Part shown: positions 1 through 64,000 of the stretch, in pieces
Layout of the letters: each line of letters begins with the position of its first letter
Numbering within the stretch: the first letter of the stretch is position 1
Source: Mobula hypostoma
Taxonomy: Eukaryota
Length of the DNA stretch: 64,000 nucleotides
Reading direction: 5' to 3'
NCBI RefSeq assembly: GCF_963921235.1
Contig: NC_086108.1
Location: forward strand, 58,592,001-58,656,000
Translations under genes and position numbers: made by a program
Notes under the pieces: model-generated
What the model was told of the DNA's origin: nothing
Seen by the model: only the letters and a program-made list of their open reading frames with translations
Databases searched by the model: none

Positions 1-1984
1 GCATGGAAATTCATAATGTCATGAACAATGAGTAATTTTTCAATGCTTTAAAGGTTATTAACTGAAACCAATTTTAAAAATACTGTATATATTTTGCTTT
101 GTTTTTATCAGATTTTATACATAGTATCTAAAGAGAGATTAAAGGTCCTGTCTGCTTAATCTCTTTCATAAGGCAGATCCACCGTATGAGGAATTGATGG
201 ATGAACCAAGATTGTGCTGTTCCCATCACACATTAAACTATTGATCAGGAGACCAGACCTGTACACACTATTCCTGATATAATTTCAACTGGGGTCTGTA
301 TAATTGGAGCCATATATCTTCAATCTGGTGGTAAAGAATGACATACTATCTTATTTTTGTAATTGCTCGGTGTTCATACAAGCTAAATGATTCATGTACA
401 AGGACAGCAGGTCTCTCTCTCAGAGTCAGCATCTTTTAATTAAAAATTTAATTTAATCTTGCCTTTATTTCATATTGTAGTTGATCTCTCATTTTTCACC
501 TGCTGTGTTCTTACCTATTCACATAGCTTGCTGATGTCCCTTTTTAAAGCTTTCTTCATTCTGCTTTAGTCCACAATGTCAATTATTTTATTATGAGCAT
601 ATCTGGAGCCTAAGAACAGATCCCTGTGGTATCTCACTTCCAATCCAAAAACCACATATTTCTATTCCTTTTTTATGCATTACGCAACCTTCAAAGTGCA
701 CCAGAATATCAGCACATAATTCTAATTTTGCTTAATGACTGCTTGCGTAGCACCATTCTGAAAGTCGAAATCTGCCACAATTGGCTTATCTCTACTCTTT
801 CTAGAGTCACACCAGCACTTGGTCCAAGTATTCCCTGATATTCTTGCACATCAGTTGGTGGAGCTCAGCACTAAACTCAACAAATATGTCATAGAGCAAG
901 GTCCCTTGAACTCAAAGTGGTACTGGCATTTTTGAACAATCTTGCTTCTTCGTCTCTACTGTTGACACCAGTGATGCTGAGCTCACTGGTAAATTCAGGA
1001 AAACACCAGGAACTTTAGTCTTTGGCAGGATAGGGCCTGGAGAAAGGCTGAACTGCAACAAATCCTACTTATCGGCCGTGCGTTTTATTTATTCCATTAA
1101 AGTTTTGAAATATGAAAAATCCACACAAAACATATTGAGATACAAACAAGTTCCTTACCAGCTACTTGTCAAACATTGCAAAGGCCGGGTGCCAAACATG
1201 GAAATATTACATCATGTTTCTTTGCCATTCCTGGAGTATTGATTATCAAGAAAGGACTCCATTCTGGTCAGTGTGGAACTCCATGCACAACTCCTATTGT
1301 AAAGCAACCTCAAGCTGGAGCAAGGCTTGGGTTGACAAACAACAGGTGATATTTACTTTGGATTAATGCAGCATCAAAAACACTCAGAGCCCAGCTGCTG
1401 TTGTGCTCCTTTCCTTTCCTGTCCCGATACCTGTAAAGGGTTTCCGCCCAAAACTATAACTGTTTACTCCTCTCCAGAGATGCTCTCTGAGTTCTTCCAG
1501 TACTTAGAGCAAGTTGCATAATTTCTCTGGTAATTTTAGTGTATAATGCAGCCATACCTGTACAATGAAGTTCAGCACCTCAGGAAGGATACCGCATGAT
1601 TATCTCTTGAGATCACTATGACAATAGAATAGTACAGCAGTACATTTTAGTTACTACCCAAATGCATGTCTTCATGGTATGAAAAGACTTCATATTACTT
1701 TCATTGCTTTGTGCCTTAATCCCATGGTCCTTTCCAAGGCTAAGTGTTGTGAGCAGTATATCAAGATGAAGTGACTCCATACAGCTCTCGCAGAGTCACT
1801 AGTGATGGGCAATAAATGTCATGCCAGGCTCAGCCAAATAATACCCTCTAAGAAAGACGGGAGGATCTATTTGCAGGGAAAAGAAATTGGAAGAGTAGGA
1901 AGAGAAAAAGAATAGTGAAAAATATGGGACAGGATAACTGAATTAGACGTTTAGATTACATTGGATTATTGCTCCTTGATTGTT

Positions 1985-2295
1985 CTTGTGCTGGTGGGGA
2001 TTACAAGAGGTTGTGGGCTCAGATCCTCAAAAAGACAGCATCCATCATTCAGGGCCCTCACAATCTGAGATACACCCTCTTCTTGCTACCATCGTCAGGG
2101 AGGAGGTACACGAGCCAGTGATTTGGAAACAGCTTCTTCCCCTACATCAACAGATTTCCGAATGGTCCATGTACATTATCTCAATAAACCTTTTACAAAT
2201 TATTTATTATATAATTTATAATAATTTATGTCTTTGCACTGTACTGCTGCTGCAAAATACCAAATTTTCACAACATAAGACAGTGATAATAAACG
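1985..2295 (+). mobile_element. Rex1/Babar LINE 3' end fragment (decayed)
   Basis: Matches the 3' ends of the other Rex1 copies in the window (ctaccatcgtcagggaggaggtac...aacagcttcttcccc...gtgataataaac). Confidence 0.6.
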
Positions 2296-3299
2296 TAGGC
2301 TTGTATTTTTCGGGTAGTAGTAAACCTTTGCCTTGTGATATAGTTTAGATTATTCCAAGAGAGATTGTGAGGTGACACAGATTTTGCAAAGGGAGGTGAC
2401 CAAACTTGCATTGTACCTGTCTGGAACATTCAGAAGGAAAAAAAAATCAACAATTATGATGGCCAAAAAAAAAACCCCATGAAGGAACTGATAATGCTTT
2501 CTTTGTTTTGGATGTTACAGCAACTATTACCTCTGTTTAATCACATATAATCTATGAAATAAACCAGGTTGCATCTTGTTACATTGAATATTGTCTCAAA
2601 AGTATCTGTCTCTACAAGATGAAGGAGTTACAAGGGAAAGTAACTTTAAATCTACTGCATCCTGGTGATACGCTTAATTAAGAACACATTTGTCTTCTCC
2701 ATGGTAGCACCAAGATGTAAAAATAAACTTCTGGGAAAAGAAACGTGAAATGGGCTCCTGGAAGTAATCAAAGTGTTTCTGAACTTTAAGAGAATGTCTA
2801 AACTACACTCAAAAGTTTATAAATACTTGTTCTTATAATCCAAAGCCCTTATGAACCAAAAATAACATAAAAGCGTTGGCTGTGGGGAAGATTTCGGGTG
2901 AGGGGAAATTCAGAGAATTACGTAGAGAGAATAAGATGAGAGAGCGAGGTTGTGAAATAGGTAATGATAATCAATGTGATGAAGGGATAGTGCATATAAA
3001 CACAAGAGTGACATTAGAATTAGAATGAGAAAAGAGGGAAAAATCTGTAAAAACCAACTCTGACTGCTCTTTATCTGAAAGCAGACAGCATTTATTTCAA
3101 GACAGATGGATCAATGGGATAAAAATATAAAAAAAGTAAGATCTTTGGAGGATAAATCCATGAAATTTACTTGAGATGATTTTTTTAGGTTAGTATGTTG
3201 AGAAATCAACAAGATTAAGTAAAAAAAGCTTAATTTTCCACAAGTACAGAACATTGAAATATACAGTGATCGTTGTTATTTGCATCAAAGACCAACATA

Positions 3300-3500
3300 G
3301 ACAAAGGTTGTGCAGGGGAGACCCAGCAAGTGTCACTGCACTTACATGGCATGCCCACAACTCACTAACCTTAACTGTACATCCTAGGAATGTGGAGGAG
3401 AAACCATGGCACCTGGAGAAAACACACGCAGTCACAGGGAAACATGCAACTCCTTACAGACAGCGGCAGGTATTGAACCTCGATCAGTGATTGTTGGCAC
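3300..3500 (-). mobile_element. V-SINE (HE1-like) fragment
   Basis: Reverse complement of a V-domain-like tract (ggagaaaacacacgcagtcacagggaaacatgcaactcc) next to a B-box-like sequence (attgaacc on +). Confidence 0.6.
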
Positions 3501-3685
3501 AGGATTAGAATCAGGTTTAATATCACTGACATATATCATGAAATTTGCTGTTTTGCAGCAGCAGTACATCACAATACATAATAATAAAAAAAACTATAAG
3601 TTACAAAAGTATATATAAAAAAGATTAAATTAAGTAAGTTGTGTAAAAGGAGAGGGGAAAACAAAAAAAACTATACTGAGATAGT

Positions 3686-3830
3686 AACACACATCAAAGT
3701 TGCTGGTGAATGCATCAGGCCAGGCAGCATCTCTAGGAAGAGGTACAGTCAACGTTTCGGGCCGAGACCCTTCGTCAGGACTAACTGAAAGAAGAGCTAG
3801 TAAGAGATTTGAAAGTGGGAGGGGGAGGGG
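3686..3830 (-). mobile_element. Penelope 3' end (pLTR) fragment
   Basis: Near-identical to the reverse complement of 22980-23126, the 3' end of the Penelope element. Confidence 0.9.
3746..3783 (-). ncRNA. Minimal type I hammerhead ribozyme motif
   Basis: Minus strand reads UAGUC-CUGACGA-A-GGGU(CUCG)GCCC-GAAA-CG-UU-GACUG: intact CUGANGA/GAAA core, stem II and stem I pairing, palindromic ACGU in place of stem III. Confidence 0.75.
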
Positions 3831-4895
3831 AGTGTTCATTCAGAAATCTGGTGGTGGAGGAGAAGAAGCTGTTCCTGAAGTGTTGAGTGTGTGTCTTTGG
3901 GCTCCCGTACCTCCTCTGCGATGGTAACAATGAGAAGAGGACAATGCCCTGGGAGTCATCTTTTTGAGGCATCGCCTTTTGAAAGTGTTATGGATGCTCG
4001 TGAGACTAATGCCAATGATGGAGATGACTGAGTTTACAACTCTCTGCAGCTTTTTCTGGTCCTGTGCCCCTTCACACCAGATGGTGATGCAACCAGTCAC
4101 AATGCACTCCACAATATGTCTGTAGAAATTTGCAAGTGTCTTTGATGACACACCAATTCTCCTCAAATTCCTGATGAAATATAGCTTCTTTCATGCCTTC
4201 TCTGTAATTGCATCAATACATCAGGCTCAGGATAGATCCTCAGAGACGTTCATGCTCACCCTTTCCACTTCTGATCCCTCGACGAGTTCTGGTGTGTGCT
4301 CCATCAGCTTCCCCTTCCTGAAGTCCTCATGCAGTTCCTTGGTCTTACTGAGAAAGAGTGCAAGGTTGTTGCTGTTACACCACTCAGCCAACTCATCTAT
4401 CTCATTCCGTTTGAAATTCTGCCAACAACAGTTGTGTCACCGACAAATTTATAGATGGCTTTTGAGCTGTACCTATCCACACAATTGTGAGTGTAGAGAG
4501 AGTACAGCAGTGAGCTAAGCACGCATCCTTGAGGGCACCAGTGTTGATCGTCAGTGAGAAGGAGATGTTATTTTCTATGCACACAGACTTTGGTCTCCCA
4601 GTGAGGAAGTCAAGGATCTAGTTGCAGAGGGAGGTCCAGAGGTCCAGGTTTCCGGAGCTTATTGACTAGAACTGAGGAAATAATTGTGTTGAACGTTGAG
4701 TTGTAGTCAATTAACAGCAGTCTGACATTGTATTACTATTGTTCAAGCCAATAACTATGATACCATGTCCACAAGGGACAGGGAATTGTAGATCCAGTAT
4801 TATAAAAGGCAATATCAAAGGTTTAATTGAGAGCTGGTAGTAAAAAGAGAAGAACAATCATAGAATTTTATATCAAGAATTAAAGTGATTTAGTT

Positions 4896-5477
4896 CCATT
4901 GCGTTAATCTCTTTTTTAACCAGCAACGCCACCCCACCTCCCCTTCCTTCATGTCTATCCCTCCTGAATATTGAATATCCCTGAATGTTGAGCTCCCATC
5001 CCTGGTCACCCTGGAGCCATGTCTCTGTGATCCCAACTATATCATAATCATTAATAACAATCTGCACTTTCAATTCATCCACCTTATTCCGAATGCTCCT
5101 TGCATTGACACATAAAGCCTTCAGGCGCTCTTTTACAACTCTCTTAGCCCTTTTTAATGCTTGCCCTGGATTTGTCGGCCTGCCACTTTTACTTTTCCCC
5201 TTTGTACTTTTTGCTTCTACGCTCACTTTACACCCCTCTGTCTCTCTGCACTGGTTCCCATCCCTCTGTTGTGAACTAACCTCCTCACACCTAGCCTCTT
5301 TAATTTGATTCCCACCCCCCAACCATTCTAGTTTAAAGTCACCTCAGTAGCCCGCGCTAATCTCCCTGCCAGGATATTGGTCCCCCTAGGATTTAAGTGT
5401 AACCCGTCCTTTTTGTACAGGTCACGCCTGCACCAATAGAGGTCCCAATGATCCAAAAACTTGAATCCCTGCCCCCT
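4896..5477 (-). mobile_element. Inverted 5' segment of a young CR1 LINE: end of ORF1 (SGNH esterase) and start of ORF2 (APE endonuclease)
   Basis: GFKFLDHWDLY...DGLHLNPRGTNILAGRLARATEVTLN* is followed by LCVNARSIRNK...DIVGITETWL...GYSIFRRDR...GGGVALLVK. Confidence 0.92.
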
Positions 5478-5481
5478 AAAT

Positions 5482-7985
5482 AAAACGCTGGTGGGAGTTG
5501 TGTACAGGCCACCTAACAGTAGTAGTGAGGTCGGAGATGGTATTAAACAGGAAATTAGAAATGTGTGCAATAAAGGAACAGCAGTTATAATGGGTGACTT
5601 CAATCTACATGTAGACTGGGTGAACCAAATTGGTAAAGGTGCTGAGGAAGAGGATTTCTTGGAATGTATGCGGGATGGTTTTTTGAACCAACATGTCGAG
5701 GAACCGACAAGAGAGCAGGCTATTCTGGACTGGGTTTTGAGCAATGAGGAAGGGTTAATTAGCGATCTTGTCGTGAGAGGCCCCTTGGGTAAGAGTGACC
5801 ATAATATGGTGGAATTCTTCATTAACATGGAGAGTGACATAGTTAATTCAGAAACAAAGGTTCTGAACTTAAAGAGGGGTAACTTTGAAGGTATGAGTCG
5901 TGAATTAGCTAAGATAGACTGGCAAATGACACTTAAAGGATTGACGGTGGATATGCAATGGCAGGCATTTAAAGGTTGCATGGATGAACTACAACAATTG
6001 TTCATCCCAGTTTGGCAAAAGAATAAATCAAGGAAGGTAGTGCACCCGTGGCTGACAAGAGAAATTAGGGATAGTATCAATTCCAAAGAAGTAGCATACA
6101 AATTAGCCAGAGAAAGTGGCTCACCTGAGGACTGGGAGAAATTCAGAGTTCAGCAGAGGAGGACAAAGGGCTTAATTAGGAAGGGGAAAAAAGATTATGA
6201 GAGAAAACTGGCAGAGAACATAAAAACGGACTGTAAAAGCTTTTATAGATATGTAAAAAGGAAAAGACTGATAAAGACAAATGTAGGTCCCCTGCAGACA
6301 GAAACAGGTGAATTGATTATGGGGAGCAAGGACATGGCAGACCAATTGAATAATTACTTTGGTTCTGTCTTCACTAAGGAGGACATAAATAATCTTCCAG
6401 AAATAGTAAGGGACAGAGGGTCCAGTGAGATGGAGGAACTGAGTGAAATACATGTTAGTAGGGAAGTGGTGTTAGGTAAATTGAAGGGATTGAAGGCAGA
6501 TAAATCCCCAGGGCCAGATGCTCTGCATCCCAGAGTGCTTAAGGAAGTAGCCCAAGAAATAGTGGATGCATTAGTGATAATTTTTCAAAACTCGTTAGAT
6601 TCTGGACTAGTTCCTGAGGATTGGAGGGTGGCTAATGTAACCCCACTTTTTAAAAAAGGAGGGAGAGAGAAACCGGGGAATTATAGGCCGGTTAGCCTAA
6701 CGTCGGTGGTGGGGAAACTGCTGGAGTCAGTTATCAAGGATGTGATAACAGCACATTTGGAAAGCGGTGAAATGATCGGACAAAGTCAGCATGGATTTGT
6801 GAAAGGAAAATCATGTCTGACGAATCTCATAGAATTTTTTGAGGATGTAACTAGTAGAGTGGATAGGGGAGAACCAGTGGATGTGGTATATTTGGATTTT
6901 CAAAAGGCTTTTGACAAGGTCCCACACAGGAGATTAGTGTGCAAACTTAAAGCACACGGTATTGGGGGTAAGGTATTGGTGTGGGTGGAGAATTGGTTAG
7001 CAGACAGGAAGCAAAGAGTGGGAATAAACGGGACCTTTTCAGAATGGCAGGCGGTGACTAGTGGGGTACCGCAAGGCTCAGTGCTGGGACCCCAGTTGTT
7101 TACAATATATATTAATGACTTGGATGAGGGAATTAAATGCAGCATCTCCAAGTTTGCGGATGACACGAAGCTGGGTGGCAGTGTTAGCAGTGAGGAGGAT
7201 GCTAAGAGGATGCAGGGTGACTTGGATAGGTTGGGTGAGTGGGCAAACTCATGGCAGATGCAATTTAATGTGGATAAATGTGAAGTTATCCACTTTGGTG
7301 GCAAAAATAGGAAAACAGATTATTATCTGAATGGTGGCCGATTAGGAAAAGGGGAGGTGCAATGAGACCTGGGTGTCATTATACACCAGTCATTGAAAGT
7401 GGGCATGCAGGTACAGCAGGCGGTGAAAAAGGCGAACGGTATGCTGGCATTTATAGCGAGAGGATTCGAGTACAGGAGCAGGGAGGTACTACTGCAGTTG
7501 TACAAGGCCTTGGTGAGACCACACCTGGAGTATTGTGTGCAGTTTTGGTCCCCTAATCTGAGGAAAGACATCTTTGCCATAGAGGGAGTACAAAGAAGGT
7601 TCACCAGATTGATTCCTGGGATGGCAGGTCTTTCATATGAAGAAAGACTGGATGAACTGGGCTTGTACCGTTGGAATTTAGAAGATTGAGGGGGGATCTG
7701 ATTGAAACGTATAAGATCCTAAAGGGATTGGACGGGCTAGATGCGGGAAGATTGTTCCCGATGTTGGGGAGGTCCAGAACGAGGGGTCACAGTTTGAGGA
7801 TAGAGGGGAAGCCTTTTAGGACCGAGATTAGGAAAAACTTCTTCACACAGAGAGTGGTGAATCTGTGGAATTCTCTGCCACAGCAAACTGTTGAGGCCAG
7901 TTCATTGGCTATGTTTAAGAGGAAGTTAGATATGGCCCTTGTGGCTACAGGGGTCAGGGGGTATGGAGGGAAGGCTGGGTTCTGA
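5482..7985 (+). pseudogene. CR1 ORF2 (endonuclease-reverse transcriptase) with only two visible lesions
   Basis: Open from 5482 to 7362. TGA at 7363-7365 in the VQ*DLGV context (likely CGA>TGA). The same frame continues to a 1-bp frameshift near 7668, and the last part ends at 7985. Confidence 0.9.
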
Positions 7986-8076
7986 GTTGGATGATCAGCC
8001 ATGACCATAATAAATGGCGGTGCAGGCTCGAAGGGCCGAATGGCCTACTCCTGCACCTATTTTCTATGTTTCTATG
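5482..8076 (+). mobile_element. Young CR1 LINE, non-inverted segment: ORF2, 3' UTR and (tttctatg)2 tail
   Basis: Endonuclease motifs (VYRPP, MGDFN, SDHN), RT motifs (YRPVSLTS, LDFQKAFDKVPH, GVPQGSVLGP, FADD), and a CR1-type 8-bp terminal repeat at 8061-8076. Confidence 0.95.
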
Positions 8077-9175
8077 AATCTAAGGGATGAATTCTGAAAT
8101 GTTAACTTAGATTGGGGGAATATTAAGCTGGTGTGACAATGGATGACCAGCGACTAACCGCTGAAGAATGAATATATGGCTAAAACAATTTTATACTCCT
8201 TTAAGGCACAAAAATTAAACAGGGAAAATGTCTGACCAAGGCTAACAAAAGAAGTTAAAGAAAGGATCAGCAGTAGACTGGGGATGGAAAAAACATTCAG
8301 AATTCAGTGAAAGATCACCAAGATCTTGATAAGCAAAGAGGAAGTAGAATACAAAAGTAATCAATCAAAAACAGACAAAAACAAAATGGAAAAGCTAAGT
8401 GTTTTATTTAGATGTCATTAGACTGAGAGGCATTGCCATTCTGAGGGATGTGGCTGTCCTTGAACAAAAGAAACACTGTAAATGTTTACCAGCAGGTACA
8501 GCAAGCACTTAGGAAAGTAAACAGTATTATGGCCCTTGTTGCAAGAAAATTTGAGTGCAAAAGTTAAAACATGATAGTGAAAGCATTAAGGGGCCCAGTG
8601 AGGCTGCAAGTGGAATATTGTGTTCAGGTATTGTCTCCCTGTCTATGAAAGGATACAGTTTTAATATGGTGAGTATATCAAAGTTCACCAGATTGTTTCC
8701 TGGGATGGGAAAGAGAGGGGAAATGAAGGCTTAGTTCTACAAGAGACAAAACAAATTGAGGCTATAATCCCTGGAATTTAGTAGACTGTAATGTGATTGA
8801 ATGAAACATACTGTATAAAATTCTTATAGGGCTCGATAGGGTAGATACTGTGATAATGTTTCCTCTTGTAGGGTATCAACAACCAAGGATTACAGTCTCA
8901 AAATAAAGAGGCAGGTATTCAGAATAGAGATAGGAAGATTTTTCTTTACTCAGAAGGTGGGAAATACTTAGAGTGAACAATGCAAGAGGGCAGAGACTTT
9001 GTTACTGAATATATTCAATACAGAGATGGGCAGAATTGTTTTAAGAAGAAAAATTGTAGGCATAACACATGAAGGGTTACTAAGTTAAAGATTAAACCAT
9101 AATCTTAATGAATGTTAATGCAAACATTGACAGACCAAATGGTCTGCACTTGGTTCTGTTTCTTGTTCTGTGCTC
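8077..9175 (+). mobile_element. Old CR1 LINE, host of the young CR1 (its left part lies at ~4750-4895)
   Basis: Decayed ORF2 C-terminus and 3' UTR. The sequences flanking the young insertion join into a decayed endonuclease segment. Confidence 0.65.
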
Positions 9176-9899
9176 TTAATGACTAGACCTTTCCAAATAA
9201 ATGATAACTTGTATTTCAGAATTGCACATTACCATGTTGGCATCACTCTGACTTACAAAGCTTAAATTTCTGCGGTTCTCAAGGAATAAATTGGAAGATT
9301 CTCAGATGAATCCTTCCAGTGCTTGCTAGAAAATTTGAAGATTACGTGCCATGTGGAGGTTTAATAGCAAGAAAATATTAGTTTTAAGTCATGCTGATGA
9401 CTACGACAAGATCTAGATCCCCAATTAAATCAATGACGTTTATTATTGCCATAACAATACGTCTATCCAGTCCTTTAGTTTGGAAGCAATTACTCTTCAG
9501 TGCAATTGCTCCTAGGGAATGGAGATTCAGCCCAGCATATCTCCTGCTGGCCAAATCCTGCAAAATCTCACAATGATTTCTTGCATTGCAAATGTGATAG
9601 CTTTATGATCAGATTAATAGTGGAATCCAAATAGGTGGTCATTTATCGTGTCACACTGGATTGTAACAGATTTAAAAAATGCAAAGTTTAATTGAAATGC
9701 AGGAAGCTTTTGCTAGGACCAATTGGATTCAGACAGATCTCTTCATAACTATGGGGAAAAAAGGCAAATGAAAGAGCTGAACTGCAGAATTGTATTATGC
9801 ATTCTTGACATCACAAAGGACTTTGGCAGTTAAGAACAAATTTTTTCACTTGCTGGATTCTTGAAAGAATATATTTGTGATTTCTGAAAGTTAGCCACC

Positions 9900-10710
9900 C
9901 CACTCGAGGATCTCAGTGCAGGAGTTCCTTAGGACAGGAGTTCTAAGCACCTTCAGCTTTTCGTTAATGACCTTCCTTCTATCATAGGGTCAGAAATGAC
10001 TGATATTTATACAATGTTCACCTATGAAGCATTCAGGTATGGGCTGATAGCAGTTAACATTCACACAGCGGTCAACAACAGAGATTCTAATAGTCTACTC
10101 TTGGCATTCATCAGGTTACTACTGCAAGGCCTTTTGCCATCAGCAGCCTGGGAATAACCATTAATTAGAAACTTAACGAGATGAACCACAAAAGTACAAT
10201 GACCATGAGAACATTTCAGAGGTTGGGATCACTCCATTCATGAGCAACTCAATTTCTGAGTCTTCAGAGCCTTTTCATTATCTGCAAGGTACATCAGATG
10301 TGTTTAGATATTGTCCAATTGCCTTCAAAGCAGGACCAGCGATACTCAAACTGAACATTGTCCTGCACAATGCACCCCACCTGACTGGTGCACCACGACC
10401 CCAAACACTCAAACTAACAATGTGCACACATTGGGTTTCATTTATGAAATCATTTGTAGTTATCCACCAAGGCTAAAATGACAGGAGCTCTGTGAACACC
10501 ACCTGTTATAAGGATAAGGATAATAGATGAATGAGAATCCCACCATCAGTGAATCAAACAACAGGAATTCCTGAATGAAGAGCATTGTGGAATTATTTCA
10601 CCTGAAGAAAGGTAGCAATTCAGGGGGCTGAACATCACCTTTGAAAAGGGTGATTAGGGAATGGTTATTAATTGCTAGCCTTGAGAGTAGTGCCTACACT
10701 CTGTAAATAG
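9900..10710 (+). mobile_element. Very old CR1/L2-type LINE remnant
   Basis: Decayed GVPQGS-like tract (ggagttccttaggac) and a 3' end resembling the one at ~1800-1840. Confidence 0.45.
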
Positions 10711-11665
10711 AGGTTTATTAAATGGAAGATGAAGTATGAATTTAACATTTTGTAGACACTGCAAACTTTGTTCAGAAACTTTTCTTTACTAATCCCGAAT
10801 CACTAATTTAAAGGAAGTTGCTATGTATAATGATGAATTGTGCCATTTTTTTCTCCCCTTCAGCAACTGTAAAGTAAAAAAATATTCTGAGGTTAAAAAC
10901 AAAGGCTGTAAGGATGATGATAGTGGAAGGGTGGATAGTTTTGAGGAAAATTAATTTTTTAAGACAATTTGCACAACTTCCTTGTGATTTACATGTGACT
11001 ATAAATGCTTTGCATGGGGAGATTTGTATCTGGTTCCCTTCAGCCCCATCTGACAGATCGGCAGCGCTGACAAAGATTGCAGCCTCTGTGAATTAGATGC
11101 TGTAATTGCTAGCCCTGATACAGTTGCTCCACATCAAGGAAACCCCATTGACTTGCACCATTTTACCCTTTCACATACAAACACTGACAGCATGTACATC
11201 AATGACATGTAGTTTACTTCGGCCGTGCTGCTTCCTAAGTAAATGAGATGGGAAAGCAAGGTAAATAGCACCTACTTGTGAATGTGAACATTAGCTTGTG
11301 ATGCTCAAACTGGGAGAAACCACGATAGTAATTTTAATGCAAGAATGTCTCAACTATTTTGTCAAAGTCGAAGTTAAGTTTATTATCATGTGTACAAGTA
11401 CAGGTATGCACAGGTACAATGAAAAGATTTACTTGCAGCAGCATCACAGACACATAACATCAGATAAGCAACATTCACAAGAAAAAGGCAAATTAAACAT
11501 AAATAAGCAGAAATTTTACAATAAAGGACAGAAGTAGAATGAAAATGACCAATTTAGTGATCAATATGATCGTAGCATTGCTAAACCCCAGTAAACAGGT
11601 TTGTGTCAGTTGTTCAAGAACGAATTGGGCTTACATTGACGTTACTGTTAAATGTAGCTCCCCTT

Positions 11666-12690
11666 TAGAACATAGAGCATAGAACATTACACCACAGTAC
11701 AGGCCAGTCAGCTCATGGTGTGATACCAAACTTTTAACCTAATCTAACCCCTCACTCCTACATAACGCTCTATTGTTCTATCATCCTTGTGCCTATCTAA
11801 GAATTTCTTAAATGCCCCTAACATATTTGCCAAACCCACCACCCTGGCAGCACACCCACCACTGTCTGTATAAAGAACTTACCTCTGACGCCCCCCTATA
11901 CTATCTTCCAATCACCTTAAAATTATGCCCCTTTGTATTAGCCATTTATGCTCTGTGATAAAGGTCTACGGCTATAAACTCTACTTATCGTCTTGCACAC
12001 CTTTGTCAAATCACCTCTTATCCTTCTTCACTCCAGAGAGAAAAATCCTAGCTCCCTCAATCTATCTTCATAAGATATGCTCTCTAGTCCAAGCAGAATC
12101 CTGCTAAATCTCCTTTTTATCCCCTCTAAAGCTTCCACATACTTCCTGTAAAAAGGTTACCAAAACAGAGCAGAATATTTCATGTGTGGTCTAACCAGGA
12201 TTTTATAGATCTGCAAAGTTACCTTGTGGCTCTTGAACTCAGTCTGCCAACTAATGAAGGCCAATACATTATACTCCCTACAATCCTATCAACCTACGTG
12301 ACAAATTCGAGGGACCTACAGATGTGGACCCCAAGATCCCTTTGTTCTTCCACAGAATCCTGCCATTAACCTTGCATTCAGCTTTCTAATTTGCCCTTCC
12401 AAAATGAATCACTTTCCACTTCTTCATATTGAACTCTATCTGCCACTTCTCAGCTCAACTGTGCATCCTTTTAATATCCCGTTGCAACCTACAACAACCC
12501 TCCAGAGTATCCACAACTCCACCAACCTTCATGTCATCTGCAGAGTTAATTAACTCACTATTCAACATCCTCATCCAAGTTATTTATAAAAATCACCAAG
12601 TGTAGGGGCTCAGAACAGATCCCTGTGGTCATGACAGAATACTCTCCATCTACTACCCCCAAGCCAATTCTATATCTACATAGACACGTT
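11666..12690 (-). mobile_element. CR1 LINE 3' portion (decayed)
   Basis: tagaacatagagcatagaacat tail on +; antisense RT C-terminal remnants. Confidence 0.75.
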
Positions 12691-13514
12691 TCCTTGGATT
12701 TAGTGCATCAAAAATATGCAATACCCAGATTCTGTGCATCGTACTTTTTACTTCAGAGTCTAAACTTAAAAGTTGACAATTTAAATTTTCAATGATAAAG
12801 GTATACCTGAATAAGCAATTCTTATGGAATCTGGTTTTACTGAAATACAAAAAAAGGGAATTTGCAGACTTCCCACTCAAAGCAAACAAAGGCAACTCGA
12901 AGATTACAATTGCAGCCTTGAAAATATTGCTTTTTTTGATGGAAAGGAACAGCTTGGCACAGAAGCAATATTAAGCCCCTTGGGGCACATTTGACAATAG
13001 GAGAGAGGCTGGAGTATCATTTGATATTCAAAGTATAATGATGTCAAAAGCATCAACATGAAAGAATAAATCTGGAATAATCAAATATAAGGAGGTCAGG
13101 AATCAAGTTTCAAATAATTAAAGCAATTTTATTTATGATGGACTAGAAAATTACAGATTGCACAGAAAGTTATATTTGCTGAATGTAAAAGCCAATATTG
13201 CTGTTTTAAAGGACCCTTGCTGCAGTAAGAATGTTTACCTTTTTAATCAGTTCCCCTGAAAACCAGTTTACTCAATACACCACAAAATATTAAATCAAAT
13301 CATTTTGGATTCTTCCTGAATGATCAACCAATTAGTGGCCAGACTAATGCAAAAGAAAATTGTCCAAGTTCATTGAACTTTGGGTGTACCATTTACGGTG
13401 TACAATCCATTAAGTGAATGCAATTGCAAAAGTCAGTTTATGACAACTAAAATGTAGGAAAATCAAAAATCAAAAAACATTATTAGACAATATTTGAGTG
13501 TTTTAACCTACTCA

Positions 13515-13705
13515 CTTTCCCCCTTGCCTGGTTTCACCTATCACCTGCCAGCTTGTGCATCTCCCCCTCCTCCACCTTCTTATACTGGCTTCTGCCCTCT
13601 TCCTTTCCAGTCCTGATGGAGGGTCTTGGCCTGAAATGCTAACTGTTTATTTGTTCCATAGATGCTACTTGACCTGCTGAGTTCCTCCAGCATTTTGTGC
13701 ACTAC
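13515..13705 (+). mobile_element. Penelope pLTR fragment with a degenerate hammerhead core
   Basis: cagtc-ctgatgg-agggtcttggcct-gaaatgct..., then gatgctacttgacctgctgagttcctccagcattttgtg. Confidence 0.7.
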
Positions 13706-14164
13706 TTTAATGTTGTTACTTTTTACAATATTTGTCAGTAGATAGCCAATGACGTGACTTGAAGACAACTAATTGCAATTATAGTGCAATCCAATTTAGT
13801 GACTTACGTATAGGAGTAGATTTACTGAGTAAGTTGATTGCACAGCTCATAGACACTGTCGACGTAAGTAGTGTTGCTTCAAAGTGCTTAGCTCTAGTTG
13901 GTAGTGCCTAGTAAAAAAGTTTGGCTTGTGAGTTTCACATGTATCAGATAGACACATATCTTCTAAAGTTCAAAAAATTAAAGTTCAAAGTTAATTTATT
14001 ATCAAAGTACAAAAACATTACAATTACTTCCCTGAGATTCGGTCTTCTGTGGGCATTCACAGTAAATACAAAGAAGCACAATAGAATCAATGAAAAGCCA
14101 CACATGACAAAGACAGAAAAACAACCAATGTAGAAAAAACAGCAAGCTGTGCAAATACAAAACA

Positions 14165-15190
14165 ATGGAAAGAAATGGATCCATCAGGCAGAGGCAGTGT
14201 GGATTCAGTAAAGGCAAGTCCTGTTTGACAAATGTACTGCAGTTCTGTGAGGATATAATGAGCACAGTGAGTAGAGGGGAACAGATGGACACTATTTACA
14301 TGGATTTCCAGAAGGCATTCAATAAAGTGCTATATAAAAGACTTATCCATAAGATAAGGTTGCATAGAATTGTATTAGCATGGATAGGGGATTGGTTAAC
14401 TGACAGAAAGTAGAGAGTTGGGATACATGGGTGTTACTCTGGTTGGCAATCAGTGAGTGGTGTGCTGCAGGGATCGGTGCTGGGCCCGCATCTGTTCACG
14501 ATATACATTAACGGTCCAGAAGAGGGGACCAAGTGTAGTGTATCTAAGTTTGCTGATGATTCTAAATTGAGTGGAAAAGCAAATTGTGCAGAAGATTTAA
14601 ATAGGTTAAGTGTGTGGGCAAGGGTCTGCCAGATGGAGTACAATGTTGGTAAACGTGAGGTCATCCACTTTGGAAGGAAGAATGAAAGAGGAGATTATTA
14701 TTTAAATAGTAAAAAAGATTGCAGCATGCTGCTGTGCAGAAGGACATGGGAGTGCTTGTGCATGAATCACAAAAGGTTGGTTTGCAGGTGCAGCAGACTA
14801 TCGAGAAGGCAATTGGAATGTTGGCCTTCATTGCCAGAGGGATTGAATTCAAGAGTGGGAGGTTACGCTGCAACTGTACAGGGCACTGGTGAGGCTGTAC
14901 CTAGAGTACTACGTGCAGTTCTGGTCTCCTTTCTTGAGGAACGATATACTGGGTTTGGAGGTGGTGCAGATGAGGTTCACCAAGTTGATTCCAGTGATGA
15001 GGCCATTAGACTATGAGGAGAGATTGAGTCTGCGACGGTACTCACTAGAATTTTTCAGAATAATGAGAGGAGATCTTATAGAAACTTACAAAACTATGAA
15101 AGGGATAGATAAGATAGAGGCGGGAAGGTTGTTTCCACTGTAGGTGAGACTAGAACTAGGGGACATAGCCTCAAGTTTCGGGGGAGTAGA
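14165..15190 (+). mobile_element. CR1 RT fragment
   Basis: ORFs 14165-14413, 14453-15016 and 14889-15143: GKSCLTN, DFQKAF, GVLQGSVLGP, FADD. Confidence 0.88.
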
Positions 15191-16351
15191 ATTGCTCAAT
15201 TGAACACAAAAAACACCAATTTTATTTATCCTTTATGGAACGTATTTTCAAAGTACAAGGAAAAAAAGATGAAAATATATTTCAAATTGTAGAGAAAAAA
15301 TCACAACAATGAAATATTAACATCAGATCAGCTAATTTTAAGGATGTATTAAACTGCAGATGCTGCATTTTATTGCTTGAGGTATATTGACAAACTTAAT
15401 GGTCCACTGGGACATAAATGGATTAGCTTGAATAGAATCAATTAATGTTGGAAAGGAAACACATATTTTTCCAGAACAGCCAGAAACATGATTAAAAAAA
15501 AGATTGTTCAGAAGGGTGGATCTCTGTTTAAATTATGACATGTAGAGAAACCTAGGGCTGTTTTTCCTAATAAACAATTCCCTTGACTGATACCTCCCCT
15601 TACCCATAATCAATCACATAGGTAGAATGCTGAAAAGCTAGACCTCCAGGATAGTAATCTCAGGATTGCTGCCTGTGCTACGCGCCAGTGAGAGTAAAAA
15701 TAGGATGATTTGGCAGATGAACATGTAGCTGTTGAAATGGTGCAGGGGAGAAGGTTTCAGATTTGAGGATCTTTGGGATCTCTTCTGGGGAAAAGAACAT
15801 GTTACTCCTGACCCTGAGGAGGACCAATATCCTGGTGGACAGGTTTGCTAGAGCTCCTGGGGAAGATTTAAACTGATTTGGCTGGGAGATGGCAACCGGA
15901 ATGATAGGGCTGAAGATGGGGCAGTTGGTATACAAGTAGAAGTGTAACATGGGAGCAAAATCAAAAAGCATGATTAATACAGGGATGAAGGTGTCATATT
16001 TTTAATGCATACGGTACATAGAAAAAGGTAGGTAATCTTGAAGAACAATTAGAGATGGGCAGGTGTGATGTCTGGGCATCACTGAGTTCTGGCTGAGGGA
16101 AAGCCATAGTTAGGAATTAAACATCCAAGGATACACCTTGTAACAAAAGGACAGGCAGGAAGGCAGAGGGAAGGGTTGGATCTGTTGGTAAAAGTTGAAA
16201 TCTAATCCTTAGAGGTGACAAAGAATCAGAAGATGTAGAAACCTTGCGGGTAGAGTTAAGAAACTGCAAGGGTAAAAAGACCTTGAAGGGAGTTGTATAC
16301 AGGCCACCTAGTAATAGCCAGGTTGTGGGATACAAACTAAAACAGGAGATA

Positions 16352-16593
16352 CAGTACTGTGCAAAAGTCTTAGGCATACATACATAGCTAGAGTGCCCAA
16401 GACATTTACACAGTACTGTATAGTGATTAAAACAGGAAATGGTTGGGAAACAGAAATAAGAGTACTTAGCTTTGTTTTAGATCAATAGTATTAAGGGTTA
16501 TTTGGTAAATGGGAAGAGATAATATATAGTACTGTGCAAAAGTCTTCAGCACCCTAACTATATATATGTGCCTAACACATTTGCACAGGACTG
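16352..16593. mobile_element. Composite Tc1/mariner-type MITE: two 67-bp palindromic units in inverted orientation
   Basis: Units 16352-16418 and 16527-16593 each have cagtactgtgcaaaagtct-type termini. TA precedes the element, and the host CR1 sequence rejoins across it. Confidence 0.75.
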
Positions 16594-16635
16594 GAGAATA
16601 GGCATGTAAAAGGAGATTGTTATGATATGATATTG

Positions 16636-17258
16636 TTAGATTATGAAGACATGTAGTCCTCTTTTATTGTCATTTAGTAATTCTTGCATTAAGAAATGAT
16701 ACAATATTTCCTCTGGTGTGATATCAGAAAATATAGGACAGACCAAGACTGATAAAACTGACAAAACCACATAATTATAACATACAGTTACAACAGTGCA
16801 ACAATACCATAACTTGATGAAGAAGTCCATGAGCACAGTAAAGTTCAAAGTCTCTCAAATGTCCCACATCTCACGCAGACGGGAGAAGGAAGAAAAACTC
16901 TTCCTGCCATGCCGACCACAATCCGACTCTGAGTCATCCGAAAACTTTGAGCTCGGATCAGCTCTCCGACACCGAGTACTGAGCGCCATCTCTGTCCGAA
17001 CGATTCGACTTCCTTCTCGGTCACAAAAAGCAGGCAAGGCCAGGGATTTTGAGGCCTACCCTCCAAAAGATTCCTGACCATGCAGTAACGACAGCAGTGG
17101 ACGAGCGTTTCAGAAATTTCTCCAGATGTTCCTCTGTGCTTTCACGTTCATTCTCCATCAAATCAGAATTGTTATCGGCCCCTATTTAACAGATACGATA
17201 TCATTTTTCACTGGAGGGCTGTGCAGGCGCAGGTGCGCCACCATCTTCTCCTCCCGCC
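16636..17258 (-). mobile_element. Non-coding ~620-bp retroposon, copy 1
   Basis: Homologous over its full length to 23901-24562 and 51943-52556. Confidence 0.85.
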
Positions 17259-18514
17259 CATGATTTCAATATGGAGGTAGATTGGGAAAATCAGGTTGGT
17301 GCTAGATCCCAAGAGAGGGAATTTGTAGAATGCATATGAGATGGCTTTTTAGAGCAGCTTGCAGTTGAGCCCAGTAGGGAAAGGCAATTCTGGATTGAGT
17401 ATTGTGTAATGAAACAAATTTGATTAGGGAGCTTAAGGTAAAGAAACCCTTAGGAAGCAGTGATCATAATATGATAGAATTCTCCCTGCAGATAAAGAGG
17501 GAGAAGATAAAGTCAGATATATCACTATTACAGTGAAGTAAATGAAATTACAGAGACATGAGAGGGGAACTGGCCTAAATTGAATGGAAGGGGACACTAG
17601 CAAGGATGATGGCAGAAAAGCAATGGCTGGAGTTTCTGGGGACATTTCAGAATACACAGATGAAGATGTATTCTAAAGGGAGGCTGAGGCAACGGTGACT
17701 GACAAAGAAAGTCAAAGACAGCATAAATGCAAAGGAGAGGGCATATAATATAGCAAAAATTTGTGAAAAATCAGAGTATTGGGAAGCTTTTAAAAACCAT
17801 CAGAAGGCAACTAAAAAGTTATAAGGAGAGAAAAGGTTATATATGAAGATAAGCTAGCCAATAATATAAAAGAGGATACCAAAAGATTTTTTCAGCAATA
17901 TATAAAGAATAAAAGAAGTGTGTGAAAGTATATCAGACCGCTGGAAAATGATGCTAGAGAGGTAGCAATGGGGGACAACGAATTGCTGGAGGAACTTAAG
18001 CATTTCGCAGTAGTCATCACTGTGGAAGACTCTAGCAGTATGCCAGAAAGTACTTGGGAAGATGAAAGGTTTGAAGGTATATAAATCATCTGGACCAGAT
18101 GGACTACACCCCAGGGTTTTGAAAGAGGTAGCTGCAGAGATTGTGGAGGCATTAGTAATGATCTTTCAAGAATCTCTAGAGTCTGGAATGGTTTCAGAGG
18201 ACTGGAAAATTGCAAATGTCACTCCACTCTTTAAGGATGGGAGAGAGGTAGAAGAGAAGAAATTACAATCCAGTTAGCCTGATATCGGAGGTTGGAATCC
18301 AATAAGGATGAGGTTTCAGGGTACTTGGAGGCACATGATAAAATAGGCCAAAGTCAGCTTGGTTTCCTTCAGGGGAAATCTTGCCTGAGAAATCTTTTGG
18401 AATTCTTCAAGAAAACAACAAACAAGATAGACAAAGGAGAGTCTGTGGATGTTGCTTACTTGGAATTTCAGAAGGTCCTTGATCAGATGCTGCTCATGAC
18501 GCTGCTTAACACCA

Positions 18515-19995
18515 TAAGGAATGGAGTAAGAAGCTGGCAATTGTTAAGCGGAAAAGGTAAAGGGCTAGAGAAGAAGGAATATAATAGGAAAGGGGAGTAG
18601 ACCATGGAAGGAGGGAAAGGAGGAGGTGCACATAGAAGAGATGATAGGAAATGTAGAAAAGGTAAGAGGCCAGAATGGGGAATAGAAGTTGGGGGGGAGG
18701 GGGGGAAATAACAGAAGTTGCAGTATCAATGTTCATGCCATCAAATTGGAGGCTATCTAGATAGAATAGGAGTTGTAGCTCTTCCAAACTAAGAGTGACC
18801 TCATCATAGTGGTAGAGGAGGCCATGGATTGACATGTCAGATGGGAATGGAGATAGGAATTAAAATTGTTGGTCACCGGGAAATCCCAGCTTTTGCAGAT
18901 GGAGCAGAGGTGCTCAACAAAGCAATCCCCAATCTATGTCGAGTCTCACCAATGCAGAGAAAGGCACAGAGGGAGCATCGACACAGCCGATGATCCAATC
19001 AGATTCACAGGTGAAATGTTACCTCATCTGGAAGGACTATTCGTGGCCCTGCATGGAGGTGAGGCAGGAGATGAATGGACAGGTGTAGTACTTCTGCTGC
19101 TTCCAGGGATAATTGCTAGGCGGGAGGTTAGTGGGGAGGAATGATAGACAAGGGAATCATGGAGACAGCAATCCCTGTGGAAAACAGAGAGTGTGTGGGG
19201 TGGTAACGATGTTTTTAGTGGTAGGATCCCATTGATGATGGCAATTTTGTGGAGAATTATGTGTTGGATGCAGAGGCTCATGAAGTGGAAGGTGAGGATA
19301 TTGGAAACTCTATCCCTCTTAAGGCAATGGGAAGATAGGATGAGCATGATGCACAGGAAGTGGAGGGTGAGGGCAGCATCAATGGTGGAGGAAGGTAAAC
19401 CCCACTCTTTGAAGGAGGACACCTCTGATATCTTGGGAAAGAAAGCTGCATCTGTGATGCAGCAGACAGAAAAGTACTGAGAAAAGGGGATGGCATTTTT
19501 ACAGGACAGGGTGGAAAGAGGATTAATCAAGATAGCCTTGGCAATTAGTAGGTATATAAAAAATATTGGTAGACGTTTTTCTCCAGAGATGGAGACAGAG
19601 AGATTGAGAAACAGGAAAGAGATGTCAGAAATGGACCAAGTGAATTTAAGGGCAGGGTGAAAGTTGGAGGCAGAGTTGATTTAATTAACAAGCTCAGTAT
19701 GGGTGCATGAAGAGCACTAGTGCAGTTGTCAATGTGTTGCAGGAAGAGTTGAGGGAGCATTACTGGGGAAGGCTTGGAACATGGACTGTTCCACATAGCC
19801 AACAAAAGGGCAGGCATAGCTGGGGCTCAGGCGGGTGGCATGGCTACACCTTGAGTTTGAAGAATGTGGGAAGAGCAGAAAAATAAAGAAAAGTTGTTGA
19901 GAGTGAAGACCAGTTCTGCCACATGGCGGAGGGTGGTAGTGGAAGGAAACTGCTCAGGTCTGTTGTTGAGAAAGAAGCAGAGAGCTTTGAGGGAT
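18515..19995 (-). mobile_element. Penelope-like element (decayed RT and GIY-YIG)
   Basis: ORFs 19024-19530 (CKNAIPFSQ) and 18506-18835 (MSIHGLLY...GMNID) are homologous to the element at 21210-23126. Confidence 0.88.
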
Positions 19996-21211
19996 AGAAA
20001 ACATTAATATTTTTGTATAATATTAATAATACCCAAAAATATTGTTGTGATTGAGATTATAATAGTGTACTCGCTATAATTATTGCTTAACATTTTCTCC
20101 AATAATTATTTCATTAGTGGGTGCTTCTTAAGATAATACTAATTTTTAAAAAAAATTAATGATATCTTATTTTCTTTCTTACGTACTTCCTAATTTCTTA
20201 TGTACTTTGTAGTTTTTATTTAATATTGGTAAAATCTTTAAAATATTATTTTAACATTATTCTTTCAATAATTGGTTTACTGCCAGTAAAGTTTGTTCAA
20301 TGTGATTAGCTGTTCAGCTTAGATAAATACATTATGGTTGCAGGATTGCTGAGATCACCTGGAATGTGGCATCAAATGCAAAAAATTATATAGACAGTAG
20401 TAAATTTAATCTACTAACTAAATTAATTCCATTGAAATATCTAAATATTTGTGAAGTTTGTTTTCTTAAATGGCATACACTACTATTTTGTCACTGATCT
20501 CAAAATAGGGGAAAGAATTGCACGCAAGATGGGATTCTGGGATGACGGATTGAATGCTTTATATCTTTGAATTAAATCCTGCAAAAATACTTACAGAATA
20601 ATATTCCCTCCTTACAGATCAGAAGCTGAACTGAAAAGCAAGCATAAATTCCAAATATTAAGCAGAGGATAAAAGAAAGTTTCTTCAGCAAACATTGATT
20701 GTTTATTCCTGTTCATAGATGCTGACTGACATGCTGTGTTCCTCCAGTATTTCGTGTGTGTTGTTCTTCATTATTCTTTTGTGTTCAATATGTAAAAATG
20801 AACTCACACCACATGCAGTTTCTCCAAAGTTAGGAAATGTGGGCATAAATGTACATTTTCTCTTCTTCACCAGTTTATATTTCTACCAGAATGTTCCAGT
20901 TCCAGTCTGGTAGAATGACTCTCCAGTTGTCAGTAGTCACCCATTAGAGAAATTAAAATTCTCCTGCTTTACATTGTTGTTAATTTGACTATCTCCAATG
21001 TTTACTATACTTTCTCCTTTATGTGATATTGACTTGTAAACAGTGTAACATTACCCTCTGCCAATGTTTAACAAGATACAAATGACTTTGTACTATCTTG
21101 TTATCCTGAGTGATAATATATCAGTGTTTTTCATAATTATCCAACAACTGTATAAGAATGCCAATTTTAATCAATTTAAGAAAATAATGTAATATAGACA
21201 TAATTTAATGA

Positions 21212-22736
21212 CCTATTGTCTCAGCTTGCTCCTGCCCCACCGAACTCATTTCTGCATACCTCGACACTGTTTTATCACCCCTTGTTCAATCCCTTCCGAC
21301 CTATGTTCGTGACACTTCTCACGCTCTTAAACTTTTCGATGATTTTAAGTTCCCTGGCCCCCACCGCTTTATTTTTACCATGGATGTCCAGTCCTTATAT
21401 ACTTCCATCCCCCATCAGGAAGGTCTCAAAGCTCTTCACTTTTTTTTGGATTCCAGACCTAATCAGTTCCCCTCTACCACCACTCTGCTCCGTCTAGCGG
21501 AATTAGTCCTTACTCTTAATAGTTTCTCCTTTGGCTCCTCCCACTTCCTCCAAACTAAAGGTGTAGCTATGGGCACCCGTATGGGTCCTAGCTATGCTTG
21601 CCTTTTTGTTGGGTTTGTGGAACAATCTATGTTCTGTGCCTATTCTGGTATCTGTCCCCCACTTTTCCTTCGCTACATCGACGACTGCATTGGCGCTGCT
21701 TCCTGCACACATGCAGAACTCGTTGACTTTATTAACTTTGCCTCCAACTTTCACCCTGCCCTCAAGATTACCTGGTCCATTTCCGACACCTCCCTCCCCT
21801 TTCTAGATCTTTCTGTCTATGTCTCTGGAGACAGCTTATCCACTGATGTCTACTATAAGCCTACTGACTCTCACAGCTATCTGGACTATTCCTCTTCTCA
21901 CCCTGTCTCTTGCAAAAACGCCATCCCCTTCTCGCAATTCCTCCGTCTCCACCGCATCTGCTCTCAGGATGAGGCTTTTCATTCTAGGACGAGGGAGATG
22001 TCTTCCTTTTTTAAAGAAAGGAGCTTCCCTTCCTCCACTATCAACTCTGCTCTTAAACGCATCTCCCCCATTTCACGTACGTCTGCTCTCACTCCATCCT
22101 CCCGCCACCCCACTAGGAATAGGGTTACCCTGGTCCTCACCTACCACCCCACCAGCCTCTGGGTCCAACATCTTATTCTCTGTAACTTCCGCCACCTCCA
22201 ACGGGATCCCACCACTAAGCACATCTTTCCCTCCCCCCCCTCTGCATTCTGCAGGGATCGCTCCCTACACAACTCCCTTGTCCATTCGTCCCCCCCATCC
22301 CTCCCCACTGATCTCCCTCCTGGCACTTATCCGTGTAAGCGGAACAAGTGCTACACATGCCCTTACACTTCCTCCCTTACCACCATTCAGTGCCCCAAAC
22401 AGTCCTTCCAGGTGAGGCAACACTTCACCTGTGAGTCGACTGGGGTGATACTGCGTCCGGTGCTCCCGATGTGGCCTTTTATATATTGGCGAGACCCGAC
22501 GCAGACTGGGAGACCGCTTTGCTGAACATCTACGCTCTGTCCGCCAGAGAAAGCAGGATCTCCCAGTGGCCACACATTTTAATTCCACATCCCATTCCCA
22601 TTCTGACATGTCTATCCACGGCCTCCTCTACTGTAAAGATGAAGCCACACTCAGGTTGGAGGAACAACACCTTGTATTCCGTCTGGGTAGCCTCCAACCT
22701 GATGGCATGAACATCGACTTCTCTAACTTCCGCTAA
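21212..22736 (+). pseudogene. Penelope RT plus GIY-YIG endonuclease ORF with a single frameshift
   Basis: Open from 21212. A 2-bp loss near 22449 (gtgata[ta]ctgc) breaks the frame. Restoring it gives GVIYCVRCSRCGLLYIGETRRRLGDRFAEH...GMNIDFSNFR*, with the stop at 22734-22736. Confidence 0.9.
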
Positions 22737-23028
22737 GGCCCCACCTCCCCCTCGTACCCCATCTGTTACTCATTTTTATGCACACATCCTTTCTCTCACT
22801 CTCCTTTTTCTCCCTCTGTCCCTCTGAATATACCTCTTGCCCATCCTCTGGGGCCCCCCCCCCGTCTTTCTTCCCGGACCTCCTGTCCCAAGATCCTCTC
22901 ATATCCCCTTTTGCCTATCACCTGTCCAGCTCTTGGCTCTATCCCTCCCCCCCCCCGTCTTCTCCTATCATTTTGGATCTCCCCCTCCCCCTCCAACTTT
23001 CAAATCCCTTACTAACTCTTCCTTCAGT

Positions 23029-23066
23029 TAGTCCTGACGAAGGGTCTCGGCCTGAAACGTCGACTG
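23029..23066 (+). ncRNA. Minimal type I hammerhead ribozyme motif in the Penelope pLTR
   Basis: UAGUC-CUGACGA-AGGGUCUCGGCCU-GAAA-CG-UC^GACUG, with a GUC triplet at the predicted cleavage site (after 23061). Confidence 0.8.
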
Positions 23067-23900
23067 CACCTCTTCCTATAGATGCCGCCTGGCCTGCTGC
23101 GTTCACCAGCAACTTTGATGTGTGTTGATTTTATGCTTAATGTTAGCTTTTGACTGCATTGCCCTCCAGAAATTTGACCGCCAATAGAAATTCACCTGCA
23201 TCAAGAAAATATGAAAGCCATCATCCTAACTAATGGATCTGAAAAAGAGCAAACCTCAATGAAGATAGAACATAAAACAGAACATCACAGAAACAGGCCC
23301 TTCTGCATACAGTGCCGTGCTGAACTAATTAAATCGGTAATCAAACGCCCAACTAAACTAATCTCTTTTGACATATCCTTCCATTTCCTGCACATTTATG
23401 TGCCTATTTCAGAACCTCTTGAACATTTCAATTCAGTTCAAGTTTAATTGTCATTCAACCATACATGAATACAGCCAAATGAAACAGTGTTACTCTGGGG
23501 CCAGGGTGTAAAACACAGTACCACAGCACAAAGCACATGCAACATAGCAAGCACATGAAAGATATCAGTAAAATACAGCCACCCAAATAAAAAGTCCAGA
23601 CCCTGAGTCCATGAATGCCACAGAAATGTGCAGTCAACCACAATACAGATTGCCTTCTGCCAAGAAAGCACTGGGGAGTGGCATCAACTTCAGCCAGATG
23701 CCGTGTCACAAACTCCAGCCTGGACGCCATGCCACATTGCTCCTAGTGGAGCACATTGGCTCTGACACCTCTGTCCTGGAGGCTGTAAACAGGCAACACT
23801 ATGGCTTTAGGCCTAATCCTTGCTATGACCGAGACCACATAGCCCCCTCACCATCAGCCCCTGATGTCTGCCAGTAAATTAGTGAATTGAACTTGCAGAG

Positions 23901-24562
23901 TTAGATTATGAGGACACTCAGTCCTCGTTTATTTTCATTTAGAAATGCATGCATTAAGAAATGCCACAATGTTCCTCCAGTATGATATCACAGAAACACA
24001 AGACAGACCAAGACTAAAACTGACAAAAAACACATAATTATAACATATAGTTACAACAGTGCAAAGCAATACCATAATTTGATAAAGAGCAGACCATGGG
24101 CACGGTAAAAAAAAGTCTCAAAGTCCCGATAGCCCCATCATCTCACGCAGACGGTAGAAGGAAGAAAAACTCTCCCTGCCATGAACCTCCAGCGCCGCAA
24201 ACTTGCCGATGCAGCACCCTGGAAGCACCCGACCACAGCCGACTCTGAGTCCGTCCGAAAACTTCGCGCCTCCGACCAGCCCGCCGACACCGAGCACCAT
24301 CTCTGCCAAACGCTTTGAACTCGGCCTTGGCCGCCAAACAACAGGCAAAGCCGAGGATTCAGGGCCTTCCCCTCTGGAGATTCTGGATCGCACAGTAGCA
24401 GCGGCAGCGAAACAGGCATTTCAGAAGTTTCACCAGATGTTCCTCCGTGCTTCTCACGTCCATCTCCATCAAATCGGGATTGTTCATGGCATCCTACTTA
24501 ACAGATAACAGTTATTCATTCCGGAGTGGCCGCTGCACGCTGCATTGCGCCGCCATCTTCTC
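23901..24562 (-). mobile_element. Non-coding ~660-bp retroposon, copy 2 (diverged subfamily)
   Basis: Starts gagaagatggcggcg and ends gaggactgagtgtcctcataatctaa on the minus strand. Confidence 0.85.
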
Positions 24563-25059
24563 TTTAGTTCTACATTAACAATGTCCAAAAGGGTCTTGCA
24601 ATCAGAAGAAAAGTGACTGAGACACTCACTCGCTGTCAGACTGCACACCTCCTTCCCACACCAACTCCTCCGATGCCTCTCTGACGCAAGCAGCAGCACA
24701 ATCTGCAACAAGTCCAGCCCCTTCAGTTTCTCCACCAATAAGCAACTCGCTGATGGGATAGACCTGCAGTACTTTAAGTTCCTAATGTCCAGCAGGAACA
24801 TGCGATCATAAAAAAGAAGTTTAAAAAGGACAGCAGTGCCCTTTGTTGACCTGGTAGAAGACACTGTGATTGAACATGCTGCCATCTTAGTGGAAGTATC
24901 TTACCTATCACACTTAACACCACCATCTCAAGCAGTGCTTTCCGGGCAGCCACCACTCCGAGCCTTGCACATCCTGTTTGAACTTACTCCCTCTCACCTT
25001 AAAGCATGTCCTCTGGTATTATTCACTTCAATTCAGATTCTTCCCCAACCAGAAGCCCT

Positions 25060-26975
25060 GCATTAGATCTGCAATCTGCCGAGGGCCAGATCAGAGGGAT
25101 TCAGGTCTGGCAACTAAGTAATATACAAGAGGTCCAGGTACAATCTCCTGAAAGCCACCTCACGGGTGAAGTGGCAATTCCGGAGTAAATGTGAAACAAT
25201 GAAGGATGCTCAGCAGCTGTGGCAGGGTTTGAATACTATTATCCCTTACAAAGTGAAATCAAGTGATATAAGTGACAACAGGACTTCACTTCCAGATGAG
25301 CTCAATGCTTCCTATGCTCCCTTTGACCATGAAAACATGGAGAAACCTTCACGAACTCCCACAGCCCTTGATGACCCTGTGATTTAAGCCACTGAGGCCA
25401 ACGTCAGAGCATCCTTCAGGAGAATGAACCCACGGAAAGCGTCTGGCCTAGTACTAAGGACCTGTACTGATCAGCTGGCCGGAGTGCTCACTGATACCTT
25501 TAACCTCTCGCGTCAGCAGTCTGCTTCAAGCAGACTTCAGTTACACCGGTGCCTAAGAAGAATGTGGTAATCTGCCTCAGTGCCTATCATCCATTAGCAC
25601 GTACATCGACGTTGATGAAGTGCTTTGAGAGGTTGATGATGAAACATATCAATTCCTGCCAGAAAAGCAGCTTGGATCCACTCCAGTTTGCCTACCAACA
25701 TAAAGCTCCCTCTGCGGGCTTGTATAGAAACTTGGGTCATTAGCCGGCTCTGCTAACAGCCACTGGATTCAGCGGTGAGAAACAATATGCTTCTAGGGTC
25801 GGTATGATTTGCGCCCAACCAAACAGGAAAGTTGGGGCGTTTCGGTTAACGGGACCCCGATTCAAGTGAGTGTTGTGTAAGTACTGCCCATATACAATTA
25901 TCAGATTGTACGCTGCATACAATTATAAAGAAAGTGTATTTAGTAATTTCAGCTTTATTACCTAGTTATTAAGAGGAAAAGGAAAAGAAAAAATAACAGA
26001 GCCCATTACAATTAAACCAGTCTAAATGTACACAGTGTTGGAGCTCATATTTCCCAAAAGCTGGGTTTGACTGTTACTCACAGCGCGGAATTCTCATCAC
26101 CAATAGAATTTCCTATCTTGAACTCTCTTGTCTTGCAAAGAACTTCTTGCAATCATGTCTTCCTGTTGGATTGAATTCCATGGCCATCTCTCCCAATCTT
26201 CTCCTCTTTCCATCTCCTGCCAAAAAGACCACAAACCCCACCAGTGTTCATCACAAATCTCTCTCCACCCAGGCTTCTCTCAATTCCACCATCCCGATTG
26301 GCTAACACAACTTTCTTAAGTTGAACATCTTTAACTGAAACCCAAATATTGTCAGCAGGACACACTGCTTCTCCAGAAAGCTACTAAATGAAAAATGAAC
26401 TACCCTACAGCATTAGCAGTAAAAATCTTAACTAGGGCATTACAAACACAAGTTCACAGGAGATGCCATTTCATTGACTCTTCACTCAGCCGTAGAATAT
26501 CTGGACAGCAAAGGCACAAACATCAGGATGCTCTTTATCAACCATATCTCAGCATTCAATACCATCATCCCCTAAAAACTAATCAATAACTCGCTCCCCC
26601 CACACCACCCAGATCATGCTCACTTTTCACTGCCACCATCAGGAAGAAGGTAAAGGAGCTGCAGGGCTCTCACCACCAGGCTCAGGAACAGTTTTGCCCC
26701 CTCAGCCATCAGGCTCTTGAACTAGTGAGGATAACTTCAGTCAACTTCATTACCCTATCAGTGAAGTGTTCCTACAACCTATGGACTCACTTTCAAGGAC
26801 ATCTCATCTCATGTTCTTGATATTTATTGATTAATTTTTTTCTTTTGTGCTTGCACAGTTGGTTGCTTTTTGCACATTTGTTGTTTGTCTGTCCTGGTGT
26901 GATCTTTCAATAATTCTATTCTGTTTTTTGGATTTTCAGTGAGCGCCCGCAGGAAAATGAATCTCGGAGTTAACA
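25060..26975 (+). mobile_element. Rex1/Babar LINE, internally deleted, host of a solo LTR
   Basis: ORFs LPDELNASYAPF and MKCFERL...LDPLQFAY; Rex1 3' end at ~26610-26970. Confidence 0.8.
25701..26444 (-). mobile_element. Solo LTR (~744 bp)
   Basis: Clean insertion in the Rex1 RT with a 4-bp TSD AACA (25697-25700 and 26445-26448). Minus strand starts TGTAA and has CCAAT upstream of AATAAA. The other terminus reads TA instead of CA. Confidence 0.7.
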
Positions 26976-27053
26976 GATATCATGCTCATGGCCTGACAAC
27001 TTGTCTCTGAGCTGCAGCAAGCTCTCTGGTGGTATCATCCAAAAGCGATCTAT

Positions 27054-29015
27054 TAGAACATAGAATATAGAAGAGTACAGCACAGGAACAGGACCTTTGG
27101 CCCACAATGTTGTGCCAAACCAATTAAATTAGAAATCAAATGGCGAACTAAACTAATCTCTTCAGCCTACACGATGTCCATATCTTTCCATTTTCATCAC
27201 ATTCATATGCCTATCTAAATGAGTTTTAAAAATCTCCAATGTTTCTGCCTCTACCGGCACCCCAGGCAGAGCATTCCTGCACACACCACTCTGTGTAAAA
27301 AAAACTTGCCCCTCACATCTCCATAAGACCTTAAGACATAGGAGTAGAATTAGGCCATTCAGCCCATCGTCTGCCCCGCCATTCCATCTTGGCTGATCCC
27401 AGATCAATGTTAACCCTATACACTTGCCTTCTTGTGATATCCTTTGATGCTCTGACCAATGAGGAAATTATCAATTTCCGCCTTAAATATATGTGTGGAC
27501 TTGGCCTCCACTGCATTCTGTGGCAGAGCATTTCACAGATTTACTACTCTCTGGTTAAAAAAAAAAATTCTCCTTACCTCGGTTCTAAAGGGTGGCCCCT
27601 CAATTTTGAGACTGTGCCCTCTAGTTCTGGATATCCCCACCACAGGAAACATCCTCTCCACATCCACCTTATCTAGTCCTTTCAACACTCAGTAAGTTTC
27701 AATGAGATCGCCCTGCATTCTTCTAAATTCCAGTGAGATAGGCCGAAAGCTGCTAAATGCCTCTCATATGTTAATCCCTTTGTTCCCAGAATCATCCTCC
27801 TGAACCTCCTCTGGACACTCTCCAATGATATGGGGCCCAAAACTGTTGACAATACTCCAAGTGTGGCCTGACTAGTGTTCTATAAAGGCTCAGCATTATC
27901 TCCTTGCTTTTATGTTCTATTCCCATTGAAATAAATGCCAACATTGCATTTACTTTCTCTACCACAGACTCAGCTGAAAATTAACCTTCTGGGAGTCTTG
28001 CACAAGGATTCCTAAGTCCCTCTGGACCTCTGATGTTTGAACCTTCTCCCCATTTAGATAATAGTCTGCGGTATTGTTCCTTTTACCAGAATGCATTATC
28101 ATACATTTCCCAACACTGTATTCCACCTGCCACTTTTTTGCCCATTCTTCCAATTTGTTTGAGTCCTGCTGCAATCAGATTGCTTCCTCAGCACTACCTA
28201 CCCCTCCACTTATCTTCGTATTATCCACAAACTTTGCCACATAGCCATCAATTTCATTATGTAAATCATTGACAAAGATATGTGAAAAGTAGCGGTCCCA
28301 ATTTTGACCCCTGAGGAATACCACTAGTCTCTGGCAGCCAACCAGAAAAGGCCCCTTATATTCCCCATCGCTGCCTCCCGCCTGCCAGCCATTCCACTAT
28401 CCATGCCAGTATCTTTCCATAACGCCATAGGATTTTATCTTGTTAAGCAGCCTTTGAAATTACCTCCTCTTACCTTAAATACATGTCCTATAGTACTAGA
28501 CATTTCGACCCGGGGGAAAAGATATTGTCTGTCTACTCTATCTATGTCTCTCATAATTTTATGAACCTCTATTAAAACTCCCCTCAGCTTCCGCTGCTGC
28601 AGAGAAAACAACCCAAGTTTGTCCACTCTGTCATTATAACACATGCTCTCTAATACAGGTAACATCCAGATTTTTTAAAGCTGCAACATAACCCCAACTC
28701 TGGAAATCAATTCCTCAACTAACAAAGGCAAGCAGGTCATATACCTTCTTTACCACCTTATCAACCTGAGGAGACATTTTCACGAGGCAATTGACTTGGA
28801 CAGCAAGATCCCTCTGCACATCAACACTGTTAAAGGTCTTGCCATTAAGGGTGTACTGTCTTTTTACATTTGATCTCCCAAAGTACAACAATTCACATTT
28901 GGCCAGATTAAACTCCATCCGTCATTTCTCCGCGCATATCTGAAGCTGATCCACATCATTTGGCAGTCTTGTATGTTATCCACAACACCATTAGTTTTGG
29001 CCTATCCGCAAAATT
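27054..29015 (-). mobile_element. CR1 3' portion with a second CR1 nested at ~27325-28455
   Basis: Two distinct CR1 tails (tagaacatagaatatag at 27054; cataagaccttaagacata at ~27323) and two sets of RT C-terminal ORFs. Confidence 0.8.
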
Positions 29016-29016
29016 A

Positions 29017-31905
29017 GTCAAGTCAAGTCAAGTTTACTGTGATTCATTTTTCGTCCCTCTTCCCTCTGGGAGAAGGCTCAGGAGCTTGAAGACTCATACG
29101 GCCAGATTTGGGAACAGCTTCTTTCCAACTGTGATAAGACTGCTGAACCGATCCTGACCCGGATCTGGGCCGTACCCTCCAAATATCCTGACCTGCCTCT
29201 TGGTTTTTTTGCACTACCTTACTTTCCATTTTTCTATTTTCTATTTATGATTTATAATTTAAATTTTTAATACTTACTATTGATTTGTAATCCAAGGAGC
29301 GTGAAGTGCAGAATCAAATATCGCTGTGATGATTGTACGTTCTAATATCAATTGTTTGGTGACAATAAAGTATAAAGTAACTATATACATGTATATAACA
29401 TATATGACCATATCATGTATATAGAAATGAGACAACATTTCTCCAGATCTGTGTGTAAAGCACAGTAGTACATATAACACACATACACATGATAGCTTAT
29501 GAAGGTAAGGATAAAATCTACAGAGGAATCACATGCAAGTATCAAAAATCCATTAATATTAAACCAGTGACACTTTGGATACAATGCAGCTGGGAATTCA
29601 GAAGCCTAATAGCCTTGGGGAAGAAACTGTTTGTCATCCCGACTGTTCATGTTTTTATGCATCATAATCTCCTGCTTGATGGTAGAAAGTCAAAGAGGAT
29701 GCTGGATGGATTGGTGGGATCCTTAATAATACTAAGGGCCCTGTATAAGCAGCACTCCTGATAAATGTCTCTGATGGATGGTAGGGAGACCCCTATGATC
29801 CTCTAAGCTGTCCTCACAGTCCTTTCTATAGACTTCTGGTCTGATGATCGACTACTCCCATACCAGATGGAGATGCAACTTGTCAGGCTCCTGTAAAACA
29901 CAGTTAAGATGGTGGGGTATGGGGGGAGGAGCCTCGCTTGCCTCAAACTTCTCAGGAGGTGGAGGTGCTGCTGTGTCTTCTTGTTCAGGGAGATGATGTT
30001 AAAGGACCAGGTGAGGTCAATCATAATGTGAACTCCCAGGAACTTGGTACACTCTCTACAGAGGAGCCATATATTTGCAGAGGGTGATGGTTTGTCTGAA
30101 CCTTCCTGAAGTCCACAACGATCACTTTCAGGCCTAAGTTGTTCTTCTCACACCAATCCACCAGTCGCTCCACTTCCTCTCTGTACTCCATCCCGTCATC
30201 GTTCTTGATAAGGCCAACCACTGTTGTGTCATCCGCAAACTTGATGACACAATTTGAGCTGTATCCTGCGACACAGTCTTGCGTCAGCAGTGTGAACAGC
30301 AGCGGGGTGAGCACACAGCTTCAGGGAGCGCCAATGCTCAGCGTAGTGGGACGAGAGATGTTGCTGCCCACACTGAATGACTGTGGCCTTATTGTTAAGA
30401 AGCCTAGTATTCAATTGCAGAGGGAGGTGTAGAGATTCAACGGGGACAGCTTCCCCACCAGTTTTTAGGGTATGATGGTGCTGAACTCCAAACCAAAGTT
30501 CTATAAACAGCAGTCTGGCATACGAGACTCCATTTTCCATGTGGGACAGGACAGAGTGGAGGGCAGAGGCTATTGCATTGCCAGTGGATCGACTTGAGCA
30601 ATAAACGAACTGGAATGTGTCCAGTGTAGCCAGATGTAAGGCTTTAATGTGCTCCATGCCCAGCCGCTCAAAGCATTTCATAATGGTTGATGTTAATGCC
30701 ACTGCACAGTCATTTAGGCAGGTTACTGTCACCCTCTTTGGTACTGGAATGTTGGTTGCCATCTTGAAAATCAAGGGGACAGTGGATTGTTCCAGAAATG
30801 TGTTGAATATACCCATCAACACCTCTGTCAGCTGGGCTGTGCAGTCTTTCAGAACCTGACCTGGTATACTATTGCACCCTGTAGCCTTGTGTATGTTGAC
30901 TCTGGCCAAGGTCTTCTTCACCTCAGCTTCAGCCAGACAGAGTGTCCACTCCCCTGGGAGGGGTGGGGTGCCTTCCTCGCCGGCACTTTGTTCTGCACAT
31001 CACACCAGGCGTAGAAGACATTTAGCCTCTCAGGGAGTGAAGCATCCTGGTCACTGTCGTGCAAGGGTGGACTTGTAGTCTGTAATCCCCTGAATTCCCT
31101 GCCATATGCGCCTTGTGTCTCTGGTATCACAGAAGTGGCTGTAAATTCTCTGAGAGTGCCCTTATTTTGCCTTCCTGACAGAGTGGAAAAGCAGAGTTCT
31201 TGCTTCCCTGATAGCTATCACATCTCCCGATCTAAAGGCAGCATCTCAATCCCTCAGACTGGCACGGGCCTCTGCAGTAAGCTAAGGCTTCCGAGTTTCC
31301 CTCACCTGGATGTGTTTCATGATGGTATCATTCTCAGGACACTTGTCTATGTAGCTGGTCACAGAATCCACATATTCCTCAAAGTTAGCATGGTTGCCAT
31401 GGGTAACAGCCTTCCTGAACATTCTCCAGTTCACATTATCAAAGCAGTCCTGCAGTGCAGTGGTTGTACCCTCAGGCCCAGGTTTCACCATCTTTAGAAC
31501 GGGTTTTACCCATTTGATCACTAGTTTGTATGCTGGAATTAACATTACAGATGAGTGCTCTGAGAGTCCAATGTGGAGTCAAGGGACTGTTTTATAGGCA
31601 CCGTGTATGTCAGTGTAAACAGGGTTAGTGTATTTTCACCTCTGGTAGCTAAATCAACATGCTGGTGAAATTCAGGCAGGATTGTCTTTAGGTTCGCACG
31701 GTTGAAGTCACCTGCGATAATGAAGATACCATTGGGGAGTTTAGTTTGGAAGTTGCTGGTGGCACTGTAGAGTTCATGCAGTGCCTTCCCGGCATTAGGA
31801 GAGGGAGGATATGTACAGCTGCTAACACAATTGTAGTGAACTCCCTCGGTATATAAAAAAGTCTGCATTTCACCAAAATGAACCCAATCATCGGTGACCC
31901 ACCCA
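29017..31905 (-). mobile_element. Rex1/Babar LINE (endonuclease and RT, frameshifted)
   Basis: FIIAGDFNRANL, ATRGENT, IMKCFERL, KFADDTTVVGLI; (cttga)n tail at 29017-29035. Confidence 0.88.
29043..29379 (+). mobile_element. Young Rex1 3' end inserted into the tail of the opposite-strand Rex1
   Basis: FVPLPSGRRLRSLKTHTARFGNSFFPTVIRLLN, then gacaataaagtataaagta. Confidence 0.8.
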
Positions 31906-31914
31906 CCTACGTTT

Positions 31915-32270
31915 TCATGCTGGTCAATTATATATACCATAAAGAGCAGAGATCCCCATATGGATCCCTACAGAACACTACAGTACCAGTCACAGACCTC
32001 CAGCCAGAATAAGACAACTATAACTTCTATGGGGAAGCCAATTCACTGAGGATTCTATGCATTACTATCTTCTGGATGAGCCTCCAATGAAAGATCTTGT
32101 CAAGTACCTTACTAAAATCCACGCAAACAACATTCACAGCCCCATCTTCATCAATAACCCTCATTACCTTCTCGAAAAATTCAATCAAGTTGGTAAGACA
32201 TGACTTGTGCTGACTGTCCCTAATTAGGCCATGGTTTTCCAATTGCTCACAAGTCCTTCCTTTATTAGAC
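31915..32270 (-). mobile_element. CR1 RT fragment
   Basis: ORF 32027-32272: KSCLTNLIEFFE, VDFSK. Confidence 0.8.
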
Positions 32271-32289
32271 ATCAGTAAAGAGTGATGTC

Positions 32290-33290
32290 AAATAAGGCTG
32301 AATCAATGCATTGTCCTCTTTCTCTTTGCACTTCGCCTACAACAAACATTCTCTGGAAGTGGGGATAATTTTCAGAACTAATAGGAAACCATTGAATCTG
32401 CAGTAAGAATGAAGATCATCTGAACCTTAATAGCAGAACGGCAGTCTGTAAATATGTTATGTATTTGCATACGCTCCAGCCTGTAACATTCACTGAACAG
32501 TATGAGAAGGTGGCCTTTGTATTCAACACTGTCAACTAATTTCCTCTATCAATCTGACTCTGCCACAACACTTGAGATCGTGGAAAATATAGACTACTTT
32601 CTGTATCTCAGGAGCAACCTCTTGCCAAATGCACATATCTATTTTGAAATTCACAGTCACCTTTAATACATCAGTACAGCCTTCAATGCAGCCTTTGGTA
32701 AACTGAGGAAAGGGGTAATTCTGAATCAAAATCATAGACTTGGCATAATACTCATAGCCTGTTCGGCAGCAGTGATCACTGCTCTTCTATATGCTTCAAG
32801 GACTAGGCTACCCACAGCAGGCATCTTGAGGCATGGCAAAGTCATCACAAATGCCTTGCTCAAAAAAGCCCTAAGTTCCCCTTACAGTTAAGCAAAACCA
32901 ATTCAATGTTCTCTTTCAGGACAACATCCACAGTACTGACATTACTGATTTCATTCAGTCCGCTCCACTGGCCACAGTTCATATGGTTGAGTAGATATTA
33001 TATTCTGAGCTCTACCTGGGTGGACAAAGGAAAAAATTCAAGACTTTGCTCAAATCCTCAGTGTAAAGATGCCGCATTCCCATTGACTATTGGAAATACC
33101 TAACCCTGGAGGCTCAAAGTGGAGAAGCATCATTTCAATGTTACTGAGCACCTCAAGACCTGCATAAATGTCTTAAGGAATGGATCACAAAATACCCACC
33201 TGCCTGCCAAACAGGCACTCTTGTCCCATCTGTGGAAGAGTCATTAATTAATACAATATCCCTTCTGAAATTCACAAAACCACATGAAAT
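32290..33290 (+). mobile_element. Old RTE-clade LINE remnant
   Basis: Decayed ENIDYFLYLRS...AAFGKLRK...AAVITALLYAS, typical of the RTE RT C-terminal region. Confidence 0.6.
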
Positions 33291-33299
33291 CAAATTACT

Positions 33300-34997
33300 C
33301 ATAAGACCATAAGACAAAGGAGCAGAATTAGCCTTTGCCAGTAATCTTTGACATCTTTACTAATCAATAAACGATCAACTTCTGCTTTAAATATACCCAA
33401 TGTCTTGGCCACAACAGCCATCTGTGGTGGTGAGTTCTATCGATTCACCACCCTCTGGTTAAAGAAATTCCTCCTAATCTCTGTTCTAAAGGGAAGTCCA
33501 TCTATTCTGAGGCAGTGGCTTCTTGTCCTAATCACCCACTATAGGAAACACCCTCTCCACCTCCACACTATCTGGCCTCTCAATGTTCGATTGGTTTCAA
33601 TTAGATCCCCCACTATTCTTCTTCTACACATCAGCAAATACAGGCTCAGAATTATCAAGTGCTTCTCATACATTAACCCTTTCATTCCCAGAATTATTCC
33701 CATGAACCTTATCTGGAGCCTCTCCCTCTTTTCTCAGATAAGGGGCCCAGAATATTTAAAGACCTCTTATATATTCATAATACTTAAAGGCTGGTCTGAC
33801 CAATGCCTTGTAAAACCCCAGCATTACATCCCTCCTTTAATATTAGAGACCTCTTTGAATGAATACTAACATTGCATTTACCTTCCTTACCACCAACTCA
33901 ACCTGTCAGTTAAACTTCAGAGAATCCTGCATGAGGACGCCCAAGTCCCCTTGCATCTCTGATTTCTGAATTTCCTCCCTTTATAGAAAGTAGTCTACGT
34001 CTTTATTCCTCTCACCGAAGTGCATGACCATACACATCCCTGCGCTATATTCCATTGCCACTTCTTTGCCAATTCTCTTAATCTAAGTCCTTCTACGAAC
34101 TCCCTGCTTCCTCAGCATTAACTCCACCTATCTTTGTATCTTCCACAAACTTGGCCATAAATCCAACAACTCCATTGTCCAAATCATTGACATAAAAAGT
34201 GAAAAGAAGTGACCCCAACACTGACCCATGTGGAACACCACTAGTCACCTGCAACCACTCAGAAAAAGGGCCCCTTTATTCCCACTCTTTGCCACCTGCC
34301 AGTCAGCCAAGCTTCTATCCATACTAGCATTTTTCCTGTAATACCATGAGTTCTCACCTTGTTTAGAACCCTCATGTGTAACACCTTGTCAAAGGCCTTC
34401 TGAAATTCAAGTAAACAACATCTACCCACTCTCCTTTGGCTATTTTGCTTGCTATTTCCTCAAATAATTCCAACAGATTTGTCAGGCAAAATTTCCCCTT
34501 AAAGAAACTATGCTGACTTTAGCCTATTTTATCATGTACCTCCAAGTATCCCGAAACCTCATTCTTAATAATAATCTCCAATATCTTCCCAAACACTGAA
34601 ATCAGGTAAAATGGCCTATAATATCCTTTCTTTTGCCTCCCTCCCTTCTCAAAGGGAGGAGTGACTTGAAATTTTCCAATCATCTGGAACTATTCCAGAA
34701 TCTAGTGACTCTTCAAAGTTCACTAATAATGCCTCCACAATCTCCTCAGTTACCTCTTTCAGAACCCTGGGGTGTCGTCCGTTATGTTTAGTAACTCCAA
34801 AACGCAAAATGCATTGAAAGAAAAACAGAGCCGGGAGATGCATGTGCTTAGTTTCATTTTAAAAGTCAACTCGCCGGCATTCTACAAACTCCCTCTCCTG
34901 GGATTCAGCACCAACCTTATTTTCCCTATCTACCTGCATACTGAAATCTCCCATTGCCCCTTTTGCATACCTTTTTTCTCCTATCGTAAAGTGTCCC
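33300..34997 (-). mobile_element. CR1 LINE, host of the Gypsy provirus (resumes at 39663-39710)
   Basis: cataagaccataagac tail; HPRVLKEV; the endonuclease sequence is continuous across the provirus. Confidence 0.82.
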
Positions 34998-35410
34998 TGT
35001 AGTAACTTCTACTTTGAAAAAGGCACACTCGACAACTTCATGCCAAAGAAACAACTTTATCTCGAACTTCAAAACCGTTAAGTATATACAGAGGCTTTCA
35101 CAACCCATACGGCATGGCAGGTACACTATATACAAAGCACACCAGAAGTAAAAAGACTGGAAGTAAAACCCCCCATTATCCTAATTAGTATTAACCTACT
35201 TTTAATAATGGTCACGTTACAACACTTCTCCCCCTTTCAAATCCAACATCCCCAAATGTAAAAAACTAGGAAATAAAAACAGTGGTGTTATTAACTTGCG
35301 TATCCCTGAAAACATATTAGTATCTCAGCAACAGTTTAACAATACAAAACATCTGGAAAACATGACAGATTCAACATTCAATCTAACAACAACAAAAAAG
35401 AACTGTCCCG

Positions 35411-38400
35411 TCAAAGATTCAGTCTGTCAGGAGGCTTACGAGTGCACTGGGATCTGTGCACTACCCCCGGTGACCCAGCAGGCACCACTGGTGAGGGTGT
35501 TTTGGGTGGGTCTGGTGTTGGGGGTATGAGAGGGGTCTGTGTGTCTGTGTGAGAATGTCCATCCTCTTCAGGGGGCTCCTTTGGCAAAGTCACTGGTGGA
35601 CATGCTTCCACCATAGTCTGACTCACAAATGGAAACTCCATGGGACTGTCTGCCTCTGAGCCGGTATCATGACGCAGGCGCACATGGTCCTGATGTCTGC
35701 TGAAAACACGCCCATCAATCAACTTAACAACATAGGAGACGGGACCACTCTGCTTAAGAATAACCCCAGGCAGCCATTGCTGATTGTTTCTCACATAGAC
35801 ATTGTCATCTGGTTTTCACTGCCTCTCTCGCGCATGTTGATCATGTCCCTCCTTCTGCTTTCCCTGCTTTCTCTCCACTTCTCCCTTCATGTCTGGGCGC
35901 AGCATGTCCAATCTTGACTTGGGCCTACGCCCCATCAGCGTCTCTGCGGGAGTGCGGGCAGTCGTAGTCTGTGGTGTGAGGCGGTATTTAAACAGGAAAC
36001 GTGAAAGCCGAATGCTAAGGGAGTCCCCTGTCATCCGCTTCAGGCCTTCCTTCACCGTCTGAACAGCCGCTCAGCCAAACCAGTGGAGGCTGGGTGGAAA
36101 GGGGCCGTCCGAATGTGACGAATGCCATTCTGCTGCATGAACTCACTGAACAGCTCACTGGTGAACGTCGGGCCACTATCAGTGACCAGAGTGTCAGGCA
36201 GCCCGTGGACTGCAAACACTTGCCTGAGTTTGTCTATGGTTGAGGGGGCTGTGATGTTGCTCATGACGTGAGCTTCGATCCATTTAGAATGCGCATCTAC
36301 CATTACAAGAAACATCTGCCCCATAAAAGGGCCAAATCCAAATGTAGCCTAGACCTGGGGTGGTCTGGCCACTCCCATGGGTGCAAAGGAGCTGGCAGTG
36401 GCATATTCTGATTAGTCTGACATTGTGTGCATGATTTTACCTTGTTCTTCAGATCCTGATCCATTCTTGGCCACCAAACGTAGGCTCTTGCAAGGCTTTT
36501 CATTCGAGACACTCCTGGGTGAGCCTCATGAATTTCCTCCACAATCTGTGAACGGCCAGGGGAAGGCACGGTGACCCTCCCTCCCCAGAAAATGCAGCCA
36601 TCCTGCAGACTGAGTTCTGTCTTGCGTTTGACATAAGGCCTCAGTTCCTCTCCTTCCACGACTCTGGGCCAACCTTGTAAAAGAAAAGTCTTGACCTGGG
36701 ACAGGACTGGGTCCCTCTCTGTCCACTGCTCGATCTGGGTCGCCTTTACAGGTGTCTTTGACAGCCTCTCCAATGAAAACACAGTCTCTGGAGGCACATA
36801 TGTCGTATCAGGTGTCTCAGGTAAAGGTAGTTGACTCAGTGCATCAGCATTTGTATTATTCCCTCTCGCTCTGTACACTATAGTGTACTGGTAGACTGAC
36901 AACGTAAGAGCCCAACACTGTATCCTGGTTGAGGCTAGCAGTAGGATGCATCTAATCTCACTGAACAGGCTCATCAGTGGTTTATAGTCTGTATAAATTG
37001 TAAATACACGTCCATAAAGGTACTGATGAAAACATTTGACCACAAAAACAATGGCCAGACCTTCTTTGTCTAGCTGTGAGTATTCCTTCTCAGCAGCTGT
37101 CAGGGTATGTGAAGCAAAACCAATAGGCTTCGCTGATCAGTCCTCCATTACATGTGAGAGAACTGCCTCGACTCCATAGGGCGAGGCATCGCATGCAAGG
37201 GTGATCTCCTTGTCTGGGTCATAGTGAACGAGCAGCTTCGCTGAGTGGAGGAGTTCTTTCACATCCTTGAAAGCTTTCTTCTGCTCTTCATCCCACTGCC
37301 GCTTAGCGTCATTGTGAAGCAGCTTATACAGTGGGGTCAAAACCCCTGAGAGGTCAGGAAGAAACTTGCCATAATAATTCACCATGCCCAAAAATGATCT
37401 GAGTTCTGTGACAGTCCTAGGGCTTGGGGCTTCCTTAATAGCTCTCACTTTGTCCTCCACAGGGCAAAGCACCTCAGCTGTGATCTTGTGTCCCAGGTAA
37501 GTCACACGATGCCAGGAACACAGATTTTCTGTGTTTCAACCGCACCCCTGCGTCTGAAAGCCTCTTCAGCACCCGCTCTGCGTTAGCCAGATGCTCCACC
37601 TCCGTAGCCCTCGTGATCAAAATATCATCAAGGTACACTTCTACGTGTGGAATCCCCTGCAGCAAAGTGTCCATTGTCCTTTGGAAAATGGCAGGGCTGG
37701 ACGCCACTCCAAACACCAGGCGATTGTACTTCAATAATCCCTGTGCGTATTATTTGTGACGTACTCCTTTGAATCCTCGTCGAGCAGCAGCTGTTGGTAG
37801 GCATGGCTCATGTCCAGCTTTGTGAACAGCTTACCCCCTGACAGGGTCACAAACAAGTCATCCACCCGTGGCAATGGGTACTCCTCCAGCTCAGAGACCT
37901 GATTCACCGTAAGATTATAATCCCCACATATCCTCACCGTTTTGTCTGCCTTCAAAACTGGAACAATGGGAGCCGCCCATCTTGAAAACTGGACGGGCTC
38001 AATAATGCCCAGCCTCTGTAGACGTTCCAGCTCCTCCTCGACTTTGCCTTTCATGGCATAGGGCACCGACCTGGGCTTAAAAAAACGTGGTGTGGCCTCA
38101 GGGTTGACATGGAGTTTCACTGTCACGCCCTTCAGTGTTCCCAGCTCGTCCCTGAAAACGTCACTACACCACTGCAGAATGTCCTCCATCGTGTGTGCAG
38201 ACTTAATTTCATGCCAGTTTAGCTGGATTTTGCGAAGCCAATCGCAACCCAAAAGACTGGGCCCCCCGCCCTTAGCTATCATTAGTGGCTTCAGCTTTCT
38301 GACCCCTCGCTGCAATGTCCACATATAACACCCCTAAATGAGGTATAGGGTGTCCCGTATAGGTCCTAAGTTTGAGCTTTGACGGTCTAATGGGAGGCAG

Positions 38401-39361
38401 GTTGGACCCTCAGGTCCTCCTGTAGGTCTCCTCACTAATGACCGATGCAGTAGCCCCTGAATCAACCTCAAACTTAATGTCCTTTCCCCTGACAGTGACT
38501 GTGGCATAATATGGTTCAGGTGGTTCCTCATCTGTTTCCACTCCAAACATGTTGTAGGCACACGCTGCCTCTCCATCTGCATCTTCTAGGTGGTGTGTGA
38601 CTGCCTGAGCCTGTTGAGCTTTCCCCCGCCCAGGCTTCATCTTACCCTTTGAACTTCTGCACTTTTTAGCTAAATGTCCCTTTTTGCTACAAGCATGGCA
38701 GACAGTGTCTTTGAATTTGCAATCATTTGCATAGTGCGTCCCTCCACACCGGAAACATTCCACCCGCTTTGCCTGTTTACCAGTCTCCCTCCTGACTTGG
38801 TGCACTGCCGCCGACTGCGACCTCCCATTGTCCTTTCTGGATATCCTTGACATTATTAGCAGCCATCTCCATGCCTTGGGCAATCTCTAAGGCTTTCTTG
38901 AAAGTCAGCGGTGGGGTTTCCCCTAACAGGCGGCGTTGTATGTCGGCATTATTAATGCTGCATACCAATCTATCACAGAGCATATCTTCCAACACCGCTC
39001 CGAAATCACAATGCTCGGACAGCTGCCGAAGCTCGGCCACAAAATTAGCCACAGACTGGCCTGGCTTCCTGAAACGGCTGTGAAACTTGCACCGTTGGAC
39101 TATCACAAAAGGTTTCGGATTGTAGTCGTTCCCCACGAGCTTGACCAGTTCGTTATATGGAATGTCCCTTGGTTTCTGCGGTGCAGCAAAATTTCTTATT
39201 AGCTTGTAAGCCTTCGCCCCACACACACTCAGGAGAATAGAGCGCTTCTTAGCCTCCTCAGTAATTCCATTAGCACAGAAAAAGTGTCCCAACCTTTCCT
39301 CATACTCCGTCCAGTACTCGTTTCCTTCCAGAAATTCACCGATAGTTCCAATCGTCACCAT
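35411..39361 (-). pseudogene. gag-pol polyprotein with multiple frameshifts
   Basis: Two zinc knuckles (CFRCGGTHYANDC, CHACSKKGHLAKKC), protease VDSGA, RT YLDD, RNase H CDAS, integrase HHCC and core (VTDSGPTF). Confidence 0.93.
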
Positions 39362-39418
39362 CTGAAACGTGAAGCTCCCGTTCGAAAAATGTGCCAATAA
39401 GTTCACAAAACCAGTTCA

Positions 39419-39429
39419 CCTCGTTGCCA
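39419..39429 (-). promoter_or_regulatory. Primer-binding site, consensus TGGCGACGAGG (tRNA-Ser GCU type)
   Basis: Copy A has TGGCAACGAGG and copy B (44457-44467) has TGGTGACGAGG, each 6 nt after the LTR. The tRNA assignment is from recall of the Ser-GCU 3' end CCUCGUCGCCA. Confidence 0.7.
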
Positions 39430-39754
39430 AAAATATGTAGTAACTTCTACTTTGAAAAAGGCACACTTGACAACTTCATGCCAAAGAAACAACTTTATCT
39501 CTAACTTCAAAACCGTTATGTATATACAGAGGCTTTTACAACCCATACGGCATGGCGGGCCCACTATATATAAAGCACACCAGAAGTGAAAAGAACGGAA
39601 TTAAAACCCCCCATTATCCTAATTAGTATTAACTTTCTTTTAATAATGCTCATGTTACAACAGTCCCCCACATCCTGGCTACTGTTTGAAGGCCTGTATA
39701 TAACTTCTCAGCCCAAATGACAAGGAGAGGAATATACAAGTATTACTCTCAAGC

Positions 39755-39925
39755 TACACACAAAATGCTGGAGGAACTCAGCAGGTCAGGCAGTATCTAT
39801 AGAAATGAATAAACAGTTGACATTTTGGCTAAAACCCTCCTTCAGGGCTGGAAGGGAAGGGGGAAGATGTCAGAGCAAAAAGGTCGGGGGAGAGGAAAGA
39901 GAACAGCTGGAAGATAATAAGTGGG
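39755..39925 (-). mobile_element. Penelope pLTR fragment (degenerate hammerhead)
   Basis: cacacaaaatgctggaggaactcagcaggtcaggcag... is the reverse complement of the pLTR end. Confidence 0.7.
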
Positions 39926-40591
39926 TATAACTCTTGTTCACCAGGAATAAGATATCCTGATCAGAAATGACTGCTGTCTCTTGTACTTAAGCTCATTGAA
40001 CAGTTTACTGAACAATCTGTCCGCTTGGTTTACTATCAGAACTCTTTGTGTTAAATGTGGTCAATCTCCATTCCATAAATTTATAATCTAGGCTGATCTT
40101 TCAGAAGCACATAAGAAGTAGAAAAATGAACATAGAACATAAAACTTTACAGCCCGGGAACAATTCCACCATCCCACAATGTTGTGCCAAACCAGATAAA
40201 TTAGTAATCAAGTGGCCAACTAAACTAATCCCTTATGCCTATATAATGTCCATATCCTTCCATTTTCTTCATATTCACGTGCCTATTTAGCCATCTCTTA
40301 GAAGTCACAAATATAGCTACCTCTACCACCACCCCAGGCAGTGCATTCCAGGCACCCATCACTCTGTTAAAAATGTGCCCCTCACATCTCCTTTGAAATT
40401 ATCCCCTCTAACCTAAATGCATGCTCCCTGGTATTAGACGTTTCAGCTCTGGGTAAAAGATACTTTCTACTCTATCTTTGCCTCTCATAATCTTATAAAC
40501 CTCTTTCAGACTTCCTCTCAGCCTTTGCCACTTTGCAGAAAACAACCCAAGTTTTTTTTCAATCTTTCATTATAGCACATTCCCTCTAATC

Positions 40592-41772
40592 CAGGGGTCC
40601 CCAACCTTTTTTGCGCTGCGGACCGGTTTAATATTGACAATATTCTTGCGGACCCGCCGACCGGGGGGGGGAGGGGGGTAGGGTTGCCAACGGACAAGAG
40701 TAGTGGTCAAAAAAAAGACTACAATTACCATGAAGCCTTGCGCAGGCACCAGTGCGCATGCGTGACCTGCGCATGCGTGTACCTGCCGATATTTTTCCCT
40801 GCGAATCGTTTTTGGCGATTCTGTTCGGCGGCGGGGTGTTCATCACGGCCAGAATATGGGTAATAAGGGGCTAATACACTCAATTTCGTTTCTAAAAGGA
40901 TTTATCTAACGAATTTAATATTAAACACACAGCGCATATTTTCCTCGCATGAATATAGTGATAAGTCAATCATCAGGGGAGGATAGGGAGCTGAAAGTAA
41001 GTGTTGAAAGAACTTCCAGTAGAAGTGGTAGAGGCAGGTTCGATATTATTTAAAGAAAAATTGGATAGGTATATGGACAGGAAAGGAATGGAGGGGTATG
41101 GGCTGAGTGCAGGTCGGTGGGACTAGGTGAGAGTAGCTTTCGGCACGGACTAGGAGAGCCGAGATCGCCTATTTCCGTGCTGTAATTGTTATATGGTTAT
41201 ATAAGTCACTTATCAGTCAATAGCATCATAACATTTTAAGTAACGTTTGGATATTAAACACACAGCACATATTTTCCCCGTATGAACATATAAAATCATT
41301 GTTTAACACACCAGTATCGCTGAATCAGTGGGAGCCTTGGGCTTATTTCCCTGCAACAAGACGGTCCCATCGAGGGGTGATGGGAGACAGCGATACTCGA
41401 AGGAGGTTCCTTATGTCCAGTCTATTTAGTTTTCGTTGCATTCATTGCAGAGATATGTTGGAAATGGAAGCAACGTTTTCAGTTCTTTTGTGGCTATCTC
41501 AGGATATTTAGCCTTGACTTTGATCCAGAATGCCGGCAGAGATGTTATGTCAAACATACTTCTCAGCCCATCGTCATTTGCAAGCTCGAGGAGTTGATCT
41601 TCTTCCAGCGCTGACATGGATGACTCGCGGGTAATGACCTCGCGTGCGTTCAAGCTCAACAGTGCGCGTGACAGGGAATGAGGAAAGGTGCAGCTGACTC
41701 ATAGCGCCAAATCATATCGTTTCCTCATAGCTGGTAGCAAATGCTCCGCGGCCCGGTGGTTGGGGACCACTG
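40592..41772 (-). mobile_element. Non-autonomous hAT (Charlie group) DNA transposon
   Basis: TIRs CAGGGGTCCCCAACC / GGTTGGGGACCACTG; perfect 8-bp TSD CTCTAATC; transposase dimerization-domain remnant FWIKVKAKYPEIATKELKTLLPFPTYLC. Confidence 0.93.
41005..41202 (+). mobile_element. CR1 3' end inside the hAT element
   Basis: gaacttccagtagaagtggtagaggcagg...ttggataggtatatgg...gttatatggttatat tail. Confidence 0.75.
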
Positions 41773-44211
41773 CTCTAATCCAGAAAGCACCCTTATAAAC
41801 CTCTCTGCAGCCTCTCCAAACCCTCAATTTCCTTTGGCCGACCAAAACTGTATGCAATACTCCAGATTTGGCCTAACTAATGTTTTAAAAGTGCAATGTA
41901 ACTTCCTGACTTTCAAACTCAATTCCTCAACTAATAGAAGCAAGCACGCCACGTGCCGTCTTAACCACCCCAGCAACCTATGTAGACGATGAACTCAGAT
42001 TCTGAGATCCCTCTGCCCATCAACACTGGTAAGGGTCTTGTCCTTAACAGTGTACTCTCTCTTTACATTTGGTCTATCAAGGTACAACACTTCATATTTG
42101 GCTGTGTTAAATTCAATCTGCCATTTCTCTGCTTATATCTGTAACTGATCTATATCCCGCAGTATTATTTGACAGTCATCTACACTATCCATAACACAAA
42201 CAATCTTCATATCATCTGCAAACTTACTAACCCAACCATCTACATTTTCATCCATTTCATTTATATGCATCACAAACAGCAGAGATGCCAGTACATATCC
42301 CTGCAGAACACCGCTAATCACAGAACTCCAGCCAAAATAAGTCCCTTCGACAACTACTCTCTGTCATCGATGGGCAAGCCACTTCTGAATCCAAACAGCC
42401 AATTCACCACTGATCCTGTGCATCTTAATTTTCTGGATGAGCTTCCCTTGAAGGACCTTGTCTAACACTTTACTAAAATCGATCCGGACAACATCTACAA
42501 CTCTAACTTCATCAATCACCATCATCACCTCATCAAAAAGCCAACCAAATTAGTAAAATATGACTTGCCCAATACAAAACCATGTTGGCTTTCCTTAATT
42601 AGACCATGGTTCCAAATGCTCATAAATCCTATCCCTAAGAATTCTCTCTAGTAACTTTTATACCACTGACGCGAGACTTACTGGTCAAAAGTTTCCGGGA
42701 TTATCCCGGTTCTTTGGGACATTGACCATGGCTAGAGAGGACACAAAGATATTGGTCAAGGCCTCAGCAATCTCTTCACTTGCCTCACTCAATAATCTGG
42801 GGGCATCAGGCCCTGGGGACTTATCCACCTTAATGTTCTTCAAGAGGCTCACCACTGTCTCCTCCTTTACTTCAAAATGCCCTACCATAAAAAAAATCTC
42901 AATACTGATCTCCCTATCCCCTATGTCCTTCTTCTTGGCAAATACATGTTCCCCCCTTTATCCTTCAATGGTACCACCCTCTCCCTAGTTATCCTCCTGC
43001 TCCTGATGCCTAGGATTAGGCTTCTCTGGAGTTTTTTTCTGACTCCTTTATAATCCTCAAGGTATCTGTTTGATTCTCGTTTCCTAAGCTTTACATACTT
43101 TCCTTATCCATCGCGAACTTAAGACTTAAGAGTTGTTGTCACTGCTCCTAACTGCTCACACACTGGAAGGTCAGTCACCTGGCCAGGCTCATCACCCAAC
43201 ACCTGATCGAGTACAGCCCCTTCTCTTGTTGGACTATCTACATATTGTTTTAGAAACCCTCCTGGATGCACCTAACAAATTCTGTCCCATGTAAACCCTT
43301 TGAACCAAGAAGGTCCAAATTTATATTAGGAAAGTTGAAGTCCCCCATGACAACAGCCCTTTTGTTTTTACACCTTTCCTTAATTTGCCAGCACCTCTGT
43401 TCCTCAATGTCCCGGTGGCTATTGGGCTTTTTTTGGCCGGGGGGGGGCGGGGGTCTGTGGTACAATCCCATTAGAGTGATTGCGTCCTTCCTATTTTTGA
43501 GCTCTACCCATATAGACTCAGTGTTATTTCCCCTCTGAGTGTAGCTGCAGTATTGTTTCTGATTAGTAGCGCAGCCCTGCTGCGACTCAAAGTTCAAGTT
43601 GAAAGTACATTTACAATCGAAATATGTATACAGTATACAACTTTGAGGCTCCTCTTCTTGCAGTCAACAAAGCAAAGGAATATAATAGATCCTATTAAAA
43701 AAAAACCCACACAACAATGATCGTCAAACACCCAATGTGTGAAAAAAGTACAAATCGTGCAAACAATAAAAATAACACACAGAACATGAACCGCAGATTC
43801 CCTGAAACAGCCGCAGAGCCAGTTCAGTGCTGATGGTTGCAGGCCAAAGCTGCAGGGCCAGTTCAGTGCAGAAGCAAGTAAGCCTCACGGAGTACTGAGC
43901 TAAACACCAAAAGTGAATCCATCGGTTTGTCCCCAAAAGTGAGTCCATAGCTACAGAGCCCATTCAGCGCCTGGGCAGGTGAAGCCTGTCTAGGCCCCAC
44001 TAGCTGCATGGCAATAGCTGCTCATAAACCTGGCAGCATGTGATCCAAGACTTCTGCTTCTCCTGCACAATGGAAGCAGCGAGAAGAGAGGGAGTCAAGT
44101 CAAACGCAGGCAGACGGCGCTGAACACCTGTCAATTTTCCGCGCTCATCCTCAATGATTTTACCCTTGTTTGATGCTTTAAATGGCATTGAGAAATGGAG
44201 TTGACCATGGG

Positions 44212-46337
44212 TGTTGTAATGTGAGCGTAATTAAAAGTAAGTTAATACTAATTAGGATATTGGTGGGAGTGGGGGGGGGGTCTACTTCCGTTTGTTGTTC
44301 TTCCGGTGGCCCTCGGTACATAGTGTCCCCGCCATGTTGTACGGGTTGTGAAACCTTCTGTATATACATAACGTTTTGAAGTTCGAGATAAAGTTGTTTC
44401 TTTGGCATGAAGTTGTCGAGCGTGCCTTTTTCAAAGTAGAAGTTACTACATATTTTTGGTGACGAGGTGAACTGGTTTTGTGAACGTGTGGGCACGTTTT
44501 TCGAACGGGAGTTTTCGCGTTCAGTATGGCTACGTTTGGAACTATCGGTGAATTTCTGGAAGGAAACGAGGACTGGACGGAGTATGAGGAAAGGTTGGGA
44601 CACTTTTTCTGTGCTAATGGAATTACGGAGGAGGCTAAGAAGTGCTCTATTCTCCTGAGTGTGTGTGGGGCGAAGACTTACAAGCTAATAAGGAATTTAG
44701 CCGCACCGCAGAAACAGGGGGAAATTCCGTTTGAAGAAACTGGTGAAATTCGTGGGGAACCACTACAATCCGAAACCTTCTGTGATAGTCCAAGGGTGTA
44801 AGTTTCACAGCCGTTTCAGGAAGCCAGGTCAGTCTGTGCCCAATTGTGTGGCCGAGCTTCGGCAGCTGTCCGAGCATTGTGATTCCGGAGCGGTGTTGGA
44901 AGACATGCTCCTTGATAGATTGGTATGCAGCATTAATAATGATGGCATACAATGCCACCTGTTAGGGGAAACCCCACCGCTGACTTTCAAGAAAGCCTTA
45001 GAGATTGCCCAAGGCATGGAGATGGCTGCTAATAATGTCAAGGATATCCAGAAAGGACAATGGGAGGTTGCAGTCGGCGGCAGTGCACCAAGTCAGGAGG
45101 GAGACTGGTAAATAGGCAAAGCGGGTGGAATGTTTCCGGTGTGGAGGGACGCACTATGCAAATGATTGCAAATTCAAAGACACTGTCTGCCATGCTTGTA
45201 GCAAAAAGGGACATTTAGCTAAAAAGTGCAGAAGTTCAAAGGGTAAGATGAAGCCTGGGTGGGGGAAAGCTCAACAGGCTCAGGCAGCCACACACCATCT
45301 AGAAGATGCAGATGAAGAGGCAGCGTGTGCCTACAACATGTTTGGAGTGGAAACAGATGAGGAACCACCTGAACCATATTATGCCACAGTCACTGTCAGG
45401 GGAAAGGACATTAAGTTTGAGATTGATTCAGGGGCTACTGCATCGGTCATTAGTGAGGAGACCTACAGGAGGACATGGGGGTCCAACCTGCCTCCCATTA
45501 GACCGTCAAAGCTCAAACTTAGGACCTATACAGGGCAACCCACACCTCATTTAGGGGTGTTATATGTGGACATTTCAGCCGGGAGTCAGAAGGCTGAAGC
45601 CAGGTTAGTGATAGATAAGGGCTGGGGGCCCAGTCTTTTGGGCAGTGATTGGCTTCATAAAATCCGGCTAAACTGGCATGAAATTAAGTCTGCACACACG
45701 ACGGAGGACATTCTGCAGCGGTGCAGTGACGTTTTCAGGGACGAGCTGGGCACACTGAAGGGCGTGACAGTGAAACTCCAATGTCGACCCTGAGGTCACA
45801 CCACCAGCTCCTTTGCACCCATGGGAGTGGCCAGACCACCCCTGGTCTAGGCTACATTTGGACTTTGCTGGCCCTTTTATGGGGCAGATGTTTCTTGTAA
45901 TGGTAGATGCGCAGTCTAAATGGATCGAAGCTCACGTCATGAGCAACATCACAGCCCCCTCAACCATAGACAAACTCAGGCAAGTGTTTGCAGTCCACGG
46001 GCTGCCTGACACTCTGGTCACTGATAATGGCCCGACATTCACCAGTGTACTGTTCAGTGAGTTCATGCAGCAGAATGGCATTCATCACATTTGGACGGCC
46101 CCTTTCCACCCAGCCTCAAATGGTTTGGTTGAGCGGGCTGTTCAGACAGTGAAGGAAGGCCTGAAGCGGATGACAGGGGACTCCCTTAGCATTCGGCTTT
46201 CACGTTTCCTGTTTAAATACCGCCTCACACCACAGACTACGACTGCCCGCACTCCCGCAGAAAGGCTGATGGGGCGGAGGCCCAAGTCAAGATTGGACCT
46301 GCTGTGCCCGGACATGAAGGGAGAAGTGGAGAGAAAA
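44212..46337 (+). mobile_element. Gypsy copy B: 5' LTR, gag, protease, integrase core; RT/RNase H deleted; 3'-truncated
   Basis: LTR 44212-44450 and PBS; ORFs nearly identical to copy A; junction at ~45802 joins the start of RT to the integrase core. Confidence 0.95.
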
Positions 46338-47751
46338 ATAATATCTGCTAGAGTATCTAGCAGTTTTGTGAACTGTCTGCAAAAATGTCACCACTAGCAC
46401 GTGGCACCGGAGCAACCTAGAGATTACTACGTTAGAGATCCTGCCGTTCAGCCTCTTTCGTAACTCCCTGTACTCTCTGTGCAGGCCCCTACCCCCTGTC
46501 TACTTGTGTACCTAGAGACATAGTGCACCAAGACCTCTGGCTTCTCTCCTTCTCCCTTGAGAATATTCTGCAGACGCTCCAAGACATCCTGGACCCAAGC
46601 AGCTGGGAGACAACACACCATCCTGGTGTCCCTTTCATGACCACAGAATCTCCTGTCTGTTTCCTGCCTGACTTTACCCTTCCCTGCTGAGCCTCAGAGC
46701 TGGCCACAGTGCCACTGGCCTGCCTGCTGCTGCCATGCCCCGGTAGGTCACACCCCCAGCAGTTTGTAAAAGAGTATGCCTGTTGATGAGGGGAGTGACC
46801 ACGGGGGAACCCTACACTGACCACTGACTCCCCTTACTTCTCCTGCTAGTCACCCATCTACTACCTGAAGCTTGCACTCTGGGTATGGCTACCTCAGTAA
46901 AAGCTTCATCTGTGAGGTTTTCAGATTCCAAGATATTCCTGAGTACATTCAGCTCCTGCACCTTGATCGTGTCAGTCCGGAGCTGAGGGAGGGTGCAGGT
47001 ACACTTCCTGTAGATATGGTCATCAGGGAGGCTATTAGGTACCCTGAAATCCTACCTCTCACAGGAGGAGCATTCCATTGCCGTAACCACCCTGTCTATA
47101 CTGAACTAATGATTAAGGATTTATGGACAATAAAAACGTTTACCTGTTTTTAACTGTGTTTTCTCTCTGAAACCTTTGAGTTTTACACTCACACTCACCT
47201 AAGTCTCTTCTCCAACCTCTCAAACCCTAGTTCCATGATCAAAACTAATAATAACCCCACAACTCAGCAGCTTAGCCTCCACCTGTTCTCGCCGAAGCTT
47301 GTTAAGCCAAAGCCTCCCACTCTAACACTGGCCCATGCACACCTCGATTCTTTTTATTGGCTCAAATAAAATTCATTCTCGACGAAGCTTGTCCTTTTCA
47401 AGTGGCTCATGCCCTGCAATGATGTCGCTGTCTCACTCACTTATTCAAATAATAATTTGACCATTCATCTGCCTACTCCTCCACTCAACTGGACCATGCT
47501 TGGTCTTGTACCTCAACACCACTTTCCTGTGTGAGCAAGTTACCCGTTAATATCTAAAAGTCTACTGATCTCCTTCCCGATTATGCTGCAGACACTGTTG
47601 AGAAATTCTGATACGGGAATTCACATTGATCAAAGATACAAGTAATGATTTATTTTTGGTCAATCAGAGTGGTTTTGAGTTATAAATAAATCTTTCATTC
47701 GCAAGTTCTTCACTTCCTGTACTTCACTCCATTTTTATTCATGTCACAATA

Positions 47752-48469
47752 GAGTGAATTCCAGTTAATTGGGACACATTGGACAAGTATATTTTGGCCT
47801 AATTAAGTGGCTGCCCCAATAAGCTGATGTTTCATGGAAATAGTTAAAAAGTATGAACATTTTAAGTATTTAAATAAAATACTGAACGAATTAGCACACT
47901 ACCAATACTACTGTATTACCATAAAACTATGTATCAGTTCCTAATGCTTCTTGACAGAGGAATTCATCTGCATCACATTTTTTAGATTGTAATTGCACAA
48001 AACCAGACATCTAGTGCAGATAATAGACTGCCACAATACAACGCTGTTGGTGATTGCACCCTCTAAATTTTCATTTTCATTGTAATATTCAAGATGATTG
48101 TCGATACCTTCGAATTCTTTGTAGTTTCCAACTTGTTGAAGTCATGAAATCATTTCATTTTCACTCCTGACCGTTTCTGGCATCTCCAAGCCTGAATGCT
48201 TGAAACCATGGTGAACAAATCAGTTCTGAATCATCTTACTAATGCAATTTAAATACTGCTTGAAGCTCAGTGTTTTGTTCAACAACTATGCAAGTGCACA
48301 TGACTGACAGTAGTTAGAAACTGTCTCCTGCCCCAATTAAGTGACATGGTATCCCAAATAAATTAAGGGAATCCTGGCTATTTTCTCGATTAGTTTTTGT
48401 TCTTTACGAGTTGTCCCGAATAAGCAGCTGTCCTGATTAACTGATGGCCCAATTAACCAGAATCCACTG
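47752..48469. mobile_element. pogo/Tigger-type non-autonomous DNA transposon
   Basis: TIRs gagtgaattccagttaattggg / cccaattaaccagaatccactg, with TA on both sides; repeated subterminal cccaattaa motifs. Confidence 0.78.
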
Positions 48470-49477
48470 TATTGTTTTAAATATCTCCACCCCTCCACAC
48501 ACCATTATTTTATCATTTCCTCTCAGTCACTTATTACAGACACTCCTGTGCATAGCATGACTTTATGGATGCACAATCAATATGTATATAGGCTATATTA
48601 TGTATTTATATTCAATGTCCTTTTTTAAATTATTGAGTTCTTTATCTTTTTTTAGTGCTGCATTTCATCTGGAATAACACTTGTGTATCGGAAATGAGGT
48701 TAAACAACATTGACCAACTAGAGAATGGTGTCCATGTTTATAACAATAATACTTTCTAATGTCCCTGATAGCACTAATATCTATGATAATATTTATATGA
48801 CTTCCCTTTTTGAAGAATAACTGCCTCATCTCTGATATTCTTATGAAAACACCATGGTAATTTCATTTAACACCTGAACTGATACTTGGACTACAATCCA
48901 ATGTCTGAACATACAGATTTCACTCCTGATGTTAAGGTATCAACTTAGACAATACCTTCAGGAATATAGCAGCATATAAACTTCTAACATTCTGATTTGG
49001 AGGCAAGGGCTTTGAACAATTGAACAAAATGTAAACTTGAAGTAATTGCCAGTTCTGGGAGCATCCCTAGAAAATGAAACAGAATTAATTTTTCAGGTCA
49101 AAAACAATTCTGATCAGTAACCTTTCATTAGATGTTTTGTTTTACATTGCTGTCTGCTGTCACATTTATTCACATAACAGGCAATGTAAACTAAATTGGT
49201 ATTATTTTCATTTTACCATTGTTGGTGGTTCTGTCAGTATTTCTCTAGGATGCTGAGAAATATTCCATGAATCAAATTAACATTAAAGTGTTGACCCTCT
49301 TGTCCTTTGGCCAACCCACTCGTTGGCGAAGAACTTCAAGCTAATTGTTACTTCTGATACTATTCATTTAATATTACGTGCCCATTCAAATGATCATTAA
49401 ACAATTCCATAAGTAAATCCTAGCTTGGTCAGATACTACTCAATTTAAGAGACATGGCTGGCACACTTTAAAAGATT

Positions 49478-49785
49478 GGGTGGCATGGTAGTGTAGCAGT
49501 TAACCCAATTGCTTCACTGTGCTGGCAATTACTGATCAGGGTTATATTCCCTCTGCTGTCTCTGTGGAATTTGTACACTCTCCCCGTAAACATGTGGGTT
49601 TCCTCCCACATTCCAAAGATGCTTGGTTAGTGTCAGTGAGCTGCGGGAATGGTATGTTGATGCTGGAAGGGCGTCGACATATGCAGGTTGCACAAACCTC
49701 AGACTGTGTTGGTCATTGACATAAGCAGTGCATTTTACTGTATAATTTGAGGTACATGCGACGAATAAATCTAACCTTTCATCTT
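49478..49785 (+). mobile_element. V-SINE (tRNA-derived head)
   Basis: A-box-like ggtagtgtagcagtt; V-domain tttgtacactctccccg...gggtttcctcccacattccaaag; aataaa-type tail. Confidence 0.7.
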
Positions 49786-50309
49786 TAATCTTTTCTGGTT
49801 TTTGCTGAGCCCCAGAATCAGGCTCATTTTTTTCTATGATATCAACCAGAAATTTAAATAATAACTAACTGCATCAAATATATTTCTCCACCTCAGTTAA
49901 ACTAATCTGACTTATTTTTACTAGGCTCATCTTGGAACTGGATGAAAGTCCTTTGTTTGATCCCTTTCTAGAGATCTGCAAATTTCAGATTCATGCACAT
50001 GACCCCTTGATCAATTGAAACTCTGAATCTGACCTTGCAACAATGTGATATGCAGTACACAGGATACAAGCATATTGTGAGGGATCGTCAGGCACAAGAC
50101 ATTTTTCAGGGGTTTTGGAATGGAGAATCAGAGAGTTAATACAAATGAGAACCAGTCTTCAATCAAAGGCAAGGATAGTACTATTGTTTACAGAGAATCA
50201 TTTCCTAATGCAGTGGTAAAAGAAGATTAATTTTGGTGTGCACATTCTTTACAAATGTGTTTGAACATGTTCTTGTCACTCGATGCAAGCTCCCCTTATA
50301 AATATGTGA

Positions 50310-51842
50310 GGAGATGCTTGCTCTCTTGAGGCAAATTAGGGTGGAGAAATTCTGAGGCCTTGACAAGGTATCCCCTCGCACCTTGTAGGAGACGAGTGAG
50401 AAGTTGCAGGAGTCCTAGCAGAAGTATTTGAAACATCCTTAGCGAAGCACAGCTGAAGTGTCGGAGGACTGGAGGATAGCTAATTTTATTCCGTTGTTCA
50501 AGAAAAGCTCTGAGAATAAGTTGGAAAATGATAGGCCATAGGGTTTGACATCTGTAGTGGATAAATTATTGGAAGGGAGTCTAAGGACCAGATATACAGT
50601 ATAAGTATGCAGATCGACTGGGCCTAATTAAAGATCGTCAACATGGCTTTGTATGTTATTGGACGCGTCTAATCAATATTATAGAGTTTTATTTAGAAGG
50701 TTACCAGGAAAGATAATGAAAGAAAGGCAGTGGATATTGTCTACATGCACTTTAACAAGGCCTTTGACAAGATACTACTCTGGTCCAGAGTGTTCAGTTA
50801 CTTGGCATTCAAGATAAGGCAGTAAATTGGATGAAAGATTGGCTCAGTTGGAGAAGAGTGATAGTAGATGTTTGACTCTCTGACTTAATGGTTTAGATGA
50901 TAATGTGGTAAATGGATCAGAAAATTTGTGGATGACACCAAGACTGGAGGTGTCATGGACAGCAAGGAAGACTACCAAAGCTTGCAGTGGGATCTGGACT
51001 AGATATGGGCTGAAAATTAGCAGATGGAATTTAATATAGAAAAGTGTGATGTGTTACATTTTGAGTTGACAAACTAGGGTAGTACTTACACAGTGAAAAG
51101 TAGGGCTCTGAGGACTGCAATAGAACAGAGAGATCTGGAAGTACAGATCCATAATTTCTTGAAAGTGGTATCACAGGTAGATAGTGTATCAAGGGTTGTA
51201 AAGAAAGTTTTTGGTAAATTTGTCCTTCATAAGTTGAAATATTCAGTACAGGAGTTGGATGTATGTTGCAGTTGTAACAGCCATTTGTGATGCCAAACTT
51301 GGAGTACTCTGTGAAGCTATGATCACTTGCCTGCAGGAAAGATATCAATTAAATCAAAAGAGTAGAGAGAAAATTTAGAAGGATGTTGCCTGGACTTGAG
51401 GACCTGAGTTCTATGGAAATGTACAATAGGTATGGACTTTATTCCCGGGGGTGTAGGAGAATGCGGAGGAGATTAGATAGAGATATACAAAATTATGAGG
51501 GGTAGAGATAAGATTAATGCAACAAGCATTCTCCACTGAAGTCTGATGAATCTAGAACTAGAGGTCATAGGTTAAGTGTGAAAGGTGAAATTTTTAAGGG
51601 GAAACTGAGGGGGAACTTCTTTATTCAGCGGGAGGTGCAAGTGTGGAATGATCTGCCAACAGAAGTGTTGGATGCAGTTCAAATACAGCATTTAAGAAAA
51701 GTCTGGATAAGTACGTGGATGGAAGAGGTATGGAGGGCTATGGTCCAGGTGCAGGTTGATGGGACTAGGCAGAATAGTAGTTCCACATGGACTAGACTGG
51801 CTGAAGGGCCTGTTTCTGTGCTGTATTGCTCTATGACTCTAT
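50310..51842 (+). mobile_element. CR1 RT and 3' UTR (decayed)
   Basis: KAFDK, FVDD, RGNFFIQR; ctctatgactctat tail. Confidence 0.82.
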
Positions 51843-51942
51843 TAACCACTTCAAAGAATTCAATAGATTGGTCAAACTTGATTTTCCCCTTTAATATCCC
51901 AGGTTAAATACTTATTAGTGATAATAATTAATATATTAATAT

Positions 51943-52556
51943 TTAGATTATGAAGACATGTAGTCCTCTTTTATTGTCATTTAGTAATGCATGCATTAAG
52001 AAATGATACAATACTTCCACCGATGTGATATCACAAAACACAGGACAGACCAAGACTGAAAAAACTGACAAAACCACATAATTATAACGTATAGTTACAA
52101 CAGTGCAACAATACCATAACTTGATGAAGTCCATGAGCACAGTAAAGCTCAAAGTCTCTCAAATGTCCCGCATCTCACGCAGACAGAGAGAAGGAAGAAA
52201 AACTCTCCCTGCCATACCCGACCACGGTCCGACTCTGAGTCATCCGAAAACTTCAATCTCTGATCAGCTCTCCGACACTGAGTACTGAGAGCCATCACTA
52301 TCCGAACAATTTGACCTCCTTCTTGGTCGACAACTGCAGGCAAAGTCGGGGATTTTGAGGTCTACCCTCCGAAAGATTCCCGACTGTGCAGTAACGACAG
52401 CAGCGAATGAGTGTTTCAGAAATTTTTCCAGATGTTCCTTTGTGTTTTCATGTCCATCTTCCTCAAATCAGAATTGTCCACGGCCCCTATTTAACAGACA
52501 CGATATCATTTTTTCATTGGAGGGCTGTGCACGTGCGGCGCGCTGTTTCTTTTCTC
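51943..52556 (-). mobile_element. Non-coding ~615-bp retroposon, copy 3
   Basis: Close match to copy 1 over its full length. Confidence 0.85.
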
Positions 52557-52979
52557 TTATAATTCCTTTATTAACTGTACTTGTTTTCTCATTAGTTGCG
52601 ATTCCATTTCTTTTCTGACTACTAGTGTTATATTGATTGGTCTATGTTACTCAGACACGATCTGTCCACTTTCTTAAATAAGGCCATTAAGTGGGCTATC
52701 CATCAGTTCTCTGTCACTGCAGCCTCATTTAATAAATTACAAAAAATTGCTGAGCAATCCCTATTCTGTCATTCTCCAAAATTCTCTTAAGATGAAGGGA
52801 CACAATCTGTGTGGATGGAAACTCTACACTCCCTGAGTTTGATTAGTATATATAATATACCTTTTCCTTCATTAGCTGAAGTGTACAGCAAGGAGATTAT
52901 ACTAGAGTTATGTAACACTACTTGGACCATGGTTGAGAACTATTCATAGTTCTCGTCATTTCATTACATTAAAAAAATG

Positions 52980-53600
52980 TCTTTGCACTGAAAAAGCTGC
53001 AAAGGAATGATAAGAATGTTGTCAGGACTTGAAAATTGTAACTCGGAAAAGATTGGATAGGCTGGAGCTGATTTCTTTGAAAAAGAAGCTGAAAGACAAC
53101 TTTGTAAAGTTATAAGGGGTTTATATTGAGTAAACAGGGAGGATTTAATTCCCTTAACAAAGAGGTCCGAAACAAGGATGCACAGATTTAATTTTAAGTG
53201 GATAAGGAGAGAGTTAAGGATTTTTTCCCCCACCTAGAGAACAGGGGACGCATGGAATTCTTTGTCTGATAGGGTGGGGAAGGCAAGAACCCTTATCATA
53301 TTTAATAAGTACGTGGATAAAAACTGGAAGGGCTGTGAAGTTTGGACTAAATGCTAGAAGCTGAGATTATACTGACACAAGAGTCAACATTTCAGGTGAG
53401 ACTGTTCATCAGCATGAGTTCTGACGAAGGGTCTTGGCCTGAAATGTTCATTCTTTATTTCTCTTCATAGATTCTGTCTTACCTGCTGGGTTTCTCCAAC
53501 ATTTTGTGTGAAATTACACTGAATTGCTGTTTCTTCATCATCACTGACACAGTAGGCTGAATGTTCCCATTCTGAGTAATAAATTTTCTATAAATCTATA
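52980..53600 (+). mobile_element. Old CR1 3' end with a nested Penelope end fragment (53381-53510)
   Basis: Decayed ORF2 C-terminus; two back-to-back hammerhead-like cores. Confidence 0.6.
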
Positions 53601-54516
53601 TTCTCTTCTTCCATTTTAAATGTTGTTATTGCCCATCGCTTTATTCAATTTCATACAAGTGAGTTCTGTCTATACTACAGTAAAATTATAATGTTATACT
53701 TATGCTAACTTTCTATGCTTATTATGATATTGTGTTGTCTATTCCTTAATAGACTTGCTCCCATTCTCAACCATATTTTATTGATGTTTATGTAAATGTT
53801 ATTATGCAGTATTTGCTGCATTATCCTTGATGATTCAGTTTAATTTTTCTACTCTGCCCTTCTAGCTTCTCTTACCTCTCCATATTCCTTTGTACTCTCT
53901 TATATCATGTGTTTTTCTGTTGTCCATGTATTGAGTGCGTGAATCTATCCTGACGCTCAGTAGTTCCCACATGTCTTTGTTCATATATGGGGTCTCATGT
54001 GTGTTTAGCTTGTGGTTCCGTTTCAGAGGAACAGATCTTTTTCAGGGCACTTTGAAGTCATTTCATATGCTGCCAGCTTCTGTTCTACATAACTATTTCT
54101 TAATATTATTAGAGAACATTTGTCCATTTTATCTTCTGAAATTCTGTCCTCAATCCTTCTAAGTCAGCTCTCTCCAGTCTTTTAATCAGGTTTTTGTTGT
54201 ATGCATGTCCTGCTCTATTATCATCTTAAATTAAATATTACTCTTGTCTAGTTGGCTTTCTGCTTTTCTTATCTACTCTAGTTCATTCCTAATTACTAGG
54301 TAAAAAGCAATTCCTACCTGATTGGGCTTTTTACAGATTGAAATAAAGGTACCCTGTAATACTTGCAGGAAATCTACTCTCCTACTTCCTCTGCCTTCCT
54401 CTTCTCATTAATTGTACAATTAACATATACATAATCAAAAATAGTACTCTTCATTTTTATTCATTTCCTTAGTGTGTCTGTATATGTATTTCTTCATTTA
54501 GACATGAGACATACTG

Positions 54517-57500
54517 TATAAGACATATGACATAGGAGCACAATTAGTCCACTCAACCCATCAAGTCTGCTCTGCCATTTCATCATGGTTGATTTATTAT
54601 CCCTCTCAACTCCATTCTTCTGTTCCCTGTAACCTTTGAAGCCCTTACTAATCTAGAATCTATCAAAACTGCTTTAAACATAACCAGTGACTTGGCCTCC
54701 ATAACCATTTAGGGTAATAAATTCCTCACTGTCTAGTGAAAGAAATTCCTTTTCATCTCTGTTCTAAAGGGGCGTTCTTCTATTCTGAGACTCTGCCCTC
54801 TGGTCTTAGACTCTCCAACTATAGGAGACATTCTTTCCACATCTTATCAATGTAGGCCTTTCAATATCTGATAGGTTCAAGTGAGATTCTCAGGCATTTT
54901 AAACTCCAGCGAGTACAAACCAAGAGCCATCAAAAGCTACTCATATACCCTTTCATTCCCAGGATCCTTCTCATAAACCTCACCTGGACCTTCTCTAATG
55001 CCAGCACATCCCTTCTCTGATAAGGGACCTAAAATTACTCATAACACCTTGAGTGTTGTCTGACCAATGCCTTATAAGGCCTCAGTATTACATCCTTGCT
55101 TTTATATTCTAATCCTCCTGAAATGAATGCTAACATTGCATTTGCCTTCCTCACCACTGACTCAACCTGCAAGTTAACCTTCAGGAAATCCTGCAGGAGG
55201 AATCCCAAGTCCCTTTACACTTCTGATTTCTGAATCTGCTCCCTGTTTAGAAAAAACATTTATTCCTTCTAACAAAGTGCATGACCATACACATCCTTGC
55301 ACTATATAACATCTGATAATTCTTAGCTCATTCTCCTAATCTAAGTTCCTCTGCAGACTCCTTGCTTCCTCAACAATACCTGCCCCAGTACTATCTTTAT
55401 AACATCTGCAAACTTTGTCACAAAGGCATCAATTCCATCATCCATGTCTTTGACACATAATGTGAAAAGAAGCAGTCCCAATACCAAGCTCTGTGGATTA
55501 CCACTAGTCACTGGCAGCCAACAAGAAAAGGCTCCCTTCGTTCCCACTCTTTGTTTCTGACAGTCAGCCAATTTTCTATCCATGCTAGTATCTTTCCTAT
55601 CGTACAACAGGCTCTTTTCTTGTTCAGCAGCCTCATGTGTGTCACCTTGTCAAAGTCCTTCTGTTGGTTTCAGAAGGCCCTTGATAAGGATCCACACTTG
55701 AGGTACTCTCCTTTGTCTATCCTGCCTGCTATTTCCTCAAAGAAATCCAACAGATCAGCCAGACAAGATTTTCCCTGCTAGCTTAGGCTTATTTCATCAT
55801 ATCACTCCAAGTACCCTGAAACCTCATCCTTAATAATGGCCTCCAACATCAAATCAACCACTGAAATCAGACCAACTGGCCTATAATTTCCCGTCATTTG
55901 CTTTCCTTCCTTCTTGAAGAGTGGAGTAACATTTGCAATTTTTCCATGATCTAGAACCCTTGCAGAATCTAGTGATTCTTGGAAGATCGTTACCAGTACC
56001 TCCACAATCTTTTCAGCTACCTCTTTCAGAACTCTGGGTGTAGTCCATCAGGTCCAGGTGATTTATCTATCTTCAGACCTTTTAGCTTCCCAGCACCTTC
56101 TCCTTGTTAATAACAATTGCACTCTTTTCTGTCCCCTGACATTCTTGAATTTCTGGCATACTGCTGGTGTCTTCCATGGTGAAAACTGATGTATCTATTC
56201 TGCACCTTCTGAATTCCCCTCAGAAATTCCACCCATTGCTGTTCCACTGTCGTCCCTGCTAGTGCCCTCTTCCAATCAAATTTGGCCAGCTTCTATCTCA
56301 TGCCTCTGTAATTCCTTTTACTCCTCTGTAATACTTATATATCTGACTTTATCTTCTCCGTCTCAAACTGCAGAGTGAATTCCATTGTATTCTATCATAT
56401 TCTGCTTCCTAAGGGTTCCTTTACCTTAAGCTCTCTATCAAAATTGGCAACATCCAATCTAGAATTGCTTTTCCCCTAGTGGGCTCAACCACAAGCTGCT
56501 CTAAAAAGCCATCTTGTAGGCATTCTATAAATTACCTCCAGCACCAACCTGATTTTCCCAATCTACCTGTATATTGAAACATCCCATGATTATTACAACA
56601 TTGTCCTTTAAAATGCCTTTTCTATCTCCCATTGTAATTTATACCACATCCTGGCTACTCTTCAGAGATCTGTGTATAACTCCCATCAGGGTCTTTTCAC
56701 GGTTGCAGTTTTTTAACTCTTCCACAATGATTCTACATCTTCTAATCTGATGTCTCCTTTTTCTAAGGATTCAATTTAAATTTGTTACTAGTCAAGCTAC
56801 TCCACCCCATCTGCCTACCTGTCTGCCCTTTTGATACAGGGTGTATCCTTGGATGTTAAGCTCCCAACTATGATCTTCTTCCTGCAACATCATACCTTCT
56901 AATCTTTAACTGTTGCAAGATCAACTATCTTATTCTGTAAGCTGCTTGCACTCAAATATAACAACTTCAGTACTGTATTTATCACACTTTCTAAATTTGC
57001 ACCCATGTTCCTACAAGTTAAATCCTTATTCCTTTCTAAACCTTTTGCATTTTTATTTATTCTGGAGACTTCTGTAACTTTACCTGCATTTTTTTAAAAT
57101 TTAGAGATACAGGGCAGAATAGGCCTTTCTGGCCCTTCGAGTTGTGCTGTCCCAGCAATCGCCTTCAACTCTGATTTAATCCTAACTTAATCAAGGGATA
57201 ATTTACAATGACCAGTGAACTTACCCGGTACGTCTTTGGACTGTGGGAAGAAACTAGAGTGCTCCTTCTCTTTCACATTATCTTCACTTTTTGAAACTGT
57301 TGAACTGTTGAGCATACTGTTTAGTTTAAAGACACACTTTAACCCACCCCACTGAAGGCAATTTTGCCCTATCTTCTGCCTAACCCTCCTCACAATCTCA
57401 TAACACATTGCATCTACTTGTATACCAACTGTCCCATCAGTCAGATTCCCATGTCCCTGCCAGATTAGCTTAAACCCTCCCCCAACACTTCTAGCAAACC

Positions 57501-57555
57501 TGTCCACAAGGATATTGGTTCCCCTAGAGTTCAGGTGTAACCCATCCTTTTTTGA
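54517..57555 (-). mobile_element. CR1 LINE from the ORF1 end to the tail, decayed, with a V-SINE at ~57095-57270
   Basis: KKDGLHLNSRGTNILVDRFARS (ORF1); GNYRPVGLISV; KFADV; tataagacatatgacata tail. Confidence 0.85.
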
Positions 57556-58064
57556 GATGAAGGATCTCATTCCAAATCATTGACTTTTTATTCCTCTCCA
57601 TCAATGCTTCCAGACCTGCTTAGTTCTTCCAGCATTTTGTGTGTGTTACTCTGGATTTCCAGCATTTGCAGAATCTCTTGCGTTTACCACTTTTCTTTCT
57701 GCATCTTCTCAAATCTAGATTTGTCATTCATTGTTTAATTCTCAGTCCTGAGTTTTCTGTAACCATGGCTCAATCCTCCTGCTTGAAAGGTTTTTTTCAA
57801 ATGCATAATACCTCTAGATTCGTTGAATACACTATTATAGACACATTGAATGATGATGTACAGTCTGTTCAGTTCAGTTTTAGGATCTCCATTCACATTT
57901 CTTGTTTTGAGGTCTAAAACTCTTTTGGCTCATTGCCAACATCTCATAGAATGTCACTTCTCATTTTTCTAAAGGCCACAGAGTTTGAGTCCAATCTTGT
58001 CAACCATTTTTTGCAGAACTTTCATCTCAGTGTCAACATAGTAAATCTCCTTATTGTCCTCAGG

Positions 58065-58960
58065 GTAAATGTTTGCTTCCTCTAAGTTCCTGGGTGTCAA
58101 GGTCTCTAAAGATCTAACCTGGTCCCAATGTATTGATGTAGTTATAAAGAAGGCAAGACAGTGGCTATACTTCATTAGGAGTTTGAAGAGATTTGGCATG
58201 TGAATGAATACACTCAAAAACTTCTACAGGCGTACCGTCTGGTATGGGGAGGACCAGAAGAAGCTGCAGAGGGTTGTAAATCTAGTCAGCTCCATCTTGG
58301 GTACTAGCCTACAAAGTACCCAGGACATCTTTAGGGAGCTGTGTCTCAGAAAGGCAGTGTCCATTATTAAGGACATCCAGCACCCAGGGCATGTCCTTTT
58401 CTCACTGTTATTATCGGGTAGGAGGTACAGAAGCCTGAAGGCACACATTCAGCAATTTAGGAACAGCTTCTTCCCCTCTGCCATCCGATTCCTAAATGGA
58501 CATTGAATCTTTGGACACTACCTCACTTTTTTAATATATAATTTTTTTTGCATGTTTCTTAATCTATTCAATATACGTATACTGTAACACACATAAAAGT
58601 TGCTGGTGAACGCAGCAGGCCAGGCAGCATCTCTAGGAAGAGGTACAGTCGACGTTTCGGGCTGAGACCCTTCGCCAGGACTAACTGAAAGAAGTGCTAG
58701 TAAGAGATTTGAAGGTAGGAGGGGGAAGCCCGAAACGTCAACTGTACCTTTTCCTAGAGATGCTGCCTGGCCTGTTGCGTTCACCAGCAACTTTTATGTG
58801 TGTTGCTTGAAACTCCAGCATCTGCAGATTTCCTCGTGTTGATGTATACTGTAATTGATTTACTTTATTTATTTGTTTATTATGTATTGCATTGAACTGC
58901 TGCTGCTAAATTAACAAATTTCACGTCACATGCTGGTGATTATAAGCCTGATTCTGATTC
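58065..58960 (+). mobile_element. Rex1/Babar 3' portion
   Basis: ORF 58204-58506 LKNFYR...SGRRYRSLK...FRNSFFPSAIRFLN; (gattct)n tail. Confidence 0.85.
58586..58840. mobile_element. Inverted Penelope pLTR pair
   Basis: 78-bp arms at 58586-58663 and 58727-58804 (3 mismatches); flanking direct repeat gtatactgtaa. Confidence 0.9.
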
Positions 58961-59235
58961 TGCCCATATACTTTTGTAGATATACCACCATGGGAATGGG
59001 GGCATGAGAAGATGTAGCACCTAGGGAACAGGGCCAGGCGTGTACCTGTTGCACCATGGGAACAGGGCCAGTGAGTGCTATGGGAACAGAGCCAGGTGTG
59101 TGGAGGGATTGGCATGGAAGACAGGCCTCATTTGAAGACTGGAGCATGGGTGTGTTCTCAAAAATGGAGAAGATGTAATGGCTGAAGAAAGGAGGAAGTG
59201 AGGGAGAGGGGAGAGAGCTAGTGTCATACTGAGAA

Positions 59236-59241
<6 letters not shown>

Positions 59242-59275
<34 letters not shown>

Positions 59276-59281
59276 ACACAC
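59242..59281. repeat. (AC)n microsatellite
   Basis: About 20 units with one interruption. Confidence 0.98.
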
Positions 59282-59714
59282 GTAAAGGGGAGCTCATGTC
59301 TACACAAAGCTGCATTCATTACATGCTAATATGTCGAAAATTGGCCCTTTATGTTTTTGGCAGTGTGCGATCCGCTCTCATAATTTTCAACTCCAGTGTG
59401 TAAATTTCTTTGTGCATTGATCTTCATCCCAGGAATAACCCAGTGAACTTCCCTACACTTCTTCTTAACATTTCTTAAATAGGAGATCAAAACTATGTCC
59501 CACACTCCACGCAAGGTCTCAGCTGAGCACTTTAATGCTGCAACAAAAAGTGCTCTTTTCATACAGCTGTTGCAGTAATACTAAAATTCAAATAAATTTT
59601 CTGTTGTCATTAAGCTGAAACATTAACACTGCTCTTCTCTTTAGAGAATCCCTGAGTATTTTCAACACTTTCAGCCATCCAGCACCTGCAGTCATACAGA
59701 CATACAGATATATA

Positions 59715-61250
59715 TCAATCTGTTGTTTATTGATTACAACTCAGCTTTCAACACTATCATCCCTCAGTTCTAATCAACATGCTTCAGAACAGGGGCCTCT
59801 GTACTTGCCTCTGCAACTGGATCCTTGATTTCCTTCTTGGGAGACCATAATCAGTGCATATCAGTAACAACATCTCCTTAGTTCACTGTTCCACTCCTTC
59901 TTTAGGCATCCTTTAGTCTCATGAGACCATGGATTTGTGCCTTGGAAGGTTTCCAGGGCGCAGGGCTGGGCAAGGTTGTATGGAAGACCAGCAGTTGCCC
60001 ATGCTGCAAGTCTCCCCTGTCCATGCCACCGATGTGGTCCAAGGGAAGGGCATTAGGTCCCATACAGCTTGGCACCGATGTTGTCGCAGAGCAATGTGTG
60101 GTTAAGTGCCTTGCTCAAGGACACAACACACTGCCTCAACCAAGGCTCGAACTAGTGACCTTCAGATCACTAGACGAATGTCTTAACCACTTGGCCACGC
60201 GCCAACACTCCTTCTAGACTCATGAATATGTGGCTGAGTGCTGCTCGAGCACCATCTATAAATTTGCAGATGACACCACTGTTGTTGGCAGACTCTCAGA
60301 TGGTGACAAGGAGGCGTACAAGAGTGCGATAGATCAGCTTCTTGAGTGGTGTCACACCAACAACCTTGCACTCAATGTGAGTAAGACCAAGGAATTGATT
60401 TTGGACATCAGGAAGGGGCGGTTGGGAGAACGTACACCAGTCCGCATTGAGGGAAAAGATGAACAGCTTTGAGTTTTATTTATTATTTTATTGAGATACA
60501 ACATGGAGTAGGCCCTTCCAGCCCTTCGAGCCACGGTGCCCAGTAATCCTCCAATTTAATCCTAGCCCAATCACAGGACAATTTACAATGACCAATTTAT
60601 AATGCGTCTTTGGACTATGGGAGGAATCCAGAGCACCCGGAGGAAACCCACGTGAGAACATACAAACTGCTTACAGGCAGCGGTGGGGAATTCATCACCA
60701 TTTCAGAGGATCTATCCTGGTGCAACACAGTGATGCAACATAAGGAGCTCTACGTTGTTAGGAGTTTGAAGAAACTGTGAATGTCAACAACGTCTATTAC
60801 AAATTGCTATAGATGTATGGTGGGGAGCATTTCTACTAGTTGCGCCGAAGCTTGGTATGGAGGCTTCAATGCACAGGATTGCAAGTGACGACCAAGGGTG
60901 GTAGACTCAGCCAACTCCATCATTGGCACAATCCTTCCGGCCAACGAGGACATCTTCAAGAACGATGATTCAAGAAGGTGCCACTGATCACTGAGAATCT
61001 TCTCCATCTGGCACATGCTGTCTTCTCATTATCGCCTGAAAACCCACACTCCATAATTTAGGAACACCTTCACCGCAGCCATCAGATTTCTGAATGGTCT
61101 ATGAACCCATGAACACTACCTTGCTATTCCTTTTGGCACTATTTATTTTTGTAATATTTAGTAAAATTTATGTCTTTGTACTGTAATGTTGCAACAAAAC
61201 AATAAATTTCATGTCATATAAGACAGTGACAATAGATTTGATTCTGACAC
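59715..61250 (+). mobile_element. Rex1/Babar RT 3' portion, interrupted by two SINEs
   Basis: ORF 60230-60472 KFADDTTVVGRL...LNVSKTKELILD; V-SINE on the minus strand at ~60475-60690. Confidence 0.8.
59902..60205 (-). mobile_element. Full-length tRNA-derived SINE with a CORE-like central motif
   Basis: A box tggccaagtgg, B box agttcgagcc, then gtgtccttgagcaaggcacttaacc; 10-bp TSD cactccttct (59892-59901 and 60206-60215). Confidence 0.88.
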
Positions 61251-61289
61251 AGATTCATTTGATCTTCAGTTCCATTAATTATTTGCTGT

Positions 61290-61745
61290 ACCTCCATAGA
61301 CTAGGACTGCAGATCCATTTGTACCATCACATATTGTAGTCTCACATCATTCAAATAACAAATTGATTTTTCTTTCTTCCAGAAGTGGATGAGTTGACGG
61401 TTTTCCAGCATCTGCTTACAGCTTACTGCTTCATTTATTAATGCTGCTTTGTCAGCCCTTTGTGTTTGTCTCATAACTTGCTGACCCATCCATTTCTATA
61501 CCATCAGAAAATTTGACTGTAATGAACTTTTATCCAAGTAATTAATATAGACTGTAATTATAAATAGTTGAGATTTCAGTGCACTGTTCCCTGTGGCACC
61601 CCACTGGTTACTGATTTCCAATTTGAAAATGACCCATTTATCCCAAATCTGTTTTCCGTCAGTTACCCAGTCTCTAGTCCAATGGAATTCATCACCCTCA
61701 AGCCTGTGCACTTTTATCTTGTGTGTTACACTTTATGTGGCTCCT
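61290..61745 (-). mobile_element. Old CR1 RT fragment
   Basis: Decayed VTSGVPQG equivalent (gtaaccagtggggtgccacaggg on the minus strand). Confidence 0.65.
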
Positions 61746-61751
61746 AATCAA

Positions 61752-62000
61752 ATGAGAGGGAAAGAAAGAGGGACAGGGGGAAATAGAGGGGGGTGGGGAA
61801 GAGAGAGAAGGGGAAGATAGAAAGAGAGAGGGGGAAGATAAAAAGAGAGAAGGGGAAAGATAGAGAGAGGAGGAGAAAGATAGAGGGGGAAAGAGAGAGG
61901 GGGAGAGAGAGGGGGGAGAGAGAGGGGGAGAGGGGGGAGAGAGGGGGGGGAGAGAGAGAGGGGGAGAGGGAGAGAAAGAGAGAGAGAGAAATTAATAAAA
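61752..62000. repeat. GA-rich polypurine low-complexity tract
   Basis: Almost purely A/G over ~250 bp; purine bias continues to ~62420. Confidence 0.95.
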
Positions 62001-62629
62001 GAGACTGATATGGAGAAAAACACTGAGGATGAGATATGAAGACTTAGGCCTAGAATAGAATGGAAGAGATAGACAATTGGAAGGGTGCAGGAAAGTTGAG
62101 AGATGTGGAGAGATATGGAGAGGGAGACATAGAAAAGCAGAAATAGAGATCAAATTTTATTTGAAGGAGGAGTGAGGTTTAGATGGTAAAATCAAAGTGA
62201 CTGGATAAGATAGAGAGATAGAAAGGGTGAGCTGGAAAACAGAAAACTAGATAAAATGAGAATGAAAATGTAGGAAGTCAGAGAATGTGAAGCAAGGAGT
62301 GAGTGAGTAAGAGAAAAAGAGAGAAAGAGAATGGTATATTAGGGGTGTTGGCAAACGATCAGATAGAGTGTTGAATAAAGGATGAAGTACCAGTGAAAGA
62401 AAAAATAAAGAGAAAGTTAATAAGGAACACCAATAAGGGTCTCAGCCTGAAACATCGACTGCTGATGCCCCTCCATAGATGCTGCCTGACTTACTGAGCT
62501 TAAAGTTCAAAGTACAGAGTCAATTTATTATCAAATTACATATATATCACTGTATCAAGTGCTTGGGACAATGCATGATGCCTTCTCCAAACAAGAAACA
62601 ATTCTTCCTGATGCATTTCAAATCAAACA

Positions 62630-64000
62630 CTTGTTTGAAGAAAACCCTGCCCAATTACCATCAGCATATAACCTGTAGCAATGGATGTCCCAACACACTT
62701 GCCCACTGTTATACTAAGATAGGGAATGCCTACCATTACATGCCCAAACCGCATTTCAGGAAATCTGATCACTTGGCTGTTCTTCTCCTACCTGCATATA
62801 GGCAGAGGCTAAAGAGCAAAGCTCCAGAGATTGAGACAACAAAGAGGTGGTCATGGGAGACAGAGGAGCAACTATGGGATTGCTTCAAGTTGATGGACTG
62901 GGCCATATTTATGGACTCATCTGTGGATCTGAAGGAGTGCACCCTGGTTGACATGGACTTTATAAAAACAATTGTAGATGAGTGTGTTCCCACAAAATCA
63001 TGTAGAGTCTTCCCCAATCAGAAGCCCTGGCTGAAATATGAGATGCACAGTCAGAGGCAATCAAGGGCCAGATCAGAGGCATTCAAGTCTGGTGACCAAG
63101 AAAGTTACAAGAGGTCCAGATATGACTCCAGAAAGCCATCTCATGTGTGATGTGGCAATTCTGGAATGAACTTGAATCAATGAAGGATGCTCAACTGTTG
63201 CGGCAGGGCTTGAATACTATCACCTCTTATAAAGTAAAATCAAGTGACATAGGCGACAACAGGGCTTCACTTCCAGATGAGCTCAATGCCCCCTATGCGC
63301 ACTTTGAGTATCAAAACATGGAGGGACCATTGCAAACTCCCACAACCTCAAATGATCCAGTGATTTCAGTCTCTGAGGATGACGTGTGAGCAGCCTTCAG
63401 TAAGGTGAATCCACAAAATGCATCAGGGCCCTGATAGTACCTGGCCAAGAACTAAACACCTCTGCTGATCAACTAGTTAGAGGTTTCACTGAGATCTTTA
63501 ACCTCTCGCTTCAGCAGTCTGAGGTACCCACCTGCTTCAAGCAGCCTCCAATTATACCAGTGACTAAGAATAAACATGCCAAAATGACTGTTGTCCAGTA
63601 GCACTCATAGCCAAAGTGATGAACTGTTTTGAGAGGTTGCTGATGAAACATATGCACTCCTGCCTGAGAAGTGACCTGGATTCACTCCATTTTGCCTACT
63701 GGAGCAACAAGTCCACAGTACGTGCCGTCTCATTGACTCTTCACTCAATCCTGGAACATCTGGACATCAAAGATGCATACATCAGGATGCTCTTTATCAA
63801 CTACAGCTTAGCATTTAATGTCATCATACCTCAAAACTCATCAGTAAGCTTCAACACCCTGGCCTCAATATCTCCTTGTACAACTGAATCCTTGATTTCC
63901 TCACTAGTTTGGACTGGCAATAATATCTCCTCCATGATCTCCATCAGCACAGGTGCACCACAAGGCTGCATGCTTAGCCTCCTGCTCTGTTCACTTAACA
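62630..64000 (+). mobile_element. Rex1/Babar LINE (end of endonuclease to RT), running off the window
   Basis: PHFRKSDHLAVLLLPAYRQRLK, VFPNQKPW, LPDELNA; ends near TGAPQGC. Confidence 0.88.

Follow-up and report, generated by a model that had tools for sequence, protein, structure and literature searches.

A candidate programmed −1 frameshift site at the ORF1–ORF2 junction of CR1-type LINEs with an esterase ORF1

The rearranged LINE copy and its family

The window, i.e., the whole 64-kb stretch of DNA that was analysed, contains a 5'-truncated, 5'-inverted, dead copy of a young CR1-type LINE family. In sharks and rays, reptiles and birds, CR1 is one of the major LINE families. Comparison with intact copies showed that a 5' piece carrying the end of ORF1 and the start of ORF2 (5477–4894) is inverted with respect to the rest of the element (5482–8076), that 66 nt of the element were lost at the inversion joint, and that most of ORF1 is absent; the window copy is therefore not expressible as one unit. 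The plus-strand remainder is 99.0% identical to an intact copy, with one stop and one frame change. The family is abundant, and all 40 copies scored out of 1639 candidates were 99–100% identical over the junction. The closest named relative of its ORF1 is from Mobula hypostoma (96% identity), which points to a ray-like host. The features are as follows.

4894–5106, minus strand: APE endonuclease, N-terminal portion with the motifs NARS and ITETW (Exo_endo_phos, 1.7e-05), cut at the insertion edge
5107–5337, minus strand: basic linker of 77 codons that connects the heptamer with the first endonuclease motif; read at −1 it has no stop, vs. 6 and 8 in the other frames
5311–5320, minus strand: G-motif GGGGGG-T-GGG, candidate stimulator, starting 10 nt past the heptamer
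5324–5326, minus strand: AUG 1 nt past the ORF1 stop in the wrong (+1) frame, opening 8 codons only
5328–5330, minus strand: ORF1 stop TAG, directly 3' of the heptamer (TAA in 5 of 17 lineages)
5331–5337, minus strand: candidate slippery heptamer U_UUA_AAC in ORF1 phase, assigned from the sequence and lineage conservation
5344–5346, minus strand: TGA that lies two codons before the heptamer and closes the frame of ORF2 (−1) in 30/30 copies of the family
5328–5477, minus strand: ORF1 3' remnant, the last 49 codons and stop, with the SGNH esterase end and its DGLH block (100% identical to the final 49 aa of an intact ORF1)
5478–5481, no strand: 5' inversion joint, with 4 extra bases and 66 nt of the element missing
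5482–7985, plus strand: remaining ORF2 (C-terminal half of the endonuclease, RT), with a stop at 7363–7365 and a frame change near 7656–7689 (99.0% to an intact copy)
7986–8076, plus strand: 3' UTR with a terminal stem-loop and a short tandem-repeat tail, without poly(A)

In the intact copies L206 and L207, ORF1 begins with Met and encodes 311 aa, and endonuclease and RT are both encoded in a −1 frame of 1004 codons. The intact ORF1 matches Pfam Lipase_GDSL_2 with 59.9 bits (cut-off 32.9; 5.7e-16), and a profile comparison with the ZfL2-1 ORF1 esterase 4C1B gave 1.9e-45. In L206, the 1004-aa frame matches Exo_endo_phos (91–277) and then RVT_1 (564–781; Pfam). An SGNH esterase as ORF1, an ORF2 with APE followed by RT, and a 3' stem-loop with a short tandem-repeat tail in place of poly(A) are the marks of a CR1-type LINE with an esterase ORF1. 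The vertebrate CR1 elements of this kind (CR1 subgroup 7, ORF1 type IVB, PMC4120745; ZfL2-1 esterase, PDB 4C1B) share with our element a zinc-finger-like N-terminus followed by an SGNH esterase, an APE-RT ORF2 and the repeat tail; a membrane-targeting function is proposed there for the esterase (PMC4120745). The label CR1 is used provisionally, on the basis of this architecture and of ORF1 relatives in turtles, lizards and birds rather than of an RT tree.

The window also holds two older, decayed CR1 copies of other families in which the junction is kept, at 15867–15876 (plus strand) and 57474–57465 (minus strand). They read GAT TTA AAC TGA and GGT TTA AGC TAA, the second with one changed base, and a G-rich stretch comes next in both. 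A long inverted repeat pair of about 2.1 kb, in two pieces that are 92–95% identical, lies at 38087–39662/45804–44212 and 35868–36395/46336–45804. Elsewhere, three identical junction-bearing copies (L028–L030; G000:C45, 45248347, 45251831 and 45255315) follow each other with an exact period of 3484 bp and are a tandem array containing CR1 sequence.

Sequence and conservation of the junction

Across the end of ORF1, the minus strand reads GAG GTG ACT TTA AAC TAG AAT GGT TGG GGG GTG GG. The original prediction described an ORF1 ending in ACU UUA AAC UAG with an in-phase U_UUA_AAC before the stop, a UGA 6 nt upstream of the heptamer in the −1 frame, an ORF2 in this frame that is open into the APE endonuclease, and a G-rich tract downstream of the heptamer. 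All four elements were recovered: TTTAAAC lies at 5337–5331 and TAG at 5330–5328, TGA lies at 5346–5344, the −1 frame reads FKLEWLGGG... and gives the Exo_endo_phos match, and the G-rich tract is present. ORF2, at −1, shares 10 nt with the end of ORF1. TTTAAAC occurs nine times on both strands of the window; base composition gives a probability of 0.002 for any X_XXY_YYZ at one particular place and of 5e-5 for TTTAAAC. In the whole 311-codon ORF1 of an intact copy, U_UUA_AAC is the sole in-phase canonical heptamer, and an X_XXY_YYZ in phase with the upstream ORF is a general property of −1 frameshift sites.

To describe conservation, 170 junction-bearing stretches (loci L001–L104, L120 and L141–L205) were grouped into 21 clusters on the upstream sequence only. 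Seventeen in-register lineages, i.e., nine ray, one amphibian-like and seven bird-like, were picked without using the site and labelled by the best named hit. Not counted among them were L001 (which duplicates family A), L093 (with an indel), L096 (27 codons; G_UUA_AAC) and a cluster made up of L097, L102, L103 and L120. Metagenome contigs were searched with the ORF1 alignment and had the junction in 11 of 43 loci (L091–L096, L098–L100, L104 and L120); L097, L102 and L103 end too early, and the remainder are cut or are unrelated esterases. The genome of the window itself was searched with five C-terminal stretches of ORF1 that end short of the junction site.

The codon before the Leu specifies seven different amino acids (T, G, A, H, C, S or D), yet it ends in T in 17/17 lineages. 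The Leu codon is TTA in 16 of the 17 lineages (ATA in one) and the Asn codon is AAC in 16 (AGC in one), both exceptions being single old copies; the invariant Leu of the catalytic block uses four codons in the same comparison. The ORF1 stop is TAG in 12 lineages and TAA in five. Parsimony on a tree built from real single copies gave 0, 0 and 0 changes for the heptamer's third-codon bases over the 17 lineages, and 2–10 changes each (median 5, sum 121) for the third positions of the 23 preceding codons; these counts are not independent draws since the lineages share ancestry. Free synonymous variation at the heptamer, which the original prediction had named as evidence against itself, was thus absent across the 17 lineages, and conservation at synonymous positions is a further general property of −1 frameshift sites. 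Within the older families, the exact site and stop are kept in 11/14, 18/30, 25/30, 19/25 and 20/24 copies, which fits their decay of 3–11%.

The end of ORF1 is also conserved at the protein level. Leu-Asn followed by the stop was found in 84 of the 120 homologues listed, with named examples in rays, sharks, coelacanth, frogs, turtles, a snake, lizards and a hummingbird, and most homologues with another end are truncated or frameshifted models. A residue whose codons are unable to end in U precedes Leu-Asn in only 2 of 112 distinct tails, vs. 17% at neighbouring positions (p 2e-7, a nominal value because the tails are related to one another). More distant relatives also gave the ends x-G-N (11), x-K-N (27, many from one cluster) and x-G-F (3); of 196 ends in all, 7 had FF or FL and 21 showed no heptamer pattern. 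Ends in Q/S/A-G-N, x-K-N and x-G-F are what G_GGA_AAC, A_AAA_AAC and G_GGU_UUU would encode; together with U_UUA_AAC, a 2016 review names these as the most shift-prone heptamers (PMC5009743). These possible heptamer swaps, seen at the protein level, stay a lead because no DNA was found for those groups; viral contigs and plasmids yielded none for the distant G-N and K-N groups. Examples of the Q-G-N end are P0109, P0119, P0169, P0170, P0182 and others; x-K-N stands at the same place in P0184, P0195, P0212 and others, and x-G-F in P0223, P0243 and P0267.

A constraint on the protein, either on the C-terminal Leu-Asn or on dual coding of F-K-L in the overlapping ORF2, might together with shared ancestry preserve the junction, and L310 and N311 are indeed among the most conserved ORF1 columns. 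Such a constraint is unable to fix synonymous bases, however, and the synonymous-site counts largely refute it. Dual coding is ruled out as the source of constraint by a stop that closes the −1 frame 1–5 codons before the heptamer in most lineages (17 codons before it in family F, 37 at two of the bird-like loci), and the distant esterase ORF1s end in other residues. We therefore consider protein constraint extremely unlikely as the explanation.

Some matches lie outside this comparison. The distant locus L096 has G_UUA_AAC-UAG followed by 833 open codons at −1, and its ORF2 is 36–38% identical to vertebrate elements. In run X18, on the loose ends L021:1619 and 1630, another organism gave one consensus (agreement 0.79, low) with A for the first U of the heptamer; a second related junction in this run keeps U_UUA_AAC-UAG. 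Viral contigs searched with the vertebrate ORF1 alignment gave no match, and prokaryote genome contigs gave seven weak ones (24–30% identity). P0022, with an ORF1 60% identical to the ray protein and an LN end, is filed under Pseudomonas aeruginosa on a 4-kb contig and is probably contamination. Twenty-two longer matches were considered as natural ORF1–ORF2 fused proteins; their Pfam lists look like gene-model chimeras, and they were not used as evidence.

ORF2 start codons and the region downstream of the heptamer

The claim that the ORF2 frame has no AUG until inside the endonuclease holds for the family, and the AUG at about codon 146 (4899–4897), where the original prediction let the AUG-free stretch end, turned out to be peculiar to the window copy: intact copies read ATA at this place, and the deviating G is among the final 4 bases of the inverted piece. 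The first in-frame AUG of the −1 frame is codon 206 in 25/30 family copies; of the other five, three stop early, one has an AUG at codon 71 and one is the window copy. Codon 206 belongs to the GTAVI-M-GDFN motif, with NARS and ITETW lying before it. Because the Pfam endonuclease match spans 91–277, an ORF2 protein started at this AUG would miss much of the endonuclease. Ray families A and B and the amphibian-like locus have no in-frame AUG ahead of the endonuclease, and in the linker frame of the amphibian-like locus CUG, GUG, ACG and UUG are absent as well. A conserved in-frame ORF2 AUG, the other observation named beforehand as contrary evidence, was not found across the lineages. In the window copy's family, the downstream ORF is open at −1 and has no start codon that it could use itself; a non-conserved linker AUG is common in other lineages.

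The linker spans 35–110 codons with 0 stops in the −1 frame vs. 1–12 in the other two, as counted in 14 best copies that were picked for an open frame. The distance from heptamer to endonuclease is in frame in 29/30, 12/14 and 21/28 copies of families A, B and D, in 12/27, 10/23 and 11/22 of the older families C, E and F, and in 9/12 single loci. In ray family E (L156–L180), 8/23 copies have a distance of 200 nt vs. the in-frame 216 nt. This shared out-of-frame length stems from a 16-nt deletion between short direct repeats and may mark a defective sublineage copied in trans, or recurrent deletion. The frequent loss of register in the older families counts against the frameshift reading, as do the linker AUGs of other lineages, the lack of a shared hairpin and the G_UUA_AAC of L096.

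The start codons bear on a second explanation, according to which ORF2 is made as a separate protein by termination-reinitiation in the style of L1 or SART1, perhaps without AUG, the conserved bases being the termination/reinitiation context. Reinitiation is the route described for other LINEs (PMC5009743, PMC3708506). Four of eight bird-like loci have an in-frame AUG at codon 4, 2 nt past the stop, some linker AUG occurs in 11 of the 14 best copies, and the G-motif is placed where a downstream coupling element could lie. On the other hand, reinitiation gives no reason for an exact in-phase X_XXY_YYZ or for the −1 register. The AUG positions in other lineages scatter (4, 9, 15, 18, 22, 26, 28 and 38), and the amphibian-like linker lacks even near-cognate starts. 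In the window copy's family, the AUG next to the stop is in the wrong frame, and the in-frame AUG at or near the ORF1 stop that is typical of SART1 and L1 is missing; among the bird-like loci it is confined to the four mentioned. We judge reinitiation improbable as the general route, and some bird lineages may make mixed use of frameshifting and reinitiation.

Past the heptamer, a motif of the form G4-5-NN-G3 has G at the 11th, 12th and 14th base in 16/16 lineages. The G-run starts 10 nt past the heptamer in 13/18 cases and 7–9 nt past it in 5/18. Two of the three invariant G positions fall on the third base of an ORF2 codon, at which G has a background frequency of 32%. This motif at a fixed distance is a new observation of the present analysis, and its conservation shows that the G-tract is more than incidental.

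The absence of a strong pseudoknot or hairpin noted in the original prediction was borne out, as no structure is common to 16 lineages and the window sequence has a folding z-score of 0.19 (ViennaRNA, with pseudoknots outside its model). Its suggestion of a weak hairpin or a G-quadruplex fared less well: there is no conserved downstream hairpin (z-scores from −2.8 to +1.0 across 16 lineages), and a two-tier quadruplex is predicted in only 4 of the 16. No Rfam match was found at the junction. The hairpin or pseudoknot 5–9 nt downstream that defines coronavirus- and retrovirus-type sites is thus lacking, and we do not file the junction in that class.

Pairing of the shift region with the element body or the 3' end was not conserved either. 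The cognate 3' end ranked 5/407 in family A and 54/396, 70/418 and 37/473 in families B, D and E, and non-cognate pairings score as well or better, so the long-distance interaction of the luteovirus type is not apparent. When L206, L207 and L209 were cofolded, the G-motif paired with the terminal repeat in a helix stacked onto the 3' stem, though in no families other than A and D; the gains of about 8 (A) and 3 (D) kcal/mol are weak and without covariation. What the junction does have is an unstructured motif at a fixed 10–11 nt from the slip site, the arterivirus-type arrangement.

A third explanation takes the conserved bases as a signal for RNA processing or transcription, i.e., an acceptor site for splicing, an internal TATA-like promoter with a GC/GT box, or a weak poly(A) signal giving rise to ORF1-only RNA. 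UUUAAA is a minor poly(A) hexamer and G-runs are hnRNP H/F or Sp1/KLF sites, both of which fit, and CUAG resembles an acceptor. A splice acceptor was rejected, as AG is absent in the 5/17 lineages with a TAA stop; a GT-AG joint at the junction was seen in 0 of the 15 joints listed (of 79), a weak comparison from four contig runs whose RNA status was guessed. Since a processing or promoter signal leaves the invariant C, the −1 register and the expression of an AUG-less ORF2 unexplained, we regard it as very unlikely.

Proposed translation and related systems

The junction is a real and deeply conserved feature. A conserved heptamer and stop, with ORF2 one base back and often without a start codon, indicate that the RT is likely made via −1 slippage. 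The esterase-ORF1/EN-RT fusion that had been predicted is supported by the conservation of the heptamer and the lack of a conserved AUG, and we are fairly confident, judging from the sequences, that the junction works as a programmed −1 frameshift site giving an ORF1-EN-RT fusion in CR1-type LINEs. On this model, translation would in the majority of cases end at UAG, so that the 311-aa esterase ORF1p is the main product. In a minority of cases the ribosome would instead move back by one base on U_UUA_AAC, with tRNA-Leu moving from UUA to UUU and tRNA-Asn from AAC to AAA. Reading would then resume with CUA GAA UGG to give ...EVTLN-LEWLGGG... and a minor fusion product of about 1313 aa (311 + 1002). 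The adjacent stop codon or the G-motif may add a ribosome pause. We infer slippage, the fusion product and the pausing role from phase, register, the open linker, the missing AUG and conservation.

Rous sarcoma virus offers a precedent for a stop directly behind the slip site. The 2016 review places U_UUA_AAC among the most shift-prone heptamers for mammalian ribosomes and names it as the IBV site (PMC5009743). The retroviral gag-pol and coronavirus (IBV) ORF1a/1b sites share with the CR1 junction the heptamer, the −1 register and the fusion of a structural-type gene to a polymerase gene. The CR1 junction differs from these viral sites in having no pseudoknot or hairpin 5–9 nt downstream and in its host, a non-LTR element. 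Among LINEs, the Dictyostelium elements TRE5-A and TRE3-A (L1-clade APE LINEs) are said in a review legend to need a −1 frameshift for ORF2 (PMC5911963); they belong to another clade and host and lack an esterase ORF1. L1 and SART1, in which ORF2 is translated by reinitiation (with UAAUG coupling), resemble the CR1 element in having a bicistronic LINE RNA with ORF2 close behind the ORF1 stop, whereas the CR1 junction has neither a stop-start overlap nor a conserved AUG and its ORFs overlap at −1.

With respect to the G-motif, the arterivirus (PRRSV) nsp2 frameshift is an analogue: it is stimulated by an nsp1beta-PCBP complex bound to CCCANCUCC 11 nt 3' of the shift site (PMC5009743). By analogy, the CR1 junction would share a short, unstructured run-gap-run motif at a fixed 10–11 nt from the slip site, in this case a G-rich one. 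The 2016 review lists G-quadruplex stimulators of frameshifting as anticipated but unknown (PMC5009743). One might go further and propose that esterase-ORF1 LINEs across animals use a new kind of −1 frameshifting, in which a slip site, an adjacent stop and an unstructured G4-5-NN-G3 10 nt downstream are read by a protein (a host binder of G-runs, or ORF1p with feedback), and in which distant relatives swapped among the most slippery heptamers. This wider proposal is speculative, and we hold it to be doubtful as a whole.

In the full-text literature searched (including PMC5009743, PMC5006619 and PMC5911963, as far as accessible), no description of frameshifting in CR1 was found; the original CR1 descriptions and Repbase notes were outside its reach, and an earlier remark on the overlap is possible. 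In the accessible text, the word 'frameshift' has 0 occurrences in PMC4120745, PMC3905857, PMC4316615, PMC8665684 and PMC3708506, and 'CR1' has 0 occurrences in PMC5009743. How ORF2 of two-ORF LINEs is translated is described as unclear (PMC3708506, PMC5009743).

With a slip site kept from cartilaginous fish to birds, the CR1 family would, if frameshifting is indeed used, follow the logic of Gag-Pol. The RT would be tethered to the esterase in a ratio set by slippage, the start of the CR1 ORF2 protein would be redefined, and the conserved G-motif would perhaps be a natural G-rich frameshift stimulator.

Follow-up and report, generated by a model that had tools for sequence, protein, structure and literature searches.

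The ORF1/ORF2 junction of LINEs with an esterase ORF1, presumably of CR1 type, probably acts as a programmed -1 ribosomal frameshift signal that would yield an ORF1p-ORF2p fusion; the underlying junction signal is real and old. In the window (the whole stretch of 64,000 nt analysed, from Mobula hypostoma, NC_086108.1, positions 58,592,001 to 58,656,000), one such junction, hereafter the focal copy, read AGG TTT GCT AGA GCT CCT GGG GAA GAT TTA AAC TGA over 15841-15876. The first-pass annotation had read TTTAAAC at 15867-15873 as an in-phase U_UUA_AAC before TGA, and the window sequence agreed: the heptamer has the form X_XXY_YYZ, in phase with the upstream ORF. ORF2 (PF03372, PF14529 and PF00078) sits in the -1 frame. 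Esterase-ORF1 CR1 LINEs of vertebrates and of more distant animals may, moreover, share an ancient signal of heptamer, stop and G5 (10-nt spacer) that would drive structure-independent -1 frameshifting stimulated by a protein or by ribosome contact, a wider reading that is held tentatively and at somewhat under even chances.

Table 1. Positions of the junction features in the focal copy and in the two other junction copies of the window.
Feature	Position	Strand	Support
Focal copy: decayed ORF1 3' remnant (SGNH/GDSL esterase C-terminus), ending ...GEDLN	15615..15873	+	tblastn to esterase ORF1 proteins, 15615-15794 and 15790-15873
Putative slippery heptamer U_UUA_AAC (final base of codon -3, then the Leu and Asn codons)	15867..15873	+	
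ORF1 stop (TGA here; mostly TAA in related contigs of three runs)	15874..15876	+	
Candidate stimulator at +11 to +15 past the heptamer, 10-nt spacer (GGGAG here; GGGGG in most relatives)	15884..15888	+	
-1 frame (linker start), 26 codons open, stop at 15945-15947	15867..15947	+	
Copy-specific linker deletion point (74 nt shorter than the third copy; frame shifted)	15940..15941	+	contig loose ends
AUG (AAC ATG G) in endonuclease frame, about 20 codons ahead of the first endonuclease motif	15949..15951	+	
ORF2 endonuclease and RT remnants, decayed and interrupted	16072..18516	+	tblastn, 16072-16176, 16256-16354 and 17241-18516
Young copy: junction TTTAAAC TAG (heptamer 5331-5337; G run 5320-5315)	5328..5337	-	
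Young copy: -1 frame, open from two codons 5' of the heptamer through the endonuclease N-terminus	4873..5343	-	PF03372
Third junction copy, subfamily of the focal copy (TTTAAGC TAA at 57474-57465)	57290..57552	-	

The junction joins ORF1 and ORF2 of a LINE that, judged by its architecture, is presumably of CR1 type. ORF1 homologues matched PF13472 (Pfam scan), in line with the SGNH esterase ORF1 of the CR1 clade. In ORF2, an APE endonuclease followed by RT (PF03372, PF14529, PF00078) was found in the window pieces and in the related loci L004 and L039, and the window RT was 44% identical to the ORF2 of both. A short tandem 3' tail (GATTCTAT-like octamer, which we take to be the CR1 3' tail motif) was present in L004, and TTCTATG repeats were present near 8060-8080; the focal copy had no 3' end in view. 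The esterase is already known from CR1 ORF1 and is likewise found in ORF1s of RTEX and Penelope-like elements (PMC3905857). In the chicken genome, no repeat is more abundant than CR1 (PMC11835228).

The heptamer was not enriched in the window (9 TTTAAAC matches vs. 11.65 expected); its significance lies in its placement immediately 5' of the ORF1 stop and not in its abundance. Two of the nine matches were at an ORF1 end (focal and young copies), and the remaining seven were ruled out as ORF1 junctions. A near-identical pair of an unrelated repeat, also with TTTAAAC, lay at 35925-36083 (+) and 46121-46279 (-). The focal copy is dead, with a 74-nt linker deletion and stops, and serves only as a record of the signal. 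The idea that it joins two subfamilies as a chimera was rejected in favor of an internal deletion, based on contig alignments and comparison with the third copy.

The young junction read ACT TTA AAC TAG and was 63-68% identical to the focal one. The first 146 codons of its -1 frame were free of Met. The -1 frame had been said to read FKL-x-W-x-G-x-G-N in both copies, and did so (FKLIWLGDGN in the focal copy vs. FKLEWLGGGN in the young copy). The young junction piece (4895-5486, -) adjoined an oppositely oriented endonuclease-RT piece (5487-8080, +) with TTCTATG repeats at its end; the pair looks like a single insertion with a 5' inversion, and no target duplication was evident by eye. The third copy was 74% identical to the focal junction, and its heptamer position (57468-57474, minus strand) was one base off, TTTAAGC. 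Its -1 frame was open through the linker for 46 codons, up to an insertion, and the element resumed near 57007. Because this linker is open, the -1 frame of the subfamily, as assembled from two decayed copies, appears to reach the endonuclease. The linker insert was about 320 nt long (57010-57335, -). The string LKCVF in the third copy was rejected as the endonuclease start and marks the insertion boundary.

Contig pile-ups together with related loci were used as a proxy for a genome-wide subfamily table. Contigs from four of 24 runs (X1, X2, X6 and X10; 2368, 164, 1792 and 1804 contigs, respectively) aligned to 15780-16010 at 80% likeness; X2 may be RNA and may come from the source of the window DNA itself. 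Position 15866 was G in the majority (85, 80, 83 and 91% of depth), giving the codon GGU (Gly), so the GAU of the focal copy is its own change. Position 15875 was A in 70, 88, 74 and 22% of depth, and UGA was common only in X10. Among the variants listed, none fell in 15867-15874, but depth dips there, so that this is not a per-site count. Position 15887 was G in 86, 91, 90 and 44% of depth, and about 44-46% of the X10 depth at 15886-15887 departed from G5, which counts against a universal G5. Over 15861-15893, X10, from another organism, held a set of high-depth variants (TGA stop retained, G run disrupted) that may or may not be linked and might represent a separate subfamily or a dead copy that was amplified. 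Loose ends behind 15855 (73, 60 and 54 contigs; agreement 0.64-0.75) gave TTTAAACTAA. Loose ends behind 15940 numbered 152, 15, 135 and 128 in the four runs, and most contigs extended with sequence missing from the focal copy.

These majorities modify two contrasts drawn in the first-pass annotation. The preceding codon had been given as GAU against ACU in the young copy; a U-ending codon and a family-level contrast (GGU vs. ACU) hold, but GAU is specific to this copy. For the stop, given as UGA against UAG, the family-level contrast is UAA vs. UAG, and UGA is a minority in three of the four runs. The constraint that had been deduced, acting on the heptamer at the nucleotide level and on the -1 frame, is supported mainly by data beyond the focal copy; the two contrasts largely reflect the decay of a single copy and are weak as independent support for it.

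Alignment-based searches gave 46 loci in host DNA within metagenome and MAG assemblies; the junction was present in 22, and the remainder stopped short or lacked it. With the three window copies this made 25 junctions in about 7 lineages, although the boundaries between lineages are blurred and one assembly supplied 7 of the loci. The loci formed a bird-like set (best match to swallow or other amniote proteins) and a more distant set that is probably invertebrate. Codon choice was assessed on the 25 junctions and on 18 places within a single assembly. TTTAAAC was exact in 22/25 junctions; the three that deviate, L013, L016 and the third copy of the window, are all decayed. The first three U were kept in 25/25, and the preceding codon (S, C, Y, A, F, T, D or G) always ended in U. 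The seventh base was C in 23/25. The stop directly followed the heptamer in 21/25 (TAG 17, TAA 3, TGA 1). Among the 160 Leu codons of the ORF1 body TTA accounted for 12%, and AAC for 44% among the 48 Asn codons; the chance of the whole heptamer was about 0.01-0.04 per lineage. Codons of the D-G-x-H-L motif, used as a control, varied synonymously (Leu as CTG, CTT, CTA and TTA; Gly as all four). In the one assembly, the heptamer was retained at 17 of 18 distinct places (24 rows, 30 loci, six duplicates), which partly overlap the loci of the 25 junctions. The heptamer is thus conserved at the nucleotide level beyond protein needs.

At the protein level, the best named ORF1 homologues of the focal copy were from rays and a skate, and the Leu-Asn C-terminus was present in all 12 close homologues, one with a short extension. 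A larger set of 162 proteins comprised these 12 and 150 best representatives (50% clustering); 101 in which a catalytic-His motif could be recognised 20-45 residues before the C-terminus were counted and 61 were dropped. Esterase ORF1s ended in LN in 57/101, in QGN in 8/101 and otherwise in 36/101, the last a point against the frameshift reading. The LN end lay 25-39 residues past the catalytic motif, and this variable distance ties LN to the stop and not to the fold. The residue before LN was K, E, Q, M or W, whose codons never end in U, in 1/57 proteins vs. 9.3 expected (binomial 0.0005, a generous value as the sequences are related). Named LN carriers include rays and a skate and, among 20 proteins looked up, one snake, two lizards, one turtle, one swallow and one eel. 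The QGN end would fit G_GGA_AAC, and the KN of one family A_AAA_AAC; both, with U_UUA_AAC, are among the shiftiest heptamers (PMC5009743). Proteins with QGN or KN ends were P0069, P0075, P0076, P0084, P0086, P0092, P0094, P0161 and P0143; these could come from RTEX or Penelope-like elements. Among 8000 candidates, no long fused relative of the QGN class was found, which is weak evidence. Further ORF1 C-termini were FFR, FFH, EN and SN. The esterase ORF1 P0163 carried the source label "prefoldin subunit 5", probably a mis-annotation.

Since Leu-Asn-stop is invariant at the protein level, the heptamer could be a by-product of protein constraint, from the ORF1 C-terminal Leu-Asn alone or combined with Phe-Lys-Leu in the overlapping frame; by the genetic code, reading LN* in frame 0 and FKL in frame -1 would determine 6 of the 7 bases. 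However, frame 0 leaves TTA, AAC and the upstream U unfixed, and the seventh base, free under dual coding, was yet C in 23/25. Dual coding would also need entry to the -1 frame from upstream, but 5' of the heptamer that frame closed within 6 codons in 15/25 junctions and an upstream AUG was present in only 2/25. This closure confines entry to the heptamer. Protein constraint as the source of the heptamer is therefore largely refuted and highly improbable.

At family level the -1 frame continued downstream of the heptamer into endonuclease-RT, over 962 codons in L039 and 953 codons in L004; in the dead focal copy it did not. Linkers were 34-72 residues long, with 8-36% identity between main groups vs. 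37-50% at the endonuclease start. Ahead of the endonuclease motif, an in-frame AUG was lacking in 8 of the 13 junctions that reach it, including the young copy, and present in 5/13. In five bird-like loci an AUG was at +2 or +5 (L001, L002, L004 and L032, 2 nt past the stop; L028, overlapping the stop), and the focal and third copies had in common the strong-context AUG at 15949-15951 (N-M-G), so that their subfamily gives less clean support to frameshifting than the AUG-less young copy.

These AUGs, in L001, L002, L004, L032 and L028 beside the stop and at 15949-15951 in strong context, are what would be expected if ORF2 were reached by termination and reinitiation at a nearby AUG or non-AUG codon, with the heptamer and G5 acting as a termination/reinitiation signal or being the relic of an older frameshift, replaced or supplemented by an AUG in some lineages. 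Such reinitiation has precedent in SART1 and L1 (PMC5972666), and the fold and duplex scans described below revealed no pseudoknot. Against it, the AUG varied in position whereas the heptamer was conserved, 8/13 junctions offered no in-frame AUG 5' of the endonuclease motif, and the exact heptamer persisted in AUG-bearing lineages; reinitiation requires neither an X_XXY_YYZ heptamer nor a fixed -1 register. As a general account of the junction it is unlikely, although it may be active in AUG-bearing lineages, and in the bird-like ones that keep the heptamer two routes to ORF2 may coexist.

Structures 3' of -1 frameshift sites typically lie at 5-9 nt (PMC7618472). No conserved downstream fold was found in 38 folds of 13 junctions (z between -2.2 and +1.5), nor did scanning 14 junctions for duplexes give a long-range partner at a common position. 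Likewise, no stable stem-loop or pseudoknot was found 5-9 nt downstream; the folding program omits pseudoknots, yet no C-rich partner of the G run was found. The conserved element was instead the G run itself, with G at +11 to +15 in 22/24, 23/24, 24/24, 21/23 and 22/23 junctions, respectively. Two of the five coincide with third positions of -1-frame codons, where background G was 31-67%. With these two synonymous positions kept and the surrounding linker unconserved, the G run looks to be constrained at the RNA level.

A conserved G run could belong to some other RNA signal, and hnRNP H/F bind G runs. The heptamer, stop and G5 would in that case act as a splice acceptor that yields an mRNA for ORF2, as a site of packaging or protein binding, or as a site of transcription slippage. 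As a splice acceptor, TTTAAACTAG has an AG end in 17/25 junctions, but AG is missing from the TAA and TGA lineages, the subfamily of the focal copy included, and the variation in stop codon is useful for this reason. No long homopolymer run was present, Rfam gave no match near threshold, and the position of the motif was tied to the frame and stop of ORF1, all of which leave another RNA signal quite improbable.

Under -1 frameshifting, the preferred reading, the majority of ribosomes would terminate ORF1 at the stop, and a minority would shift back one base on U_UUA_AAC, bypass the stop and translate the linker into endonuclease-RT. The predicted product is an ORF1p-ORF2p fusion (...Leu-Asn-Leu...) made at a low fixed ratio, comparable to Gag/Gag-Pol. 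The adjacent stop and the single-stranded G5 10 nt downstream, not a pseudoknot, would probably cause the pause.

Retroviral and coronaviral -1 frameshifting (U_UUA_AAC in IBV) involves the identical heptamer and phase, and there too a polymerase ORF in the -1 frame lies 3' of a structural ORF (PMC5009743). Unlike those sites, the CR1 junction lacked any conserved stem-loop or pseudoknot 5-9 nt downstream and its 0-frame stop abuts the heptamer; CR1 is also a non-LTR element, and the Pfam scan gave no protease domain. The PRRSV nsp2 protein-stimulated site resembles the junction in having no obvious structure, a short single-stranded motif and a 10-nt spacer (PMC4937337), and by analogy G5 is hypothesised to work like the PRRSV motif. 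The latter, however, is C-rich, bound by nsp1beta/PCBP and follows a different heptamer, whereas the CR1 motif is G5. Among retroelements, Dictyostelium TRE5-A and TRE3-A are APE-type LINEs said to need a -1 frameshift for ORF2 (PMC5911963), but are of a different clade. Two-ORF Penelope-like elements can have ORF1 separated by a frameshift (PMC8557442), some with an SGNH esterase (PMC3905857); these have GIY-YIG and a pseudoknot, unlike the APE endonuclease-RT and lack of a conserved fold here. SART1 and human L1 are bicistronic LINEs whose ORF2 depends on ORF1 translation (PMC5972666), but they use termination-reinitiation and make a separate ORF2p, whereas the CR1 signal predicts a fusion. 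A +1 frameshift has been suggested for Paramecium LINEs.

Translation of LINE ORF2 has been called an open question (PMC3894237, PMC2881922), and the tested cases reinitiate. A CR1 frameshift proposal was not found in the literature searched; a prior remark could sit in supplements or Repbase notes. "CR1" was absent from the part of PMC5009743 consulted, and the passages of PMC4255032, PMC13708176, PMC5405496, PMC7175516 and PMC5408684 drawn on here did not propose such a frameshift. If the conserved frameshift is true, this CR1 group would have a retrovirus-like control of enzyme dose with fused ORF1p-ORF2p, and AUG-annotated ORF2 starts would often be wrong. G5, if functional, would be a new kind of stimulator.

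Contig scans found no relatives in viral contigs, and a sample of 399 scored genomes of one order contained no carrier beyond the assembly already known. A 17.8-Mb bacterial MAG had 28 matches to animal LINE ORF1 (L038-L046, G001), which represents host contamination in a reference genome set.
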